Source: a virus. From it: a DNA stretch of 64,000 bases. Shown piece by piece: positions 1-64,000 of this stretch (position 1 is its first letter; each line of letters begins with the position of its first letter). A model generated the notes under the pieces. It was given only the letters and a program-made list of their open reading frames with translations. It did not search any database and had not been told where the DNA came from. The position numbers and the translations under genes are program-made. Where the stretch lies: the IMG/VR virus record IMGVR_UViG_3300021519_000007, positions 11,998-75,997 of that record; one strand, 5' to 3'.

Positions 1-1
1 C

Positions 2-1414
2 CGGAGTCCACAGGATGTTCTCCCAGTCGTCAATGTTTTGTGGGGGATGTTCGCCAAGTTCTTGGCGAGAAAAATATACGTTCATTCTCACGCCCGGCGT
101 CAAGGTGTTTACCTCTATGGTGTCTATTACCGCAGACCGATATGAGCCGTCGACAATTTTTCGAATATCGAAGTATAGAGCCTCGACCCCCTCAGAGGAA
201 GGATTCGGGAAGTTTGTCCAGTTGGTGTAGATCTTGCCATCGTTTGCTTGTTCGGCAGAGTTATATCTTACGCCCTCTCGGTACCCATTTCCCAAAAGAT
301 CTTTGCCTAGGTTTCCAACTTCAGACAAAACTCTATACGTCAAGCACTGGTTATTAAGACGAGTCAAAGCCCCAGAGTTATTATAAGCGTATACGTCATT
401 GTCTTCTGGTGATCCGAATTGGTTGTTCGGGTTGGGCGATACAGAGCAGACGTTTTTCACCTTGTCCGGTGTAAGATTCCTAATGCGGATTTCATATTTG
501 TGACCAGCCTCAGAAACAACTGGAGTGTCAAAAGAGACTCTCAACCACTCGGGCATTGTGTTAAGTGTTACGTCCCCGGCAATACCGGACGGAGACGGTG
601 CTGTGGTTTTTTGATAACGTCCTTCGGAAAGAACGATATCGTAATTGGTTACATCAACGAACTTCCAATCAATAACGACATCTGTCTGGAAACCTGACGG
701 CTCGACTAGAATCTCAAATCCCTTCATTCTGGGGACGATATCTGTCGGCAAAAATAATCCAATATTTGTTAAGTCAGTTGTTGCCGTTGCTTTGAAAACC
801 GCCGAATCGGGAAAAATAAATCTTTGGCGTAATTCGGAAGAAAAATCAATAAGGTCAGAAAAAGATTTGGTGTCAATTATTGAGCCACACACATCCTGGA
901 TGCCGGAAACATACCTGCCAACGCGAAAATTATTTACGTCAATCGAGTAGGGGAACTGTGGAAAGTCTTTTGTCGGCCAATCTTCGGTTCGACGAGTGAA
1001 TTTAATTCTTATTCTTTGCGTCTCCAGAATTGAATCCTCCTGGTCGAGAAAATAAAATTCGCAATGCTTCCAAGGATTTATTGAGTTTGATTCATAGGAG
1101 ACACTGTGGTCAAAAAGTTGATCAACAACAGGTTTAACACTCCTCCACCTAGAGCCAATCCCGTCCGAGTACTCATCAATGTTGTCAAGATCCACTGAGT
1201 CATACTGTATCTCTATATCGATTGGTTTTTTAATAACGTCAAAAGACATGTAGTTCAGTGATCTTCTCTTGCCCAGATTGATTTCAAGATAATCAGACGC
1301 ACCACCTACTTCGTTTCTTGAAGACCACCAAAGGCCGCCGCCGGAGTTACTATACTCGTTGCCCTCGGCACTAAAATACGTTATATCGTAAACGCCGTTT
1401 ACTTGCCCAATCAT
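2..1414 (-). CDS. Baseplate/tail structural protein (partial, runs off the window end)
   Basis: Not in the ORF track. ATG at 1414 overlaps the upstream TGA (TGATG). My translation (MIGQVNGVYDITYFSAEGNEY...DWENILWTP) stays open to the window edge. Lies in the baseplate operon. Confidence 0.75.
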   Translation of the reverse strand, partial: MIGQVNGVYDITYFSAEGNEYSNSGGGLWWSSRNEVGGASDYLEINLGKRRSLNYMSFDVIKKPIDIEIQYDSVDLDNIDEYSDGIGSRWRSVKPVVDQLFDHSVSYESNSINPWKHCEFYFLDQEDSILETQRIRIKFTRRTEDWPTKDFPQFPYSIDVNNFRVGRYVSGIQDVCGSIIDTKSFSDLIDFSSELRQRFIFPDSAVFKATATTDLTNIGLFLPTDIVPRMKGFEILVEPSGFQTDVVIDWKFVDVTNYDIVLSEGRYQKTTAPSPSGIAGDVTLNTMPEWLRVSFDTPVVSEAGHKYEIRIRNLTPDKVKNVCSVSPNPNNQFGSPEDNDVYAYNNSGALTRLNNQCLTYRVLSEVGNLGKDLLGNGYREGVRYNSAEQANDGKIYTNWTNFPNPSSEGVEALYFDIRKIVDGSYRSAVIDTIEVNTLTPGVRMNVYFSRQELGEHPPQNIDDWENILWTP

Positions 1415-2991
1415 CACGCTGTCACGGCACCCTTGAATATAGCGTTAGTGTTATTGACCGGCAATATGTTTGATGGATAAAAGATTTCATTATCTTCAAC
1501 GCCCTGAAGGAACGTGTATATCTTTTCAACTGGTTCAAAGAATTTTCCGCTATGAACGGAGGGGTATTTTTGGTAAGCCTGATTCGGTCCATTATAAAAA
1601 CTATCTGTGTCATATGCAGAATCATAGATCGCAGAATCGTTATATGCAATAACAGTATCTACCGTAATAAACATAACCGGAAGATCAACTCCAACGTATG
1701 GGTAGTTTCTCTCTTCGTTCTCTTTCCCAGCCTCAAGGATCTTACCGTTTAGCAGGTCGGTCTTAACGTAATTGACTGAGGCATTGCCCGTTACAAATCT
1801 ACTAACTGAGAATTTTTCTGAGGAGGCAAAAACACTATTGGTGTTGACCGCTATGTATCTTTCATCGGAGGGAGCAATAGAGAACACGGTACCCTGCGGC
1901 TGGATTTTTGCTATAAGATTGTCGAGGTTCTTTTGCACACGGGGGTTGAGATAATCACTGTGTCCTGATCTTTTGGAGAGACCAACTGTTGGAGCATGGG
2001 AAATAAGGGCGTCGTAATAAGCAGAGGACGGGTCGCCAAAATCTCCAACATAAAATAGATCGCTGGATGATGACTGCTCTAAAGCAACGCTCTCAATACT
2101 GTCCATTTGGGAAGCGTCTATGGAGAGTCCACTTATGGAAAGGTTTGACGAACTGAATTTTATTACATATGTTGTTGTGGTCGTTTGCTCGACTGTCGCA
2201 TTGCTCGATTTGACCCCCTTGAAGGATTTTAGCGCCGACAGGAGTAGTGACGGGGATACCTGCTGAACATACACGCTGGGTGAGTGCTCGCCGTTTAAAA
2301 CAAATTGAAAATATCCCGCGTCTGTTGTGGAGTTTACACTCAACCTTGCGAATGGTTCGCTGACGCTGGGGTTAGCACCAACCTCTGGGCGAATTATAAA
2401 TTCATTAACAGAATTGGTTGAACCATATTTTTCAACGCCTATAGGATAATCAGAATTTTTATCAAATATGTGTTTATAGTTTTCCGCAACGCTGACGGTT
2501 TGACCTATCGCTGCGCTTGCCGCTGCTTCGATTCCCTGCAGTGTTCCGCCCATTCTTGTTGCCTGGAGGTATCCGATGGCGCGTGATCTGTACGCTTTGT
2601 CTGCAGACTCAATCACCTGCCACTCCTCGGACGTAAGCGTGCTCTTCTTTGGATCGATCAGATACCTTTCGTCAGTCAGACGATCAAAACCAGCCAAAGG
2701 TGAATAAAGATTGTCCAGATTTTGAAATCCCAGTGCTGCGCTTTCGAATTGAAGCCTGGCGATCAGAGACTTTTTCTTGAGTATGCCCGATCCTGAGTCT
2801 CCGACAAGGGCGGTTAGAAACCCGTAGAGGTGGGAGTCTCTGCTCTTGGTGTAGACCTCCTCCGGAAAACGGAGCATCAGGTGTTCTACAAAAAGGGGAC
2901 CATCAAGAGGCTCAACAACGGGATTCTCCACCAGCGAGAAATACATCTGGCCGTTTGAGTCATTGACCTTGTATTGATTGAGCGTGGGCAT
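1414..2991 (-). CDS. Baseplate wedge/tail protein
   Basis: 525 aa, translationally coupled to the baseplate J gene. The 'YRSRAIGYLQATRMGGTLQGIEAAA' segment resembles gpI-like wedge proteins. Confidence 0.65.
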   Translation of the reverse strand: MPTLNQYKVNDSNGQMYFSLVENPVVEPLDGPLFVEHLMLRFPEEVYTKSRDSHLYGFLTALVGDSGSGILKKKSLIARLQFESAALGFQNLDNLYSPLAGFDRLTDERYLIDPKKSTLTSEEWQVIESADKAYRSRAIGYLQATRMGGTLQGIEAAASAAIGQTVSVAENYKHIFDKNSDYPIGVEKYGSTNSVNEFIIRPEVGANPSVSEPFARLSVNSTTDAGYFQFVLNGEHSPSVYVQQVSPSLLLSALKSFKGVKSSNATVEQTTTTTYVIKFSSSNLSISGLSIDASQMDSIESVALEQSSSSDLFYVGDFGDPSSAYYDALISHAPTVGLSKRSGHSDYLNPRVQKNLDNLIAKIQPQGTVFSIAPSDERYIAVNTNSVFASSEKFSVSRFVTGNASVNYVKTDLLNGKILEAGKENEERNYPYVGVDLPVMFITVDTVIAYNDSAIYDSAYDTDSFYNGPNQAYQKYPSVHSGKFFEPVEKIYTFLQGVEDNEIFYPSNILPVNNTNAIFKGAVTA

Positions 2992-5030
2992 TAGTTACTT
3001 TCCCAAGTGTTTTGAGCCTTTACCTGAATGATGAGAGCATTCTCAATAGCCTGGCCGTTTTGAATATTGGCGACCGCCGGTAACTCATTGTCGTTTAGAA
3101 TGAAATCGTAATCAAAATAAACTGGTGTTGAAAATGACTTTCCGTATTCCGTTACTAGTTCTATCTTGTGCCTGGGACTGTTAATATCATTGATCGGTGT
3201 TTCGTATGTCCACCTAACGTTGTCAACACCATTAGTGTTGTGGATGATCTGAAGCAGATCGCTCATTTGGATTGCTGCGCCAAAATACTGGGTTCCAAAG
3301 AATGCCGAAACGGCGGATGCAATTTCTTTGTCCACATTCGTTTCGGTAAATCCGGGCGTATACATAACGGTAATGTACAGTTTTAGATACTTATATGTTG
3401 ATGAGTGGACTAACACATCTGTCGTTATCGGCTTTGAACCCTCAATGGTCGCCTGCAACTGCTCAATAGATATATCATAATTGTAATCAATGCTGAAGTA
3501 TTTGCCCTGATCTTTTACGGATTTCAGCCACTCGATTCCGTTTCTTGCTCTAACTGTTCCAGCGTACGTGCTTATGTCCCTCACAACAAAGTAGTGGGCT
3601 GGTGTTGCAACAACGGTGAAACCCTCGTCCTCATACCATCCTCCATCGACTGGACTATTGTAAGCGGTTTTTGTAAAAGCAAGACCAGTATTGGGATCCT
3701 GATATGTTGCTTCGTAATATGTATTGTTATCAATTTGTATTGACCCCGCCGGGATGTCTGTCATCGGTTGGTGGTACAACACGTGCAAGAAATTACCCAG
3801 AGCGGGAACATCATTCGTTGAAATTCGGATATAGTTCCCATTATATGCAATATTTGTTGGGTTATTGACAAAAGTCATCTGTGTTGACGGGAAGGCCTCC
3901 TCACTTGTAGCGAGTTGTTTTTGCTGCCCGTTAACATAAACATCTACACAATTTGTAATCCCCATCAACCATTCGTTGCGAGACGCACGGGACAGATAGG
4001 TGTGCTCAAACAGAAAAACATTGTCATCAAAGGGAATAAAGGTTGGCGTCCCGTCAATACTGAGGGTAGTCCCCGAACCCAGCAGCGTTATATTCGGCAC
4101 CGGATTGTTTTCAATTCCCTGCGACCCTGCGCCGTTCACAAGTCTGGCTGGATTGTTAAACCCAAAATCTTTTCCAGGCCGCAGAAATGCTGCGCTTTTG
4201 CCCGACCCCTTTGTAACATAATAGTTATTAGAGTAGGTATACTTTGAATACGGAACCGAGGAAATTGAAGTCGTGTAGGCGGTGTCGCCGCTGTAGAATG
4301 GGTAAGCGATATTATCTGAAACTTTTGGTGTTTGGATATACTCTATGTACTTAGACTGAGGACCAATAACATTTGCTTTTGTCACTGCTGGATGAGACAA
4401 AGACAACGCCAAATAGTGGTCCAGCGTACCGGATATATTTCTAAAGATTGAGTTCTGAAAACGAGCCTTTAGTCCTGCGTCTGTTTCTGTGTCCACGCCC
4501 CCTAGTGTCTGGACCTCATTGGTTATTGAGGTAACGCCGGGCATGTTGATCGTGCTTGTTATTGCGTTGATTGCGCCAACCGGAACATTGCCTATTGTAC
4601 CTGTTGTTGTGCATTCAACACGGACAAGCGCCCTGGTGTCTGCAGCATTTAGCGTGACTGTTTCGGTTGCAACAAAGATAAGCCCAGGTACTGAACCCGT
4701 TGCAGAGGTGGCGAATTGGGCTCCCTTTGGGACTGTTGTGCTGTAAGCGGCAGTGTTGGGTCTTGAGACTGTGACAATGCCCGTTGCTCTTGCCCCAAGT
4801 TGTCTACCAAACCCAAATAGGGAGATGAACGAGTCTAGTCTTGTGCCGGACAATTCATCAAGATACAGTTGCCCAGACAAAACATCAATGTCAACAGACG
4901 CAGCAGCAATTGATTCGGCAACTGCCTCAACAATCTTACGCTCTGGTGTACCGACCTCAAGAGACATGTTCGGATCAATGAGTCGAGCCTGTGTGATTAT
5001 ACTTTGTGTTATTTCGTTTACTGTTGCCAT
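2991..5030 (-). CDS. Baseplate J-like protein
   Basis: Typical gpJ motifs: LSGTRLD..FGFGR..GARATG.VT, VECTTTGTIGN, GGVDTETDAGLKARF. Confidence 0.9.
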   Translation of the reverse strand: MATVNEITQSIITQARLIDPNMSLEVGTPERKIVEAVAESIAAASVDIDVLSGQLYLDELSGTRLDSFISLFGFGRQLGARATGIVTVSRPNTAAYSTTVPKGAQFATSATGSVPGLIFVATETVTLNAADTRALVRVECTTTGTIGNVPVGAINAITSTINMPGVTSITNEVQTLGGVDTETDAGLKARFQNSIFRNISGTLDHYLALSLSHPAVTKANVIGPQSKYIEYIQTPKVSDNIAYPFYSGDTAYTTSISSVPYSKYTYSNNYYVTKGSGKSAAFLRPGKDFGFNNPARLVNGAGSQGIENNPVPNITLLGSGTTLSIDGTPTFIPFDDNVFLFEHTYLSRASRNEWLMGITNCVDVYVNGQQKQLATSEEAFPSTQMTFVNNPTNIAYNGNYIRISTNDVPALGNFLHVLYHQPMTDIPAGSIQIDNNTYYEATYQDPNTGLAFTKTAYNSPVDGGWYEDEGFTVVATPAHYFVVRDISTYAGTVRARNGIEWLKSVKDQGKYFSIDYNYDISIEQLQATIEGSKPITTDVLVHSSTYKYLKLYITVMYTPGFTETNVDKEIASAVSAFFGTQYFGAAIQMSDLLQIIHNTNGVDNVRWTYETPINDINSPRHKIELVTEYGKSFSTPVYFDYDFILNDNELPAVANIQNGQAIENALIIQVKAQNTWESN

Positions 5031-5031
5031 A

Positions 5032-5493
5032 TTAGCCGACCGGTTGTGTAATTGACACTGTGTTGCCGTTTCTCATTACCAGATTTACCTGCATCACAAG
5101 TTTTGTATTAAATCTTTTGTTTGTTATTGAGCCTATTGATTCTATTATTTCCGAATCAGATACTGTTGATCTCCCGAATGTTGCTATGTCAGAATTCACT
5201 CTTGTGTTTTGTTTATCTATGAACGACTGAACAACTCTGACTATTTCTTCTTCTATCTTATATACGGACAATGAATCTTTTCCAATGTACGAATCGATTG
5301 GGGTACCGTCCGGCAGCGTGCCGCCATCGAGAAGCGATCCGTACTCAGGGTGCATTGTGTCTGTCCCCATCGGCTCAAGAAGTCCATTTTTGAGATCTTG
5401 AAATGTCTTATTCTTCCCAGTAACAATGGCAGCCCCGGACTTGCTTGAGACAAATGTTAAATCGCCAGCCTTAATATCAAAACTCCAACTCAT
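5032..5493 (-). CDS. Baseplate wedge gp25/gpW-like protein
   Basis: 153 aa with 'EPMGTDTMHPEYGSLL' (gp25-like HPxYGS), directly upstream of gpJ. Confidence 0.8.
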   Translation of the reverse strand: MSWSFDIKAGDLTFVSSKSGAAIVTGKNKTFQDLKNGLLEPMGTDTMHPEYGSLLDGGTLPDGTPIDSYIGKDSLSVYKIEEEIVRVVQSFIDKQNTRVNSDIATFGRSTVSDSEIIESIGSITNKRFNTKLVMQVNLVMRNGNTVSITQPVG

Positions 5494-6026
5494 TTAACAG
5501 GCACCCTTGAGTAATAGACAACAACTTTTCCGACCGATAGAGATTCGCTAAATAAAAGCGTTTGCTCTCTTATTATGATCTTGGAAGGGGGAATCAATAA
5601 GCCGTTGTTAAAAACCTGGATTGTGTCCGATACGGGTATTCCCGAAAGAAGTGTTTCGGTTGTGGGGGAAACGATGTCAAACTCCTGATGAGTCGGCACG
5701 CCTATGGGCATGTTGTTTATAAAAACGTGGTCGCCACTTATGTTTACGTTGCTTGCAGCAGCAATTACAATGTCCCCCTCTTTGGGATACGCGCTTCCAT
5801 AAAGGTCGGTTCGGGCAACAACTCCCTCGAAGTACCAGTTTGTTGAATCCTGTCGTCTTACAATCCAATACTCGCCAGTCTTTGGTATGCGATAGAAACC
5901 ATTACTAATCGGCATCTTTATAGCGAATCGTCCACCGTCTTTAGAACTACAATGAACCTCATTCGTATCAATATCAACGGTGTCTATTCTTATAACTTGT
6001 GTGGTATTTTTTGTATTTTGGTACAT
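5490..6026 (-). CDS. Putative baseplate spike/assembly protein
   Basis: OB-fold-like N-terminus with 'RIPKTGEYW' (PxxGE); lies between hub and gp25. Confidence 0.55.
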   Translation of the reverse strand: MYQNTKNTTQVIRIDTVDIDTNEVHCSSKDGGRFAIKMPISNGFYRIPKTGEYWIVRRQDSTNWYFEGVVARTDLYGSAYPKEGDIVIAAASNVNISGDHVFINNMPIGVPTHQEFDIVSPTTETLLSGIPVSDTIQVFNNGLLIPPSKIIIREQTLLFSESLSVGKVVVYYSRVPVK

Positions 6027-6027
6027 T

Positions 6028-9000
6028 CTATCCTAGATTGTTAAACATAACCATGCCCGGCACCATTGTATCCGAAGATCTACTTGTGCTTGGGGAAGAT
6101 AGATATGCTGTTGTTTCGAATCCAGACGTATAGTCCCACTTGTGAATGACACCTTCGACATACATTATTATATCATGTTGTTTAAATTCCACAAGTCCCC
6201 CCGCCATCAGTTCCGGCATGAAGGTCAACTCTACACTTGTAGCCGTATGCATAGACCAGTTATATACGAACTGGTTGTATGCAGAAACAAATTCAAACCA
6301 CGGGCTCCTGATCAGGGGATCGTTGTCTACTTTTGGGCGAGGCCCATAGATCTCAAAAAATCTAGCGGTTCTATCGCTGACTCCCTGAAAGTATTGAGTG
6401 TAATCAGACCCTTGCTCGGAGGCAAGCGCTTTTGAGACCTCGTTCTGTATGTCTACGTTTTTTATTTTATTTGCAATGCCTGTTATTGACTTGGCGTCAT
6501 AGATATAGCCGCTTTTGTCCTGCTGGAAGACATCATCTATTGTGATCACACCAGTGGACAGGATCATGTCCTCCGCTTGGACTCCTCCTCCCAACGGATC
6601 AACAGTAGCCCCGTTCACATACATGTGTGTTACAAGAGGTCCATCATCAAGAACAATATTGAAGTCGATTATCTCAATATCATCTATCTTAATATACGGC
6701 TTGCGACCAAAAACTCCAAAGCGGTCGGGATAAAAAGCACAGAACATACCATTGGGCAGGCTCATAAACTCTCTCATAGATCCCTTGCTCAACTGCATAA
6801 CCGCATCCATAACCGTGCGGTCATTCATCAGGGACTTGTCTCCAACAAGAAAACGAGATCCAAAAAGATCTGTGGGGAATTGGGTAATTGTTGTAAACGC
6901 CGCGGCTGTGGCAATCATGGCTATGTCGCCCCATGTGGGCGTAATGTTTCCATTGCCCGTTGTGCCCGCGGGTGAACCATCCACTGCTGTGTTTGGAAGC
7001 CTGACCGTCTGGCCGTTCCATTCTGGCTTGGGGTTGTCGTTGTGATTTGCAACGATAGATATCGATACCGGATTGTTTTTGAAAACGGCCGGTGACGATG
7101 TGGAATTGGAACCCAAGTGGTCTTCCTGTGAAGCGCTTGGGACTCCGTTCGGGTATTTAACAGTCCAAACATAGTTGCCCGAATCAAATGAAAATTTAAT
7201 CTCTTGAGGAATACTCTGAGCGTTTGTTCCAACACTGATTGTTCCGGGACCAAGATTTCCATCAGCATCTGGAATTATGGTGCTCGTCGGCGAAACCATA
7301 CCGGTATCAATAAGAAATTGAAGTAACTTTTTCCCGCCGGAGCCCTGTGCTTCGTATAATAGAAGTTGATTCTTCAGCGGCTTTACATTATCCACAAGGT
7401 GCAGATCATAATTTGAAGCGATATAAAAATACTCCGCCAATCTATTATCCCAGCCCTTATAGAATTTACTATAGACGTCATGATCAGACTTTGATATATT
7501 TGCTGTAGAGTATGCGCTTTGATTAACGGGCACAGGACCAATGAGTGACTTTATGCTCTTTAGATAATCCTCTCTTGCCTTTGCCGCGGGCTTTTTTGAG
7601 GTTCCGACATCGGGTATAGAGTCACCGGTTACAGAGAATATAATATTTTGATTACTAAATTGATCTGCATTGGATATCCCGATAGCAGAAAGCGCCTTAG
7701 GGGATATTGTTATTGGCGCTTTATTGTTTAAAGATTTACCACTAATACTGTTGTATATATTTCCAACACCAAGATACACAACATTGCAACTTTTACTTGT
7801 ATCCTTGGGGTTAAAGACGGTTACAATAGAACCGGCTGTGAGCGCCGATCCGCTAGCAAACTTATAGTTGCCGCCATCAAGGGGCGTGGCAAACATATAA
7901 AATTGAACCTCATCATACTTAAGCGGCAGCCCCTTCACCTCGGGGATATACATTTTGGGTATTGTGGGTGCAGATGATTGATAAACAATCGCCGGTGATA
8001 GGTAAAGGCCTCCAGCATCTATCTTCGTTGAGTCATTAGACACAGGATCCGTCTTTTTACCGTCGGCCCCGATCTTTATTGCGTCAGAGGGCGACTGCAC
8101 AGCAGGGCCAGAAAAAAGTGCTTCCCAGGTCACATTAAGGGGATTGACATTATCTGCGACCTCTGATGCGGTTAGGATATCGATAGACTTAACATTGTCA
8201 AGACTCTGATTTGTTCTTACGTCATTAAGTATGCTCTGGACCGTAGATGTATTGACTGCATTGTGGCAGGCATCAAGTATCTGGCTGTAGAATCTCTCCT
8301 TGCCGTAGCCGTACGCTAGCGTTTGGGCCACCTGCTCTGCCATACCCGAGGACAGATCAGGAGTGCCGGGTGCCGGTCTAGAGGCGGTCGATGTCTTTAC
8401 AATATTATAGAAGTTGTTGCAGAATGTTGTTACCTGTGTGCTGATGCTTTCCGAAGTATTCTGCTTCAGGCCGTCAAGCGCATTGCCGGGGTTTGCAAAA
8501 AGCCCCTTTCCGTGAGATGGGTAACGATCATCTGTTCCGTTGTAGTTTTTATCTATGCCGCTCATAACAAGCGCGGCAAGAAGAACCTGAGCCTCTGTCG
8601 GCTTTGTCGTCTTTGAGTATTTAGAAAGAGCGTTTATAATATCTTTGATGTCGCCAATTTGCGTTGTTGCCGCAAGACCCGTGGGAAACTTTGACGAGAG
8701 GGCGGATGCCGCTTGATCAGTGGTCGTTACGTTAGCCGTCAAGAAGTCCCGCATCGCTGGGATTAAAGAGTTTTCTGCGGATTTTGATTCCCCGACCCTT
8801 TTCAAATATGTTTGAATCAGTGAGTTTGGAAGTTCGTTAGGAATGTCTCCAACTATAACTTCGGAATGATCCAGACCAGCGATTTCCTGGAGAAAATCCT
8901 GAAGCATCTGTCCCATGCCACCATCGTTGCCCTTTCCTCCACTCTCTGAGAGGGTGTCACCAACAGCGTATGGATTGTAGAAAGAACTGTAGTTTTGGTT

Positions 9001-9420
9001 ATCACCCTGCCCGTACCACCCCTTGCTTCGCATCCAGTTGACAAACCCGACACCAGGATCGTAGTACGAATAAAGAAGACGCTTAAGAGTGCATGACGCT
9101 TTTATTTCAATCTGATTTGGGTAGGCTTGAAAATACGGAACACTATCTATAAACCCCGTAAAAACCTGGATTGGGTTATCCTTATACTTCTGCAACCAGA
9201 TGGTGACCCCGTCCATCGGCAAAAATTTTGGGTCAAATCTACCAGTATAGTACCAGTCATCATTCCTAATACTGATGGACGCGCTAGATGTCTTGTTCGT
9301 CACACGTTCTACTGAACCACTCACAATGTCATTAGAGACATCTATTACAGCGCCCGTTTTCCTAGAGTAGATAAAAGCATACACTTTCGGAGAATATACT
9401 AGACGTTTGATATCACTCAT
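6028..9420 (-). CDS. Baseplate hub protein with inserted domains
   Basis: 1130 aa. Hub-like termini ('PIQVFTGFIDSVP', 'FMPELMAGG...MYVEGVIHKWDYTSGFETT'). Position in the tail operon. Confidence 0.75.
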   Translation of the reverse strand: MSDIKRLVYSPKVYAFIYSRKTGAVIDVSNDIVSGSVERVTNKTSSASISIRNDDWYYTGRFDPKFLPMDGVTIWLQKYKDNPIQVFTGFIDSVPYFQAYPNQIEIKASCTLKRLLYSYYDPGVGFVNWMRSKGWYGQGDNQNYSSFYNPYAVGDTLSESGGKGNDGGMGQMLQDFLQEIAGLDHSEVIVGDIPNELPNSLIQTYLKRVGESKSAENSLIPAMRDFLTANVTTTDQAASALSSKFPTGLAATTQIGDIKDIINALSKYSKTTKPTEAQVLLAALVMSGIDKNYNGTDDRYPSHGKGLFANPGNALDGLKQNTSESISTQVTTFCNNFYNIVKTSTASRPAPGTPDLSSGMAEQVAQTLAYGYGKERFYSQILDACHNAVNTSTVQSILNDVRTNQSLDNVKSIDILTASEVADNVNPLNVTWEALFSGPAVQSPSDAIKIGADGKKTDPVSNDSTKIDAGGLYLSPAIVYQSSAPTIPKMYIPEVKGLPLKYDEVQFYMFATPLDGGNYKFASGSALTAGSIVTVFNPKDTSKSCNVVYLGVGNIYNSISGKSLNNKAPITISPKALSAIGISNADQFSNQNIIFSVTGDSIPDVGTSKKPAAKAREDYLKSIKSLIGPVPVNQSAYSTANISKSDHDVYSKFYKGWDNRLAEYFYIASNYDLHLVDNVKPLKNQLLLYEAQGSGGKKLLQFLIDTGMVSPTSTIIPDADGNLGPGTISVGTNAQSIPQEIKFSFDSGNYVWTVKYPNGVPSASQEDHLGSNSTSSPAVFKNNPVSISIVANHNDNPKPEWNGQTVRLPNTAVDGSPAGTTGNGNITPTWGDIAMIATAAAFTTITQFPTDLFGSRFLVGDKSLMNDRTVMDAVMQLSKGSMREFMSLPNGMFCAFYPDRFGVFGRKPYIKIDDIEIIDFNIVLDDGPLVTHMYVNGATVDPLGGGVQAEDMILSTGVITIDDVFQQDKSGYIYDAKSITGIANKIKNVDIQNEVSKALASEQGSDYTQYFQGVSDRTARFFEIYGPRPKVDNDPLIRSPWFEFVSAYNQFVYNWSMHTATSVELTFMPELMAGGLVEFKQHDIIMYVEGVIHKWDYTSGFETTAYLSSPSTSRSSDTMVPGMVMFNNLG

Positions 9421-9422
9421 TG

Positions 9423-10298
9423 TTATCCCTGGTTCCCGCCTGGTCCGCCTGGTATTGCATTATAGCCGGACTCAGCCACTGGGTCTGCCGCTTTGACAGT
9501 ACTAGATGTTCTTGTATCTAAAGAGTTTCTGTACCTTTTATATATTAAAGAGTTGTTGTCTGGATTCTGATCATTTGGGTTTTCCAAAACACCATCACGA
9601 ACTTCTATCCCGTAAGCAACAACCGCAAACCTTAGATCCAGTTCCGGATTGAACACTCCTGTTTTATGACCGGCCCTGACATCAAGAATATATCCATCGA
9701 AATGCATTCTCGGATAACGGTATCTAACAACTTGTTTTCCATTTCCGATACCATAGTCCCAAACTCCATGACTTCGATAGAAAGAAAGTTCTGGCAACTC
9801 AAAACGAACAAGACTGGCAGCACCATGTATTGACGCTTGATGGTAGCCAAGGGCAAGCGAAACGAGTTGATCGTAATGATCCTGACTCGCTGTTTGCACG
9901 GTGACCATGGCGTCGTTGTATTTAATATGCCTGGGGTAAAACGATTTACCAAAAACCGTTTGCGACTGTGCATACTCCATAGACCAGCCAATTGTTATCT
10001 GCTTGACCCACAGCCTTGCCCTTTTCTGTTCGTCATCGTCCTGACTGATTCCGGGAGTGTGATTTACAATATAGGCGTTGGTAGTGTTTTTGACAGGAGG
10101 AAACGGTTTAGAGGGGTCGACCTTTATTGTTGGGTACTCTATGGCGGCATAGTTCCCTCTCCCTGTTGGTTTCCAACGAGGAGATTTTGTGACGACATCA
10201 ATTTTGGGAGGGGTGTTGGTATCAGCAATAGGTAGTCCGCCATAAGACAAAGATGTTGCGTCGTTTCCTGAACCGCCGCCTGGTAGTTGTACAGTCAT
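9423..10298 (-). CDS. Tail/baseplate protein (tube-initiator-like)
   Basis: 291 aa, coupled within the tail operon. Function inferred from position. Confidence 0.55.
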   Translation of the reverse strand: MTVQLPGGGSGNDATSLSYGGLPIADTNTPPKIDVVTKSPRWKPTGRGNYAAIEYPTIKVDPSKPFPPVKNTTNAYIVNHTPGISQDDDEQKRARLWVKQITIGWSMEYAQSQTVFGKSFYPRHIKYNDAMVTVQTASQDHYDQLVSLALGYHQASIHGAASLVRFELPELSFYRSHGVWDYGIGNGKQVVRYRYPRMHFDGYILDVRAGHKTGVFNPELDLRFAVVAYGIEVRDGVLENPNDQNPDNNSLIYKRYRNSLDTRTSSTVKAADPVAESGYNAIPGGPGGNQG

Positions 10299-10302
10299 TG
10301 TT

Positions 10303-12651
10303 TTATCCGATCACTGTACCATTATGGACTTTAAAAATTGCGACTGTACTAACGTGAGTTCCCTTATAGGACCCCTTAACATGAATAAGGCCACCGTCTA
10401 TATTGCCCCACGTTTTTGCTGCTACAATACTGACAAGTTGGTGCTTGATTTGATCACCAGAATAGCGCGGCTGATGGAAAAATGAGAAGTCTTCTCTGGT
10501 AACCGAGCCCTCAGCATTCCGCATGAAAACTTCTAAATTACCAGAGTTATCAGAATAAAGATGGAACCAGCGTGATGAAGAACCATTGGGCAGGTCTATG
10601 CGCATATCAATGCTCACGTCTTTTCCGGCGGAAACATCGACCTGAAGATGCGTTTTACCTGACACCAACACTTCAATATTTCCAATCAGATCGGGCAGGC
10701 CGCCCGTACCTCCGCCTGTACCCCCGCCCGTGCTACCGCCCTCATTATTTGTGGGGTTTCCCGTGACAGACGCATAAACCTCGGCAAGAAAATCCTCAAC
10801 CAAGTGAACTGTTGGATTAACAGCGGTATCACCAATAATACCCTGGTATGGTTGATACATTGCGAAATGAACATGCGGATAACTATACGTGTGCACATAC
10901 CCTAATACGTCTCCGGCCTTTACTTTTGCGCCAGGTTTTATTCCGCTGGGTAGATCTTTTTGTAGATGGGTATAAAAAAATGTTCCATACTTAGTATGAA
11001 GATGTATGCTTGTGCCGAAGGTTTTTCCATCCGGTACTGTGTAGTTGAATTCTCCTGAGGTTGTGCCCTGTTCATCACCGTTGCCCCACCCCGTAAGCAA
11101 TCCGTCTGCAACAGCAAATACCGGCGTTCCAACCGGCCTGCCTATATCGCAAGCGTAATCAGATTGCCAGTTTCCAAATCCTCTTGAGCAGTGATCGTTT
11201 ACGCCACCGCCCCATTCGCCACTTTTTGGATCGGGAACGGGATAAGCAACATCACCCGATATGGCGGGGAATCCGGCAATCCCGCCAGAGCCTCCCTGTG
11301 TGCCGATTTGTATCGTCACATAGTCTGAGCCAGTGAAACCAAGTTCTTCAGCGGCCTTGTACCAAAGATCAATCTTTGCAAGGTCGCCCTTTGACCCCTT
11401 TGATCCTCCGAATCCAACGTCTCTCTTGTAGAGGACGAGACTCTTGTTCTTGTAGGTGACTTTTACTGGGGTAAGATAGGGAAGATCACCGAGCGCATTA
11501 TAGTTGTTATCGGAGCCGTTGGTTTTGTTTGTGCTAAGTTCGGCATAAGTGTACCAGTTTGCTTTTTGGTCCAGATGGTCGCCCTTGTAACCACCATCAT
11601 CATACGTGCCGGTGTCATTGGGGCCAAAGAATGTTGCCCACACCTCTTGGCTCTGCCCATAGTTAATGGCTGTGTTTCCAGTGTCGCCCGTGGTTCCACC
11701 AGTACCGCTACCGCCGGATGTAAAAGCAATATTGCTTCCGAACTTGCTGGTCCAAATTTCTTCTGCCGTTTTAGCGGGAGCCGCTAGCGGATTATAAACC
11801 AGAGTTGAGATATCTCCTGTCGCCCATGAAGCAATAAGAGATTTAAAGTTGGCGGCAATGGTGCCACGCTTTGCATCAGGGAACTGATTAATAAGATCTT
11901 GAAACGGGTCAACCTTGTGCAAGATATTGTAGTTCTGAAACTTTGTTCCACTTTTTGCAGCACGTGTAGCGGCAGCAGTGTTACCCCCGAGGGAATTAAT
12001 GATCCCACCCTTGCGGCTCGATGCCGTCATTGGGGTCTTAAGAACATCAGACCATTTGTTTGATCTTGCCTGGCCAAGCGAATAGCGATCATTCTCCGAA
12101 ACAATTTCTGCGTGGATAGTCCAGGTCGGAGACACTGTGTCTTTCGACATTACAAGATCTGGTATATCCGTCACCATTATGATGAAGGACCAGCCTCTTG
12201 CGGGGTAGCCAAACTTCAAAAAACTCTGTCGTCTCTCCTTGCCAAGAGAACCCGTTGTCCAGCCAATGTATCTCTTGAAGTAATTGTATATCTCACGTTG
12301 TTTCTTATAGTTCTGGCAGTGCCCAGTGATGACCATCTTGTCAGCGTATGTTGAAAGAATCTGAACAACTTCTCCACCGTAAGTCGAAGTCCTTCTTGTA
12401 TTCATGCCATAGCCCCACGTTATTTCATCCGCACCGGTCTCAATAATAAAGCGCCCGCCAGAGTCTGCGGGAGCACCGGCCATATGAGAAATAAAATCAG
12501 TGTTGTCATTTCTATCGACATCATTTGCTGGTTCAAAGATAAGCCGGATATCAAGTTGCTCTTCAGCAATCAGTCTTCCCTGGTCATTGAATATAGGCTT
12601 AGTCGCTGCCCTGGGATTAAGGATCTCTTTTTCGTGGAAGTAGTTTTTCAT
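10303..12651 (-). CDS. Tail-associated peptidoglycan hydrolase (RlpA-like DPBB + M23 peptidase)
   Basis: DPBB motif 'LPYLTPVKVTYKNKSLVLYKRDVG..KIDLWYKAAEELGF'. M23 motifs 'DIGRPVGTPVFAVADG', 'YTHL', 'VKAGDVLGYV', 'PHVHF'. Confidence 0.8.
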   Translation of the reverse strand: MKNYFHEKEILNPRAATKPIFNDQGRLIAEEQLDIRLIFEPANDVDRNDNTDFISHMAGAPADSGGRFIIETGADEITWGYGMNTRRTSTYGGEVVQILSTYADKMVITGHCQNYKKQREIYNYFKRYIGWTTGSLGKERRQSFLKFGYPARGWSFIIMVTDIPDLVMSKDTVSPTWTIHAEIVSENDRYSLGQARSNKWSDVLKTPMTASSRKGGIINSLGGNTAAATRAAKSGTKFQNYNILHKVDPFQDLINQFPDAKRGTIAANFKSLIASWATGDISTLVYNPLAAPAKTAEEIWTSKFGSNIAFTSGGSGTGGTTGDTGNTAINYGQSQEVWATFFGPNDTGTYDDGGYKGDHLDQKANWYTYAELSTNKTNGSDNNYNALGDLPYLTPVKVTYKNKSLVLYKRDVGFGGSKGSKGDLAKIDLWYKAAEELGFTGSDYVTIQIGTQGGSGGIAGFPAISGDVAYPVPDPKSGEWGGGVNDHCSRGFGNWQSDYACDIGRPVGTPVFAVADGLLTGWGNGDEQGTTSGEFNYTVPDGKTFGTSIHLHTKYGTFFYTHLQKDLPSGIKPGAKVKAGDVLGYVHTYSYPHVHFAMYQPYQGIIGDTAVNPTVHLVEDFLAEVYASVTGNPTNNEGGSTGGGTGGGTGGLPDLIGNIEVLVSGKTHLQVDVSAGKDVSIDMRIDLPNGSSSRWFHLYSDNSGNLEVFMRNAEGSVTREDFSFFHQPRYSGDQIKHQLVSIVAAKTWGNIDGGLIHVKGSYKGTHVSTVAIFKVHNGTVIG

Positions 12652-12670
12652 TTATTTAAGTTGTTGGTTC

Positions 12671-14965
12671 TTAATTACCGATTCCGATTGCGTCAACAAT
12701 AGTTGATCCAATGCCAATCGCAGCGTTCACGGGATTCGGATTCTCTATATACTTAGATGTAAACGATGGGTCAATCAATTTCTTTGCATCCTTTGATAAA
12801 TTAATAGTAAGTTTAATATCACCCTTAGATTGTTGTCCAGGCTTCAACAGTTTGTTTTCAAGATCCTTTTGCTTTTTTGTGAGGAAATCCCAGGTTGTTC
12901 CCGCACTCCCCTTGTCGTTCCCTATTGCGTTTAGGTCTCTCTTAAAATTGTTGAGGTTACCGCCGGAGTCCTTTATGGCCGCTTCCAGGGTTGATATTTG
13001 ATCAGCATATGTAGACGTTACTTCGCTGCTTGTGCCGGTCGTTAAGTTTATCTTTCTAGATCCGAGGACCGTTGGATCTGTTAAGAATTTTTTAGATTTT
13101 GCATTCCTTGTAGCATTGTTCAGTGCGTCTTGTACAGCCTGGCCCTTGTTGTCGTTTCTTATTGTTGATGTTTTGGGACCGGTCTTAGAGGTTGCCGCGC
13201 TAGAGAACAGGGTCGCTAGCACACCCTCGTTTTGATAATCCCTTAAACCGACACTAACCAGGTTTCTCACATCGTCGGGCTCAAGACCATACAGATTCTT
13301 AAGCATTGATACCCTGTATGCAAATGCCGCATCAGTTTGCATTTTTTGATCAAATGTAGCAACGTCTTTGACATTGCCAATCTGCTGTTCAACCTGCTGA
13401 GCCGCCGTCTTCAGAAGCAATCCGGGATTGTTTCGAACAAGTATGAAAGGAACCTTATTTTGATTGGCTGCTATCATGTTGATGTTCATGTTACCACCCG
13501 ATGAAATGTTCTGAAGGCCAGGCGTTTTAAATCCACCCGCATTAGCCGCGGCAAGGCCTTGCTGTGTTACCTGCAAAGACGTTCGAGCATTGAGGGGTTG
13601 TTGCTTTGCGGCCTCAACGGTGGCTTGAATAGAGTTTGCCATTTGTTCGAGGCTCATGCTGGAAGCGGCGGCCGCTTTGGGAAGTTCGTCTCTGAGTAGA
13701 CGTGTAAGGTTTTCAAGTTCTTTTGTTGTCCCACCCTGTCTCATAAACTGTTCATAGAATGGTGCAAGAGTTCCTGCGCCTAACTGTGTGTTTGTCATCA
13801 CATCTGTCATCGAGCCATAATAGGCATCGTATGCCTTTTCGTGCCCCGGTCCGCCAAGCCCCATTCCTTCTACTGTTGCTCTTGCTGCAGCAGTTTGCTC
13901 AGGGCTCAAGCCCATACTAAATAATGAATCTACACGTGTCTGAAGGCTTCTACTAAGGCTTGTCTGATATCCCTGGCTAAATGGGTTGTAACTAAATCCG
14001 TAACCAAGACCCGCTGCAGATCGAGCAGGATCGTAAAGAGTGCCCTTGGTGAATTTATAGGCTTCGATACCCGCATCGATGGCCATCCCGACTGGCCCTG
14101 CCATTCTTGCTCCTGCCATCATGAGTTCGCCAGCACCAGCCGCCATCCCGGCAAATCCCTCTGCGGCCGGTGCTACCCTTGCTGCAACCGCCCTAACTGC
14201 TGGGTTTTTGCTTTCTTGTAGGGCGGCAAGACTTGAACCACCAGAAAACATTTTTCCCTTGAGCGTTGCAAGGTTTCTTTTTATATCCGCTTGCCCAAGA
14301 TTCTCGTTTTGAAGATTTTCATGTGCTTTACGCTCCCTGGCTGTCCAACTGTCGTCCGGGGTAAGACCAAGCGCAACCTCTCTGGACGCATTGGGGTCCC
14401 CATGCAGAATGGTTCTCTTCTCCGCTATACTTAAATTGTCATACGCCCCTTCTGCTGCATACGAATTAGAGAAAGCACCGTATAAAGCCTCGCCTACGTT
14501 GTAGACGGTCCCCGCTTTGCTTCCCCTTATGCTTCTCCCAATGCCCGAAAGGGCCGCACTTGTGCCACGACCTGTAGCAAACTGATAGTTTGTAAGCCTG
14601 TTGAAGACACCGCTCGCACCAGAGCCAGCACCACGAGAGCGGGAAATCTGTTCGTTGTACATTTCCTCCCAGCCAGCGGCACCAAATTTGTCTTGGGCCC
14701 ATTTGTCTACGTCACCATCGTAACCTTCACTTCTGGCACGAAGCGTGTCTCGTGTTTTTGCGCTTGAGCGTGCCACAAAAGATGTTACCTGGTCTCCCGT
14801 ACCAGCAATAAGCGATCGCGCATCTTGTGCCGTAGCACTTGTTTCGTTTTTATTTTCTTCAGACTTAATCCTGCCAAACTGAATTTCCGATATAAGCGCT
14901 CTAAGAAGTTGAGCCTCTAGGCTTTCATGAGGGCCCTTGGGAGGCACGTTGGAAGCATCAGCCAT
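12671..14965 (-). CDS. Tape measure protein
   Basis: 764 aa, Ala/Gly-rich helical protein directly after the frameshifted tail chaperones. Confidence 0.75.
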   Translation of the reverse strand: MADASNVPPKGPHESLEAQLLRALISEIQFGRIKSEENKNETSATAQDARSLIAGTGDQVTSFVARSSAKTRDTLRARSEGYDGDVDKWAQDKFGAAGWEEMYNEQISRSRGAGSGASGVFNRLTNYQFATGRGTSAALSGIGRSIRGSKAGTVYNVGEALYGAFSNSYAAEGAYDNLSIAEKRTILHGDPNASREVALGLTPDDSWTARERKAHENLQNENLGQADIKRNLATLKGKMFSGGSSLAALQESKNPAVRAVAARVAPAAEGFAGMAAGAGELMMAGARMAGPVGMAIDAGIEAYKFTKGTLYDPARSAAGLGYGFSYNPFSQGYQTSLSRSLQTRVDSLFSMGLSPEQTAAARATVEGMGLGGPGHEKAYDAYYGSMTDVMTNTQLGAGTLAPFYEQFMRQGGTTKELENLTRLLRDELPKAAAASSMSLEQMANSIQATVEAAKQQPLNARTSLQVTQQGLAAANAGGFKTPGLQNISSGGNMNINMIAANQNKVPFILVRNNPGLLLKTAAQQVEQQIGNVKDVATFDQKMQTDAAFAYRVSMLKNLYGLEPDDVRNLVSVGLRDYQNEGVLATLFSSAATSKTGPKTSTIRNDNKGQAVQDALNNATRNAKSKKFLTDPTVLGSRKINLTTGTSSEVTSTYADQISTLEAAIKDSGGNLNNFKRDLNAIGNDKGSAGTTWDFLTKKQKDLENKLLKPGQQSKGDIKLTINLSKDAKKLIDPSFTSKYIENPNPVNAAIGIGSTIVDAIGIGN

Positions 14966-14967
14966 TA

Positions 14968-15803
14968 TTACTCACCACTCTCTGTGTAAAAGCCGAACTG
15001 TTCGAGCGCTTCAAGCATGGTCTCCATGCTGTCCTCGGAAAATCCTGGATTTTCTGGATCGAACTCTTCGATTTCTTGGACATCAAAATCATCCTCGTGG
15101 TCTTCCTCGTTAAGGATTTGTCTCGCAGATTCTGGAAATGCAATTGCCGCCTGCATTTTGAATCTCATTGATTCTTTTCTTCTATCTTCGGTAATTTCTA
15201 ATTTAATAATTTCCTGCATGGCGTAACGTTGGAGGTAATTTAAATCCCCAACGAGGAGGCCCTGTCTATCAAGAAGCCGGAGGAGGGCTAACCAGTAATC
15301 CGACTTCTGTTTTATTTTCCCTGCAACTCCTGAAATGCGTTTATCTGTCTGTCAATCAAGATCAGATAGTGCTGGTATAGTTCGCTTATAATTATCCAAT
15401 ACCATCTGTTTTTGATATATGAAAACTTTTGACGTATGTTGTTCTTTACGTCCGGCCCAAGGTTACGCATGAGCGGTCTGCCGTCGATTGTCTCAATAGA
15501 AGCAGCAACAGTGGCCGCCGCAAGGGCCTTGGCTTCCGCAATTCCGCCCTCATGCTCTTTACAAATCTCAGCGATTGCCAACTCCTCGCCAATTTTTAAC
15601 GTGCGGATCACAAAAATATGACCCGCAAGTTCAACCTCTGCAGAAATTGAACCGTTGATCAACAAGTTTTCGATGTCTGTTCTTAAAGACGGCGTAACTT
15701 GCTCATCATTTTCAAATTCTTTTTCCTCATCCGTCGGAGAGGATTCATCTGTGTACTGATCGATAGAACTATCGAAGACTTCAGAGAAAATATCATTCTG
15801 CAT
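14968..15803 (-). CDS. Tail assembly chaperone, long form via programmed -1 frameshift
   Basis: Slippery G-GGA-AAA (15315-15321) just before the TAA. The -1 frame (KIKQKSDYWLALLRLLDRQGLLVGDLNYLQRYAMQEII...) is open into ORF 14968..15219. Confidence 0.85.
15312..15803 (-). CDS. Tail assembly chaperone, short form
   Basis: 163 aa, acidic, between tube and tape measure; ends in ...LQGK at the slippery site. Confidence 0.85.
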   Translation of the reverse strand: MQNDIFSEVFDSSIDQYTDESSPTDEEKEFENDEQVTPSLRTDIENLLINGSISAEVELAGHIFVIRTLKIGEELAIAEICKEHEGGIAEAKALAAATVAASIETIDGRPLMRNLGPDVKNNIRQKFSYIKNRWYWIIISELYQHYLILIDRQINAFQELQGK

Positions 15804-15851
15804 GTTGCATCACCTTACTCTTTATGTTAGAGGTATAGAGCCCATGATAGC

Positions 15852-15879
15852 AAAAAAAGAGCCGCCATAAAGGCGGCCC
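15852..15879 (-). terminator. Rho-independent terminator after tail tube gene
   Basis: GGGCCGCC-TTTAT-GGCGGCTC followed by T7 on the minus strand. Confidence 0.8.
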
Positions 15880-15906
15880 TTTCCATATAACTATATTAAT
15901 GTGATG

Positions 15907-16524
15907 TTAAACGAATGAGCCGTAGTTACCCAGGCCGTAGTTGTTGAGAAGAGTACCAGCAGCGGGCTGGTCAGTATCGATACCAGGAGCATTGGTATTA
16001 GCATCTGTTCTTGTTGCGTGTGTATATGCAATAGTGAGTTGCTTAACAATTTGCATTGTCGTGACATCGATCTGCTCACCATCATCAATCGAGGTGATAA
16101 CGCAGTTGTGGTAGATCTCACCATATGGCTTTAGGTCCTTGTCACCCTGAAGGTCCTTTGGGGGAACGATGACCTTGACGGCCTCAATCGGCTCAGAGAT
16201 TGATGCAAGCGTAAAGAACACGTCCGCAAGATCATTTGGTCTCGAGTTCTTGCTGCCCGTTGCAACCTGGATGATTCTATCCCACACCTTAGAGTTGTAG
16301 AGTTCCAACATCGTAATGTCCAGGTAGCCCTCAGAGACGGCGCCAGGGGTGATGATCTGAAGAGGGTAGCGTGCATCCAGGGGTTGGATTGGGTATGGTC
16401 TATTCACTGGCTGCGGTGAACGAACACTAACGTTCTGCGCAAAGGCAACCGGCTGCGACTTCCAATAAAAGGCCGTAAAGCCCGATCCGCCTACGCGGAA
16501 TTTTTCACGATTAGTAAATGACAT
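15907..16524 (-). CDS. Tail tube protein
   Basis: 205 aa directly after the sheath; tube-like 'IYHNCVITSIDDGEQID'. Confidence 0.8.
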   Translation of the reverse strand: MSFTNREKFRVGGSGFTAFYWKSQPVAFAQNVSVRSPQPVNRPYPIQPLDARYPLQIITPGAVSEGYLDITMLELYNSKVWDRIIQVATGSKNSRPNDLADVFFTLASISEPIEAVKVIVPPKDLQGDKDLKPYGEIYHNCVITSIDDGEQIDVTTMQIVKQLTIAYTHATRTDANTNAPGIDTDQPAAGTLLNNYGLGNYGSFV

Positions 16525-16535
16525 AAATTAATTCC

Positions 16536-18593
16536 TTATTGGGCGTTGAAGGTTCCGGTGATTGTGTCGAGTGCTATTGCAACCTCGATGTTATTGATTG
16601 CATACGGTAGAGAGTATGAGAATCTAATTGTCATCGACGTTGCCGAGGTTGTGGAGATTGTCGCGGTAACTCCACTGTAGTTCGTGATTGCACCGCTGTT
16701 CTTGAGATACTCAAGAACCTTCGTGACCGATGTACCCACGATGAACGGAGCCCTTGCGTCTGTTAGGACACGACCAATGATATTCTCGTCAAGGGTCTTA
16801 GAGATCGACTCAATCATGTAGAATTTAGAGCGCATAGCATTGAGTTCACGCTTGTTGTCGTCGTTGACAGCGGTAGTGATAGCATGTCGCACACGCACCA
16901 CACCGTTCTTGCTCTCGACAACCATGAGTCCAACTGTGGAGTCGTTGATCTTTTCTGCTTCGGTTCTGTACACAGCGACATCGTTGATGCCCGGGATAGA
17001 TCTACGCGTCACAGAACTCTGAACCGGGCTACCGGCCAGCATGCCAGCGATAGAAGCCGCAATGTACTGCCCACCGATAACGCTCATCTTGCCTGTGACA
17101 GGATTGGAGATCTTAAATGCAGATGGGGAAACAAGAACCGTTCTTTCAGACAGAGCCTGTTGACTAAGGATCTTGGCGTGCTGCTGTAGCGTATCGTTTG
17201 ACGCTTTGCCAGTTAGCGAGGTGCCGTCATTCGTTGAGTCCTCACCGAAGATGGCGATCACATATTCATTGTTCTGACTCATCTCATTGATGTGATCAAC
17301 AAACTTAATCTGGATTGCTGCGATTGTATCGTCCGTGATGTTGCTGTTTTGACCGACAGCAGGGACTAGTACGTTGATTGCGCCCTGATCTCTGAGCGCA
17401 CCCAGCGTAACCGCCCAATGGTTCGGGTTGGACTCCGTGCCTTGGACGCGAACACCGTCAGCATCGGCCGCATAAAGGGCCTGAGCCACGATTTGGTTTG
17501 AGCCCGATCGGAAGCACATGTAGGCTGCTGCAGAAAGAGGGCTGATAACATTACCGTGAGAATCAAACGCCGGTCCAAACTTGTTCTCTAGTTCATGATA
17601 AGAAGAGAACAGCGTTGGGACATAGTAATTCGTATCGATATACTGGTATCCAACACGAACGTTGGCGGCGTTTCTGTCAAGACCTATCATTGTGGGTCCA
17701 TCAATATTACGCATCATTGTGAACGATGTCGCCGCCGCGGCTGACGGGGAAAACGAGAATTGAAAATCAACTCCCGGGTTTCCGTTTATGCCTGCCGTGA
17801 AAACAGCGACATTGCTTGTTCCGGAGGAGAGATTAAGCGCATTGCATACGACAATTGAGTCGGTGTCAATACCGTCGACCTCGTGTAAAAGCGTCGCATA
17901 GGTCTGGCCTGTAAGAACAACAACCTCGTCGGTGTAGGTATTCAGCCCACCCGTGGTTGTGTAGGAAACATATACAGTTTGGCTCGACATTATGTGGCAA
18001 TCGCCTGGATTTGCACCAAAGTCTGCTGCAGCACGGCGAATTCGACCGTTAGATAAATTAACTTCATAGTCTGTGCCGACCACATAGGCCCCAGCACGCT
18101 GAATGGAAATGTTGGAACCGCTCGGTGCATCACCTGACGTAGAAATCGTTCCACCATTGCTGGGTGTAACAACCCCCGTCTCATTGTCATAAGAGAAAGA
18201 GATATCATTCGTGACAACACCAGATGGTGAAGTCGTCTTGATCACAGCAACAACGCTCTCCGTAGAGGAGATTGTGGTGTAGAGGCTTCTCCTAATAGAT
18301 GTGACGCCATTGACGTCCGTAGTTAGCGTGTAATCCTTATCCGAGCCTTGAGTATAAACCGTATTGAGTCTATTGATATCACGAACAACAAACGTGCTCG
18401 CAGGAGACGTCTTAATGTTTGTGCCAGTCAGTTCGACTGGGTCGCTGTCTAGCAGATATTTAATTTGATTTTGCTCTTGGTGTCCGCGAGCAAGTCCCAC
18501 AATGCCGACAACTGTCGGTTGATCAAGAACAGTAGCCGTATTTGGTGTGTCGACTTCTGTTACTAAAATTCCAGGTGTTTGATAACCAGCCAT
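16536..18593 (-). CDS. Contractile tail sheath protein
   Basis: Starts MAGYQTPGILVTE. C-terminal sheath motifs 'IAASIAGMLA', 'VRVRHAITT', 'YSLPYAINNIEV'. Confidence 0.9.
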   Translation of the reverse strand: MAGYQTPGILVTEVDTPNTATVLDQPTVVGIVGLARGHQEQNQIKYLLDSDPVELTGTNIKTSPASTFVVRDINRLNTVYTQGSDKDYTLTTDVNGVTSIRRSLYTTISSTESVVAVIKTTSPSGVVTNDISFSYDNETGVVTPSNGGTISTSGDAPSGSNISIQRAGAYVVGTDYEVNLSNGRIRRAAADFGANPGDCHIMSSQTVYVSYTTTGGLNTYTDEVVVLTGQTYATLLHEVDGIDTDSIVVCNALNLSSGTSNVAVFTAGINGNPGVDFQFSFSPSAAAATSFTMMRNIDGPTMIGLDRNAANVRVGYQYIDTNYYVPTLFSSYHELENKFGPAFDSHGNVISPLSAAAYMCFRSGSNQIVAQALYAADADGVRVQGTESNPNHWAVTLGALRDQGAINVLVPAVGQNSNITDDTIAAIQIKFVDHINEMSQNNEYVIAIFGEDSTNDGTSLTGKASNDTLQQHAKILSQQALSERTVLVSPSAFKISNPVTGKMSVIGGQYIAASIAGMLAGSPVQSSVTRRSIPGINDVAVYRTEAEKINDSTVGLMVVESKNGVVRVRHAITTAVNDDNKRELNAMRSKFYMIESISKTLDENIIGRVLTDARAPFIVGTSVTKVLEYLKNSGAITNYSGVTATISTTSATSMTIRFSYSLPYAINNIEVAIALDTITGTFNAQ

Positions 18594-18653
18594 TCGTTAT
18601 GATTTCTCCAATCAAAGATTATACGTTAGGAGTGGTTAGATTAATTGGTATCA

Positions 18654-19370
18654 CTATTTTTCAGTAGAAGATATAACGCCTCTACCTCTTACGTAGAAGG
18701 GATCAAGCGTATTACTGCCAACGATTTCAAGAAGTTTCTCTTGCTCTCTTTCAAACGGCTGACCACCGTATACAATAATGTCTTCAACATAACTGACGAC
18801 ATCAGATTCTTTTAATGTATTGTAGAATCCACCGCTGCAGCCAACTGAGTATCCACTTTGATATATCAGCGCATCTTCCGAGTCCCACATCGTAGACATT
18901 GTCGTGTCTCCAAGCGGTGTCAGATAGTCTGATCGGAATGCAATCTGAGCGGAATCGGCAACATCGTCATAAACGATTTCAAAAAATCTATTAAGAAGCG
19001 CGTCAAGATGACCAAAGCCGAGCAGTTCCATTACGCTGTCCGTTAAAACATCTATGTCAAGTGGGCTTAGGGCAACACATTGTAGTTGTATTGAGCCCTC
19101 GAATAGAAAATGTTTTGCGGGTATAGTAAGAAAATTGTCAGACTGCAGGTATTCGATATGACCCACGCCTGCACTTTTGACTGTGTTCTCGTTGTAGGAG
19201 ATGATAATCCCCGGGAACTGTTCTCTCTTCAGGGGGAAGTTTGTGGAAATGTAAAGGTTTTGAAGTTGGGGATCGGGATAGTTTTCCGAGAATACTGTCT
19301 TCAGCGCTGAGACAAGCGTTCGCTTTATCAGTCTCTTGTACTGTACTGCGGGTTCTGGTCGTAGAGCCAT
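18654..19370 (-). CDS. Tail terminator/completion protein
   Basis: 238 aa upstream of the sheath; 'FPGIIISYNE' style typical of tail-completion proteins. Confidence 0.55.
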   Translation of the reverse strand: MALRPEPAVQYKRLIKRTLVSALKTVFSENYPDPQLQNLYISTNFPLKREQFPGIIISYNENTVKSAGVGHIEYLQSDNFLTIPAKHFLFEGSIQLQCVALSPLDIDVLTDSVMELLGFGHLDALLNRFFEIVYDDVADSAQIAFRSDYLTPLGDTTMSTMWDSEDALIYQSGYSVGCSGGFYNTLKESDVVSYVEDIIVYGGQPFEREQEKLLEIVGSNTLDPFYVRGRGVISSTEK

Positions 19371-20740
19371 TATGTGTACTCTCCTTGCGCATCATTATAG
19401 TACGGGTGACCGACAAGTGCCTTGGCATCAGAAGAACTAAAGGCTCCAGTATTTGAATTGGTAACCACAAACTGTGTTGATGTTGCACTGTATATTACGG
19501 CATCTGCGATTTCCCACCAGAGAGAAGTTGTGGGGGTAACATCGTTTACCACAGTGACCTTCTGTCCAGCGGCAAACGTATTGTCCGCCGTATAGGTTAT
19601 TCTTGTTCCATCCCCAGAGACATCTGTTACCGGCGTAAAGTATCTGGTCACGCCAATAAATAGACCTTCTGTCAAAACAATAGATTCGCCAGATATCGGC
19701 TGAACGCCCATACCCATTGCTACACCCGAAAGATCTACACTTGAAGAGCCCTGGGAAAATCCGTCAAGCAGTGGCTGGTAATTGTAAAGTTCAATAGCGG
19801 ATATTGAATACTGGAATGCAGAAAAGACTGTTGAGAAGTCTGGAGCATTGATAACGTATGGGGTGGATTCTTCAAGCACCACACCGTGTCCAACCACAAA
19901 ACCATCACCCGATTGACCAAAGGGAGGATTCGCAATGAAATCGTACTGGACCGGGAAGTCGTCCTCGCCATAGGAAATTGCGGACCCTTCAGTCACACTA
20001 GACTCAACAACACCCTCAGACACGTCGGCAAACATATAAGAACTTCCCGCTACAACAAAGAACTCATCCCATATAGCCTCGATTACTGTAACACCAATAA
20101 TTATTGTGTTATCTGGCGTATCAGCATTTATAGCGTACACATTAGAAACAGTTGAAGATGACAAGATTGTTCCTGAAAGACGGTGGATGCCACCCTCTCT
20201 CTTGGTTAATATGGACGCAACGCCTATAGATGTAGAATTGTCTTCCGCAGAGTATCTGTCTCGGTAAAGGACTCCTCCAATACCGAACAGAACAGTGGAG
20301 TTCGCCGGAGATATAAAATCGTCTTTCCATTCTGAAAAACTAATGCCGTAGACAAGGGCGCTTTCTTCCCCGTCTATACCCAGGAAAGATGAGACAGACG
20401 CCATGCCTTCACCTACCGTGTCAAAATCCACAAACCCACTGTCCGCGGAGTTCGCTTCTGCAACACCAAGGACGGTGTCGAGGTCCTCAAAGGCCTTAAG
20501 AGCAACAAATTTTATTACACCCGTGCCCGATATAATTGATTCGTCTACCGCATCAAAAGTATCCAGGTCGACAATCTCAACAAAACCGGTAACCCTCCGG
20601 AAGGAGCCGCCACTCTCCTGGTCGGTGAAATCAATTGTTGCCACACCGACTACAGAATCAAAATCTTCTTTAAGATTGTATAAATCATTAGCACTAGGTC
20701 TAGCAACACCTATTGCGTATCTCTCTACATATGTGGGCAT
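19370..20740 (-). CDS. Acidic virion structural protein
   Basis: 456 aa, S/G/V/D-rich and beta-rich; coupled in the neck operon. Confidence 0.55.
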   Translation of the reverse strand: MPTYVERYAIGVARPSANDLYNLKEDFDSVVGVATIDFTDQESGGSFRRVTGFVEIVDLDTFDAVDESIISGTGVIKFVALKAFEDLDTVLGVAEANSADSGFVDFDTVGEGMASVSSFLGIDGEESALVYGISFSEWKDDFISPANSTVLFGIGGVLYRDRYSAEDNSTSIGVASILTKREGGIHRLSGTILSSSTVSNVYAINADTPDNTIIIGVTVIEAIWDEFFVVAGSSYMFADVSEGVVESSVTEGSAISYGEDDFPVQYDFIANPPFGQSGDGFVVGHGVVLEESTPYVINAPDFSTVFSAFQYSISAIELYNYQPLLDGFSQGSSSVDLSGVAMGMGVQPISGESIVLTEGLFIGVTRYFTPVTDVSGDGTRITYTADNTFAAGQKVTVVNDVTPTTSLWWEIADAVIYSATSTQFVVTNSNTGAFSSSDAKALVGHPYYNDAQGEYT

Positions 20741-21801
20741 TATACGATACCGTATTCCACTTTGCCGGGCGAAACCTGATGCAGAACATTGTTGGGCGGC
20801 ACCAGTGCCATTTCAAATTCCTGAGTGACAATGAAGCGCTTCTTGTCTCTGCCCCTCTTTCCCCAACCCCTGACCGTTCTTGGGCTTGTCTGCTTGGCCT
20901 GATAGTAATCAAGAATGTTTTTAATCGAATATCCGTCGACTGCAACTTCAACAGCAATCAGTAGATCATTGTCTGCGAATATTGGGGTAAAGTACGAGAA
21001 TGCTTTAGCATGCTCAACTCTAGTCAGAACGCCCCGCTCACCAATCTTGAATAGATCAATTGGCACATCGGGCTGCATCACGAGCGTCAACGTCGGTTCG
21101 GCAAACCCACCATACTTGGGGGCAACGATTGATGTTTCGTCGTAGGTATAATTGCCGTCCCCATCGAGAAACCTTTCTGGATCGTTCTCTACGGATACAA
21201 AACCAATAGAAAAACAAACGGGACAATTGTTTCTAACCTGGCTGTAGGCGTCATCAAAACATGATGGGCACTTTTTAGCGACCCCCTTGTCGACATCATC
21301 AAGAGTATACATATGCCTATGAACCACTGATTGGCCATATCTGCGTAGCATGTCTCCAGTCTGACGCCGCAGTCTCTTGATCTCCTGGGGCGTTGAGGGT
21401 GGCCCAACGTTCTTCATATCCACGATGTGGGCACTACCCTTGGGCAGGGCTTCTATGAAACTGCTGCTACCGGCGGCATATAGAAGAGGCTGGCCAGTAA
21501 CAATGAAATCCTCAACAGCATAGACCTCGGGCGGGTTGCCACCGTCATCCCAGTAAATTGTATAACGACCAGTCGTTAGGGGGGATGTACCGGCCCAGGC
21601 ATATATGCCGCTACCCTCCGGCTTTTCATAGATCCCAATGGATGTGGGCTCAAGGAAGTAATCGCCGGTCGGCGTATCAATTATTGATATGCGAAAGGTG
21701 GGAGACCCCGACTCCCCACCCGTATATATGGAGTCAAACGTTGCCTCAAACGGGCTGTTAGGAGAGGCGTAGAGAATTCCACTGTTATAATAAGAGTCCA
21801 T
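20740..21801 (-). CDS. Head-tail joining protein with CxxC..CxxC zinc finger
   Basis: 'KCPSCFDDAYSQVRNNCPVCFSIGF' motif in a neck-region gene. Confidence 0.6.
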   Translation of the reverse strand: MDSYYNSGILYASPNSPFEATFDSIYTGGESGSPTFRISIIDTPTGDYFLEPTSIGIYEKPEGSGIYAWAGTSPLTTGRYTIYWDDGGNPPEVYAVEDFIVTGQPLLYAAGSSSFIEALPKGSAHIVDMKNVGPPSTPQEIKRLRRQTGDMLRRYGQSVVHRHMYTLDDVDKGVAKKCPSCFDDAYSQVRNNCPVCFSIGFVSVENDPERFLDGDGNYTYDETSIVAPKYGGFAEPTLTLVMQPDVPIDLFKIGERGVLTRVEHAKAFSYFTPIFADNDLLIAVEVAVDGYSIKNILDYYQAKQTSPRTVRGWGKRGRDKKRFIVTQEFEMALVPPNNVLHQVSPGKVEYGIV

Positions 21802-22860
21802 CTACTTATTAAATGCGCGGTAAGCCTCTAAATTCCCTAGTAATCTTTTATCTTCTGGTGCATAAGATACTGCATTTTCTCCGTGCTTTTCCGCCTCTCC
21901 CACCAATCCTAGATTATATGAGGACACAGCAGCCAGATCGTGAGGCAGAGAACCCCACGCTGGTTCCTCACAAAGATACTCCAATGGCTTCTCCGTGATC
22001 TCTAGGGCCCTCTTAGAAGCCGCTAGACAGGCCTCCCAGCGCATCTGGTCATGATAGTACAAAGACAACTCAACCCAGCCTTCGCGCCTCTCAGGGGCCT
22101 CTGCACACGCCCTAAGCAGCCACTGCTCTCTGTTCTGGGTTTCTATCTCTGCGATGTACCGCATCGACCTAGCGCGCTCTGGGGCCCACAGGGCGCGTGG
22201 CAGGCTTAGATGGCGCTTAAATTCTGCCAGCGCTTCGTCACGCCTTTGATAGAAGAAGAGTTCTCTAGCGTAATAAAATGCATTTCTATCATCGTCTGGG
22301 TCCTCTTCGACAGAGAGGGCCAGCAAGGGTAGGTAGGAGGATCGGGACTTTGTGTGGTCGGGGTGATGGTGAATCTCAATCTCCGAGTACCAGTTCTGAG
22401 TTTCATGTCCTGTTGTCGAACCAATTACCTCGTGAACGGGATGCTTCCACCTGTAGTTCTTACGGGCATGAATCTTGTCTCCGCCGTAAGTCAGCCCCTC
22501 AGATCCGTCAGTGTTCCACGACCAGACATACTTGTAGCGGGGGCGTGTAACACCTTCAGCATGAGCCTTCTCAAGCCCCTCGCGCCATCCGGGCAGAAGA
22601 ATCTCGTCGACATCAAGGGCGATACAATAGTCAAAGTCTTCGGGTATTGCATCAAGGGATGCATTGCGAGCAAGATCAAAACGCCAAGGATCAATCTTAA
22701 TCTCAACAACTTCAGCACCGCACTCTTTTGCAAGAGCAACAGTGCTGTCAGTCGAGCCAGTATCGGCAAGCAGGACAAGGTCGGCGTCTTTTGCAGACTC
22801 GGTCCAGCGCTTTATGAACTGCTCTTCGTTCTTGGATATGTTATAGACAGCAACTTTCAT
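21802..22860 (-). CDS. GT2 glycosyltransferase with TPR repeats
   Basis: 'ISKNEE', 'DTGSTDST', 'WRFDLARN', DxD 'LDVDE', 'VHE'; TPR helices 'RNAFYYAREL'. Confidence 0.9.
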   Translation of the reverse strand: MKVAVYNISKNEEQFIKRWTESAKDADLVLLADTGSTDSTVALAKECGAEVVEIKIDPWRFDLARNASLDAIPEDFDYCIALDVDEILLPGWREGLEKAHAEGVTRPRYKYVWSWNTDGSEGLTYGGDKIHARKNYRWKHPVHEVIGSTTGHETQNWYSEIEIHHHPDHTKSRSSYLPLLALSVEEDPDDDRNAFYYARELFFYQRRDEALAEFKRHLSLPRALWAPERARSMRYIAEIETQNREQWLLRACAEAPERREGWVELSLYYHDQMRWEACLAASKRALEITEKPLEYLCEEPAWGSLPHDLAAVSSYNLGLVGEAEKHGENAVSYAPEDKRLLGNLEAYRAFNK

Positions 22861-22877
22861 GCTGCTATTATATCAAA

Positions 22878-24296
22878 CTATGCCGTGATTGCAGTGTATG
22901 TGTACTTGATGAGTAGCGGGGAACCAACCGAGGCGGACGATGATGTGACGCTGAGGTCAACAGTACCCACGCCCATGTCGGCATCAATGGTGGCATCAAT
23001 CGTGCTACCGACCTGAATGCGACCGTACTCTGTGATGTAAGCATTTGTTCCGTCTTGAATAATAAGAACCTCAGTAACCATGTAATCACTACCCTGCTGA
23101 AGGGTGATCATAAACTTGGCGGCACGAAGACCGTCGTCAAACGAACCAAACACCGTGGGCGATGTTGCTGTGACGCTGGCAGCACCGTCTGTTGATTCAA
23201 TGACGGTGTCGGTTAGCGTTACTGCTGTATCAGATAGGCGCTCTACGGCATTAATACTATAGGTAAGACCGCTGGTTAGGTCGATACCCGAATTGAACTG
23301 CCAGTATTGGCGGGGAGACTCGTTCTGCCAGAGGATTGAGTGGTCGGTGTCACCCTTGAGGACAATACCACCGCCATCAGCGGTTACATCAGACGCCGTC
23401 GCTGGCGCGACTGGAGTACCAAGTTCAATATTGATGTCGTTAACTGTAAGAGTTGTGGACTCAATAGTGGTTGTGGTGCCATGAACGGTAAGGTCACCAC
23501 CAACAACAAGATTTTGATTGACTGTCGTTGTGCTCGTGCCCGTTGTGGAACCAATTGAGATGTTGGTCGTTGAACCGGCGATACCATTTGTACCGATTTC
23601 AACTGTCTTAGTTTCGGTATCGTCGGTTGCACCCGTGGCCAGATAGTAACTAGACGTGCCGGTTGATGCTGTCGCGATGTTTAGGTTCTGAGCCGCCGTA
23701 GCGTTGGCAATTGTTAGATTGGTTGAGGAAACAAAAGCCTCAAACGTTGCGTCACCATCAATAGAAACTTGGAACGTAGGCTCATAATTGAAGACAAGTT
23801 CGCCAGAAGAACCGGAGAAACCAGTTTCGTCGGAGATATTGCCAGCCAGTTCGGCAGATGTTGTTGCAGCAAAATCGCTTAGTTTGTTTGAAGTGGTAGC
23901 GAGTGTGCCAGTTGTCGGGAACGTGACCGTGGTGTCGCCAGTAAGAGTGAACGTCGCATCGAATGCGCCAGACAGTTCAAGTGCTCCGCCAAGGGTAATG
24001 GTGCTGGTTACCAGATTAGAAACGCCAGTACCACCATAATCGGCAGCAATGACATCGCCCTCCCATGCTCCAGTAAGCGTAGAATCGGTGTAAGCGATTG
24101 TCTTCGTGCCGGTGACCGCCCCAAGATAGATCTTGAGGTCGTCGTTATTGCGCCAGAGGTGACCCTCGGATGGAGCAGATGCGTCAGAAGACGAAGGGAA
24201 GGAAATAGACCCTGCGACACCAGCGGCGGCAAGTGTGGTTAGGCCACCAACTTGCAGGCCATTTTTTACAACGAAATCTTTATTGACGGTCGCCAT
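22878..24296 (-). CDS. Fibre/collar-like structural protein
   Basis: T/S/G-rich, with 'VGGDLTVHGTTTTIESTTLTVND' and 'TADGGGIVL' fibre motifs; C-terminal 'AYITEYG' domain. Confidence 0.7.
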   Translation of the reverse strand: MATVNKDFVVKNGLQVGGLTTLAAAGVAGSISFPSSSDASAPSEGHLWRNNDDLKIYLGAVTGTKTIAYTDSTLTGAWEGDVIAADYGGTGVSNLVTSTITLGGALELSGAFDATFTLTGDTTVTFPTTGTLATTSNKLSDFAATTSAELAGNISDETGFSGSSGELVFNYEPTFQVSIDGDATFEAFVSSTNLTIANATAAQNLNIATASTGTSSYYLATGATDDTETKTVEIGTNGIAGSTTNISIGSTTGTSTTTVNQNLVVGGDLTVHGTTTTIESTTLTVNDINIELGTPVAPATASDVTADGGGIVLKGDTDHSILWQNESPRQYWQFNSGIDLTSGLTYSINAVERLSDTAVTLTDTVIESTDGAASVTATSPTVFGSFDDGLRAAKFMITLQQGSDYMVTEVLIIQDGTNAYITEYGRIQVGSTIDATIDADMGVGTVDLSVTSSSASVGSPLLIKYTYTAITA

Positions 24297-24303
24297 TGTT
24301 CTC

Positions 24304-24711
24304 CTAGAACTTGGTTCTTATTATTTTTATTTCTACCGGGTCTAACGATGAGGCGGTTAAACATTGTGCATACAGCACAATATCCGTTCCTACAATATCT
24401 GCGTAGAACATAACATCTAGTTCTCCAATACTTAAGGATGCGTACTCCACCCAATCTAAGTCTGTACCGTTATGAATTATCTTGAAGTCTGATGCTGTTC
24501 TATCTGTTCCCCGGCTACATCTAATTACATAATTAGCCATCCCGTATAGCGTTCCATCTAGAATGTTTATTGCGTAGTTGACAGAAGACGTCAGATTGAC
24601 CGTGAAGTTGTCTAGTCCACTGGGACCGGTCGGTCCGGTTACCAAAGGGCCTACCTCGCCCTGCGGTCCGGTCGGCCCCGTTGGTCCGTATTTTCTTTGG
24701 ACGGCAGTCAT
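24304..24711 (-). CDS. Small collagen-like structural protein
   Basis: GPTGPTGPQG repeats; C-terminal 'IIHNGT..WVEYA' domain similar to that of the adjacent 472-aa protein. Confidence 0.65.
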   Translation of the reverse strand: MTAVQRKYGPTGPTGPQGEVGPLVTGPTGPSGLDNFTVNLTSSVNYAINILDGTLYGMANYVIRCSRGTDRTASDFKIIHNGTDLDWVEYASLSIGELDVMFYADIVGTDIVLYAQCLTASSLDPVEIKIIRTKF

Positions 24712-24723
24712 TCAACGACCACC

Positions 24724-25569
24724 TTAGTTGTAACCGCGACCCATGTAACGGGCGCGCATGGGCGCAGGAACAAGACGACCAGCCTTTGAGGAGACAAGAA
24801 GTTTGCTCTTGCCAAGACCGAAGTACTGGCGCTTCCATAGCGTTAAGACGCGACGGTATTGCTTGTCCTCAACTTCCAGAACCTTAAGCCAAGTTTCCTG
24901 ATATCTTCTTCTATCTAGATAACCGACAGGAGAATTGTCAACATCCGGCTGCTCGGAGTACGATCTCACAAGATGTCTGATTGTGGAAATCAAAATTCCA
25001 TGAGACAATAGGGCGCCGCCGTTATGATCAAGTGGGAAACTGCTATCTGTGAATGCGGTAATCGGCTGCTGGACATTGATATCAAGCAAGACTTCTGGGA
25101 CAAGGGATCTCATCTTCGACTTGTCAAAGCGAGCCATTGTCATGTCTCTCAGCCATGGGCCACCAATCTCAGAATCAAAACAATCCTCAAGTTTTCTCCA
25201 GGCCATATCAACCCACGGATCAATGGGGCTGGCACCAGTGGACTCAAATGGATCAATAGCGTCAAAGTCAACGATGATTGTTCGTCTCTCGCCGTTACTC
25301 AGAACGAACTGGGCAGTTGCGAGATATTCTCCGGGCTCTGTTATCTGCGAAGAGTCAACTAGATACTGCGCATGGCCGTCGGCGACAACAGTCCCAGGAT
25401 CGTTTGTAATAGCGGGGACGGTCTCAGATGGCTTCTTGATAGTGAAGAGGACTTGCCTAATGGCAGTCAGGGGAATTAGTGTCTCATCATCTGCTTCATA
25501 TATATATGCTTCAAGAAGTGCGGTATCATTTATGAATACACGCTTTTGTCGCTCGTAGCCAAATGACAT
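24724..25569 (-). CDS. Head-tail adaptor/neck protein
   Basis: 281 aa; Ig/BppU-like N-terminus plus helical connector-like C-terminus; downstream of the capsid gene. Confidence 0.6.
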   Translation of the reverse strand: MSFGYERQKRVFINDTALLEAYIYEADDETLIPLTAIRQVLFTIKKPSETVPAITNDPGTVVADGHAQYLVDSSQITEPGEYLATAQFVLSNGERRTIIVDFDAIDPFESTGASPIDPWVDMAWRKLEDCFDSEIGGPWLRDMTMARFDKSKMRSLVPEVLLDINVQQPITAFTDSSFPLDHNGGALLSHGILISTIRHLVRSYSEQPDVDNSPVGYLDRRRYQETWLKVLEVEDKQYRRVLTLWKRQYFGLGKSKLLVSSKAGRLVPAPMRARYMGRGYN

Positions 25570-25582
25570 CTCATATATTAAT

Positions 25583-25614
25583 AGAAAGGGACCGCCTCAA
25601 AAAGAGGCGGCCCC
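25583..25614 (-). terminator. Rho-independent terminator
   Basis: GGGGCCGCCTC-TTTTT-GAGGCGGTCCC followed by TTTCT. Confidence 0.65.
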
Positions 25615-25627
25615 CAACTATTATTGC

Positions 25628-26116
25628 TTACCTTTTTTCTACGCCGCCAAAAACGGGGAGATCAGGTGATACAGCAGGGGCCGCGGGCTCTCCGGTGCGG
25701 TCTGCAGGAACTGGATTTTCCACGGTGCCAACGGCATTCGAACGCATGGGGTTCGTGTCGCCAGTGCGGATGTCATTCCAGGTAGATCTTTTCTCAGCAT
25801 TGACAAGCCCAACAGTTTTGGACTGGTCAGACATGCGCTCTAGTTTGAATGCCAAGTCGGTCTCCATGGCCGTCTTTGCGGCACGCTCACCGTACTGGAT
25901 CTTCTTAGCCTCAGCAGACGAGATGATCTCAAACGATAGGCCTATGTTGCGGCCAAATGCTGGATGATCTGTGATATCAGCGGGTACTTCAACCCAATCA
26001 CCGCTCTGTCCACGACGCTGGAGGGTGATGTGATACGGATCTTTGCTTGAACCAAAGCGCAGGTTCACGGGTACTGCATGAAGATTTCTAATAATCTTTT
26101 TTGTCTTGGTCGCCAT
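25628..26116 (-). CDS. Hypothetical virion-associated protein
   Basis: 162 aa, SD AGGAG; lies after the capsid gene. Confidence 0.7.
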   Translation of the reverse strand: MATKTKKIIRNLHAVPVNLRFGSSKDPYHITLQRRGQSGDWVEVPADITDHPAFGRNIGLSFEIISSAEAKKIQYGERAAKTAMETDLAFKLERMSDQSKTVGLVNAEKRSTWNDIRTGDTNPMRSNAVGTVENPVPADRTGEPAAPAVSPDLPVFGGVEKR

Positions 26117-26186
26117 GATGTTCTCCTAATGTGACTGCCCCTAGAGTATTCTAGGGAGCATGGCTATTTTATTTTAGCAGATATTA

Positions 26187-26459
26187 CTATCTTCTAAATT
26201 CTTTATAGAGCATGTTGTTTAACTTTTGCAGTTCTGCACCGCTAAGTGTTTCAATTTTTTGCTGGATCTGGAGCATAAATTTACGCTTCATTGAAGCGTC
26301 TTGGGATTCCGGACTTTTATTATACGGACTATCGCCGTACCAGCCGCCTTCTCCCGGTGCCCACTCTCTGGGCCAGTCAGGATTTTTCAAGAGGGGGTGC
26401 TCTGCGGACTCTTTGTATTCAGACCATCGTTCATTTGCTGTTTCAAATTTGAATGGCAT
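26187..26459 (-). CDS. Hypothetical protein
   Basis: Start moved to MPFKFETA, downstream of the capsid terminator. Confidence 0.55.
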   Translation of the reverse strand: MPFKFETANERWSEYKESAEHPLLKNPDWPREWAPGEGGWYGDSPYNKSPESQDASMKRKFMLQIQQKIETLSGAELQKLNNMLYKEFRR

Positions 26460-26486
26460 TATAACTATTAAGTTGAGTTGTCGACC

Positions 26487-26520
26487 AAAAGAAAAGGGCC
26501 GAGGCATAAGCCCCGACCCT
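26487..26520 (-). terminator. Rho-independent terminator after major capsid gene
   Basis: AGGGTCGGGGC-TTAT-GCCTCGGCCCT followed by TTTCTTTT. Confidence 0.8.
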
Positions 26521-26546
26521 GTTCTCCGAACTCTGACTCGTAAAGA

Positions 26547-27602
26547 TTACGAGTAAAGACCGCGCTCTGCGATGTTGGTGATGACACCCGAGTTCTGATG
26601 CGCATCCGACTTGAGGATACGAGCAAGACCACGAGCGTTAAGCACGAGCATGCCCACGAGTTCGTCCATGACGAAGCCCTTGTAGAACTGCTCGACCTGA
26701 TGGTTCTCTTCCACGTCAAGAGAGTACATGACGGGGAAGACGCCGACATAATTCGGCTCAGCAGCAAGGAAGATCTCGCCCTGAGGAACAATGACTGACT
26801 TCATGAGTTGGAACTCACCGAACTGGGTGATGGATTCGCCGTTGACGACCTTGTCCTTGAAGGCCCAACCCGTCATGTTGACGTCCCATGTGTAGAGGTC
26901 ACGCATGTCCTGCGGATGCATGAGCATACGCTTAGCCTCTAGTTGTTCAATCTCGACCATCGAAACGGCAGAGTAGAAGTCCACTGGCTCAAGAGGAGAA
27001 CCAGCACCGACAAGAACGGTCTTCTCTCTCTCGTAGCCGCCTGGACCCTGCGAGATGCCTGTCTGGACACCACCGACGGGGTTGAGGCCAGCCGTACCGT
27101 AATCGGTAATGGCGGATTCTAGGAGCAGGATTAGACGATAATCTTCCTGCTTCTGGATGGCCTGACGCGATTCGTCCTGAGCGTACTCAATGGCGTTAAC
27201 GCGTAGGTAGTAAAGATCTTCCTTACGCACACGCGGGAATGCCGCGATGCGGAAGAGGTTCGGGAAGGCTTGCTTGCCTTCAAAAACCTGAACCTTGACT
27301 TCGGCGTCTGTCTGGTTAAGGACATACGCCATGCCGAGATCGTCAAGGATGTCGTAAGGCATGAGGGGACCGCGTTCGAGAGTATCTTCGACGAGGACAT
27401 TGCGGACAATGCCTTCGTAGCGAAGACGGATCTGGATTGGGCCGATCATACCTTGACCGATGCGTTGCATCGCGTTGGTCTTGTCAGCGAGAATCTGAGC
27501 GAGACGTTCCTTCTTCTGCGAAGATGTCAACTTCGGAAGGTTCGCCAACTTCTGCTCGTATTCAGCACTGGAGACCGCTTTTCTGGCTGTTACTAGGCTC
27601 AT
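26547..27602 (-). CDS. Major capsid protein (HK97 fold, Bxz1-like)
   Basis: 351 aa after scaffold and decoration genes, followed by a strong terminator. Motifs 'IGPIQIRLRYEGIVR', 'AQDESRQAIQKQED', 'DELVGMLVLNARG'. Confidence 0.9.
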   Translation of the reverse strand: MSLVTARKAVSSAEYEQKLANLPKLTSSQKKERLAQILADKTNAMQRIGQGMIGPIQIRLRYEGIVRNVLVEDTLERGPLMPYDILDDLGMAYVLNQTDAEVKVQVFEGKQAFPNLFRIAAFPRVRKEDLYYLRVNAIEYAQDESRQAIQKQEDYRLILLLESAITDYGTAGLNPVGGVQTGISQGPGGYEREKTVLVGAGSPLEPVDFYSAVSMVEIEQLEAKRMLMHPQDMRDLYTWDVNMTGWAFKDKVVNGESITQFGEFQLMKSVIVPQGEIFLAAEPNYVGVFPVMYSLDVEENHQVEQFYKGFVMDELVGMLVLNARGLARILKSDAHQNSGVITNIAERGLYS

Positions 27603-27627
27603 AGTTAATTATATTCCTGTTCTTATA

Positions 27628-28227
27628 TTAGACGAGAAGTTCGATGATGATGGCTTTGTCTGAAAGGCGCTTGACTAGACGTGCTGTCGAGTTGTGCCAA
27701 TCTATGCCGGGACGAGCACTGTTGTCCCAGTAAAGGCGACCAGACTCTTCGTTACCGGTCATGTAGATCTCGTTCGACGCTGTGCCGTCTTCGTCTGCGG
27801 CTTCAGCGGAAAGACCGCTGTCGTCGAACACTGGGGCGAGGACTTCGTAGACCGAGCCAACACCGCGCCAGACACCGACTTCGGAACCGCCGGGGCGGGT
27901 ACCGTCTGTGCCGATTTCATTTAGTTCGCCACCAACGAAGTTGGCAAAAAGACCGAATGCACGACGAGCGCCTTCTTGTGTGCCGTCGTCGTCGTTGTAC
28001 TGTGCTGCGCACTGCGGGCGAACTGTCTCGCCAACGGTCTTTAGAGCAACCATACCGGGCCAAATTGCAGCCTTGCCAGCGTGATCAGAATCGTCAAACG
28101 GGTTGGTCTGTGTGCGGTCGAACGAGGGATCAAGCGCAACCGCGTAGGGGTAACCCTGTGTCTGAGCGTAAAGAGCGCGCAGAGTGCGACGGCGATTGAC
28201 GTTTGCAAGATTTTGTAGTCTTAGCAT
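27628..28227 (-). CDS. Capsid decoration/cement protein
   Basis: 199 aa between scaffold and MCP; 'IWPGMVA', 'FGLFANF'. Confidence 0.65.
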   Translation of the reverse strand: MLRLQNLANVNRRRTLRALYAQTQGYPYAVALDPSFDRTQTNPFDDSDHAGKAAIWPGMVALKTVGETVRPQCAAQYNDDDGTQEGARRAFGLFANFVGGELNEIGTDGTRPGGSEVGVWRGVGSVYEVLAPVFDDSGLSAEAADEDGTASNEIYMTGNEESGRLYWDNSARPGIDWHNSTARLVKRLSDKAIIIELLV

Positions 28228-28261
28228 GTTGGAATTATCTCCTGTTTTCTTTTATTTAAAC

Positions 28262-30718
28262 TTACATGAATAGGGATGAGTCATCGGTTTCTTCCGATGA
28301 AACAACCGTTGAAGAATGTGTCTGGAAGTTGGCTGTCTTTAGTGAAGGAACACGACCGGCAACCTTTTTAGAGGCCGTACGGACCGAACTCTTCTTCACA
28401 CGGACTAGCGTCTCTTCGCGAGCATCTAGTTCCTGAGACGACTCCTTCTCTAGGGAAGCAGCCCGCTCGAACTTGTCACCCTCTTCGATGAGGCCAAGTT
28501 GAATCTCGGTCTCAGCGATCTTGAGCGAACGGAAGATGTGTGAACGAACATCATCTTCACTTGAGAAGGCGGTGCCAATGGGACCACCAAGGCTGTTAGC
28601 GTTCTCACTTGTGATTGGGTCACCGACATGGAAGTCGTCTGAACCAAACGTTTTGGTGTGATCACCAACCTCTTCGAGAAGCGGTGCGTCAACGGAGACA
28701 CGATCCTGGGCTTCAGCACCAGGAGCAGTGACACCGCTTGCGGCGGCCTCCTTACGGGCCTTCTTGACGGCCTTAGTGTCGAAGAGCATCTCTTCTACAA
28801 CATCAAGAACGAGATCAGTACCAGCGGCATCGAGCATGGCCAGGACCTGGTTGCGCTTAATGCCAAGGACACCGGCCATCTTCTTAGATGCCTTTTCCTT
28901 CTTGTCCTTCTTTTCTTCCTTCTCGTCGTCCTTATCGTCGCACTTGCAGGGCTTCTTACCGCATTCCTTGCAGGTGTCGTCGTCTTCGTCGCTGGCGGCC
29001 GACTTCTTCTTCTCGTCCTTCTCTTCTTTCTCTTCTTTTTCCTCAGACTCTTCGGACTTCTTGTTTTCGCCCTCTTCGTCTTCTTCCTTCATTTTCTTAT
29101 CCTCCATCTTTTTCTTAATGAAATCAGGCATTTCGCCAGACTCATGTACGGAGGCAGCAACACCAATTGGGCCCTGACCAGCAGAGCCTACTTCGGAAGT
29201 AACTGGATCCTCCTGACCTTCGTCAGGGAATGTCATTGTGGCGGGGGCAGGACCAGCGTCAACAGCCATCTCGGGATCTTGATGCTCGGTATGCCCATCG
29301 CTCCATACGGGCTCAGCAGCAGTCTTAGAGGACAGGTAGTCTTCTAGATTACTGAGGGCCTGACTGAGTTTGTCTTGTTCGCTCATATTTTGGATTTCCT
29401 TCGTATTCGATTCGACAGGTTTCTGTGGATTCTTCAGTGTTTTAGGGTTTACAACCTTATCGTTTGTAATACGATTGGGAGGTAGAGTTGGTTTTTCAAC
29501 TCTTGTTAGCAGACCGGCGTCTTTAACAATTTCCCACTCGCTATTTACAACTTTTGTATTAGTATCTTTTACAGTAGCAAAAGTACCAATACCCGCACCG
29601 CCCCCACCAAATCCACCACCTGGATTGTCAAAGGCACTACCTGCGGACGGCCCGCCCTTAATAGCCGGGCTTGGAAGACCGGACGGGGAATTTGGAACCA
29701 TTTCGCCAGAGTTTGGACCGGGAACCATATCCGGGTTTGGACTAAGTTCAGAAAGATTCTGACGAGCCTGATCTATATCTGGATCCGAGAGGCTTTGTGG
29801 CGGTTGATTCTCATCAAGATTTACATCGGCCGGTTGGTCGTAACCGCAGACCTCACACTGGCCGCTTGCCATATCGTTACCGCACTGAGGGCAGGGCTTC
29901 TCTTGGCGAAGCGTATCAACCTCATCGGGGACCTTCACTAGATCCGACTGTGGCGTCGTATCCTTTTTGGTTTCGGCGGGATGATGCTCATGGATGAGAG
30001 CGGTTTTCGCTTTTGAGATCTTGTCAAGCACTAAAGCGGTGCTGTCGGCAGGATCAAACACGTAGGAGATCTCAAAGAAGTGAACGTCGTAGCAGTCCTC
30101 GTAAGACTTACGACTGCTCCTGCTTCCCGTGCTGGACTCAAAAAAATCAAACGAAGCACCCTTGCTCTTAATATGGTCGCAATACTCTTGGACGCTTGTG
30201 GCCCAGTTGCTACAGATGTTGCACTGGGTGCGCTCGACGTTAGCGCCCATTGACACTGAGTCAATGTCACCAGAGATGATTGCCTGAGCCAGTTTGGGGA
30301 ACTGACGAGCATCCGTCTCTAGCAGTAGTTCAATCCATGTTGGTGGCTTGTGGTTGTCGGGAGCGGTAGCATAGTAGGGATCGAGCGCTGATGCCTTCTG
30401 TAAATCGTCATCAATATGAAGGCGGGCATCAACAACAACGCCACGAGCGCGGGTCGGGTCGCTGTTATTGTGGTCAACAAAGATAGGCTTGCCAATAAAT
30501 GTGTTATATGCTTTTGCCAGTTCTTCTGAGGGCCATCCATCATTGTTTTTATTTACACGGCTAGAGATGGCCCGCACCTTGGTGTAGATGTAGCCGTCCT
30601 CTAGGCGGTAGTTGGTCTTGTCGCCGATAGAAGCAAACTTCTCAAGGCTGGCATTCTCAGTTCGGCTGGCGCTGGTTCTAAAGTCTAGAATTTCTGCTTT
30701 GGCAAATTTAGTAATCAT
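28262..30718 (-). CDS. Prohead maturation protease/scaffold polyprotein
   Basis: N-terminal protease-like domain ('NKNNDGW', 'FVDHNN', 'SVSMG', CxxC..C-x-H, 'FFEISYVFDPAD') plus E/K-rich scaffold. Start placed at the TAATG overlap. Confidence 0.8.
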   Translation of the reverse strand: MITKFAKAEILDFRTSASRTENASLEKFASIGDKTNYRLEDGYIYTKVRAISSRVNKNNDGWPSEELAKAYNTFIGKPIFVDHNNSDPTRARGVVVDARLHIDDDLQKASALDPYYATAPDNHKPPTWIELLLETDARQFPKLAQAIISGDIDSVSMGANVERTQCNICSNWATSVQEYCDHIKSKGASFDFFESSTGSRSSRKSYEDCYDVHFFEISYVFDPADSTALVLDKISKAKTALIHEHHPAETKKDTTPQSDLVKVPDEVDTLRQEKPCPQCGNDMASGQCEVCGYDQPADVNLDENQPPQSLSDPDIDQARQNLSELSPNPDMVPGPNSGEMVPNSPSGLPSPAIKGGPSAGSAFDNPGGGFGGGGAGIGTFATVKDTNTKVVNSEWEIVKDAGLLTRVEKPTLPPNRITNDKVVNPKTLKNPQKPVESNTKEIQNMSEQDKLSQALSNLEDYLSSKTAAEPVWSDGHTEHQDPEMAVDAGPAPATMTFPDEGQEDPVTSEVGSAGQGPIGVAASVHESGEMPDFIKKKMEDKKMKEEDEEGENKKSEESEEKEEKEEKDEKKKSAASDEDDDTCKECGKKPCKCDDKDDEKEEKKDKKEKASKKMAGVLGIKRNQVLAMLDAAGTDLVLDVVEEMLFDTKAVKKARKEAAASGVTAPGAEAQDRVSVDAPLLEEVGDHTKTFGSDDFHVGDPITSENANSLGGPIGTAFSSEDDVRSHIFRSLKIAETEIQLGLIEEGDKFERAASLEKESSQELDAREETLVRVKKSSVRTASKKVAGRVPSLKTANFQTHSSTVVSSEETDDSSLFM

Positions 30719-32103
30719 TATTCCCAGCGATTCCAATCTGATTCAAGTTGCTCTTGTCCCGCCATTGGCTCTTGTTCTGCCTCTAGGTTGTTCTGTGTTG
30801 GAGAGACGTTAGATCCTAGGTCGTCCTGGCGCTGACGTGGAAGCGCAGCGGCGGGATTGCCTGGTGTTCTTGCGCCGCGATACCAGTCAATTGGACCGCG
30901 ACCATTCTCCTTATACCCTCTACCAACGGCCTCCAATGAGCGAGTCATCCAGTTCTGACCATGCTTGTATCTTGAGAACCCGCGCAACTTTGCAAGTTCA
31001 TCTATGTGGGTTGCCATGCCCTCGGGCTTAATACTTCGGATTCCCGTAATTGCCGGTCTCGCATCCGGCCGTTTGCTCGGACCCTCTTCGGGGTCCACCC
31101 ATGTTGGGTTTTCCTGATAGGGTGTTAAACTAATTACAGACTCCCCGGTTTTGTCTTGTTCAAGTCTCACTCCAAGTTCATCAAGAAATGCTCTGATTTT
31201 AAACGAAACATCCGTGTTGGTTTCTTTTCCGTACGCCTCTTCTTCGTCAACAAACTTTTTAATCTTCTTGAGGATTTCGTTGGGAACTTTTTGTCTCATG
31301 GAGAAACCAGGTCTTGACTCCGCGTAGGGGCTGATCCCTTTCATATCTTTGCGGGGTTCATCCTTGTCCTTATCATCTCTTTTCCTGTTTTCCGCAGGCT
31401 CTCCTCCGACCATCTCTGTCTCTAGTCCGTCCTCATCGTTTGACGTTCCGGTTTCAGCAACCTCAGCCCTGGGAACCAGAATGTCACGTGCTTCTTCGTC
31501 ACGCTCTGTTGCTGAGGTTTTAAGGGTGGCGAAATAAAAGCCACCTTTTTCTTCAATGCTCGCAATTTTATATTGCGGTGAAAACTCTCTTATAAGTTCC
31601 AGCCTCGCAACACTTTTCAAAACATTCGCCTCACGGGAAACGGTCAGGGACGAAACGACCCCCATCTGTTCAGATAGACCATACGGTGGCTGTTTGGGAT
31701 CAGGAAGTGGCGTCAGGTCATCCTCCTCCTCTTTGTCCAGAACACTGACTAAGGGCTTCTCTTGATCAAGATCGTTGATTTCAATATCTCTCTCGCCCGG
31801 AGCACTATTCTTTTCTTCACTGATACTATCAACGTCATTTTTGATCTCTTTGAGGAGATCAAGAATGCGATTCATCTTATCTTCTTCGGTCTTCTCATGC
31901 TCTTCGTCTTCGACCACAACGTCATTGCCATCCTCTGCAATGTAGGCAACACGAATGCGTGTGACAAAGAAGTCGGAATCGTTACCGGCTTCCTTGACTC
32001 TTCTGAATGAGAGGATCTCCGCATCAGGATAGACAGAGTTAATCTCATCAAGTGCATCAGCGCTTGTAATATTCGCGGCTCTTTTAAGAATTAATTCTTC
32101 CAA
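30718..32103 (-). CDS. Acidic head-associated protein
   Basis: 461 aa, TTG start with SD GAGGA, coupled to the protease gene; several KxA/RxA motifs. Confidence 0.65.
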   Translation of the reverse strand: MEELILKRAANITSADALDEINSVYPDAEILSFRRVKEAGNDSDFFVTRIRVAYIAEDGNDVVVEDEEHEKTEEDKMNRILDLLKEIKNDVDSISEEKNSAPGERDIEINDLDQEKPLVSVLDKEEEDDLTPLPDPKQPPYGLSEQMGVVSSLTVSREANVLKSVARLELIREFSPQYKIASIEEKGGFYFATLKTSATERDEEARDILVPRAEVAETGTSNDEDGLETEMVGGEPAENRKRDDKDKDEPRKDMKGISPYAESRPGFSMRQKVPNEILKKIKKFVDEEEAYGKETNTDVSFKIRAFLDELGVRLEQDKTGESVISLTPYQENPTWVDPEEGPSKRPDARPAITGIRSIKPEGMATHIDELAKLRGFSRYKHGQNWMTRSLEAVGRGYKENGRGPIDWYRGARTPGNPAAALPRQRQDDLGSNVSPTQNNLEAEQEPMAGQEQLESDWNRWE

Positions 32104-32115
32104 AACATTTTCCTC

Positions 32116-33552
32116 TTAAATTACGTTCGTGGAAACCTTGACTTTAATGAGATAAAGCAGGCCAACATATTGTGGTCTAGTGTTTATTGGAGCCTGACCA
32201 GAATTTCCGGTAAGACCGGTGACCTTCATCTGATCAGCAATCTTGACACCGTTTTGTTCTATTATATCACCATTTACCTGACCACTCATCCTACCACTGT
32301 TGTCTTTTAACGTATTAGTGGATTGATCGCCAGAGGGCCCTGTGATAATTAACTCGTATGGGGTGCCTGTAATTCTTCCAACATCTGTTGTTTCGTTGAG
32401 GTTGTGTCCGACAAATGTTGTTGATGTTGCCTGAGCCAGGGTGGGTTTACTTGTTACGTTTGAGTATGTATAACTACCAGGAAATGTTAATCCTGCTGGA
32501 TTATTTCCCGCATATGGCCATGGATCACTAGCGCCCCCATTCGGATAAAGCCCGTGCTCGCTTGACCAGCCTATCGGGTCTCTATCGCCAGTTTTGCCCG
32601 CACCCTTTAGATCTGCGCCATGGACGTGAGTTGTGTTTGCAACAAACGGATCTCCCGCTTGTGAGGAGGGTTTTACACGTGTAAAATATTCCTGGCCCCA
32701 CGGGGCCGGTCTCGTTGTTATATCGCTAGATTGATTAAAATTATGAACATGATTTGGTGTTAGATGAACATGAGAATGAACATGAGTATGACTTTGAATC
32801 GAATGAGTATGAGATTTGACGGTATGAGTGTGCTGTATATCATGATAGTGGTTTTGAATATGGAGGAGGCCGCCATCGTGATAATGGTTTATTGGCTTTT
32901 CAACATTGCTACCTGTCAAACTGTTGGGCGACTCAAGGCCTGAGTCATAACCAATACCGGGAGCAAATGCCTGACCGGCCGCCTTGGGTGCGCCACTCGT
33001 CCAAAGGTTGTTTTGGTTCAGTGCTGGTTGAGCATTAGCATCAAGCGCATAACCATTGAATGCCTTGATGCCTGGCACGGTAGCATCCGCACCAATAACC
33101 ATTTTGTTTCTTAGATCCGGAACGGTAATGGGTCCCGGTAGAGGGAACGAGTGGTTGGCCTGAGCGATAGTGGAGCCATCGCACGGCTGCCAGCCGTCGG
33201 GGATTCCAATATCTCTTGTAGGCCTCCACCATTGAATGATCGTGCCGAGAGGCACATCGTTGTAGTTCAGCCCAGAGACAACCGAATAGAGGCTTCTTTT
33301 TCCGACCTGGTTTTGGTACCCACCGTTAGTTGTGCCCGGATATTTTGTGCTTGCGGAGGTTGCAATGACATCGTTGTTTCCAAGCCAGGTTGAGGCTGAC
33401 CCCGTGTAAGAATTTCCGCTTGACCCGGCATACCCGTTGGGTCCACCAATAATTGCATCAATGGTGTCAAAGTTAAATACAAGATCGTCACCAATAAAAG
33501 AGTCCTGGGCTCGATCCCAAACCTTTAGTCTGCCCTTTTTAGAATTTCTCAT
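32116..33552 (-). CDS. Tail-collar-domain fibre protein with His-x-His metal-binding needle
   Basis: Collar motif 'PLGTIIQW..IPDGWQPCDG..VPDLRNKMVIGA', a run of HxH motifs, and 'RPQYVGLLYLIK' at the end. Confidence 0.8.
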   Translation of the reverse strand: MRNSKKGRLKVWDRAQDSFIGDDLVFNFDTIDAIIGGPNGYAGSSGNSYTGSASTWLGNNDVIATSASTKYPGTTNGGYQNQVGKRSLYSVVSGLNYNDVPLGTIIQWWRPTRDIGIPDGWQPCDGSTIAQANHSFPLPGPITVPDLRNKMVIGADATVPGIKAFNGYALDANAQPALNQNNLWTSGAPKAAGQAFAPGIGYDSGLESPNSLTGSNVEKPINHYHDGGLLHIQNHYHDIQHTHTVKSHTHSIQSHTHVHSHVHLTPNHVHNFNQSSDITTRPAPWGQEYFTRVKPSSQAGDPFVANTTHVHGADLKGAGKTGDRDPIGWSSEHGLYPNGGASDPWPYAGNNPAGLTFPGSYTYSNVTSKPTLAQATSTTFVGHNLNETTDVGRITGTPYELIITGPSGDQSTNTLKDNSGRMSGQVNGDIIEQNGVKIADQMKVTGLTGNSGQAPINTRPQYVGLLYLIKVKVSTNVI

Positions 33553-36479
33553 TAGACACCAAACAGAAAGTTGTCATCAAAACTATCGTTGGCAGTAACT
33601 TCGCCATCAAGATAGTGTGTACCCTCAAGCACCAATTTATCTAGGTTGCGTGCTTTCCCCCGCTCGTTGACAAAATCTTTTTGCTGGTTCGGCAGATAGT
33701 GACGACCGGCGATGTGCTCTGTGCTGGCCTTTCTGCCGGTGCTGAGATCTGTTTCTCCAACCATATCATTTTGACCCGGCCCAGCATCATCCATTGTCTC
33801 AGGAGTTCCATCGAGGGGATCGTTAATAGAATCCTCGTCAATCTCATTAGGATGAATACTATTGCGTCTATCAAACCTCATGTCATTGACATTGAATTCT
33901 TCGATCGTAACCTCATAGGGTTCATCGCCCTCTTCGGGGAAAGCGGAATCAATTCTCTTAAGTGACACATGCTCTGGGGTGTAGTCAACAACCTCAACAA
34001 TGTCAGGCTCTTGATCTTGACCAGAAAACACCTGATAGACGGCACCGATCTCAAGGGGATCGCCGTCAATATCTACGATATCTTCCTGCTTTGCCTCCAT
34101 GTCGTCTTCAACCTCGGGGTTTAGGCTAAGGTTGGCGTCTGGACCGAGGTCCTCGTAAGCATCAAACTCTGCGGGTTCCTCGCTGATTGCGGCCTGGATT
34201 TGCTGACCAATCTGTCCAACAATGCCCTGTTCGGCACGACCCTGGATAGGTGATGGGGCCTGAGGTGTGTTGGTGCCAGGTTGTGCATAGGCAATCTCGG
34301 ATGTCTGCGGCACATAGGCCATCGGTGTGGTCTGCGCCTCTCCCATAGGGGCGGTTTGCGGATTTTGATTGAGCATTGTTTTTGGAATAAAAACACTTCT
34401 ACCATCAGCCGTTGTTGCCATTGTGTAGTCATCAGCATGGAGAATCGACTGCTGCTGATCAGACTGCATGGTCTGTCCAGGTGGCATGGGTGCGGCAAAC
34501 GACTGTTTCTTTTTCGCTTCCATATTTTTATCTTTGAATTTATCGCCAAGAAGAACACTAAAGATCTTCTCCGCCATCTCAACAACCTTTTGAACCTTCT
34601 CGGAATCAACACCCTTAAGCGCACCGTCAATACCCTCGGCGACAACCTTTTCTGGGTCAGATGCAGCCTTCTCGTCATCTTCGGGGGTTGCATCAATCCA
34701 GCCAGAATTTTCGCCAACGATATCTTTAAGGAGTTCTGGCGAGTCGCCATGTTCAGCATTGTATCCACCGGTGCCACCAATACTGGGATCAGAGTCTTGG
34801 CCATGGAGGTGGACAGCGAAGATGTCTTCGCTCGGCTCGGTCACCGATGTCTTCTGGTTGGCAAGGGCCTCACCAAAAAGAGAGCCGAGTTCCTCAGCAT
34901 AAGGCGCAAACGTCTTAGCAATACGCGCTAGGCTATTGGCCTGTCTGACGTATTCGCTACGGTCTTCACCGCAGCAGTGGCACATGCTGTCAATTAGAGG
35001 GTCGGAACATTTGGGGCAAGAGAATTTGAAAGAGGAAAGACGTGCGTCCTCCCACTCGTTCTCATCTCTCACGTGGGAATGACGAGCAATATCCTCATCG
35101 TTCTCCAAATAGTCAACAATGTTCTCATGAATGAGTTGCTTGAAGTCGTCATTGTTTAGAAGGGTGTCGATAACCTCTTCCGGCATCTCTGGAAACTTCA
35201 CGCCCTTGGCTTCTGGCTCTGCATCATCCGAACCAAGGCCCCTCATCTCTGGGTTTCCCTCTTGATCGTGTAGGCCACCGTCATCCATGTTCTTCTCGAC
35301 CTCACCCTCGGCATGTCGTACATTTGAGTTGCCTCCAATATCAGAGCGCATGTGATCTGTGTCGTCTTCGTTGTTTACAATGTCGAATACACCGGCCCCG
35401 GCGTCGGCAGAATGCTTGCCTTTGGCGTTGGGATGACGTGCTTTGTGCAGTTGAGCGTCAACTTTGGCCGCCCATGAGCGACCAGCGTCTCCACCCCAGC
35501 AAAGCCATGCAACATCCCATGCTGTGATCTCGCCGGGCTTGGCTTTCTTAGAGCGACCACCAGCGTGACGCTCAAAGAACGAGTGCATGCGATTGATGTG
35601 TTCTTCGGTTAGTTCTTCACCGGCTGCAATCTTGCGAGCGCGAGCAGCAGTAGCGGCCTCGAAACCATCGCCAGCCTTTCCCTCAGCATAATACTTCAAG
35701 CCACGCTTAGCGGCAGCGCGAACGCCCGCAGGGGGAACCTTGTTGACTTTCTTAACTGCTTCTTCGGGGCTCTGCTTTTTCTTTGCGGCAGCCTCTTTAC
35801 GACCAGCATCGCACTTTTCGCAAGAACCGGGGGCGCAAGGCTTTGTACCGGGTACGCGCTTATAGCCGTCCCAGCATCCACAGTCCTTTGCGACCTTGGC
35901 CGACATTGCGCGACCACCCGGGAGCGCACCATCATTGCGCTCGTTATACTCTCCAGATCCAAACTCATTATCCATTGCCATTGGGTTGGGTTTGAGTGTG
36001 CGATCCCAGTAGGAATCTTCTGTAGCATCGTGGTCAACGTCTTCGATAGCGTTGTCCTCTTCTTTGTCAAGATCGCCGCGCTCGTCCATGTCATGGAGGA
36101 TATCTAGGACTTCGTCCAACTTGCTCTCCATGTCGGAGTGCGCCTCAACGTCTGTCGAATCAGAATCCTCTGTGTAATCGTCGACCCATTCGTTAAGATC
36201 GGACGGTTCGCTAACAATGTCGATACCGTCCTCTGCTGCGCTAACAACATCCCAACCAATCTCTGGGTCGTAGACTAGCCGTTCGCCGTTACCTACGGAC
36301 GACTGGCGGTAGAAAGCAATGTCTGGTTCGGATGGAATTGTCTTGTCCCAGAAGACCTTTGCGGTCTTAACCACACGACCGTCGGTAAACTCTACGGTGT
36401 ATTCTTTTGTGGCCGAATCAAAATCAAGAATGAGGCCGGGTGTGTTACCGGCGAAGACAGTCAGACCTAGATAGTTCAT
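33552..36479 (-). CDS. Large acidic multidomain head (internal) protein
   Basis: Start moved to MNYLG. Contains a 'CWDGYKRVPG..C' module and a 'RMHSFFERH..AWLCWGGDAG' helical module seen in phage head proteins. Confidence 0.7.
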   Translation of the reverse strand: MNYLGLTVFAGNTPGLILDFDSATKEYTVEFTDGRVVKTAKVFWDKTIPSEPDIAFYRQSSVGNGERLVYDPEIGWDVVSAAEDGIDIVSEPSDLNEWVDDYTEDSDSTDVEAHSDMESKLDEVLDILHDMDERGDLDKEEDNAIEDVDHDATEDSYWDRTLKPNPMAMDNEFGSGEYNERNDGALPGGRAMSAKVAKDCGCWDGYKRVPGTKPCAPGSCEKCDAGRKEAAAKKKQSPEEAVKKVNKVPPAGVRAAAKRGLKYYAEGKAGDGFEAATAARARKIAAGEELTEEHINRMHSFFERHAGGRSKKAKPGEITAWDVAWLCWGGDAGRSWAAKVDAQLHKARHPNAKGKHSADAGAGVFDIVNNEDDTDHMRSDIGGNSNVRHAEGEVEKNMDDGGLHDQEGNPEMRGLGSDDAEPEAKGVKFPEMPEEVIDTLLNNDDFKQLIHENIVDYLENDEDIARHSHVRDENEWEDARLSSFKFSCPKCSDPLIDSMCHCCGEDRSEYVRQANSLARIAKTFAPYAEELGSLFGEALANQKTSVTEPSEDIFAVHLHGQDSDPSIGGTGGYNAEHGDSPELLKDIVGENSGWIDATPEDDEKAASDPEKVVAEGIDGALKGVDSEKVQKVVEMAEKIFSVLLGDKFKDKNMEAKKKQSFAAPMPPGQTMQSDQQQSILHADDYTMATTADGRSVFIPKTMLNQNPQTAPMGEAQTTPMAYVPQTSEIAYAQPGTNTPQAPSPIQGRAEQGIVGQIGQQIQAAISEEPAEFDAYEDLGPDANLSLNPEVEDDMEAKQEDIVDIDGDPLEIGAVYQVFSGQDQEPDIVEVVDYTPEHVSLKRIDSAFPEEGDEPYEVTIEEFNVNDMRFDRRNSIHPNEIDEDSINDPLDGTPETMDDAGPGQNDMVGETDLSTGRKASTEHIAGRHYLPNQQKDFVNERGKARNLDKLVLEGTHYLDGEVTANDSFDDNFLFGV

Positions 36480-36519
36480 GTTAATCTTTAAGTAAGGGGT
36501 TGAGTCTGTTTTGTTGCTT

Positions 36520-37566
36520 TTACCATTGATATCGTACAATTACAATTCCTTGAGCACCGGACCCGCCATCATTACCATAACCATAGCCTTGAGCGCCACC
36601 ATCTCCATAAGTTGCAGCAGCAGCATTACCACCAGTACCATAAGTGCCGTAACCACTACCAGACCATACAGATCCTAGATTATAACCAGCACCGCCGACG
36701 CCACCGATACCGTTCAGTAGGTTGCTTCCAGTACTGTTTCCGCCCGTGCCCTGAGCACCAGCACCACCGCCGGGAGCACCAGTGCCATTACTACCACTAC
36801 CACCACCATAATAAGTGTTACTGCCGCCATTACCGCCCCAAACTTGATTAAGACCGCCTTGACCTCCGCCACCTCCGGCAGCACCATTACCGCCATAATA
36901 AGAAGGACCACCCCCAGAACCTGAACCTGCTACTCCGCCGCCATTATCTGCAGTACCACCGCCACCACCACCCCCAACAGTAATGCCAACAGCGCCAGCA
37001 CCTTGAGAAATATTCTGAACACCATTACCATAAATAGAACCGGCAGCACCACCACCACCGCCGCCATCATAGTCATAACCAGAATCGCCGCCACCACCGC
37101 CACCACCCGCAAGGACAAAAATACCAACAGTATTACTACTTGTTGCAGAAACAGTAAAGGTATCATTAGCAGTAAACACATGATAACGATAACCACCGAC
37201 AACAGTAGGAGTGCCACCAGAAGCAGACCACATAGTATAAGAACTCGTAGCCGTAGAAGCAGCACCACGACCAACAATATTATTCGCTTTAACAGTAAAC
37301 GTATAAGCAGTACCACCCGTTAAACCAGCAACACTCCCTGTAGTAGTCGCACTGGTTCCCGTCAAACCGCCCGGAGAAGAAGTAATGGTATAAGAGGTAA
37401 CAGGAGAACCACCATTATTGACGGGGGCAGTCCAAGAAAAATTAAGAGTAGAGGTTGACCTGACAGTTTCACTAGTGATAGTTAAACCAGTAGGTGCTCC
37501 CGGTAGACCAGCACCGGGAAAGAATCCTCTTACTGATAGTCCACCTAAACTAGAACGAATTGGCAT
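36520..37566 (-). CDS. Fibronectin-III + glycine-rich virion adhesin-like protein
   Basis: FN3 motifs 'PGAPTGL', 'SWTAPVNNGGSPVTSYTI', 'GLTGGTAYTFTVKANN', followed by a polyglycine domain. Confidence 0.85.
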   Translation of the reverse strand: MPIRSSLGGLSVRGFFPGAGLPGAPTGLTITSETVRSTSTLNFSWTAPVNNGGSPVTSYTITSSPGGLTGTSATTTGSVAGLTGGTAYTFTVKANNIVGRGAASTATSSYTMWSASGGTPTVVGGYRYHVFTANDTFTVSATSSNTVGIFVLAGGGGGGGDSGYDYDGGGGGGAAGSIYGNGVQNISQGAGAVGITVGGGGGGGTADNGGGVAGSGSGGGPSYYGGNGAAGGGGGQGGLNQVWGGNGGSNTYYGGGSGSNGTGAPGGGAGAQGTGGNSTGSNLLNGIGGVGGAGYNLGSVWSGSGYGTYGTGGNAAAATYGDGGAQGYGYGNDGGSGAQGIVIVRYQW

Positions 37567-37577
37567 TACATTAACCC

Positions 37578-40500
37578 TTAAGCGAACTTAGCCGTAGAAG
37601 CAAGAACCGTATACGTGGGAGTTGCCGCTGTCTTCATAATTGTAAAAGTATACACATCTGTTGAGTTAGCATTGCCACTTGTTGGTGCTGTTCCGGTAAA
37701 CCATTTCGGAGTTACGCCCACACCGTCAATTGCAATTGGTCCCGATGGTCCAGTTGGGTAGTAGGCAGAAGATCCATTCTGACTCAAAACAGAGATTGTG
37801 ATTGCTTGCCCAACCGAAAGCAATGAACTTAAGGTTGTTGTCGAATTGCCGCGAACATTGAGCCACCAATTTGCAGTTGCATTGTTGTTTGCGTACACAA
37901 CCGACTGGGTCTTTGCGTCAAAATTGACAGGACCCGTGAGTCCAGTAGTGGTTGCAAAGGTTTCTGTTGGTCCAACAACGTTAACATTGGAGAGCGTTGT
38001 TGACCAGATCGGTCCGGTGGCTCCGCCAAACGATGTAAGAACAGATCCTGTCGGTCCCGTTGCTAAGAACGCTGTAGTGTCTGCGGAAGACTGATAGTGA
38101 ATCTGACCGGCAAGACCACCCGCAACGTTTGTTGCCTTGCTTGGTGTTGGGTTAGACCCTGACGTAACGCGACCGTACGCGTCTGTTGTGACGGATGTGT
38201 ATGTGCCAGCCGTTCCCGCAGTAGAAAGATCAAGAGTCGCAAGCACAGATCCTGTTGGACCAGACGGACCAGTAGCAAGAGATATTCTTCCGCTTGTCCC
38301 GGACACTCCGGCAACATAAATTGAATTAGATCCGGATGTAACACGACCGTATGTGTCTGTTGTAACGGAATTGTAGGTTCCAGCCGCTCCGGTTGTTTGC
38401 AAACCAACAGTAATAGCGTTTGCACCAGTTGGTCCGGACACCGAGAACGTCAGTTGTCCGCTTGGACCCGTGACACTAGAGACAATAACAGATGAATTAT
38501 TAACGGCGTCAGTGATTCCGTAGCCAGACAGCGTTGTTGGATTTGTTCCCGCCGTCACACGTCCGTAGGTGTCAACGGTCACAGATCTATATGTGCCAGT
38601 GCTAGATATGACATTAGAAGCAAGATCTATTGTGGACAGAACGGATCCTGTTGGTCCCGACGGTCCGGTCGAAAGAGAAACTCTTCCGCTTGTTCCGGCA
38701 ACTCCAGCGATATACGTTGGATTAGATCCGGCGGTAACACGACCGTAGGCATCTGTTGTTACAGAGTTATACGTTCCAGATGTTCCCGTTGTTGGTAAGC
38801 CAACAGTTATCGCATTGGCCGTGGTGGGACCAGTAACGCTAAACGTTAACTGACTACTTGGACCCGTGACGCTAGTCACAATTTGATCAACAATGTTATG
38901 AGCGACTAGCGTTGTTGGATTGCTGCCTGATGTTACTCGACCATATGTGTCAACGACAACAGACTGATATGTCCCAGCAGAAGCGACACCCGTTGGTAGA
39001 TCGATTGATACGGCGTTTGAACCCGTTGGTCCCGTGACGCTAAACAACAAACGGTTTGGACCCGTAACACTGGCGACCAAAAGGGAAGTTGAGCCATTGG
39101 TAACGCGACCATAAGCATCGGTGGTAACAGAGTTGTACGTTCCAGCAGTTCCGGTTGTTCCAAGTTCAAGAGTAATGGCATTGGACCCGGTTGGTCCACT
39201 AACAGACGCCACAACTCTTCCGCTTGGCCCCGTAACACTAGAGACGATTACAGAGGAACTGCTTACCGCGTCGGTGATCCCATAACCAGATAGCGTTGTC
39301 GGGTTAGTTCCTGCCGTGACGCGCCCGTAGGTGTCAACAGTCACAGATCTGTATGTTCCTGTGCTTGAGATTACACCAGAGGCTAGATCAAGTGTTGGGT
39401 TGCCAGACACTCCACTGCCATTTGATACGGTAATTCTTGCAGAACTTGCTGTGGCAATGCTTGCTGTCGATGTTGTTCCAGTCGCCGTCTTGACGATGAA
39501 TCCTGTTCCCGCAAGACTTGGGATGGAGGCAAGGATGCCTGTGCTGTCTAGCGGTTGAGCGTCGTTGATTCCATACAGGGCAAGCGTATTCGGGTTTGTT
39601 CCCGACGTAACTCGTCCGTAAGTATCAACCGTTACTGACTTATATGTGCCAGCACCCGTGCTAACAATATTTGAAGCGAGGTCGAACGTTGCCACAACGG
39701 ACCCCGTTGGGCCAGAGGGCCCTGTGGCCAAAGATATTCTCCCGCTTGTTCCAGAGACATCAGCAACATACGCTGGGTTAGAGCCAGCAGTAACGCGACC
39801 CTTAGAATCGATTGTGACCGAAGCGTAGGTCCCGGTTGGGCCAGTCAAAGACGCAAGGGTGGGATTGGGATAGGATCCTGCAAGATCGCCGCCTGCTGGG
39901 CCCGTTGGTGTTCTGGAATTTGTGAGCGCTGCATTTGTGCTGAGAACAACTGGCGTCCCGCCAGATGTTATCGCGCTCGTCACAGCAAGATCTCCGCTGA
40001 TGCTTGTTGTTGCGCTAATTGTTAACTGACCAGGACTTGATCTGTATATAGAGGCGTCAGTAGAACCGCTTCCAGACCCCCAAAGAATCTGGCCGTCTGC
40101 CTGTACAGAAAGTCGGTTATAAGTGTCCCCGTCGACCTTACCCTGAAATACCAGATCGGTTGATACAGATCCAACTGAGGAGAATGTGTTTATAGATTCA
40201 ATAACTGGTTCGGTTGTAGGGCGGTATAGATAGGTGTCTGTGCCAATAGCAATACCACCCAAGGGGCCCTGTGTCGGCAAAGACAGTTGCTCGGCTGTCT
40301 CTAAAACACCACCGGTCCCACTGTATAGAGAAACACCTCCGCCTAGCATGATGCCACCCATTGAGCCCGTATCCATTATGGACAACTGGCCCTGAGAAAT
40401 GGTTAGCGCAGCAGTACCGACATCTGAGTTTATTGTTAAACCAGATGCGCCAAGGGATGTCGACCCAAGTAGGATGTTCTCAATGGAAATTATTTCATCC

Positions 40501-40589
40501 CATGCGGGACCCACATGATTATGGTCAATAAGTTGACCAACAACAATCCCAGAAGGCTTGTTTGCTGTACTACTCGGGAAAGAGGTCAT
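37578..40589 (-). CDS. Long tail fibre protein with tandem repeats
   Basis: Nine GTYxSVxxDxxGRVTxG repeats and GPSGPTG segments; C-terminal 'DVYTFTIMKT' domain. Confidence 0.85.
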   Translation of the reverse strand: MTSFPSSTANKPSGIVVGQLIDHNHVGPAWDEIISIENILLGSTSLGASGLTINSDVGTAALTISQGQLSIMDTGSMGGIMLGGGVSLYSGTGGVLETAEQLSLPTQGPLGGIAIGTDTYLYRPTTEPVIESINTFSSVGSVSTDLVFQGKVDGDTYNRLSVQADGQILWGSGSGSTDASIYRSSPGQLTISATTSISGDLAVTSAITSGGTPVVLSTNAALTNSRTPTGPAGGDLAGSYPNPTLASLTGPTGTYASVTIDSKGRVTAGSNPAYVADVSGTSGRISLATGPSGPTGSVVATFDLASNIVSTGAGTYKSVTVDTYGRVTSGTNPNTLALYGINDAQPLDSTGILASIPSLAGTGFIVKTATGTTSTASIATASSARITVSNGSGVSGNPTLDLASGVISSTGTYRSVTVDTYGRVTAGTNPTTLSGYGITDAVSSSSVIVSSVTGPSGRVVASVSGPTGSNAITLELGTTGTAGTYNSVTTDAYGRVTNGSTSLLVASVTGPNRLLFSVTGPTGSNAVSIDLPTGVASAGTYQSVVVDTYGRVTSGSNPTTLVAHNIVDQIVTSVTGPSSQLTFSVTGPTTANAITVGLPTTGTSGTYNSVTTDAYGRVTAGSNPTYIAGVAGTSGRVSLSTGPSGPTGSVLSTIDLASNVISSTGTYRSVTVDTYGRVTAGTNPTTLSGYGITDAVNNSSVIVSSVTGPSGQLTFSVSGPTGANAITVGLQTTGAAGTYNSVTTDTYGRVTSGSNSIYVAGVSGTSGRISLATGPSGPTGSVLATLDLSTAGTAGTYTSVTTDAYGRVTSGSNPTPSKATNVAGGLAGQIHYQSSADTTAFLATGPTGSVLTSFGGATGPIWSTTLSNVNVVGPTETFATTTGLTGPVNFDAKTQSVVYANNNATANWWLNVRGNSTTTLSSLLSVGQAITISVLSQNGSSAYYPTGPSGPIAIDGVGVTPKWFTGTAPTSGNANSTDVYTFTIMKTAATPTYTVLASTAKFA

Positions 40590-40594
40590 ACAGA

Positions 40595-41014
40595 CTAACC
40601 TACGACTTCTACAACCGCCGTTGCCGTGACATCATTGGTGCTGGTTAGGCGCAAGAAGTTTGGCGTGTAAGGAGAGAGTTCAATCGTCGCTTTTCCGGCA
40701 GCGGCAAACTCAAACCCGGTCAGGGCATACGAAAGGGCCCCTCCCAATATGTAGTAAGGATGAGCGTCTTCATGACCGGGATTATAGTTTCTACCAGCCG
40801 AACGATTCGCAGCATAAGCGGCTTCAACCAAAATCGTTGTTGGACCATCGACTTCAATATGAACAGCAACGTTTGTTTGTGCACCAACAACGGCGTAAGA
40901 GGAAGCGCCATATACATCGTTCGGACCAGTCGGACCAGTCGGACCAGTCGGACCATACGCTCCTGTGGATTCGTTGTTCCAGACTACTTGGACGCCACGA
41001 TTAAGAACAGCCAT
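40595..41014 (-). CDS. Small structural protein with collagen-like GPT repeats
   Basis: GPTGPTGPTGP encoded by tandem 9-mers at ~40922-40955. Confidence 0.7.
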   Translation of the reverse strand: MAVLNRGVQVVWNNESTGAYGPTGPTGPTGPNDVYGASSYAVVGAQTNVAVHIEVDGPTTILVEAAYAANRSAGRNYNPGHEDAHPYYILGGALSYALTGFEFAAAGKATIELSPYTPNFLRLTSTNDVTATAVVEVVG

Positions 41015-41053
41015 TTATCTTATCCTTCTAGGGTTCACTATTTAAGCGTAAGG

Positions 41054-41100
41054 AAAAACAAAAAACTACAGCCCCCAAATCCAAAAGGACTGGGGGCTGC
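41054..41100 (-). terminator. Rho-independent terminator
   Basis: GCAGCCCCCA...TGGGGGCTGT followed by AGTTTTTTGTTTTT. Confidence 0.75.
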
Positions 41101-41137
41101 GGTCGTGCCGATCCTCTGTTGAGTGGATCGGTGGGTG

Positions 41138-41572
41138 TTAGTTCTCTGTAATTGTTAAAGCACCCGCAGAAAAACTCGCCGTGTCACCCGTACTGATGGA
41201 CTTTGGCGTCGTGAGGTCGCCCCAATAAAGAATATTACCAGAAGACGCGGCATCAAGCAGGGCGAACTGATTGATTATGCCCCAAGATGCTGTTGCTGTT
41301 GACCATGTGATTGCTACACCGTTTTGCTTGAGACCCGTTGTTGAGCCGGTAGCGTTTGGCCAATTGGTTGTGTCGTTGGTGAGCGATTGGCGACCGTAGG
41401 CGGTGCCAGACGCACTCACTTCGTTTGCTGCAGTTCCACCCGATGGATCAGTCAATGAGCCAGCAGTGGTCCAGAGACCGACGTAAACGGTGGCGGCGGC
41501 AGTGTAAGGGGTATTACCGAGAACGTGATTTAGAATTACCTTTGAAAGATAATTGGATTTTGATCCCGCCAT
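41138..41572 (-). CDS. Minor tail/fibre-associated structural protein
   Basis: Widespread phage family motif 'SNYL...ILNHVL...YT...VYVGL..YGRQS..WG.I..FALLDAASSGN.LYW'. Confidence 0.8.
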   Translation of the reverse strand: MAGSKSNYLSKVILNHVLGNTPYTAAATVYVGLWTTAGSLTDPSGGTAANEVSASGTAYGRQSLTNDTTNWPNATGSTTGLKQNGVAITWSTATASWGIINQFALLDAASSGNILYWGDLTTPKSISTGDTASFSAGALTITEN

Positions 41573-41742
41573 TACTTAAACTCCCATTTGTTCGTTTCGT
41601 CGTTCCAGATAATCTCTGGTCGTTTTTCAATTTCTTCTACTGTCAGTGCGCCGTGTGTTGTGACATCTTCGGGCATTGATACGAACTTTGTGCCAGTCCA
41701 ACAAATTGGGCCAACAGTTTTCTCAGACTTTTTACTAGTCAT
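41572..41742 (-). CDS. Small hypothetical protein
   Basis: 56 aa (MTSKKSEK...WEFK), coupled to both neighbours by TAATG overlaps. Confidence 0.55.
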   Translation of the reverse strand: MTSKKSEKTVGPICWTGTKFVSMPEDVTTHGALTVEEIEKRPEIIWNDETNKWEFK

Positions 41743-42221
41743 TATGTCTGACGATAGGTGATGGTAATTCTTTCGGTGTCGCCGTTTGAGAAGTTGCGTG
41801 TAGCCGCAAGATCTGCGCCGAAAATGCAGTCGTCTGTTCCGGTCGTATTGCTGAGCGCAACGAACCAGAGCGTTGCCCCATTCACGTTTGGCGTACCTGT
41901 AAATGTAAACGTCACCTGTGGTGCCGTCGACTGGTACGAACCGGAAGAGAGCGAACATGCGGGCCAGCCGTTGGTGCTGCCTGCGTTGCGATTGAGACCC
42001 TGACGGGCGTAGCCACCGTTGCTTGTCTGACCGATTTCAGCAAGTGACGTTGTCGTGGATGTGCCGTTGCCGACTGTCTTGTCGGCACCAACGCCGCCTG
42101 TCTTTGCGCCCATACCGACATAAACGGTTGAGCCTGGAACGCTATTTGTTCCAGCGGTGAAGTTGCCAAGCCACGTGTTGATGAGGCTCTGCTCTCCCCT
42201 ATTCCAAAGAATGTAAGCCAT
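41742..42221 (-). CDS. Minor structural protein (related to 41138..41572)
   Basis: 'GGYARQ', 'QVTFTF', 'NGDTERITIT'; SD AGGAG. Confidence 0.7.
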   Translation of the reverse strand: MAYILWNRGEQSLINTWLGNFTAGTNSVPGSTVYVGMGAKTGGVGADKTVGNGTSTTTSLAEIGQTSNGGYARQGLNRNAGSTNGWPACSLSSGSYQSTAPQVTFTFTGTPNVNGATLWFVALSNTTGTDDCIFGADLAATRNFSNGDTERITITYRQT

Positions 42222-42258
42222 AGTTTTGGTTTTCTCCTAAGTCCTTAGTAATTAATTT

Positions 42259-42777
42259 TCAGGTTGTTGAAGATTTAATGTGTAAATCGAGTGTCGATGG
42301 CTTTAGGTTCTCGGGATTGAGGACTTCGCAGAGGCCACCTTGCTTTGTCCCATCGGTAAAGATTACCCACCATTTACGGGGACGGAGTCCTAGATAAATC
42401 TCTGTACGGTCCCAATAAATAACCTCGACCAGTTGTGATGGGCCGTCAACTAGGTGGGCAAAGCAAAACCCCGGGATCGGGCCGTCGTAATCTCTGGTGC
42501 TGACGACGTGCTGGTTAATCCCAACCTTGTCGCCACGCATATCAAATTGAATTTCACGCACCCATACGGTCGGCTTTGATTTGCAATCGTAGCACCAGCA
42601 GGAACTCTGTCTGTCCTCAGACTTGATGCTCAAAAGTTCATCGACTTTTTTCTGAGCAATTTTTCTCTCTAGTGAGTGGTCTTCCTGATTGGATCCGGTC
42701 TCTATCTTCGAGTAAACGAAGTTTGATCCGTTTTCCTGCTCAAATTGCAGTTCATCATCTGGTTTTCGATTGACCAT
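42259..42777 (-). CDS. Hypothetical protein with CxxC..CxxH
   Basis: 172 aa ORF coupled to the HD gene. Confidence 0.6.
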   Translation of the reverse strand: MVNRKPDDELQFEQENGSNFVYSKIETGSNQEDHSLERKIAQKKVDELLSIKSEDRQSSCWCYDCKSKPTVWVREIQFDMRGDKVGINQHVVSTRDYDGPIPGFCFAHLVDGPSQLVEVIYWDRTEIYLGLRPRKWWVIFTDGTKQGGLCEVLNPENLKPSTLDLHIKSSTT

Positions 42778-42779
42778 AA

Positions 42780-43883
42780 TTATATTATATCATATTCTTT
42801 AAGAATAATCATGAGAGAACTGGCCTCTTCAACCTTCTCCCAGTCTGTGTCCTTATAGGCAACCTTTGCGATCAATTTGCGCATCTCTTCGATCTCCTCT
42901 TCCGCATCCTTCTGCTTTGGCTTGTTCTGAATATCCCCAAGCCTGAGGATCAACATATCGTATGCGTTTTCTTCGCCGTGCATTGTTTCGATAAATTCTC
43001 TTGCACCCTTTTTATTATCAAAGTGATCAAACATATGCTCGCGGATGAAGAAGCAAACCTCTTTGGTGTCTTCCTCCGGCACACCCAGACGATCAAACAT
43101 CTCTTTAACCATGTCTGGGCCGACCTCCTCATGGTCTCCACCCTGACCATCCGGACCCTTGTGAAAGTGGGTTCTACCCTTCTCGTCAACCCAGACAGAT
43201 CTCAGTTTCCCAATATCATGAAGAAATGCAGCCCAACGAAGGTTTCTGTTGTTGCTGTGCTTGGCAACGTAGTCCAAACAAATGAGAAGGTGCTGGAACA
43301 GTTCAGAGGAGGTGTTCTTGTACCTTTGCCAGAACCCTTTGCTCTCGGCAACCTCCGGGAGCATGATCTTAAGCGCTCCAACCTCCTCCATAAGTCGAAT
43401 TGCCGCTACGGGATTCTCTGCATCCATTATGTCATTAAGGCAATCGCGTATCTCTTCGGCGGGACAGTCCACAATATTTTTGACATATTTTTTAGCATCA
43501 AAGATATCTTGCTCGTCTGGGATGTGTTCATTCATCGACCTAGTCACAAAAAGCGTCAGGAGATTGTCTACCTCAAAAAATGGGCTGGTCTTTGCGGTCC
43601 TTCTATTGTTTTGCATATAGTTTTGAACAACATCGTAGACCGTGTTCCGATTCCCCGGACACTCTTCAAAACAAATACGATTTAGATGGTTGATGTATCC
43701 GCGTGCCAGGATCCCCTTGTCTGACGGCGGAGCCTGCAAACCAGCAGCCCAGTAGTTGGCCTCGCGGGATAGTTCGGGGGCAAGATGCTCCAAGAGGACA
43801 AAGTGCGGCTCATAGCCCGTGACAACTTTTGGCTCACCAGAGAATGGTAGAACAGCAACCCAGTTATTCTTATCCGATGGCAT
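42780..43883 (-). CDS. HD-domain phosphohydrolase resembling the C-terminal half of CCA-adding enzymes
   Basis: 'AEEIRDCL..IM..ENP..AIRLM..GAL..MLPE' RNA-binding helices; HD residues QH, LHDIGK, DHEEVG, REHM, LGD. No nucleotidyltransferase head. Confidence 0.8.
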   Translation of the reverse strand: MPSDKNNWVAVLPFSGEPKVVTGYEPHFVLLEHLAPELSREANYWAAGLQAPPSDKGILARGYINHLNRICFEECPGNRNTVYDVVQNYMQNNRRTAKTSPFFEVDNLLTLFVTRSMNEHIPDEQDIFDAKKYVKNIVDCPAEEIRDCLNDIMDAENPVAAIRLMEEVGALKIMLPEVAESKGFWQRYKNTSSELFQHLLICLDYVAKHSNNRNLRWAAFLHDIGKLRSVWVDEKGRTHFHKGPDGQGGDHEEVGPDMVKEMFDRLGVPEEDTKEVCFFIREHMFDHFDNKKGAREFIETMHGEENAYDMLILRLGDIQNKPKQKDAEEEIEEMRKLIAKVAYKDTDWEKVEEASSLMIILKEYDII

Positions 43884-43910
43884 TACACTAATTATTTCAA
43901 CGATTGGGGC

Positions 43911-43944
43911 AAAAAGAGAGCCGCCCCCCGAAGGGGACGGCTCT
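43911..43944 (-). terminator. Rho-independent terminator separating accessory and virion blocks
   Basis: AGAGCCGTCCCC-TTCG-GGGGGCGGCTCT followed by CTTTTT; a second hairpin lies just upstream (43953-43986). Confidence 0.8.
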
Positions 43945-44017
43945 GAGGGAGTGGGGGGTTTTGCGACGTTGCAAGAAAAACCCCCCTATGAGGATTGGAT
44001 GGTGAAGAGAAAATCTC

Positions 44018-44350
44018 TTACGAACCGATCTCGTTCTGAAGGTCCAGCAGACGCTGGATCTTCTCGGAGGCGTTAGCCGCCGAACGGGTCGGCTCAAAGC
44101 CGCAGGCGCGCTGGAAGGCACCGAACGACCTAAAGTGCTTGATAATCGTAGCCGAAGATGGCCAGCAGGCATCCTCATTGAAGCGCTGGACGAGGGTTTC
44201 CTTATCCGCACGCTTGGACTTGCGAGCACCATTGGGGTAGAAATGTGCCTGCGTGGGCACTTCCCCATACTTCTTGTGATACAGGCATCCGGCCTGGATC
44301 AGCAATTCTTGTGTCCACTCACCGGTGGTGTTGGTCTTGCTTGTCATCAT
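44018..44350 (-). CDS. Homing-endonuclease-associated repeat protein (stand-alone DNA-binding)
   Basis: Motif 'WTQELLI...KKYGEVPT...PSSATIIKHFRSF...ACGF'; no HNH nuclease attached. Confidence 0.65.
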   Translation of the reverse strand: MMTSKTNTTGEWTQELLIQAGCLYHKKYGEVPTQAHFYPNGARKSKRADKETLVQRFNEDACWPSSATIIKHFRSFGAFQRACGFEPTRSAANASEKIQRLLDLQNEIGS

Positions 44351-44360
44351 TATATCTCCT

Positions 44361-44765
44361 TTAAACGATGGTAGAAACGGTTAGGCTCTTGATGCCATCA
44401 AGAATCTTGCGGTTATGATTCTCAAGGAACTGGTTGCGCTCCTCAAGGGCCGAGATCTTATCAGCGGCATACTGAAGCGTAGCAATCATAACATTGAGAT
44501 CGATAGAGGTATTTGCGGGCTTCTTCTCAGGTGCCGTTGCAATAACAATAACCTTAGCCTTACGAGCCTTCTTGTGCTTGTGCCGGATCGGATCGTTGTT
44601 GCGGTGCGCATGAGTGTAATACGCAGAGCGAACCGACGTCGCCGTGCTATCCGTGCTGTCTGCAACCGCTCTAACGGCCTCGATCAGCATGGCTTCGGGG
44701 TTTGCTCCCCGGTAAGCCTTGACTGCGAGATACGCAGCCTTCTGTTTACTAATATTAACCTTCAT
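44361..44765 (-). CDS. Putative DNA-binding protein with coiled coil
   Basis: HTH-like 'AVRAVAD..TATSVRSAYY', basic patch and coiled coil; has its own promoter and SD. Confidence 0.55.
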   Translation of the reverse strand: MKVNISKQKAAYLAVKAYRGANPEAMLIEAVRAVADSTDSTATSVRSAYYTHAHRNNDPIRHKHKKARKAKVIVIATAPEKKPANTSIDLNVMIATLQYAADKISALEERNQFLENHNRKILDGIKSLTVSTIV

Positions 44766-44808
44766 GTTTTATTCTCCTTTGGAAGGTATGGTTCAGCGAA
44801 CTGGTCGA

Positions 44809-44839
44809 ACTGTAGCACACATATCGTGCGATGTGTCAA
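44809..44839 (-). promoter_or_regulatory. SigA-type promoter with 19-bp dyad spacer
   Basis: TTGACA-N19-TACAGT with extended TG; imperfect inverted repeat ACACAT..ATGTGT. Confidence 0.55.
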
Positions 44840-45225
44840 GCAACAAGTTCTTTCTTCTGATCCCTCTTGAGTTTGAGGTAGTGGCTGTTGCACATCCCCT
44901 TACTGTGATGAGCCTCATTGCAGTTTTCAACATCACATCCCCTACGAGCCCTAGGTGGTGCGGAGATAACAAACTCGCATTCAGCAAAGGCCACATCATC
45001 ATCGTACTCAGGAAAGAAGTCGATAATTGAACGGCTCCCCTCTTTTGAGATCATCCGATCTATGGTGTCAAACTGGACTCTTGTGATTCTTCCTGCGGTG
45101 AAGTCGTTGATGCGCTTTGCGGATACGCCGCAACGAGCAGCAAATGCTTCGGCAGTCTCTCTTTCAGAGCAAGACTTAATCCAAGGAATGAGAGGTGCTA
45201 TGGGGAGGACTCGCGGAAGGTTCAT
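44836..45225 (-). CDS. XRE-like HTH protein with C-terminal CCCH zinc finger
   Basis: 'AEAFAARCGVSAKRINDF' HTH; 'CDVENCNEAHHSKGMCNSHY'. Confidence 0.7.
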   Translation of the reverse strand: MNLPRVLPIAPLIPWIKSCSERETAEAFAARCGVSAKRINDFTAGRITRVQFDTIDRMISKEGSRSIIDFFPEYDDDVAFAECEFVISAPPRARRGCDVENCNEAHHSKGMCNSHYLKLKRDQKKELVA

Positions 45226-45251
45226 ATCTCTCCTTGGTTTGTGTTAACCGC

Positions 45252-45281
45252 ACCCTAGTCGGGGTTGGAGATAACTGTCAA
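45252..45281 (-). promoter_or_regulatory. SigA-type promoter
   Basis: TTGACA-N18-TAGGGT upstream of SD AAGGAG and the HTH gene. Confidence 0.55.
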
Positions 45282-45307
45282 CTACGAAACATTTGATACG
45301 AGAAAAG

Positions 45308-45381
45308 TCCGCGAGGCAGGATTCGAACCTGCAATCTGCCGGGTAGAAACCGGCTGCCTTGATCCATTTGGCCACTCGCGG
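45308..45381 (-). tRNA. tRNA-Arg(UCU)
   Basis: Cloverleaf: acceptor CCGCGAG/CTCGCGG, anticodon arm GCCGG-TTTCTAC-CCGGC, T arm GCAGG-TTCGAAT-CCTGC. CCA not encoded. Confidence 0.9.
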
Positions 45382-45389
45382 GATGCGTT

Positions 45390-45878
45390 TTAGACAGCGA
45401 CTCCATAAATGCCATCGTCATCCATCAGAGATGCCATCCCCGTGGATCCTAAACCATTCTCTCCACGATCAGTCGTAGTTGCGACCTGCAATTCCGCAAG
45501 AGCCTCGGGCATGTCCATAACGAAGTTGAAGAACAGTTGGGCAACACGATCACCACGACTGATCAAAACCTCTTTGCTGCCCGCGTTGTAAAGGATGACC
45601 CTAACCTCGCCCCGGTAGCCCGGGTCTACAAGTCCGGGTGCGTTGAGCACGAACACTCCATGCTTTGCCGCAAGACCAGAACGGCTCATAACAAACGCAC
45701 AGATATCTTTGGGCATCTCAAGAGAGATACCGGTGGACACGATAATCATCTCTCCGGGTTTCGCTGTGTAATGGTTGTCAGCACAGATATCATAACCCGC
45801 ATCAGACTCATGCGCCTTGTGCGGTGTAACTGCGGTGTCTGTTAAGCGAACAAAACGGACATCAATCATCAAAGCCAA
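45390..45878 (-). CDS. dut: dUTP diphosphatase
   Basis: Trimeric dUTPase motifs: AGYD, RSGLA, GLVDPGYRGE, RVAQL, RGENGLGSTG. Confidence 0.97.
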   Translation of the reverse strand: MALMIDVRFVRLTDTAVTPHKAHESDAGYDICADNHYTAKPGEMIIVSTGISLEMPKDICAFVMSRSGLAAKHGVFVLNAPGLVDPGYRGEVRVILYNAGSKEVLISRGDRVAQLFFNFVMDMPEALAELQVATTTDRGENGLGSTGMASLMDDDGIYGVAV

Positions 45879-46179
45879 CCCTATCGTCTTCGATATTCAT
45901 GTTGACTCCAATATCCTCAAAGAAATCTCTCAATTTATTAGTATCACCAACACACTCTCTTGCGATAAGATCCAACTCAAGGATCCTTAGAACACGTTCA
46001 CGCATGTCTATAAATACAGTCATACATGCGCCCAGAACTTCCTTCTTCTGCAGCATGGATAGCGCATCCATCTGGTCGTCACAGGCCTCAAACGCAACAA
46101 TCATTGCCTCTGAGAAAGCACTACCGATCTCGACGGTAATGTCTCCCGCAAGACACGCGTTACCACTGAATTCACTCAT
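45862..46179 (-). CDS. Hypothetical protein
   Basis: Start moved to MSEFSG after SD AGGAG. Confidence 0.55.
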   Translation of the reverse strand: MSEFSGNACLAGDITVEIGSAFSEAMIVAFEACDDQMDALSMLQKKEVLGACMTVFIDMRERVLRILELDLIARECVGDTNKLRDFFEDIGVNMNIEDDRVGFDD

Positions 46180-46195
46180 ATCACGCTCTCCTCTC

Positions 46196-46417
46196 CTACT
46201 CCGTTGAGTTCTTTTTACTTGAACAGCAACCCTCTGCTTGCATACGAAATTTATACAAGCCACCACACACATAGCAGCGCCAACACGACACAAGTGGATG
46301 ACGATCAGACGCACAACAATAGGCGGCGTCTTTTAGTTCTCCATGAATGTAATGGCACCCCCCACAGGGATAGCCTTTCGTCTCCAAGGCTTTGACCAAG
46401 TTCTCACTCCTTTCCAT
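46196..46417 (-). CDS. Small Cys-rich zinc-binding protein
   Basis: Duplicated CxxC...CC motif. Confidence 0.6.
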   Translation of the reverse strand: MERSENLVKALETKGYPCGGCHYIHGELKDAAYCCASDRHPLVSCWRCYVCGGLYKFRMQAEGCCSSKKNSTE

Positions 46418-46448
46418 AGACGGAGTCTACATGGAGCGCGGGCTACGG

Positions 46449-46763
46449 TCAATTATCAAAAAAGTCATTTGAGGGATCCTCGGACCAGAAGCGGTAGATC
46501 ACAGAGAACTCCTCGTCTTGACCAAAGCGCCAGCCCTCAGGGCACGACAAATCAATAGCGCTAGACAGATCGGCTAGGAGAAAGTCTTTATTGTCATTGG
46601 ATGAGTTTTCAATGTTCTTGAACACGTCACTATAGTTCGACTGTAAAGTGTTCCAACGTTTTACGTCCACACCATTAAGCACATCAGACATCTTTTGAAT
46701 AACAGAATTTATACCGCTATCTAAATCAAAAGACACATCTTTGAATTCCTCAATGCTATCCAT
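46449..46763 (-). CDS. Hypothetical protein
   Basis: MDSIEEF start overlaps the upstream stop. Confidence 0.55.
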   Translation of the reverse strand: MDSIEEFKDVSFDLDSGINSVIQKMSDVLNGVDVKRWNTLQSNYSDVFKNIENSSNDNKDFLLADLSSAIDLSCPEGWRFGQDEEFSVIYRFWSEDPSNDFFDN

Positions 46764-47220
46764 CGAGAAGGTCAGCCCAGTTCTTCTCCTCATGGTGCTC
46801 AAAAAGTTCAACAATTGCTGCTAAAGAGATATTGTTTGTAGGTTGCTCAATAGCCCAAGTGAATACATTGTTATGATATTCTTCACGAAATACATAGAAT
46901 CTTATAGCAATCGGATAGGGGACACTGAACACTTCAATCAATCCCCAGAGACAATACATTTCATTGCCACCAATAGTGACGTTCTCTTTATGAACAATTC
47001 TCACAGGAGTATGAACAACAGCGTCTCTAACGATACGGATATCTGTATCAAACGGAGCACCATTAGACCATGCTTTATTTGCCATTCTTAATGCTTCAAT
47101 AAATTCAAGGCAAGAATATTTTACAGTTCCAGTTTCTTTTTCATCCACAAAAACAAAGTCATCAAAATTTAGATAATCAAATTTGTCGTCGTCGATGATT
47201 CCCATAGTAACCTCTTTCAT
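46756..47220 (-). CDS. Hypothetical protein
   Basis: 154 aa, AT-rich ORF. Confidence 0.6.
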   Translation of the reverse strand: MKEVTMGIIDDDKFDYLNFDDFVFVDEKETGTVKYSCLEFIEALRMANKAWSNGAPFDTDIRIVRDAVVHTPVRIVHKENVTIGGNEMYCLWGLIEVFSVPYPIAIRFYVFREEYHNNVFTWAIEQPTNNISLAAIVELFEHHEEKNWADLLDG

Positions 47221-47241
47221 TAATATGTGGGAATCGGTTAG

Positions 47242-47365
47242 TTAGGAGCCCCGGTTCCCACCCGGCAATTATCGGCTTGCCTACCGCCTCACACGGTAGC
47301 ACAGGCCGCGTAGAGACGCGACCATCTGACGGTCTACGTCCCGGATGCTGACCGGGGACTCCTAT
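47242..47365 (-). ncRNA. Candidate structured small RNA
   Basis: Intergenic. Long closing helix (CCCCGGT/ACCGGGG, CATCCGG/CCGGGTG) around a multi-hairpin junction. TGGTATAAT lies directly upstream. Confidence 0.5.
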
Positions 47366-47374
47366 TATACCAAT

Positions 47375-47824
47375 TTATTTCTTTAAATCAAGATATGGTG
47401 CTTGTGATAGTGCAACGCCTGTACAACCCCAGGCATACACGCCGTAACGATTGACGATCCTCTGTGCTTGGATCATCTGTTGACGTGGTGTCGCCCTATC
47501 TGCGGTCGGAGCCATATCCGTTCCAGCAATACCTTTCTCATGCCACAGGGGTTCCCAAATACCCAAGCCCCCGGGGTAACTTCCGTTCCTCGTTTGGTGC
47601 CAGTCAATACCCCATTTGTATCTCTTTCCACTCGCACCGGCTGGAGCGGGCTGCTCACATCTACCGATAGCGATAAAGAATCTCCAATTAGGGACAATCT
47701 TTCCTATTCTCATGTGCTGTTTACCGTGCCTAATGCCTCCTCGATATTCCGGCAATGGACGAGCCAATGCTGTAGGCACCACTAGCATAACAATAACAAA
47801 AGCCAATATTAGTTTCTTAATCAT
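47375..47824 (-). CDS. Secreted Rpf-like (resuscitation-promoting factor) transglycosylase
   Basis: Signal peptide; 'IGRCE', 'GSYPGGLGI..W', 'APTADRATPRQQM..AQRI...YG..AWGC' match the Rpf core. Confidence 0.85.
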   Translation of the reverse strand: MIKKLILAFVIVMLVVPTALARPLPEYRGGIRHGKQHMRIGKIVPNWRFFIAIGRCEQPAPAGASGKRYKWGIDWHQTRNGSYPGGLGIWEPLWHEKGIAGTDMAPTADRATPRQQMIQAQRIVNRYGVYAWGCTGVALSQAPYLDLKK

Positions 47825-47825
47825 T

Positions 47826-48254
47826 TTAAACACCCACTATTCTCGCGCAGGTCCAGTCGCTCCAGCCACGCGTTTTGTAGAAGTAATACGCGATCCTTGT
47901 GTTCCAGACAGGATCAAATATGTTCGCTCCAAGCCTCCACCCCTCTGAGTTGTAGGTTCGGTTGATCTGAAACAATCCGTAGTCCGAAGTCCTCGAGACG
48001 GCATACGGATTCCACACGGACTCGCACGAAACGATCCGCATAGCGTTACCAGCCTGCGATCCAAAACCAATGCGGACGACGCACTCCAGTTCAGCCTTCG
48101 TCCAGTGAGCCGGACGATGGTTGCACGCGTACATCCTTTGCGTTTGGATCTTCTTCTTGTGCGGGTTGGGAATCCCCATCCCCGCTGTTGCTGTCCCAGT
48201 CGCAACCACTGTCGAACATATAAACACTGCGATAAATGTTAGTAGTACCTTCAC
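47826..48254 (-). CDS. Secreted lysozyme-like/SLT transglycosylase
   Basis: GTG start after AGGAGG; signal peptide; 'IVSCES..NP.A...DYGLFQIN', 'DPVWNTRIA', 'GWSDW'. Confidence 0.85.
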   Translation of the reverse strand: MKVLLTFIAVFICSTVVATGTATAGMGIPNPHKKKIQTQRMYACNHRPAHWTKAELECVVRIGFGSQAGNAMRIVSCESVWNPYAVSRTSDYGLFQINRTYNSEGWRLGANIFDPVWNTRIAYYFYKTRGWSDWTCARIVGV

Positions 48255-48261
48255 GGGCAAC

Positions 48262-48430
48262 CTCCTGCTTGTACCGTCCCATTCTGGGTCCCCCCACGAA
48301 ACGGACACAAGCGGGGGTTAGTCACACGGTTTTGCGTGACGGGCGTCTTCTGCGGTTAGGATTTTGAGGCTGGGTTCCAGCCCCTTGTCGGTCTCGCTAC
48401 GCCCCCTGCTCGGTGGTGTCTCTTATTATC
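48262..48430 (-). promoter_or_regulatory. Structured 5' leader of the transglycosylase operon (riboswitch-like candidate)
   Basis: Pairings AGCAGGGGG/CCCCCGCT, GGGCGT/ACGCCC, GGGGCTGG/CCAGCCTC and GTCACGC/GTGTGAC downstream of a GATAAT -10. Confidence 0.4.
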
Positions 48431-48466
48431 GTGCCGGAGTATGGCTTAAATAGGCCATTCCGGACA

Positions 48467-50299
48467 TTAGAACTCTCCCATGGAGAGTCTGTTGAGGAGA
48501 TCAGACAGGATGTGTTCTTCATCCTTTTGTGTCCCATCCACCACGGCAGAAATTATAGCACGCTTGTGGTCGATCAATTCGGCCAGATACTCATCAATTG
48601 TCCCCGCAGCCATGAGGTAGTAGCAGGAAACAGGATTCTCCTGCCCTGAGCGATGGCAACGATCCTCGGCTTGGTGGTGTTTAGTCGGAGTCCACGTCAA
48701 CTCAAGGAAGGCGACGTTGGAGCAGACATGCTGCCACCCGTCGATCCCCTCGGCAGCGGCGTCGATGTTGGCGACAACAACACGAACACTGTCGTCCTCG
48801 GAGAAGCGGTCGATTGCTGCCTGCCTTGCATCCGATCCCATGCCGCCCACAACACGGACGGCCTTGGGGCCAAGGTGTTTGCACACCATGTCCACTGTGT
48901 TGCGGTGGCTGCAGAACAGGACGAGTTTCTCGTCAGATGTGAGGAAGTCGTCGATCCATTCAAGCGCAGCATTGATCTTTCCACGGGCACATACTTGACG
49001 CAGTGCGTTGAGTTTTGTGATTGCAATTGCCGCCTTTGCACGGGCGACCTTTGCATCGACCTCATGCTGCCAAGCGTTTTGAGCCTCGACCGGCGTAAGA
49101 GTAGACAGATGCTCATTGAATTTTTGATCCGAATTAACCTGCGAACGAATCCAAACAGCGATGTCATCTCGAACCCGATTATACTCGGGGCGGTTGGTGA
49201 TCTCCAGCGGAATGGAGATGCGCTCCTTCGGAGGCAGTTCTGTAAGGACATCCTCTTTGCGTCTACGGATCAAGATGCCACTCCTGCGCAGGCGAGTATT
49301 CAACTCGAACAAATTACTTGCTCCGCGGGTGTCCCAACCGTAACCGTTGTAGGAAGGGTTACAATAGCGCTCAACAAATGTCCAGTTTCTACCGCCTGTG
49401 ATTTCATTGAGGCGGCCAATGATTGACAACTGAGACATAAGGTCGATTGGACTGTTTGTCAGGGGTGTGCCCGACATCGCAATCCTGATTTCTATCTGGC
49501 TGGCAAGGATCGCCGATGCTTTGGCCCGCTTGGACTTACCGTTCTTAATGAAATGCGCCTCATCAAAAACAACGGCCTTACATCTCAGGCGCTGGATCTC
49601 AGCGACCCAACCAGCAAGGATGTCATAGTTGATTATGACAATTTTTGTATTGCCGGGAATCCTTTTGCTCGTGCGGCCCGAACAGACAAAGATCAAGTCG
49701 TTAGAAATGGAGGGAAAGAATCTATTTATCTGACGAACCCAACCCATTTTGATTGAAGCGGGGCAGATGACTACAACGGGGTATGCCTGCTCCACTGCCA
49801 CAGCAGCGAGAGCGCAGAGCGTTTTGCCCGTCCCCATCTCGTCACCTATGTAGACCCTACGGTTACGAACGATCCAGTCAACCGCAGCCTTCTGATAGTT
49901 GCGGAGTGATCCAGCCAAACCGGGGACAATAATGTCCGGCCCCTCTTGGGCGACAGACAGTTCCTGGTTCTCTTCTTGCTGCTTCTGACGTTCTTCTTCA
50001 GCCTGCAGGATCTGCTCAATGAGCCGGTCAGCAGAAGCGTTACGCTTGAAACCATACTCTTCGATGATCTCTAGCATTGGCTCAATTGCCTCACGCTCGG
50101 CAGGAATAACCCAAGCGCTAATCATCTTGTCGCCACGGGGGTAGAAGTTCGGGTGCATTTTCACACCCCGAATATTTCTTTTGAGATCACGCAGGCGAGC
50201 AGCAATCTTGCTTGTCTCATCTGTCGATAGATCATCTACGGCAATACCAAAGCCGTTCCCGCTTCTAAGCGCACCGAAATGCTTGAATGGTCTAGACAA
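48467..50299 (-). CDS. SNF2-family (SMARCAL1/HARP-like) helicase
   Basis: 'GDEMGTGKT', 'DEAH', 'SGTP', 'QAEDRCHRSGQ'. TTG start after SD AAGGAG. Confidence 0.92.
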   Translation of the reverse strand: MSRPFKHFGALRSGNGFGIAVDDLSTDETSKIAARLRDLKRNIRGVKMHPNFYPRGDKMISAWVIPAEREAIEPMLEIIEEYGFKRNASADRLIEQILQAEEERQKQQEENQELSVAQEGPDIIVPGLAGSLRNYQKAAVDWIVRNRRVYIGDEMGTGKTLCALAAVAVEQAYPVVVICPASIKMGWVRQINRFFPSISNDLIFVCSGRTSKRIPGNTKIVIINYDILAGWVAEIQRLRCKAVVFDEAHFIKNGKSKRAKASAILASQIEIRIAMSGTPLTNSPIDLMSQLSIIGRLNEITGGRNWTFVERYCNPSYNGYGWDTRGASNLFELNTRLRRSGILIRRRKEDVLTELPPKERISIPLEITNRPEYNRVRDDIAVWIRSQVNSDQKFNEHLSTLTPVEAQNAWQHEVDAKVARAKAAIAITKLNALRQVCARGKINAALEWIDDFLTSDEKLVLFCSHRNTVDMVCKHLGPKAVRVVGGMGSDARQAAIDRFSEDDSVRVVVANIDAAAEGIDGWQHVCSNVAFLELTWTPTKHHQAEDRCHRSGQENPVSCYYLMAAGTIDEYLAELIDHKRAIISAVVDGTQKDEEHILSDLLNRLSMGEF

Positions 50300-50332
50300 G
50301 GAATCTCCTTTCTCTTGCCTGTGGTTGTGTAG

Positions 50333-50406
50333 TAGCACCTGAGGGAATTGAACCCTCACCCCCGGTGACTAGTTCTGACCGCCGTGGGGGCGAACCTGCG
50401 GTGCTA
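50333..50406 (-). ncRNA. tRNA-like RNA lacking a D-arm
   Basis: Acceptor-like TAGCACC/GGTGCTA, canonical T arm GAGGG-TTCAATT-CCCTC, long interrupted central helix. Confidence 0.55.
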
Positions 50407-50411
50407 GTACG

Positions 50412-50597
50412 TTATACGCTCTGTGCTTCGGTCAGTTCAGCAAACTCAATGTTCATCTGAACATCGGTGAACTGACCATCGTTTGCCGTCTCATGCTCGA
50501 TAAGACCAAGGGCATTGTTGACGATAAAGCGAGCGTCTTCGATGTTTTCAGCGTTTTCGACGCCCACCTTGACTGTGGCAGTAAAGTTATAAGCCAT
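50412..50597 (-). CDS. Small hypothetical protein
   Basis: 61 aa, strong SD AAGGAGG. Confidence 0.65.
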   Translation of the reverse strand: MAYNFTATVKVGVENAENIEDARFIVNNALGLIEHETANDGQFTDVQMNIEFAELTEAQSV

Positions 50598-50619
50598 TTC
50601 TTCTACCTCCTTTCGTGAA

Positions 50620-50692
50620 TACTCCCACGGGGATTCGAACCCCGGTATCTGCCATGAAAGGGCAGGGTCCTAGGCCACTAGACGATGGGAGC
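50620..50692 (-). tRNA. tRNA-Glu(UUC)
   Basis: GCTCCCA/TGGGAGT acceptor, CTGCC-CTTTCAT-GGCAG anticodon arm, CGGGG-TTCGAAT-CCCCG T arm. CCA not encoded. Confidence 0.9.
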
Positions 50693-50761
50693 GAGTCCCC
50701 GGATAGACGAACGGGCCGGGTCTCCGGGAGCATTACAACCCCCGGAGGTTTGTGGATTATA

Positions 50762-51091
50762 TCAAACGCTTACAATAGCGGTCGCAAAATTGACCGCGAC
50801 TTCTGCGTCTGCACTGATGGTAGAGACACCAAACGAACGGCCCACACCAACAAGAGCATAAAACTCGCTGTTGTTTGTGACCGTGCCATTACCCACGACC
50901 TTGACCCGACCGGGGGCGACTACCGTAGCATCGATCCCGCTCTCGGCAAGGTTGCGCCGATGATGGTAGGCCAGAGCGGGAGTCTTGGCCGTAGCCTGCA
51001 GAATGACAGGCATACCCTCAGGGGTAAGATTGATTGCACCCAAGAAGGTGGGGATCATAGAGGGGCGACCCCTCTTAGTGTTTGCACTCAC
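50762..51091 (-). CDS. Hypothetical protein (N-terminal KRGRP)
   Basis: GTG start after AAGGAG. Confidence 0.6.
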   Translation of the reverse strand: MSANTKRGRPSMIPTFLGAINLTPEGMPVILQATAKTPALAYHHRRNLAESGIDATVVAPGRVKVVGNGTVTNNSEFYALVGVGRSFGVSTISADAEVAVNFATAIVSV

Positions 51092-51339
51092 AGTTTTTCT
51101 CCTTTATTTGTGACGCTCTTTTTATTCGTGCTATCTGTTTTTAGACGCTTGACAAACCCAGAGGCTACAAGCGTCTTCCGAACATTCATCATCCATCTAT
51201 GATCAGACGGTGATGCTGAGATGGTGACGATGTATCTATCGCCATCATACACCTTAAAATGAGACCCTCGTCGACTTTGCTCGATACGTAGTCCCTCGGT
51301 CTCTAACGACCTTAGCAGTTTCTTGACATCCTTGTTCAT
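51088..51339 (-). CDS. HicA-like toxin/RNase
   Basis: 'KLLRSLETEGLRIEQSRRGSHFKV...VTISASPSD' dsRBD-like HicA signature with catalytic GSH. Confidence 0.75.
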   Translation of the reverse strand: MNKDVKKLLRSLETEGLRIEQSRRGSHFKVYDGDRYIVTISASPSDHRWMMNVRKTLVASGFVKRLKTDSTNKKSVTNKGEKL

Positions 51340-51614
51340 CAGAAGGGTGTCGTTGAGGCGGTGTTGATGTGATCAACAATGGTCGCACCCATAGCGGTGG
51401 CACAGGAGCGGCAGAACTTGGGAGGCCTACCAGCGACACCCGTCCTCACGATCGTGCCGCCGCATCGTGCGCAATCTTTATCGTATTCGGGTGGACGTAC
51501 ACGGACAATCTTCGGAGCCGGGCACGTGGCACAATGCACACGCGGCCTGCCTCGTTTACCACTATGCGCAATCATAGATCCGCATACATTGCACGGCTGA
51601 CTGTAATACTTCAT
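51339..51614 (-). CDS. Tandem zinc-ribbon DNA-binding protein
   Basis: Two CxxC..GRP..CxxC units. Confidence 0.7.
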   Translation of the reverse strand: MKYYSQPCNVCGSMIAHSGKRGRPRVHCATCPAPKIVRVRPPEYDKDCARCGGTIVRTGVAGRPPKFCRSCATAMGATIVDHINTASTTPF

Positions 51615-52240
51615 CGGTTCAACATCCTTTCGGCGGTTTCAATACGCTTTCGATTACGTTGTTCAATATCATTGGCAGCGTAGCCTCTCACAATAACACC
51701 TTTGTTCACACTAATGATGCGATGATGGTTTCTGATCTTCTTCATGCTAGCACGTTTATTGATACGCGCAAGCGAAAACATTGAATCATGGTATCCCTCG
51801 TTTGCCTTGGCCTCAACCTCATATGGGATAAGACGATAGACCTCTGTGTATTCGACACCCTCTTGCTCGGCAACTCTCTTTGCAGACTCGTTCATGAGGT
51901 TGTATGTCTCAATAAAGTCGGGGTTGTCCTCCCATTGCGCAGCATGAGTAATCTCATGCCAGATGGAACGACTTGCCGCCTCGGGTGTCAGGCGAGCAAC
52001 GATTGTGACCGGGTGGACTAATTCACCGTTGTTGTCTTTACGTGGCACATGATAAAGGCCAATCGGATCATCACGGTCGGTAACCTGTATAACGGTGACC
52101 GGAAGCACGATTCCCAGAGCATCACATGCTTTCTCTAAGGCCGCATTGTCTACACGCCATGGAGACTTAGTATAACTACAATCATCACAATGCTTTTGCG
52201 TGTGATTTACTACTGTACCGCAGTGCGCACAATTGCGCAT
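51611..52240 (-). CDS. Zinc-ribbon + HExxH metallopeptidase-like protein
   Basis: N-terminal CAHC..CDDC; 'WHEITHAAQ' and downstream 'PYEVEA'. Confidence 0.7.
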   Translation of the reverse strand: MRNCAHCGTVVNHTQKHCDDCSYTKSPWRVDNAALEKACDALGIVLPVTVIQVTDRDDPIGLYHVPRKDNNGELVHPVTIVARLTPEAASRSIWHEITHAAQWEDNPDFIETYNLMNESAKRVAEQEGVEYTEVYRLIPYEVEAKANEGYHDSMFSLARINKRASMKKIRNHHRIISVNKGVIVRGYAANDIEQRNRKRIETAERMLNR

Positions 52241-52245
52241 GATGA

Positions 52246-52494
52246 CTACCCCTTCTTTCGGATCTCCTTTTTCTTCTCCCTCATTAGGCAAAAGAAGACA
52301 AAGTTGACCAATTTGTTGGCCTCTTCTGACGTCATCCGGATAACTGTCATGCTACCGGCTTCCTCACTAGTGCTTTCGTTTATGTGCGTTAGCACAAGTG
52401 CATCGGCGCCAATCCAGTCTGCAAAGAGGCTAGATGATTCGTTCTCGCTGATGACGCGAGTCTCAAATGCTAATGAGTCTTGTGTCTTAGACAT
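52246..52494 (-). CDS. Hypothetical protein
   Basis: 82 aa, coupled. Confidence 0.5.
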   Translation of the reverse strand: MSKTQDSLAFETRVISENESSSLFADWIGADALVLTHINESTSEEAGSMTVIRMTSEEANKLVNFVFFCLMREKKKEIRKKG

Positions 52495-52678
52495 TGCTAT
52501 TCCCCTTCCAGTAGGGCATGATCATTTCGACCTGCTCCTTGAGTTTTTCTACGTCTGCTGTGACCGTGTTCTTGCCGTAACCGGGCAGCGGGCTACCCAA
52601 CTTTTTCGCACCACGAAGGATGCGGCGCATCTTGGCCGCCTCCATCTTGTTCTTCTTGATCTTGCCGATGGTTGCCAT
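52487..52678 (-). CDS. Small basic protein
   Basis: 63 aa, coupled. Confidence 0.55.
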   Translation of the reverse strand: MATIGKIKKNKMEAAKMRRILRGAKKLGSPLPGYGKNTVTADVEKLKEQVEMIMPYWKGNSNV

Positions 52679-52857
52679 CAGTCATCTCCCTCGATTTCAA
52701 TGTCTTCTTCGTTGGCAAAGCAGAAGGTCATGCCGTCAATACCCTCGCCGGGAGCATAGTATACAAACCTATCCTCTTCCCGTGCAAGATGGATGGGCGG
52801 CGTTCCAACTGTTACCCACAGGCTGTGCCTGTCGCGAACGATCTTTGTTTTGACCAT
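52678..52857 (-). CDS. Small hypothetical protein
   Basis: 59 aa (MVKTKIVRDRHS...EIEGDD), below the ORF-track cutoff; TGATG coupling. Confidence 0.5.
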   Translation of the reverse strand: MVKTKIVRDRHSLWVTVGTPPIHLAREEDRFVYYAPGEGIDGMTFCFANEEDIEIEGDD

Positions 52858-53066
52858 TTTATCGCCTTTCGTTTCTGATCTCGTGCTTTGCCTGAAGAAT
52901 CATCAGGGCTTTCGAAATCTGGTTCTGGAACGCTTACAAATGGTGCGCATAAAATCGCACAAAAGAACAAATCCCAAGAAGGATAGTACCACCATTTGGG
53001 ACAGGACAAAAATAACCACAAAGACCTTAAGCCACCAATACGGGGCGCTCACGCTGGTCTCCTTTC

Positions 53067-53822
53067 CTACGCCACCAGCGCAAGAGACTTCTTTGGCAGG
53101 CGGTTCTTGTTAACTGAGAATAATACGTTGTTGCGCCCAAAAATGCAAACGCCACAGGCAATACATGCGGACTGAGTGTCAGAGATCAATGGGATCTTCC
53201 TGTTGTTCTCAGGACACTTGACCGCCGTACGATTACCGCCGACCTCATTATATCCCTCACGCGCCTCTGGGAACGTGTTGCCAAGGTAGGCGATAAGAAT
53301 CCCTCTGTCGGCCATGCGTGCAGCCAACTCACGGTTCTCATCGTCGGCAGAGAAGTACAGAGTCGCCCTACTGCCCTGCATGATCACGGCAGCGGCCTCG
53401 TCACGGGTGTAGACCCAGAACTTGACGTCTGCATTGTCATTCACCACACGAGACCACGCCTTGGCGTAGTTATCGGAGAAGAAATCTCCATCCCAATGGA
53501 TCCTAAACAGTTTGGGAGCGCTGCGCTTGTCGCAGTCCTTCTTGAACTCGTCGATCATTTCCTGCAGCAGTATCTGCATGTCGTTGATGCTGTCGTTACA
53601 CTCCAAAAGAGTGTCGTAGTTGTGCACCAAGGCTCGACGAACGTTTGGGCGTAGCCGCTCAAGACGTCCAGCGTAACAGACCCCCTCTTTGTCATCGCCC
53701 TTGCAGATACCGGTCATGCCACGACACGTAAGACCGGCAGGGAGGCCAAACGAATTGGCCACCATGACTTTACCATTGATAACAAGGTTTGCAACCTTGC
53801 TGTCCTTAGATCGCTTGAGCAT
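53067..53822 (-). CDS. Gp88-like radical-SAM-related protein
   Basis: 'SFGLPAG.TC.G....C...CYA', 'FRIHWDGDF', 'FWVYTR', terminal CxxCxxC. Confidence 0.8.
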   Translation of the reverse strand: MLKRSKDSKVANLVINGKVMVANSFGLPAGLTCRGMTGICKGDDKEGVCYAGRLERLRPNVRRALVHNYDTLLECNDSINDMQILLQEMIDEFKKDCDKRSAPKLFRIHWDGDFFSDNYAKAWSRVVNDNADVKFWVYTRDEAAAVIMQGSRATLYFSADDENRELAARMADRGILIAYLGNTFPEAREGYNEVGGNRTAVKCPENNRKIPLISDTQSACIACGVCIFGRNNVLFSVNKNRLPKKSLALVA

Positions 53823-53832
53823 GTGTTCTCCT

Positions 53833-54000
53833 TTATGGATTGTGGTTCTTCATTTCGGCGAGCACGAACTTATAGGCGGCCTTCTTGCCGTTTTCGTATT
53901 CGTACTCATGCCCATCACCGGTTTCGGGATCGCCGTAGCGCTTCATCTCCCGGTCGCACTCTTTGATCGCGTTCTTGATAATTTCGGCTAAACTGTTCAT
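53833..54000 (-). CDS. Small hypothetical protein
   Basis: 55 aa (MNSLAEII...), SD AAGGAG. Confidence 0.5.
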   Translation of the reverse strand: MNSLAEIIKNAIKECDREMKRYGDPETGDGHEYEYENGKKAAYKFVLAEMKNHNP

Positions 54001-54009
54001 TATTTCTCC

Positions 54010-54396
54010 TTATCCGTAGATGATATCGCCATAACAGGCGACCTGTAGAATTACCTCAGAGCCGGTGGCGTCAATGTTGCCCGCGTCGCTCTGTAGAACA
54101 GCGTCCCTAATCTCTCGGGCACACCACCCATCACCGTGCTTACCTGACACGATGTCGCCAATAGCGCTTGCAATATCTGCGGCGGTAAGTCTGATGACAG
54201 GACCGATCTCTCCCTCTTCACCGTCTTGATCCCATGCCGCCACCTCAATAGATTCAACATTACCTTCGCCATCCTCTTTGTAACGGACGCTGGGGAACCA
54301 GGGAGCGCCTTCACAACCCCAAACGGCTTGGTTAATAATATCGCAATCAATAGGAACCTTGACTGTGACGTAAAACTTTTCTTTTGTGTCACTCAT
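54010..54396 (-). CDS. Conserved actinophage-type hypothetical protein
   Basis: C-terminal 'IDATGSEVILQVACYGDIIYG' motif. Confidence 0.65.
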   Translation of the reverse strand: MSDTKEKFYVTVKVPIDCDIINQAVWGCEGAPWFPSVRYKEDGEGNVESIEVAAWDQDGEEGEIGPVIRLTAADIASAIGDIVSGKHGDGWCAREIRDAVLQSDAGNIDATGSEVILQVACYGDIIYG

Positions 54397-54577
54397 AATC
54401 TTTCTCCGAATACTCGTCGAAGTGATCGTCGAAGATCTCTTCGAGCATGGATGTGTTGCACCAACAGTAGGGAAATTCCCGGGTGCAGTCGGGGTGATGC
54501 TTGTAGCCACTAGGTTCTACCCGTGGACCCTGCTCATCGCCCGGGTCACGGTTAGTCATGAACCGTATGCCTTTCAC
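54389..54577 (-). CDS. Small hypothetical protein
   Basis: 62 aa, HxxC..CxC. Confidence 0.5.
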   Translation of the reverse strand: MKGIRFMTNRDPGDEQGPRVEPSGYKHHPDCTREFPYCWCNTSMLEEIFDDHFDEYSEKDYE

Positions 54578-54589
54578 TATCTCTTCTCC

Positions 54590-54877
54590 TTATCTGTGCT
54601 TTAAGCACTTGGCGGGGCGTCGTCCCTGCTTGCCCGTCTTTTCAATGGGTGCGCTGCACACGGTGCAGGCGCTGTCTGGGTAGTAGTCGCCGCTTGGGGC
54701 GGCAGCCTTACGTGGCTTCTTCTTGTCGCCGCTCTCTCGCCACACCATCACGTCCTCGCTCAGCCAGTCTGCAATGACTCCCTGCTTGGCAAGGTCGCGC
54801 TCTATCTGGCTGACGGCTGCCCTGTCTTTATCTCGTATCGCTTGCGCGTGACGAATTTTAAGCAGGGTGCGTTCCAT
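54590..54877 (-). CDS. Protein with C-terminal zinc ribbon
   Basis: 'CTVCSAPIEKTGKQGRRPAKCLKH'. Confidence 0.6.
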   Translation of the reverse strand: MERTLLKIRHAQAIRDKDRAAVSQIERDLAKQGVIADWLSEDVMVWRESGDKKKPRKAAAPSGDYYPDSACTVCSAPIEKTGKQGRRPAKCLKHR

Positions 54878-55146
54878 TACGCTTGATCAACCTGACGCTG
54901 GTCTTCTACTTCTTCGCATCGCCAGCACAACATTCCGTTATCTCCGGTGATAGCGCCGCAGCGACATTTACTTATTGCAACAAACGAGTCGTCGTCCCAC
55001 TCGGTCCATATCGACTTGACGTCGCAGGGCTGCGAACCATCCTTAACAACCGTGATTGCTTCGTGATTACTACTTGCGCTGACGGTTGTTCGATAGGCGA
55101 CCGTCTCGTTCCAAGTTACGATGTACTCATTCATGATGTTCTCCAT
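54877..55146 (-). CDS. Hypothetical protein with zinc ribbon
   Basis: CRCG..CWRC; coupled start. Confidence 0.55.
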   Translation of the reverse strand: MENIMNEYIVTWNETVAYRTTVSASSNHEAITVVKDGSQPCDVKSIWTEWDDDSFVAISKCRCGAITGDNGMLCWRCEEVEDQRQVDQA

Positions 55147-55358
55147 TAGACTAGAAGGATTCCGCCACCGACGCAGGACATATCGAATCGATAGTCCTCG
55201 TCTCTGCCGGACTTGTAATTGACGTAAAGAGCGCCGTCGAACAACTCCCACATGTCCACATCAACAAATGCTGGATCTTGCATTGTGATATCACCAGCAA
55301 ACAGGGAGATCCACTCGGATGCGGTGGTGATCTTGTCCCCCAGAATGGTATTGCTCAC
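55146..55358 (-). CDS. Hypothetical protein
   Basis: 70 aa, coupled. Confidence 0.5.
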   Translation of the reverse strand: MSNTILGDKITTASEWISLFAGDITMQDPAFVDVDMWELFDGALYVNYKSGRDEDYRFDMSCVGGGILLV

Positions 55359-56068
55359 GACACCTTCTCCTTCTTCTTTGTGTTTGTGACGCCTGTGGTG
55401 GCGGCCACCTTGTTTGCGATCAGATCATCCAAGCGTCCCCTGTAGACGTTGGGATGCTCACCGATTACAAATTCCTTGTTCATGTTTGCCGCAACGGCAA
55501 AGCCGACCAGCCTTTGCACAGTGGAAGGCTCAGAGTCCAACTCAAATGGAGGGACACGCCGCTGCTCGGCATACTGAAGCGTTGACATCATCAGATAGCG
55601 GCCACCGCCACGGTAAATAGCGGCAAGATAACTACGACCCCGCATCACAATTTCGATGATGGCAACCTTGTCGTCGATCACAGCCATGAGGTCGGAATAC
55701 TGCATGACAGCATAGTCCTCGTCAGCGTTCTTATCCAACCCAAGATAATAGGTCGAGACAAATAACGACGGGTGGATCTCATCTGGATCAACAATGGTTT
55801 TGACCTCGGTCATAGAAGACCTGTTGAGGCTGAGACCTTTGATCTCGTCCTTCTCAAGAATCACATACTTGCCGTCGGCATACTTGTACCCGTCACGGAT
55901 GTCCTCGTAGGCAATCTTATTGCCGTCGCAATCAATGTTGATCCGATTGATCGGTAGACCGTTTGGAGCGATCTGAGTAAGACCCGGAGATCCATCATCA
56001 AACGCCTTGTGGATTGAAAGCGGTGCCTCGACCGTGTCGACACACACCGTGATGTTTTGCATACTCAT
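55355..56068 (-). CDS. ku: Ku-like DNA end-binding protein
   Basis: 'IAYEDIRDGYKYADGKYVILEKDEI', 'DEIHP...TYYLG', 'VMRGR.YLA', 'LMMSTLQY', 'YRGRLDDLIANK'. Confidence 0.85.
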   Translation of the reverse strand: MSMQNITVCVDTVEAPLSIHKAFDDGSPGLTQIAPNGLPINRINIDCDGNKIAYEDIRDGYKYADGKYVILEKDEIKGLSLNRSSMTEVKTIVDPDEIHPSLFVSTYYLGLDKNADEDYAVMQYSDLMAVIDDKVAIIEIVMRGRSYLAAIYRGGGRYLMMSTLQYAEQRRVPPFELDSEPSTVQRLVGFAVAANMNKEFVIGEHPNVYRGRLDDLIANKVAATTGVTNTKKKEKVS

Positions 56069-56072
56069 TGTC

Positions 56073-56294
56073 TTAGCCCTCCATGGATCCGAAGAAGTCA
56101 GCGAGAGCCTCATCCGTGCCACACGGGCTACAGATGTAGGTCTTGTTATCCTCACGGCTGAGAGCCGGAGGGGAGGGCATGCCATCCTCCCACTTTACAC
56201 CGTAAGGCGTGTAAAAGTTTTTGTTGCACATTGGGCAGAGAATAATATCCCCACTCTCCTGCATTTCAGCGTGCAGTTCAGACATCTTACTCAT
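56073..56294 (-). CDS. Small zinc-binding protein
   Basis: 'CPMC..PALSREDNKTYICSPCGTDEAL' phage motif. Confidence 0.7.
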   Translation of the reverse strand: MSKMSELHAEMQESGDIILCPMCNKNFYTPYGVKWEDGMPSPPALSREDNKTYICSPCGTDEALADFFGSMEG

Positions 56295-56517
56295 TTTCGT
56301 TCTCCTTTACTACTCGGTATACATCATGACCAACAAGTATCGCTAGCCTTCTTCCGTTGTCCCAGTCTACAGCAATTTGTGCGCCTGTAGCATACGTGAC
56401 CGTTCCTTGTGTTCCCGGCAGAACCGGATCGATATCATCCGGCATCGAGATCAACTCGATGCGTGTTCCGATTGGAACGGGCGCTGGCTGCAACGCCATC
56501 TCATGGAAATTGTCCAT
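56287..56517 (-). CDS. DUF4314-like SH3-fold protein
   Basis: 'GTRIELISMPDD...PGTQGTV...QIAVDWDNGRRLAIL.G.D'. Confidence 0.75.
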   Translation of the reverse strand: MDNFHEMALQPAPVPIGTRIELISMPDDIDPVLPGTQGTVTYATGAQIAVDWDNGRRLAILVGHDVYRVVKENENE

Positions 56518-56522
56518 GTCTA

Positions 56523-57809
56523 TCACTTTCCTTTCGTGTATACGTGGTTTATTTCGCCCAAGGCTTTCTTGCCACGGGTATGCGGCTTGACCCATACGCG
56601 TGCGCCCTGCTTGTTCGTGTACTGGGCAGAGGTAAGGTTTCGGAAGTGCCCGCGAACGCAATGCCAAGCGACACCATTAGCGCTTAGGTGACGACCAATC
56701 CAGCGGCTCTTGTCGTAGCGTAGATCCCTGAGGGCAATCTTGTGAACCATGCCAGCAGCAGAGCGGCGCTTCTTAGCCAACGATGCAAGTTGTTTTGGCG
56801 ACGTCACGGTGCTCACAACAACCGCAGGGTCGGCATTGATGATTCCGTTTCCAATGAGGATTGCAATCAATGCCTCCACCATCGAGATTTTTGCTTTGAG
56901 AATGATTGGGGACTGAGACTTGCGATCATTGCTTACCGTTTGGGGAAACCTATTGATCCTGTTCTCCATTAGCCCAATCATGATAAGAATCTTTCCATTC
57001 GTCCAATCAATCCAAATCTCTCCGAAGCAAGGGAATAGCATACTGCTTTTTTCAATAGAGTCGTAGATTGAAATCACTATTGAGTAATGTTTCACGCCCT
57101 CCTTACGGTATGCGCTGGCATCAAAGACATTACGGATCGGAAACTCGTTGTGATCATTTGTGGTGTCGATAAGACTCTCGGAGTTAAACGGAGCATAAGA
57201 CGGAACACCTTCGGTGACACGACAGAAGAGCCAAACATCTGTGGAGGTGCGGTTGCCAATCTGATAGATGCCATTGGTTGGGAAGTATGGTGCATCAACA
57301 AACGGAACATTGTTTGCGTCTATTTCGCAAACCAGTGTTCCATCTTGGGCGATTTTAAGATTGCTATAAACATCGTCACCATCTTCATCGGTGCCCTCTA
57401 TGGTGTATCGCTCGGTGCTAGCCCACACCGCATCAGCCAAGGCGTTAGAGTGATTAGTGAGATCAACCACCTCAGGATTGCTCTGGCCGAAGGAGTTAGC
57501 AATGACTTGTGCGATATTTCGCATCATCTCTGCTTTTATCCCCTTTGCTTCAGCAGTGGTACCGGCTAGGAGGGTACCCACCGCCCCCGTATCGGAACCG
57601 GCCAGAGGGGTGCTCTGTACGGGGTCATTAAACTCTAAAATTTCTGCCATTTCAGAAGGATGTTCAGTTATAAGATCGCAAATAGCAATGTGAGATGCGA
57701 CAACCAAGAGTGGATCCTCATCGAATCCACGAACAGCAGAAGCGCCGGGCAGATCGGGCGGAATCAAAAGCGTTTGAGGTGCGTTAAGAAAGTCGTTAAT
57801 GTCACTCAT
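56523..57809 (-). CDS. Hypothetical protein with C-terminal 'H.VRGHFR..WVKPHTRG' motif
   Basis: 428 aa, SD GGAGG. Confidence 0.7.
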   Translation of the reverse strand: MSDINDFLNAPQTLLIPPDLPGASAVRGFDEDPLLVVASHIAICDLITEHPSEMAEILEFNDPVQSTPLAGSDTGAVGTLLAGTTAEAKGIKAEMMRNIAQVIANSFGQSNPEVVDLTNHSNALADAVWASTERYTIEGTDEDGDDVYSNLKIAQDGTLVCEIDANNVPFVDAPYFPTNGIYQIGNRTSTDVWLFCRVTEGVPSYAPFNSESLIDTTNDHNEFPIRNVFDASAYRKEGVKHYSIVISIYDSIEKSSMLFPCFGEIWIDWTNGKILIMIGLMENRINRFPQTVSNDRKSQSPIILKAKISMVEALIAILIGNGIINADPAVVVSTVTSPKQLASLAKKRRSAAGMVHKIALRDLRYDKSRWIGRHLSANGVAWHCVRGHFRNLTSAQYTNKQGARVWVKPHTRGKKALGEINHVYTKGK

Positions 57810-57821
57810 TATTCAGTCCTC

Positions 57822-58268
57822 CTATACGGGCCAGTAGTAATCTAGTTTGTCTGTTTCTTCTGCCCAGTACTGACGATAGTGGTCAGGGTTTTTGCGCAGA
57901 AGGTTCGAACGATGTGATGCGTGAACACGATAATCCCCCCACCACTCGGGAACCAGTACACCGCTAGTGCGCTGGACGAATCCATCTCTGACGCCAATTG
58001 AAAAGGCATCGGTGATTTTGTCTCGACAGGTGTCTTCATATCCGCGCTTTTCCCACTCATCACAGATAGCATGAGCGTAGAACAGTAGACCCTCGGCGCA
58101 TTTACGCCACATATTACAGGCGGGATGGTTTTGCCAGCCCTTGGATGTACTGATGCCCGTGATCACATTCATGATTTGTAGGCACTCAACACGTTGTTTG
58201 CCAAGGCGCTGTCGATCAAGCACTACTGCGCATCCAGCGTAGGACTTTTCTGGTACAAAAGTCTGCAT
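57822..58268 (-). CDS. Pyrimidine-dimer DNA glycosylase-like (DenV/MSMEG_6728 family)
   Basis: 'MQTF.P', 'LDRQRLGKQRVECLQI', 'WQNHPA..MW', 'HASHRSNLLRK'. Confidence 0.85.
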   Translation of the reverse strand: MQTFVPEKSYAGCAVVLDRQRLGKQRVECLQIMNVITGISTSKGWQNHPACNMWRKCAEGLLFYAHAICDEWEKRGYEDTCRDKITDAFSIGVRDGFVQRTSGVLVPEWWGDYRVHASHRSNLLRKNPDHYRQYWAEETDKLDYYWPV

Positions 58269-58278
58269 GCTCTTTTCC

Positions 58279-58530
58279 TCACTTAGGGTTGTAGGGGTGC
58301 AGCCGGAGCAAGAACTCCAAGTGCTCCCGCATTTCCTGTTCGCCGCCCTCAATGATGTTGAGAAGTGATGCGATGTACTCGCAGATCTCAATCTGGCCAT
58401 CACGCAGAGCACGATCATAATCGCTGGCCAGACGGCCAAGGAGTAGATCGCGCCCCACATAGGAGTAACGAATGGGGTCGTGCTTGCGGCTGAACGGGTT
58501 GAGATCCGTAATCCATCGGAAGAGTCTCAT
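58279..58530 (-). CDS. Hypothetical protein
   Basis: 83 aa, SD AAGGA. Confidence 0.55.
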   Translation of the reverse strand: MRLFRWITDLNPFSRKHDPIRYSYVGRDLLLGRLASDYDRALRDGQIEICEYIASLLNIIEGGEQEMREHLEFLLRLHPYNPK

Positions 58531-58592
58531 TGTTTTCCTTTCGGTAAGAGAACTGAAGGCACCCGGCCCCTATCGACCGGGCTCCTTAAGTC

Positions 58593-59129
58593 CTAAAGAA
58601 TGATTGGAGGAGGCGTGGGACTACTCTCCCATTCCTCTTTCATCTGCTCAATTATTTCTGCATCGTGCTCAGATACCGGCTCGTCTTCGCCCAGCAGGGT
58701 ATCCCAGTCATCCTCAGTCAGATTGTCGATCTCCTCCTGAGTCATGTCGGCAAGGGGATTGACGGTGATGTTTGCCACGACACCGTTGCCAAAGTCAAGA
58801 CGCTTAGCCAATGTGCCATAAACGTCTGTGATTTCCTGTGGGAACGAATCGAACACGCTCTGCGATACGCTGATAGCGAGGACAACTCCGGGCTTACGAT
58901 TGTTGAGATCGTTCTCGAAGTCATTGGTCGGCTCGCATGTATTCGCTCCAACTAGAGCAGACACACCCGGCATAATGACGGACATCATCGTGTCCTCCAT
59001 CACATACCGCATGGGCCTATCCATGGGCTCACCTGTCGAAGAACGCACGCTGTCGATGCCCATCTTCATTAGATGAACTCGGAACGTGCCGGTTTTGACG
59101 CTGTCTGCGTCGGGGGTCATGCCTTCCAT
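58593..59129 (-). CDS. Acidic hypothetical protein
   Basis: Start moved to MEGMTPD after SD AAAGGA. Confidence 0.6.
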   Translation of the reverse strand: MEGMTPDADSVKTGTFRVHLMKMGIDSVRSSTGEPMDRPMRYVMEDTMMSVIMPGVSALVGANTCEPTNDFENDLNNRKPGVVLAISVSQSVFDSFPQEITDVYGTLAKRLDFGNGVVANITVNPLADMTQEEIDNLTEDDWDTLLGEDEPVSEHDAEIIEQMKEEWESSPTPPPIIL

Positions 59130-59237
59130 AATCGTTTCCTTTCTTATGGATAGATCGTGGGAGTCATCTTGCTCCCGGTTAAGTGTGTTGTCGCCGCTCA
59201 TCGGGACAACCCTACTCTCTTTACAAATTCCGAACAA

Positions 59238-59717
59238 CTACCAGATTTCAAAGCCACCGCAGAAGCGAAGGAACCCAGCGAACTCCTTCATCACCTCAGC
59301 GTCCATGTAGTAACTGGTGCCAAATGGACGGCGCTGGCCCTTACCATCGCAGCCGTTGCATGGCTTGTCGGGGCCACCGAACCCAAACTTGACGGCCATG
59401 TCATCGTCACGCCAACCCCTGCCTTCGCAGATTGTGCACTCCTCATCGGGCAGGGCGGCCATCTCCTGCTCGTATTCAAAGATATAGGCTGTGAGTTTTC
59501 CGCTTTCGATATCCTTGTCGAGAAGATCGGCAAGAGCCGCAGAGTCCTCGGCGTTGAGTCCGTCACCGTCGTTGGAGTGAGCGTACTTTACTTTGGCGGC
59601 GTAGTAAGGGTGCTCGTCGGCTACATACCCCCATAACGGGTGCCAGTACCAGACGTTGGCCCGGAAGTATTCTCCGGTTTGATTTTCGGGCGCTTTGCCC
59701 ATGACATCCATGCCCAT
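59238..59717 (-). CDS. Conserved phage protein with DnaJ-type zinc finger insert
   Basis: 'YFRANVWYWHPLW'; CxxCxGxG twice; 'FLRFCGGFEIW'. Confidence 0.7.
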   Translation of the reverse strand: MGMDVMGKAPENQTGEYFRANVWYWHPLWGYVADEHPYYAAKVKYAHSNDGDGLNAEDSAALADLLDKDIESGKLTAYIFEYEQEMAALPDEECTICEGRGWRDDDMAVKFGFGGPDKPCNGCDGKGQRRPFGTSYYMDAEVMKEFAGFLRFCGGFEIW

Positions 59718-59722
59718 GATGA

Positions 59723-60154
59723 CTACTCCTTGTTGTTGTTGTTCTCGTTGTCTGACGTGATGCCCTGCAGAAAGCGCTCCATTGCAGCGAAGCCGTCGTT
59801 CATGTTGCGCGTTATCTCCGTCTCAGTCATTTCAGTCTCAACGATTTTGATCTTCTTATCGTCTGTGAAGATGACGCTGCGCTTCACGTTTGGTTTTGCA
59901 AGAAGCGTTTCAACGGTTCTCACCATGTTCATGGCCATATTCATGATGCCCATACCGGCCACGACATCTTGATACGGGATATCAGCAGCCCCGGGGTCGA
60001 CCATACCGGCGTCAATCCCCTGAGCGGTGATGCTCTGCATTGCTTCGATATCATTTGGATCCATCTTGTCGATAGTCTCCTCAACATCATTAGCGCAGAT
60101 TCGAATCAGATCGATCAGCAGTTCGGTGTCGATGTACTTGCCCATCGTAATCAC
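59723..60154 (-). CDS. Hypothetical protein
   Basis: 143 aa, SD AAGGAAGG. Confidence 0.6.
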   Translation of the reverse strand: MITMGKYIDTELLIDLIRICANDVEETIDKMDPNDIEAMQSITAQGIDAGMVDPGAADIPYQDVVAGMGIMNMAMNMVRTVETLLAKPNVKRSVIFTDDKKIKIVETEMTETEITRNMNDGFAAMERFLQGITSDNENNNNKE

Positions 60155-60185
60155 CCTTCCTTTCTTGTTGTTTCCTGTTTCCAGA

Positions 60186-61112
60186 TTACCACATTACACG
60201 ACTTGTTTCGTGCCACTGTGCGTTCTTGTTCATACTGTTTTGCGAACCAGATTTTGCGATATATTCAAGTTCAGAAACATATGTGTTGTTAAGCACGTTT
60301 AGCGCCTTTTGAAGCATTTCAAACTTCTCACGGTACCATTTCTTACGCCTAACCGATGTACCAAAGTTCTTTATGGCCTGAGTCGACGTCGATGCAATCA
60401 TATGCTGGATACGCCAAGTGTAGTGCGAACTGGACATTAGCGCTGGCACCGTGATATTATCCAATTCACAATACGAATCCCATTGACTAAACAAGTCGCA
60501 AATCTCTGGGCTAATGCCAAACGATTCGTGCTTTCCGTCGGCGATAACCACACCGACACCAAGCGACTTGTCCTTATCAAAATGGTCCATCCACTTGGTC
60601 GGCATCTTCTTGCCTTTGCAGGCATACCAATTTCGATATTTGTGCCAGATATCAAAGTTTGTTCCTGCTTTCTCATTATAGAGGGCATTGAAGAAGTAGT
60701 TCGGGGCGCTAGATTGCTTTACGGCACCGTACCTCAAGTACAACTCCAGCCAGAACTCGGCATAACGACTGAGCGCATTTCCTATGTTGGAGCACGCGCC
60801 GTCACCAGCAATGTTTCCGAACCCTATGCGTAGAACCATGTCAATAGCGGCGTCCTCAATAGACACAAAGCATCCGGTCAACTCCCAATCATTGACGTAT
60901 TCCTTCACAACAGCGGGGTTCAATTGCATTGCAAGACGAGCCATGTTCCTGACAAGTGCGGCTGGCGTGGGCATCGAGGCAAAGTTGTCCCAGTCTTTGT
61001 ATGTCTCATGCTCCCTTCTAGCCGCATCGTTTTGATTCCGGAGTTTTTCATCGGCCTCGTACGCGTCAAGTTTTTGCCGCATCGTAATCATTTTGCTCTC
61101 TAAGGTTTCCAT
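60186..61112 (-). CDS. Hypothetical protein (ends RVMW)
   Basis: SD AGGAGG before METLE. Confidence 0.65.
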   Translation of the reverse strand: METLESKMITMRQKLDAYEADEKLRNQNDAARREHETYKDWDNFASMPTPAALVRNMARLAMQLNPAVVKEYVNDWELTGCFVSIEDAAIDMVLRIGFGNIAGDGACSNIGNALSRYAEFWLELYLRYGAVKQSSAPNYFFNALYNEKAGTNFDIWHKYRNWYACKGKKMPTKWMDHFDKDKSLGVGVVIADGKHESFGISPEICDLFSQWDSYCELDNITVPALMSSSHYTWRIQHMIASTSTQAIKNFGTSVRRKKWYREKFEMLQKALNVLNNTYVSELEYIAKSGSQNSMNKNAQWHETSRVMW

Positions 61113-61123
61113 CGTGGTACCTC

Positions 61124-61789
61124 CTACCACATCACTCGGGGTTTGTTGTCGACCGCTGCGTTTCGGGCATTACGAACACCATTGCTGGCGTCAATCGCAT
61201 ACCCGCTAAAGATCTCTCTCTCAGCAACGCGCATTGAAACAAGGATCTTATCGATCTTTGCTTCGGTGTTTTGAGTCAGGCGCTTTGCCCGCACAGCAGC
61301 ATCGGTATAAGGGTCTTGTGAAAGCATGTTCCTCCACTTAGTTATAAACTCAGAATGAGAAAGGCCTTGGCTAATGTCGGGAAAGTGGCGGCCACCCCTT
61401 TGCCTCATCTGAGTCCACTCAATCACGTCCACATCCTGAGTTAGAACGTGGTCCATGAACATATCCCAGAGAGATCGCCACTCGCACTCATACACACGAT
61501 AGCGTCTATTGCTGTGGCAAACAAGTTCTCGTGCGGCCTCATCAAGCGATTCAAAGCGCTTCCCATCGTCGATCTTTCGGCGATTTGCGTAGTCTTTCAC
61601 CTTGTCTTGATGGACGAGCATTTCCATCTGGGCAAGGATCTCAGCAATCTCAAAGGGGCTACGCGCAAACAGGAACTCATGGAACTGGCGAACGCGAATG
61701 CGCCTAAAGCGATCCCCCGCCTCGACCTGTTTCTTTCTCAGAACTTCATAACGTTCCTCAAGCGTGGTCTTTGCCACAGTGAACACCAT
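61124..61789 (-). CDS. Hypothetical protein (ends RVMW)
   Basis: Start at ATG 61789 or GTG 61777 after AGAAAGGA; the upstream extension overlaps the structured RNA. Confidence 0.6.
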   Translation of the reverse strand: MVFTVAKTTLEERYEVLRKKQVEAGDRFRRIRVRQFHEFLFARSPFEIAEILAQMEMLVHQDKVKDYANRRKIDDGKRFESLDEAARELVCHSNRRYRVYECEWRSLWDMFMDHVLTQDVDVIEWTQMRQRGGRHFPDISQGLSHSEFITKWRNMLSQDPYTDAAVRAKRLTQNTEAKIDKILVSMRVAEREIFSGYAIDASNGVRNARNAAVDNKPRVMW

Positions 61790-61811
61790 CCTTTCTGGGA
61801 TGTTTCTAAAC

Positions 61812-62162
61812 GGGATTGCACCAAGGGGTTTCGACACCCCCGCCCCCACATAGGATTGATAGGATCCATATGCAGACGCCCAACTGATCTTGGTGGTGCA
61901 GCAACGGTTATTCGACCGTTAGCGTTGGTGGTTGCCCCCAGCAATATTACTGGTTGGCGGCCTCAATCCAGGCTTCTCACTTTGCAGTTTATTCTCATGC
62001 TTGTGGAGACTCTGCTGACACTCAACCCTGAATAGGATATCTTGCTTTAGGCAGGCTTACCTAATAGTTTTCACAGACTCATACTCAGGAGCACGAACAA
62101 GACAAACCTAATAATACAACTGAGCCTTTTACTACATACCTCTTGCTCAGGAGGGTTAGGCG
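61812..62162 (-). ncRNA. Candidate large structured ncRNA
   Basis: ~350 nt without a credible CDS; dense nested helices, a probable pseudoknot and T-loop-like hairpins. Confidence 0.5.
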
Positions 62163-62170
62163 CTGATTAC

Positions 62171-62704
62171 TCAGCAATCAGGCCACTTTTCGTCGGTATC
62201 GTCCTCGCTGACAGCAGTCAGGTTTTTGAGGAAATCGTCAACATCGACCATTGCGTTGTTGACCACGTTATCGATCTCGACATCATCCATCGGGCGACGG
62301 AAGGCTTCGATGCCTCCACCACCCATGATCTCGTCACCATCGGCGAGGGCTGTCTTCTTTATGGAGTCGGGCAGTTCGATTCGCCGAATCTCAGCAATCG
62401 TGCCGGGAACGGCAGCGAACAAACCACCCTCGGCTGCGCTGAAGACGGAACTCAGAATCGTTTCGAGCATCTTGATGTGGAAGAACTTCATCGGATCCGC
62501 CTCATGGATCCTCACCAGTTCAGCGAACTCTTCGCTTTCCACGTCCATGCCCTGCTCAACACACCAGTTTCGCAAAGCGTCGGTGAGCATCTCAACGGCC
62601 TCTTGGGGCATCTCACCGGCATTGGTGAGGGTATCGTTGGCGACCTCTGCCATTGTCTGCGCGTACTTGCCGAAAGTTTCGGCATCGACCAGATACGGAT
62701 GCAT
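62171..62704 (-). CDS. Acidic hypothetical protein
   Basis: Start moved to MHPYL after SD AAGGAG. Confidence 0.6.
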   Translation of the reverse strand: MHPYLVDAETFGKYAQTMAEVANDTLTNAGEMPQEAVEMLTDALRNWCVEQGMDVESEEFAELVRIHEADPMKFFHIKMLETILSSVFSAAEGGLFAAVPGTIAEIRRIELPDSIKKTALADGDEIMGGGGIEAFRRPMDDVEIDNVVNNAMVDVDDFLKNLTAVSEDDTDEKWPDC

Positions 62705-62747
62705 CTGAATCACACTCCTTTCGTGAGTGTATGGGTTTTGTCTTGAC

Positions 62748-63782
62748 CTAGAAGTCTCGACCGGTCTCCGCTGCGATACGATGGGCGCAGCGCTTACTGA
62801 CGTCGACGATGACATTACTCAACTGGACACACATGTCGTCGACATCATGTGCATTGACTACGTATTTGCAGCCACGCTTGTTGCTGCTCTCGTAGCCAAG
62901 ATTGACGAGCAGGGTGTCTGCGTCGTAATCCTTGGCGATCTTCTCGATGAGACTGGAGCACTCATGCTCGCCAGCCCACTCACCATCGGTCACGATGAAC
63001 AGGAGGCGGTTGGGCATTGTCGAATCGGAGAGCGTCTGCTCAGCCAACTTGAGAGCAGGCAGGGGGTACGTGCCACCCTTGAGCCCAAACGGGAAGTACT
63101 CGTTGACTGGCAACTGTTGCTTGCGGCCAACAAGGATCTCAGCGTCGTCGCTGAACCCGATGATGCTAGAGGAGTTACCGGTCAGACGAACGGCAGAAGC
63201 GATCGACCACATAACCTGCGATGCGTGATCCATCATGTAGCCCATCGACGTGGACTGGTCGATCAGACCGACAACGTCGATGCCTGTCTCGTCAATGTCG
63301 TCAGGCAGGTACTTGTGGAACACCGCGAGTTTACTCTGCGGCGTCTGTGCGTAGATGACGTCACGGATGCTGACCCTACCGGAACGCTGATTGTCCAGCC
63401 ACTCGGCCTCAAGCGTAGACCTGAGGCGGTTGAGCATGATGCGTAGGTTGTTGCGAGCCACCAAGAACTTGGCGTCTGGCTCACTCGTCTTGCGATTGAT
63501 CTCGTCTACACCGTCCAGCATCATTCCGATGAGTGCTCGGCTGGTCTGATTGATGGCACGCTCAAGATCCTTGTCGTTAGCCATCATGTCGTCGACCATC
63601 TTCTGACGGTCGATATCGATCTGGGACTTCTGCTGGCGCAGTTCCTTGATCTGCTCAGGCGACATCTGAACGTTGGAGACAATCTCCAGCGGACTGACGC
63701 CATCCGGGTTCCAGCCAACACCGGGCACGTACTGAGCCTTGATCCCGCATTCGGGACAGGACTGGACGTTATGCTCTGTCAT
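62748..63782 (-). CDS. von Willebrand factor A (CobT-like) domain protein
   Basis: MIDAS 'DQSTSM', 'GGT', 'VTDG'; N-terminal CPEC. Confidence 0.85.
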   Translation of the reverse strand: MTEHNVQSCPECGIKAQYVPGVGWNPDGVSPLEIVSNVQMSPEQIKELRQQKSQIDIDRQKMVDDMMANDKDLERAINQTSRALIGMMLDGVDEINRKTSEPDAKFLVARNNLRIMLNRLRSTLEAEWLDNQRSGRVSIRDVIYAQTPQSKLAVFHKYLPDDIDETGIDVVGLIDQSTSMGYMMDHASQVMWSIASAVRLTGNSSSIIGFSDDAEILVGRKQQLPVNEYFPFGLKGGTYPLPALKLAEQTLSDSTMPNRLLFIVTDGEWAGEHECSSLIEKIAKDYDADTLLVNLGYESSNKRGCKYVVNAHDVDDMCVQLSNVIVDVSKRCAHRIAAETGRDF

Positions 63783-63824
63783 GAGCGTCTACCTCCTCGG
63801 TAGGTTGTTGCGTTCTTTTCTAGA

Positions 63825-63998
63825 CTAGTGACTCTTACTGCCACCGCAGGTACCGCAGCGACAGTCGTCACCACCACCGATCTGGTGGTAGTAACCGTCG
63901 TTAGGACTGCCACCCTCGCCCTTGTTAATGGGCTTGTCTGGCTTGCCATCACCATCGCCGGGGCCATCGCCGGGGCCATCGCCGGGGCCATCGCCATC
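63825..63998 (-). CDS. C-terminal part of an upstream protein with acidic GD linker (partial)
   Basis: The credible frame reads DGDGPGDGPGDGPGDGDGKPDKP...CRCGTCGGSKSH*, not the MAPA frame given in the ORF track. Confidence 0.65.
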   Translation of the reverse strand, partial: DGDGPGDGPGDGPGDGDGKPDKPINKGEGGSPNDGYYHQIGGGDDCRCGTCGGSKSH

Positions 63999-64000
63999 AC

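Follow-up and report, generated by a model that had tools for sequence, protein, structure and literature searches.

The window analyzed here, a 64,000-nucleotide stretch of viral DNA, encodes a protein (Table 1) that, judged from its sequence, derives from a class II CCA-adding enzyme of phage or actinobacterial type but is without the polymerase. The protein keeps the RNA-binding body and the HD catalytic residues of these enzymes, has lost their nucleotidyltransferase head, and begins with an N-terminal domain (N-domain) that also heads much larger proteins, one of which lies in the same slot of a syntenic phage. We infer that this headless HD protein acts on RNA ends and is packaged and delivered, with its gene position and architecture suggesting that it is present in the virion. 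At a little under even confidence, we tentatively favor reading it as an RNA-end HD hydrolase that is mounted upon an N-domain adaptor, made late, and probably carried as virion-associated cargo. The lineage is one of freshwater myoviruses that probably infect actinobacteria.

Table 1. Features of the headless HD locus, in coordinates of the window.
Feature	Position	Strand	Basis or details
Whole gene	42780..43883	(-)	367 aa plus stop; ORF list, translation, Pfam/PHROG/NCBIfam matches
N-terminal domain, residues 1-95	43599..43883	(-)	Conservation, AF2 model, phmmer
Linker, residues 96-103	43575..43598	(-)	Disordered in the model; [KR]-x-[AS] just before (R-T-A, residues 95-97)
Neck and RNA-binding helices, residues 104-185	43329..43574	(-)	hhalign, Pfam PF12627, alignment consensus
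HD phosphohydrolase and subsequent helices, residues 186-342	42858..43328	(-)	H198, H222-D223, K226, H251, H283, D317
C-terminal tail, residues 343-367	42783..42857	(-)	pLDDT 45-58 (AF2), conservation
Intrinsic terminator	43907..43944	(-)	12-bp stem with 9 G-C pairs, loop TTCG, T5 run; terminator scan
Candidate extended -10 (TGA-AATAAT)	43884..43899	(-)	Sequence; ends 7 nt 5' of the ATG
172-aa gene	42259..42777	(-)	Starts 2 nt past the HD stop codon; no Shine-Dalgarno

The protein retains the body and HD site of class II CCA enzymes and lacks the polymerase head

The headless HD protein runs from the N-domain through a CCA-enzyme neck and body into an HD phosphohydrolase and a C-terminal tail, and it has ~24 full-length homologue clusters with 50-81% identity. 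The initial annotation, made from the sequence of the window, had claimed that the RNA-binding helices and the full HD metal set of CCA-adding enzymes are kept while the polymerase head is gone, and both parts of this claim held up. Pfam detected PolyA_pol_RNAbd (PF12627) at residues 131-180 (E 3.9e-6, 27 bits, cut-off 22) and HD (PF01966) at residues 196-288 (E 1.7e-9, 38.5 bits, cut-off 22), while the PolyA_pol head (PF01743) was undetected in the same scan of the 367-aa protein. Likewise, the match to PHROG 2244 (tRNA nucleotidyltransferase) was confined to residues 132-339. When the family was compared by hhalign with a reference profile of 18 complete HD-type class II CCA enzymes, residues 104-350 aligned from exactly motif D onward (probability 100, E 8e-47) and residues 1-103 stayed outside the alignment. 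All 22 family members have the HD-site residues listed in Table 1, and these line up with the positions H, HD, K, H, H, and D that never vary in the full enzymes. The AF2 model, of high confidence, is helical, and its best structural matches are the HD-bearing class II tRNA nucleotidyltransferases 3WFO-3WFS. Sequence, profile, and fold all agree on the class II CCA-enzyme kinship of the body and HD domain.

Motif D of CCA enzymes (E/D-D-x-x-R) serves in CTP/ATP selection. It is degenerate in the headless family, which has x-D-P-x-N-I-L where the full enzymes have E-D-P-L-R-x-L-R, with Asn in place of Arg. Having lost the Pol-beta head together with the Arg by which motif D selects nucleotides, the protein cannot add CCA. 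The NCBIfam scores also lie far under the equivalog cut-offs (TIGR02692, 51.8 vs 438.8 bits; PRK10885, 39.1 vs 451 bits). In addition, the tRNA elbow-binding tail that is common in the compared full enzymes (PF13735) was undetected in the headless HD protein, which makes a strictly tRNA-specific reading doubtful. A megablast search of cultured phages gave no match, and the sole matches from a metagenome scan were full CCA enzymes of distant relationship.

The N-domain is a conserved fold that also heads much larger proteins

From conservation and modeling, the N-domain is a new and autonomous alpha/beta module of ~95 aa, conserved and confidently folded. Its predicted layout comprises strands at residues 6-13 and 19-23, helices at 27-34 and 39-46, strands at 57-64 and 70-74, and a helix at 79-95, with a pLDDT of about 84-93 throughout in the full-length AF2 model and 18 residues invariant among 22 homologues. 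When modeled alone from an alignment of only 3 sequences, it gave a pLDDT of 50, too low to be usable. In both conservation and folding, the N-domain exceeds the cleaved targeting peptides that are known.

Searches of Pfam, of PDB sequences, and of cultured phages, and a comparison with the CCA head profile, gave no match to the N-domain. In the PDB sequence search with the N-domain profile, nothing fell below E 0.6; none of the cultured phages searched carries the domain; and an Atlas structure search with residues 1-100 returned weak, unrelated matches (TM 0.34-0.61) without a common family. Exhaustive phmmer, however, found the N-domain in proteins of 677-1,942 aa, where it occupies residues 2-93; these include multidomain proteins of 1,544-1,942 aa in which it forms the extreme N-terminus. 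These giant proteins contain GNAT, PcfJ-like, and zinc-finger parts, and the HD module is present in some of them: homologues P0127 and P0128 combine HD with GNAT, and P0127 additionally has a PcfJ-like core and more. Other N-domain giants are without any CCA body. A search seeded with P0127 likewise recovered longer N-domain proteins; a word-based search seeded with P0001 did not, which is weak evidence. Viral-contig locus searches with P0127 alone and with P0033 alone found nothing. We also considered a likeness, seen by eye, between the N-domain and the N-terminal extension of two sister-clade proteins (P0032 and the 1065-aa protein of L003), which was rejected when hmmsearch at maximum sensitivity gave no match.

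Because the same domain heads giants, one of them in the identical slot of a syntenic phage, we read the N-domain as a probable constant adaptor with swappable cargo. The initial annotation had described the N-terminal region as an unrelated leader, a head-targeting propeptide that would be removed by cleavage. Its separateness from the nucleotidyltransferase head is borne out by hhalign and Pfam, and its link to the virion receives indirect support from the giants and the shared slot. A loose, disposable propeptide of the typical kind, in contrast, is at odds with a pLDDT of about 90 and 18 invariant residues.

Two cleavage sites had been proposed for this leader, with different outcomes. The linker after the N-domain is predicted to be flexible, with a pLDDT <50 at residues 95-98 in the AF2 model, and 27 of the 28 homologues have a [KR]-x-[AS] motif where the domain meets the linker, versus 13.8 expected from shuffles, although the sequences are related and the counts are therefore not independent. 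The boundary motif R-T-A is a putative prohead-protease cleavage site. The second proposed site, 'SREA|N', fared poorly, as its Ala is found in only 5/28 homologues and the site lies within the helix at residues 39-46, where accessibility is poor.

The gene opens the block of structural genes

The initial annotation had also put the gene at the head of the virion block, with a terminator directly before it, and both the terminator scan and the structural genes downstream agree with this placement. The strong intrinsic terminator (scan match 43944..43917 on the minus strand, 33 nt 5' of the ATG) closes the upstream accessory genes and is kept nearly base for base in the related loci L001 and L002, though the proteins are only about 56% identical. 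No Shine-Dalgarno sequence precedes the headless HD ATG. A -10-like [CA]ATAA[TCA] element lies at about the same distance from the ATG in L001, L002, and L116 (7 nt in both the window and L002), and the gene is possibly the leaderless start of a late unit.

The 172-aa gene always comes next after an N-domain gene; its counterparts in L001, L002, and L116 are 66-73% identical and lie at the equivalent position. Its protein has no family match, and a PDB sequence search found nothing below E 0.6. Judging from this arrangement, the headless HD gene would be translationally coupled to its downstream neighbor, and the 172-aa protein is a candidate partner of the N-domain protein. Further downstream are genes for a Gp80-type head fibre, a 1003-aa fibre, the prohead protease, the cement protein, the major capsid protein, the sheath, and the baseplate. 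The slot at the start of this structural block is common to L001, L002, and L116, and in the syntenic phage L116 exactly the headless HD slot is occupied by an N-domain giant followed by the same downstream genes.

A proposed model for the headless HD protein

In the reading that we favor, the HD enzyme would most likely be metal-dependent and work on the 3' ends of RNA (tRNA), either as a 2',3'-cyclic phosphodiesterase or as a 3'(2')-phosphatase. Nuclease-damaged ends would thereby become 3'-OH ends, ready for completion by a ligase or by the CCA enzyme of the host. The flexible linker would hang this enzyme on the ~95-aa N-terminal module. We regard the latter as a potential assembly or delivery adaptor because it is the constant part of the slot, in which sister phages put polyvalent-type proteins of 1.5-1.9 kaa; the enzyme would be its late-made, probably virion-associated cargo. 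HD domains in general hydrolyze many substrates.

Relationship to known systems

The closest comparison is with the bacterial class II CCA enzymes, such as E. coli Cca, TIGR02692, and the Aquifex structures 3WFO-3WFS. E. coli Cca is the 'multifunctional CCA addition/repair protein', and TIGR02692 represents the actinobacterial class II CCA enzymes. The headless HD protein shares with all of these the neck from motif D onward, PolyA_pol_RNAbd, and every HD catalytic residue. It differs in lacking the Pol-beta head and the motif D Arg, in its undetected tail domain, and in what has been added, an unrelated N-domain of ~95 aa and a C-terminal peptide that is conserved. Yakunin et al. 2004 (pmid 15210699; ref 37 of PMC2190708) assigned to the HD domain of E. 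coli Cca the activities of a 2',3'-cyclic phosphodiesterase, a 2'-nucleotidase, and a phosphatase. The phage tRNA nucleotidyltransferases of PHROG 2244 are homologous in body and HD domain, being 27-30% identical across ~45% of the query, but unlike the headless HD protein they keep the polymerase head, are annotated as metabolic, and in no case carry the N-domain. Carriers of PHROG 2244 include Cronobacter CR3/CR9, Pectobacterium phiTE, Sinorhizobium phiM12, Bacillus phage G (gp264), and Mycobacterium phage EniyanLRS, and these homologues sit in large myoviruses with tRNA genes.

Polyvalent proteins encoded among late phage genes have been predicted to be packaged in the capsid and co-injected (Iyer, Burroughs, Anand, de Souza, Aravind 2017, PMC5512222). 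The N-domain giants resemble them in stringing together HD, GNAT, PcfJ-like, and zinc-finger parts over 1.5-1.9 kaa in a late-gene setting. The position of the headless HD gene among late/virion genes matches the same pattern, whereas the protein itself differs in having one enzymatic module plus the N-domain only. The MuF, zincin-like MPTase, and methylase-helicase dyad modules were undetected in both the headless HD protein and the giants. The same study makes no mention of an HD or CCA-derived module, while 2H cyclic phosphodiesterases do occur in polyvalent proteins and were proposed to degrade signaling nucleotides (PMC5512222).

Cultured relatives provide a functional parallel. The capsid protein is ~52% identical to those of Rhodococcus phage E3 and Mycobacterium phage ScoobyDoobyDoo, both of which encode inside the head module a LigT/2H-type protein (E3 gp74, ScoobyDoobyDoo gp88) that relates to RNA 2',3'-cyclic-phosphate chemistry. 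These LigT proteins have a 2H fold with two HxT motifs, are encoded between portal and protease, and have neither an N-domain nor HD homology. In the window's lineage, none of the four records G000-G003 (27-52% complete) contains a recognizable 2H/LigT gene (PF13563), RNA ligase gene (PF09414), or separate polymerase head gene. The presence of LigT in E3 and ScoobyDoobyDoo, with none seen here, fits the idea that the headless HD protein supplies this chemistry through a non-homologous enzyme. In the E3 record LigT is not flagged as structural, its neighbors being so flagged, and we found nothing relevant in the literature on virion proteomics of LigT-type phage proteins.

The T4 internal proteins IPI-III and Alt are targeted to the capsid by short peptides, which the prohead protease cuts at L/I-x-E. 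The headless HD protein is similar in its proposed N-terminal targeting part, its exposed linker with a short conserved motif, and the location of its gene in a late block. It differs in that its N-terminal part is a 95-aa folded domain and its motif is [KR]-x-[AS], with both cleavage and packaging only proposed.

Alternative explanations

A more specific version of the cargo reading, close to what the initial annotation had envisaged, holds that the N-domain is a previously unrecognized capsid-loading/ejection adaptor whose cargo, either the CCA-derived RNA-end-healing HD hydrolase or a multi-enzyme protein of 1.5-1.9 kaa, would enter the head, be freed at [KR]-x-[AS] by the prohead protease, and be injected along with the DNA, so that tRNA ends cut by host nucleases would be healed by the HD enzyme before any phage gene is expressed. 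We consider this full scenario unlikely. It is possible, though not likely, that the protein is instead an unpackaged cytoplasmic enzyme, made late or by read-through, that maintains phage/host tRNA 3' ends or nucleotide pools and uses its N-domain for oligomerization, regulation, or partner binding (e.g. with the 172-aa protein), rather than for virion targeting. The position of the gene is by itself no proof of packaging, and this explanation is consistent with the compact conserved fold of the N-domain, with the two phage tRNA genes, both without an encoded CCA, with the CCA-type enzymes that are ordinary metabolic genes in many tRNA-bearing phages, and with the E3 LigT annotation. It nevertheless leaves unexplained why N-domain multi-enzyme proteins of 1.5-1.9 kaa occupy the same slot, as well as the conserved terminator cut-off from the accessory genes and the coupling to fibre genes.

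The two remaining alternatives concern the enzyme rather than its location. We regard it as quite unlikely that the protein hydrolyzes small signaling/alarm nucleotides, such as the cyclic oligonucleotides of CBASS, type III CRISPR, or Thoeris-like systems, 2',3'-cNMPs, (p)ppGpp, or Ap4A, with the CCA-derived helices being a mere scaffold. The undetected elbow-binding tail and the role proposed for the 2H domains of polyvalent proteins would both suit such a function, but tRNA nucleotidyltransferases are by far the closest relatives, the PolyA_pol_RNAbd neck is kept and conserved, and the conserved residues of the family include no HD-GYP or other specific signature. It is very improbable that the N-domain is a shrunken, inactive nucleotidyltransferase head, either in a decayed CCA enzyme or in one part of a split enzyme with a separately encoded head. 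Such a remnant is suggested by VIA alignments to 3WFO, 3AQL, and 1MIV, which span model residues 1-3 to about 346 and are ~20-25 residues longer than the body alone could give, and by protein-language-model features of residues 1-100 that weakly resemble PolyA_pol head clusters (0.80-0.83, under the lead threshold); a missing head gene is also conceivable given that the genome record of the window is only 48% complete. Conversely, a divergent nucleotidyltransferase is contradicted by the profile comparison with full enzymes, in which similarity to the head had a probability of 0.5%. Moreover, the G[SG] and [DE]x[DE] signatures are absent among the conserved N-domain residues, the strand-strand-helix-helix-strand-strand-helix order is unlike the Pol-beta pattern, the N-domain is also present on giants without a CCA body, and no separate head gene was seen in the four related records, which are 27-52% complete.

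Implications

If the RNA-end hydrolase reading is true, the little-studied HD repair activity of bacterial CCA enzymes is naturally separated from polymerization in the headless family, which would be a clean tool for examining the role of this activity on RNA ends. The N-domain would likewise be a candidate for an adaptor that loads proteins into phage heads, and it might find use in packaging foreign proteins. Defenses that disable tRNA, e.g. anticodon nucleases, are increasingly recognized. A phage-carried end-healing enzyme would constitute a new kind of counter-defense, parallel to the actinophage head-module LigT/2H genes. Cas12a3, which cuts tRNA CCA tails, is one such tRNA-disabling defense (PMC13594972). 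If the reading is wrong, the protein would be an ordinary phage nucleotide/RNA hydrolase with an unexplained N-domain.

In the giant P0127, the fused HD module comes without the C-terminal tail of the headless HD protein, and this tail is possibly a docking peptide. It is disordered by prediction, and yet W348 is invariant and the terminal D-I-[IL] is almost invariant.

A CCA-enzyme body without its polymerase head

The window is the final 64 kb of a 76-kb IMG/VR record with a CheckV-estimated completeness of 48%, and essentially all of its genes lie on the minus strand. One of these encodes P0001, a 367-aa protein with Pfam matches above the gathering score to PolyA_pol_RNAbd (residues 131-180) and HD (residues 196-288) and no Pfam match to the PolyA_pol head (PF01743). 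Its match to PHROG 2244 (tRNA nucleotidyltransferase) is limited to residues 132-339, and the top NCBIfam model, the actinobacterial CCA enzyme TIGR02692, scores 51.8 bits (cut-off 438.8). In a profile-profile comparison of 22 P0001 family members with 18 complete HD-type CCA enzymes, residues 104-350 aligned with the full enzymes (probability 100, E 8e-47); motif D is exactly where this alignment starts, and residues 1-103 stay outside it. H198, H222-D223, K226, H251, H283, and D317 are invariant across the 22 members and match invariant residues of the full CCA enzymes one for one. The motif D arginine is absent from the family, which has D-P-x-N instead of E-D-P-L-R. An AlphaFold2 model built with the 22-sequence alignment (mean pLDDT 89) is helical over residues 105-342, and its top Foldseek matches (3WFO, 3WFP, and 3WFR, E 3e-8) are HD-bearing class II tRNA nucleotidyltransferases, while its matches among viral models are phage tRNA nucleotidyltransferases. 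The initial annotation had described RNA-binding helices and a full HD metal set without a polymerase head; the Pfam matches, the invariant residues, and the profile alignment all bear this out. Since P0001 lacks both the head and the motif D arginine, it cannot polymerise. As the HD site is intact, P0001 almost certainly acts as a metal-dependent phosphohydrolase.

The family also has an HD-domain insertion, G-x-G-Q-G-x-x-H-E-E-V-G, in common with a clade comprising protein P0032 and a 1,065-aa protein of a high-GC phage contig (L003). The latter holds a complete CCA enzyme (head, neck, and HD) mid-protein, flanked by ~370 N-terminal and ~300 C-terminal residues, and P0032 has the same N-terminal extension. 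A frame overlapping or following the end of the L003 gene shows, by eye, a CxC...CxH pattern resembling a SWIM zinc finger. In the C-terminal tail of P0001 (residues 343-367), which is predicted to be disordered, one Trp is invariant and the terminal D-I-[IL] nearly so. The tail resembles a short docking motif, and it is lost where the module is fused within giant proteins.

An N-terminal domain shared with giant proteins

The initial annotation treated the region before the CCA-enzyme body as an unrelated leader of ~100 aa, proposed to be removed by cleavage at 'RRTA|K' or 'SREA|N'. It indeed has no profile similarity to the CCA head (probability 0.5%), which also argues against a divergent nucleotidyltransferase, but it is a folded domain rather than a leader. 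Residues 1-95 (the N-domain) are confidently modelled by AlphaFold2, with block means of pLDDT of 77-93, in the order strand, strand, helix, helix, strand, strand, long helix, and 18 positions are invariant among homologues of 50-81% overall identity. Nothing in Pfam, PDB sequences, or cultured phages matched it. In an exhaustive phmmer search of 1.84 billion cluster representatives with residues 1-99, however, the N-domain was found outside its own family, spanning residues 2-93 in proteins of 1,544, 1,771, 1,850, 1,854, and 1,942 aa and in a single protein of 677 aa (E 1e-9 to 4e-12). As whole proteins, the 1,544- to 1,942-aa giants correspond to no Pfam or PHROG family. P0127 (1,854 aa) begins with the entire 340-aa N-domain-plus-HD module at 51% identity, followed by a GNAT acetyltransferase and ~1,450 further residues. 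The order in P0128 is N-domain, GNAT, an insert, then CCA body and HD, whereas P0122, P0123, P0125, and P0126 have the N-domain without the HD module. Several giants, most fully P0122 and P0127, have stretches of a core of at most ~900 aa in common; the core has an HC[IV]G motif and weakly resembles PcfJ (Pfam E 0.006 in one protein and 0.036 in another; Atlas 0.91). In P0123, P0125, and P0126, zinc fingers of the DnaJ or Anti-TRAP type lie near the C-terminus. Because the N-domain opens both the P0001 family and these varied giants, it is an autonomous module, always at the extreme N-terminus with variable cargo behind.

The two proposed cleavage sites fared differently. 'SREA|N' does not hold up as a processing site, as just 5 of the 28 sequences have its Ala and it lies inside helix 39-46. 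'RRTA|K' sits where helix 79-95 ends and the model turns disordered (pLDDT <50 for residues 95-98). Of the 28 homologues, giants included, 27 carry a [KR]-x-[AS] motif within the boundary segment of 16 residues, against 13.8 in composition-preserving shuffles, and 17 have the strict [KR]-x-A form. As these sequences are related, the enrichment is no more than suggestive. The prohead protease of the window matched no Pfam family, and its sole match, a PHROG head-maturation-protease family, is uninformative on cleavage specificity.

A conserved slot at the head of the structural genes

Two related viral contigs (L001 and L002) encode P0001 orthologues of 56-57% identity and have the same gene order as the window: dUTPase, HNH, a 110-aa gene, the HD gene, a 172-aa gene, two Gp80-type genes, a 139-aa gene, a fibre, and a 995-aa gene. 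A third (L116) has the same neighbours (54-85% identity), and there the slot is occupied by the giant P0125 (1,544 aa), which has only the N-domain in common with P0001. The 172-aa gene always directly follows the slot gene; its start in the window lies 2 nt past the HD stop codon, with no Shine-Dalgarno. The N-terminal part of P0001 is a new, distinct domain family, common to P0001 and giant multidomain proteins in a conserved slot.

The HD gene was also said to be the first gene of the virion block, directly after a terminator. This is confirmed: structural genes lie downstream and, 33 nt ahead of its ATG, there is a G+C-rich hairpin of 12 bp with a T-run. The hairpin is kept nearly base for base in the window, L001, and L002, while the encoded proteins are only about 56% identical. 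The HD gene has no Shine-Dalgarno, and a TGn-AATAAT element ends 7 nt before its ATG; -10-like elements precede the ATG in all four loci, at 7 nt in the window and L002. From these elements and the absent Shine-Dalgarno, the late transcript of the HD gene may be leaderless. Downstream are a Gp80 head-fibre homologue (E 1e-33) and its paralogue, a 1003-aa fibre, an fn3/Gly-rich protein, a prohead-protease fusion, a cement protein, the major capsid protein, and sheath and baseplate genes. The 144-aa gene of the Gp80-type pair is a clear homologue of Gp80 (podophage GP4 head fibre I), and the pair is followed by a 139-aa protein with G-P-T repeats and then by the fibre, which is repetitive.

Coordinates of the features discussed
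Feature	Location	Strand	Remark
HD gene (P0001)	window 42780-43883	-	
C-terminal tail of P0001	window 42783-42857	-	
Terminator and start region upstream of HD gene	window 43884-43944	-	L001 about 9930-9991; L002 about 9930-9997
Two Gp80-type genes	window 41138-41572, 41742-42221	-	apparent relatives: N-termini similar by eye
HNH endonuclease	window 44836-45225	-	accessory region upstream; adjoins tRNA-Arg gene
tRNA-Arg(TCT), tRNA-Glu(TTC)	window 45307-45381, 50620-50692	-	neither with encoded 3' CCA
dUTPase	window 45390-45878	-	accessory region upstream
SNF2-like helicase, 630 aa	window 48467-50359	-	
Ku-like DNA end-binding protein	window 55355-56185	-	accessory region upstream
P0125	L116 9995-14629		
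1,065-aa protein gene	L003 8468-11665	+	high-GC phage contig
LigT/2H-type gene	phage E3 (L117) 35751-36260		annotated '2'-5' RNA ligase LigT'
LigT/2H-type gene	phage ScoobyDoobyDoo (L118) 38680-39309		annotated 'RNA ligase'

Possible substrate and role

In E. coli Cca, the homologous domain acts as a 2',3'-cyclic phosphodiesterase, a 2'-nucleotidase, and a phosphatase (Yakunin et al. 2004, as cited in PMC2190708). The retained neck and RNA-binding helices point to RNA 3' ends as the putative substrate of P0001. Any specificity for tRNA is doubtful, since the tail domain PF13735, present in many of the full CCA enzymes compared, was not detected in P0001. As neither tRNA gene encodes its CCA, the phage depends on a CCA enzyme; no CCA-adding head domain or CCA enzyme was found in the 76-kb record (48% complete). 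Phage polyvalent proteins, which usually include GNAT domains among their parts, are predicted to be packaged and co-injected, and for the 2H cyclic phosphodiesterases among them the proposed role is either processing of RNA ends or degradation of defence nucleotides (PMC5512222). P0001 and the giants resemble them in joining a constant N-domain to swappable cargo at the head of a structural block, and by this analogy N-domain proteins would be packaged and co-injected as well. The kinds already known behind P0001 are the HD phosphohydrolase of CCA-enzyme lineage and the polyvalent-type phage effector architecture; for its substrate, packaging, cleavage, and any anti-defence role, we rely on inference. 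Overall, the initial observation and protein description were correct, and the initial interpretation gained partial support.

Cluster C mycobacteriophages, Rhodococcus phage E3, and Gordonia phages have capsid proteins ~52% identical to that of the window. Lake and freshwater metagenome runs of several independent studies contain DNA nearly identical to the window. Based upon these actinophage-like capsid genes, the freshwater source, and a G+C content of about 49%, the host may be a freshwater actinobacterium. Both E3 and Mycobacterium phage ScoobyDoobyDoo, which are cultured relatives by capsid protein, have a LigT/2H-type gene within the head module, between portal and protease. The E3 product, gp74, has two HxT motifs, and its neighbours are flagged as structural in the E3 record while gp74 itself is not. 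Neither the window nor the three related records gave a LigT or PF13563 match. This hints, though it does not prove, that in the freshwater lineage the HD enzyme is the non-homologous counterpart of LigT, with the same chemistry.

Elsewhere in the window, the best PHROG matches of the SNF2-like helicase are to central parts of helicase and methyltransferase families with profiles of 1,881-2,269 positions, which are polyvalent-type methylase-helicase proteins.
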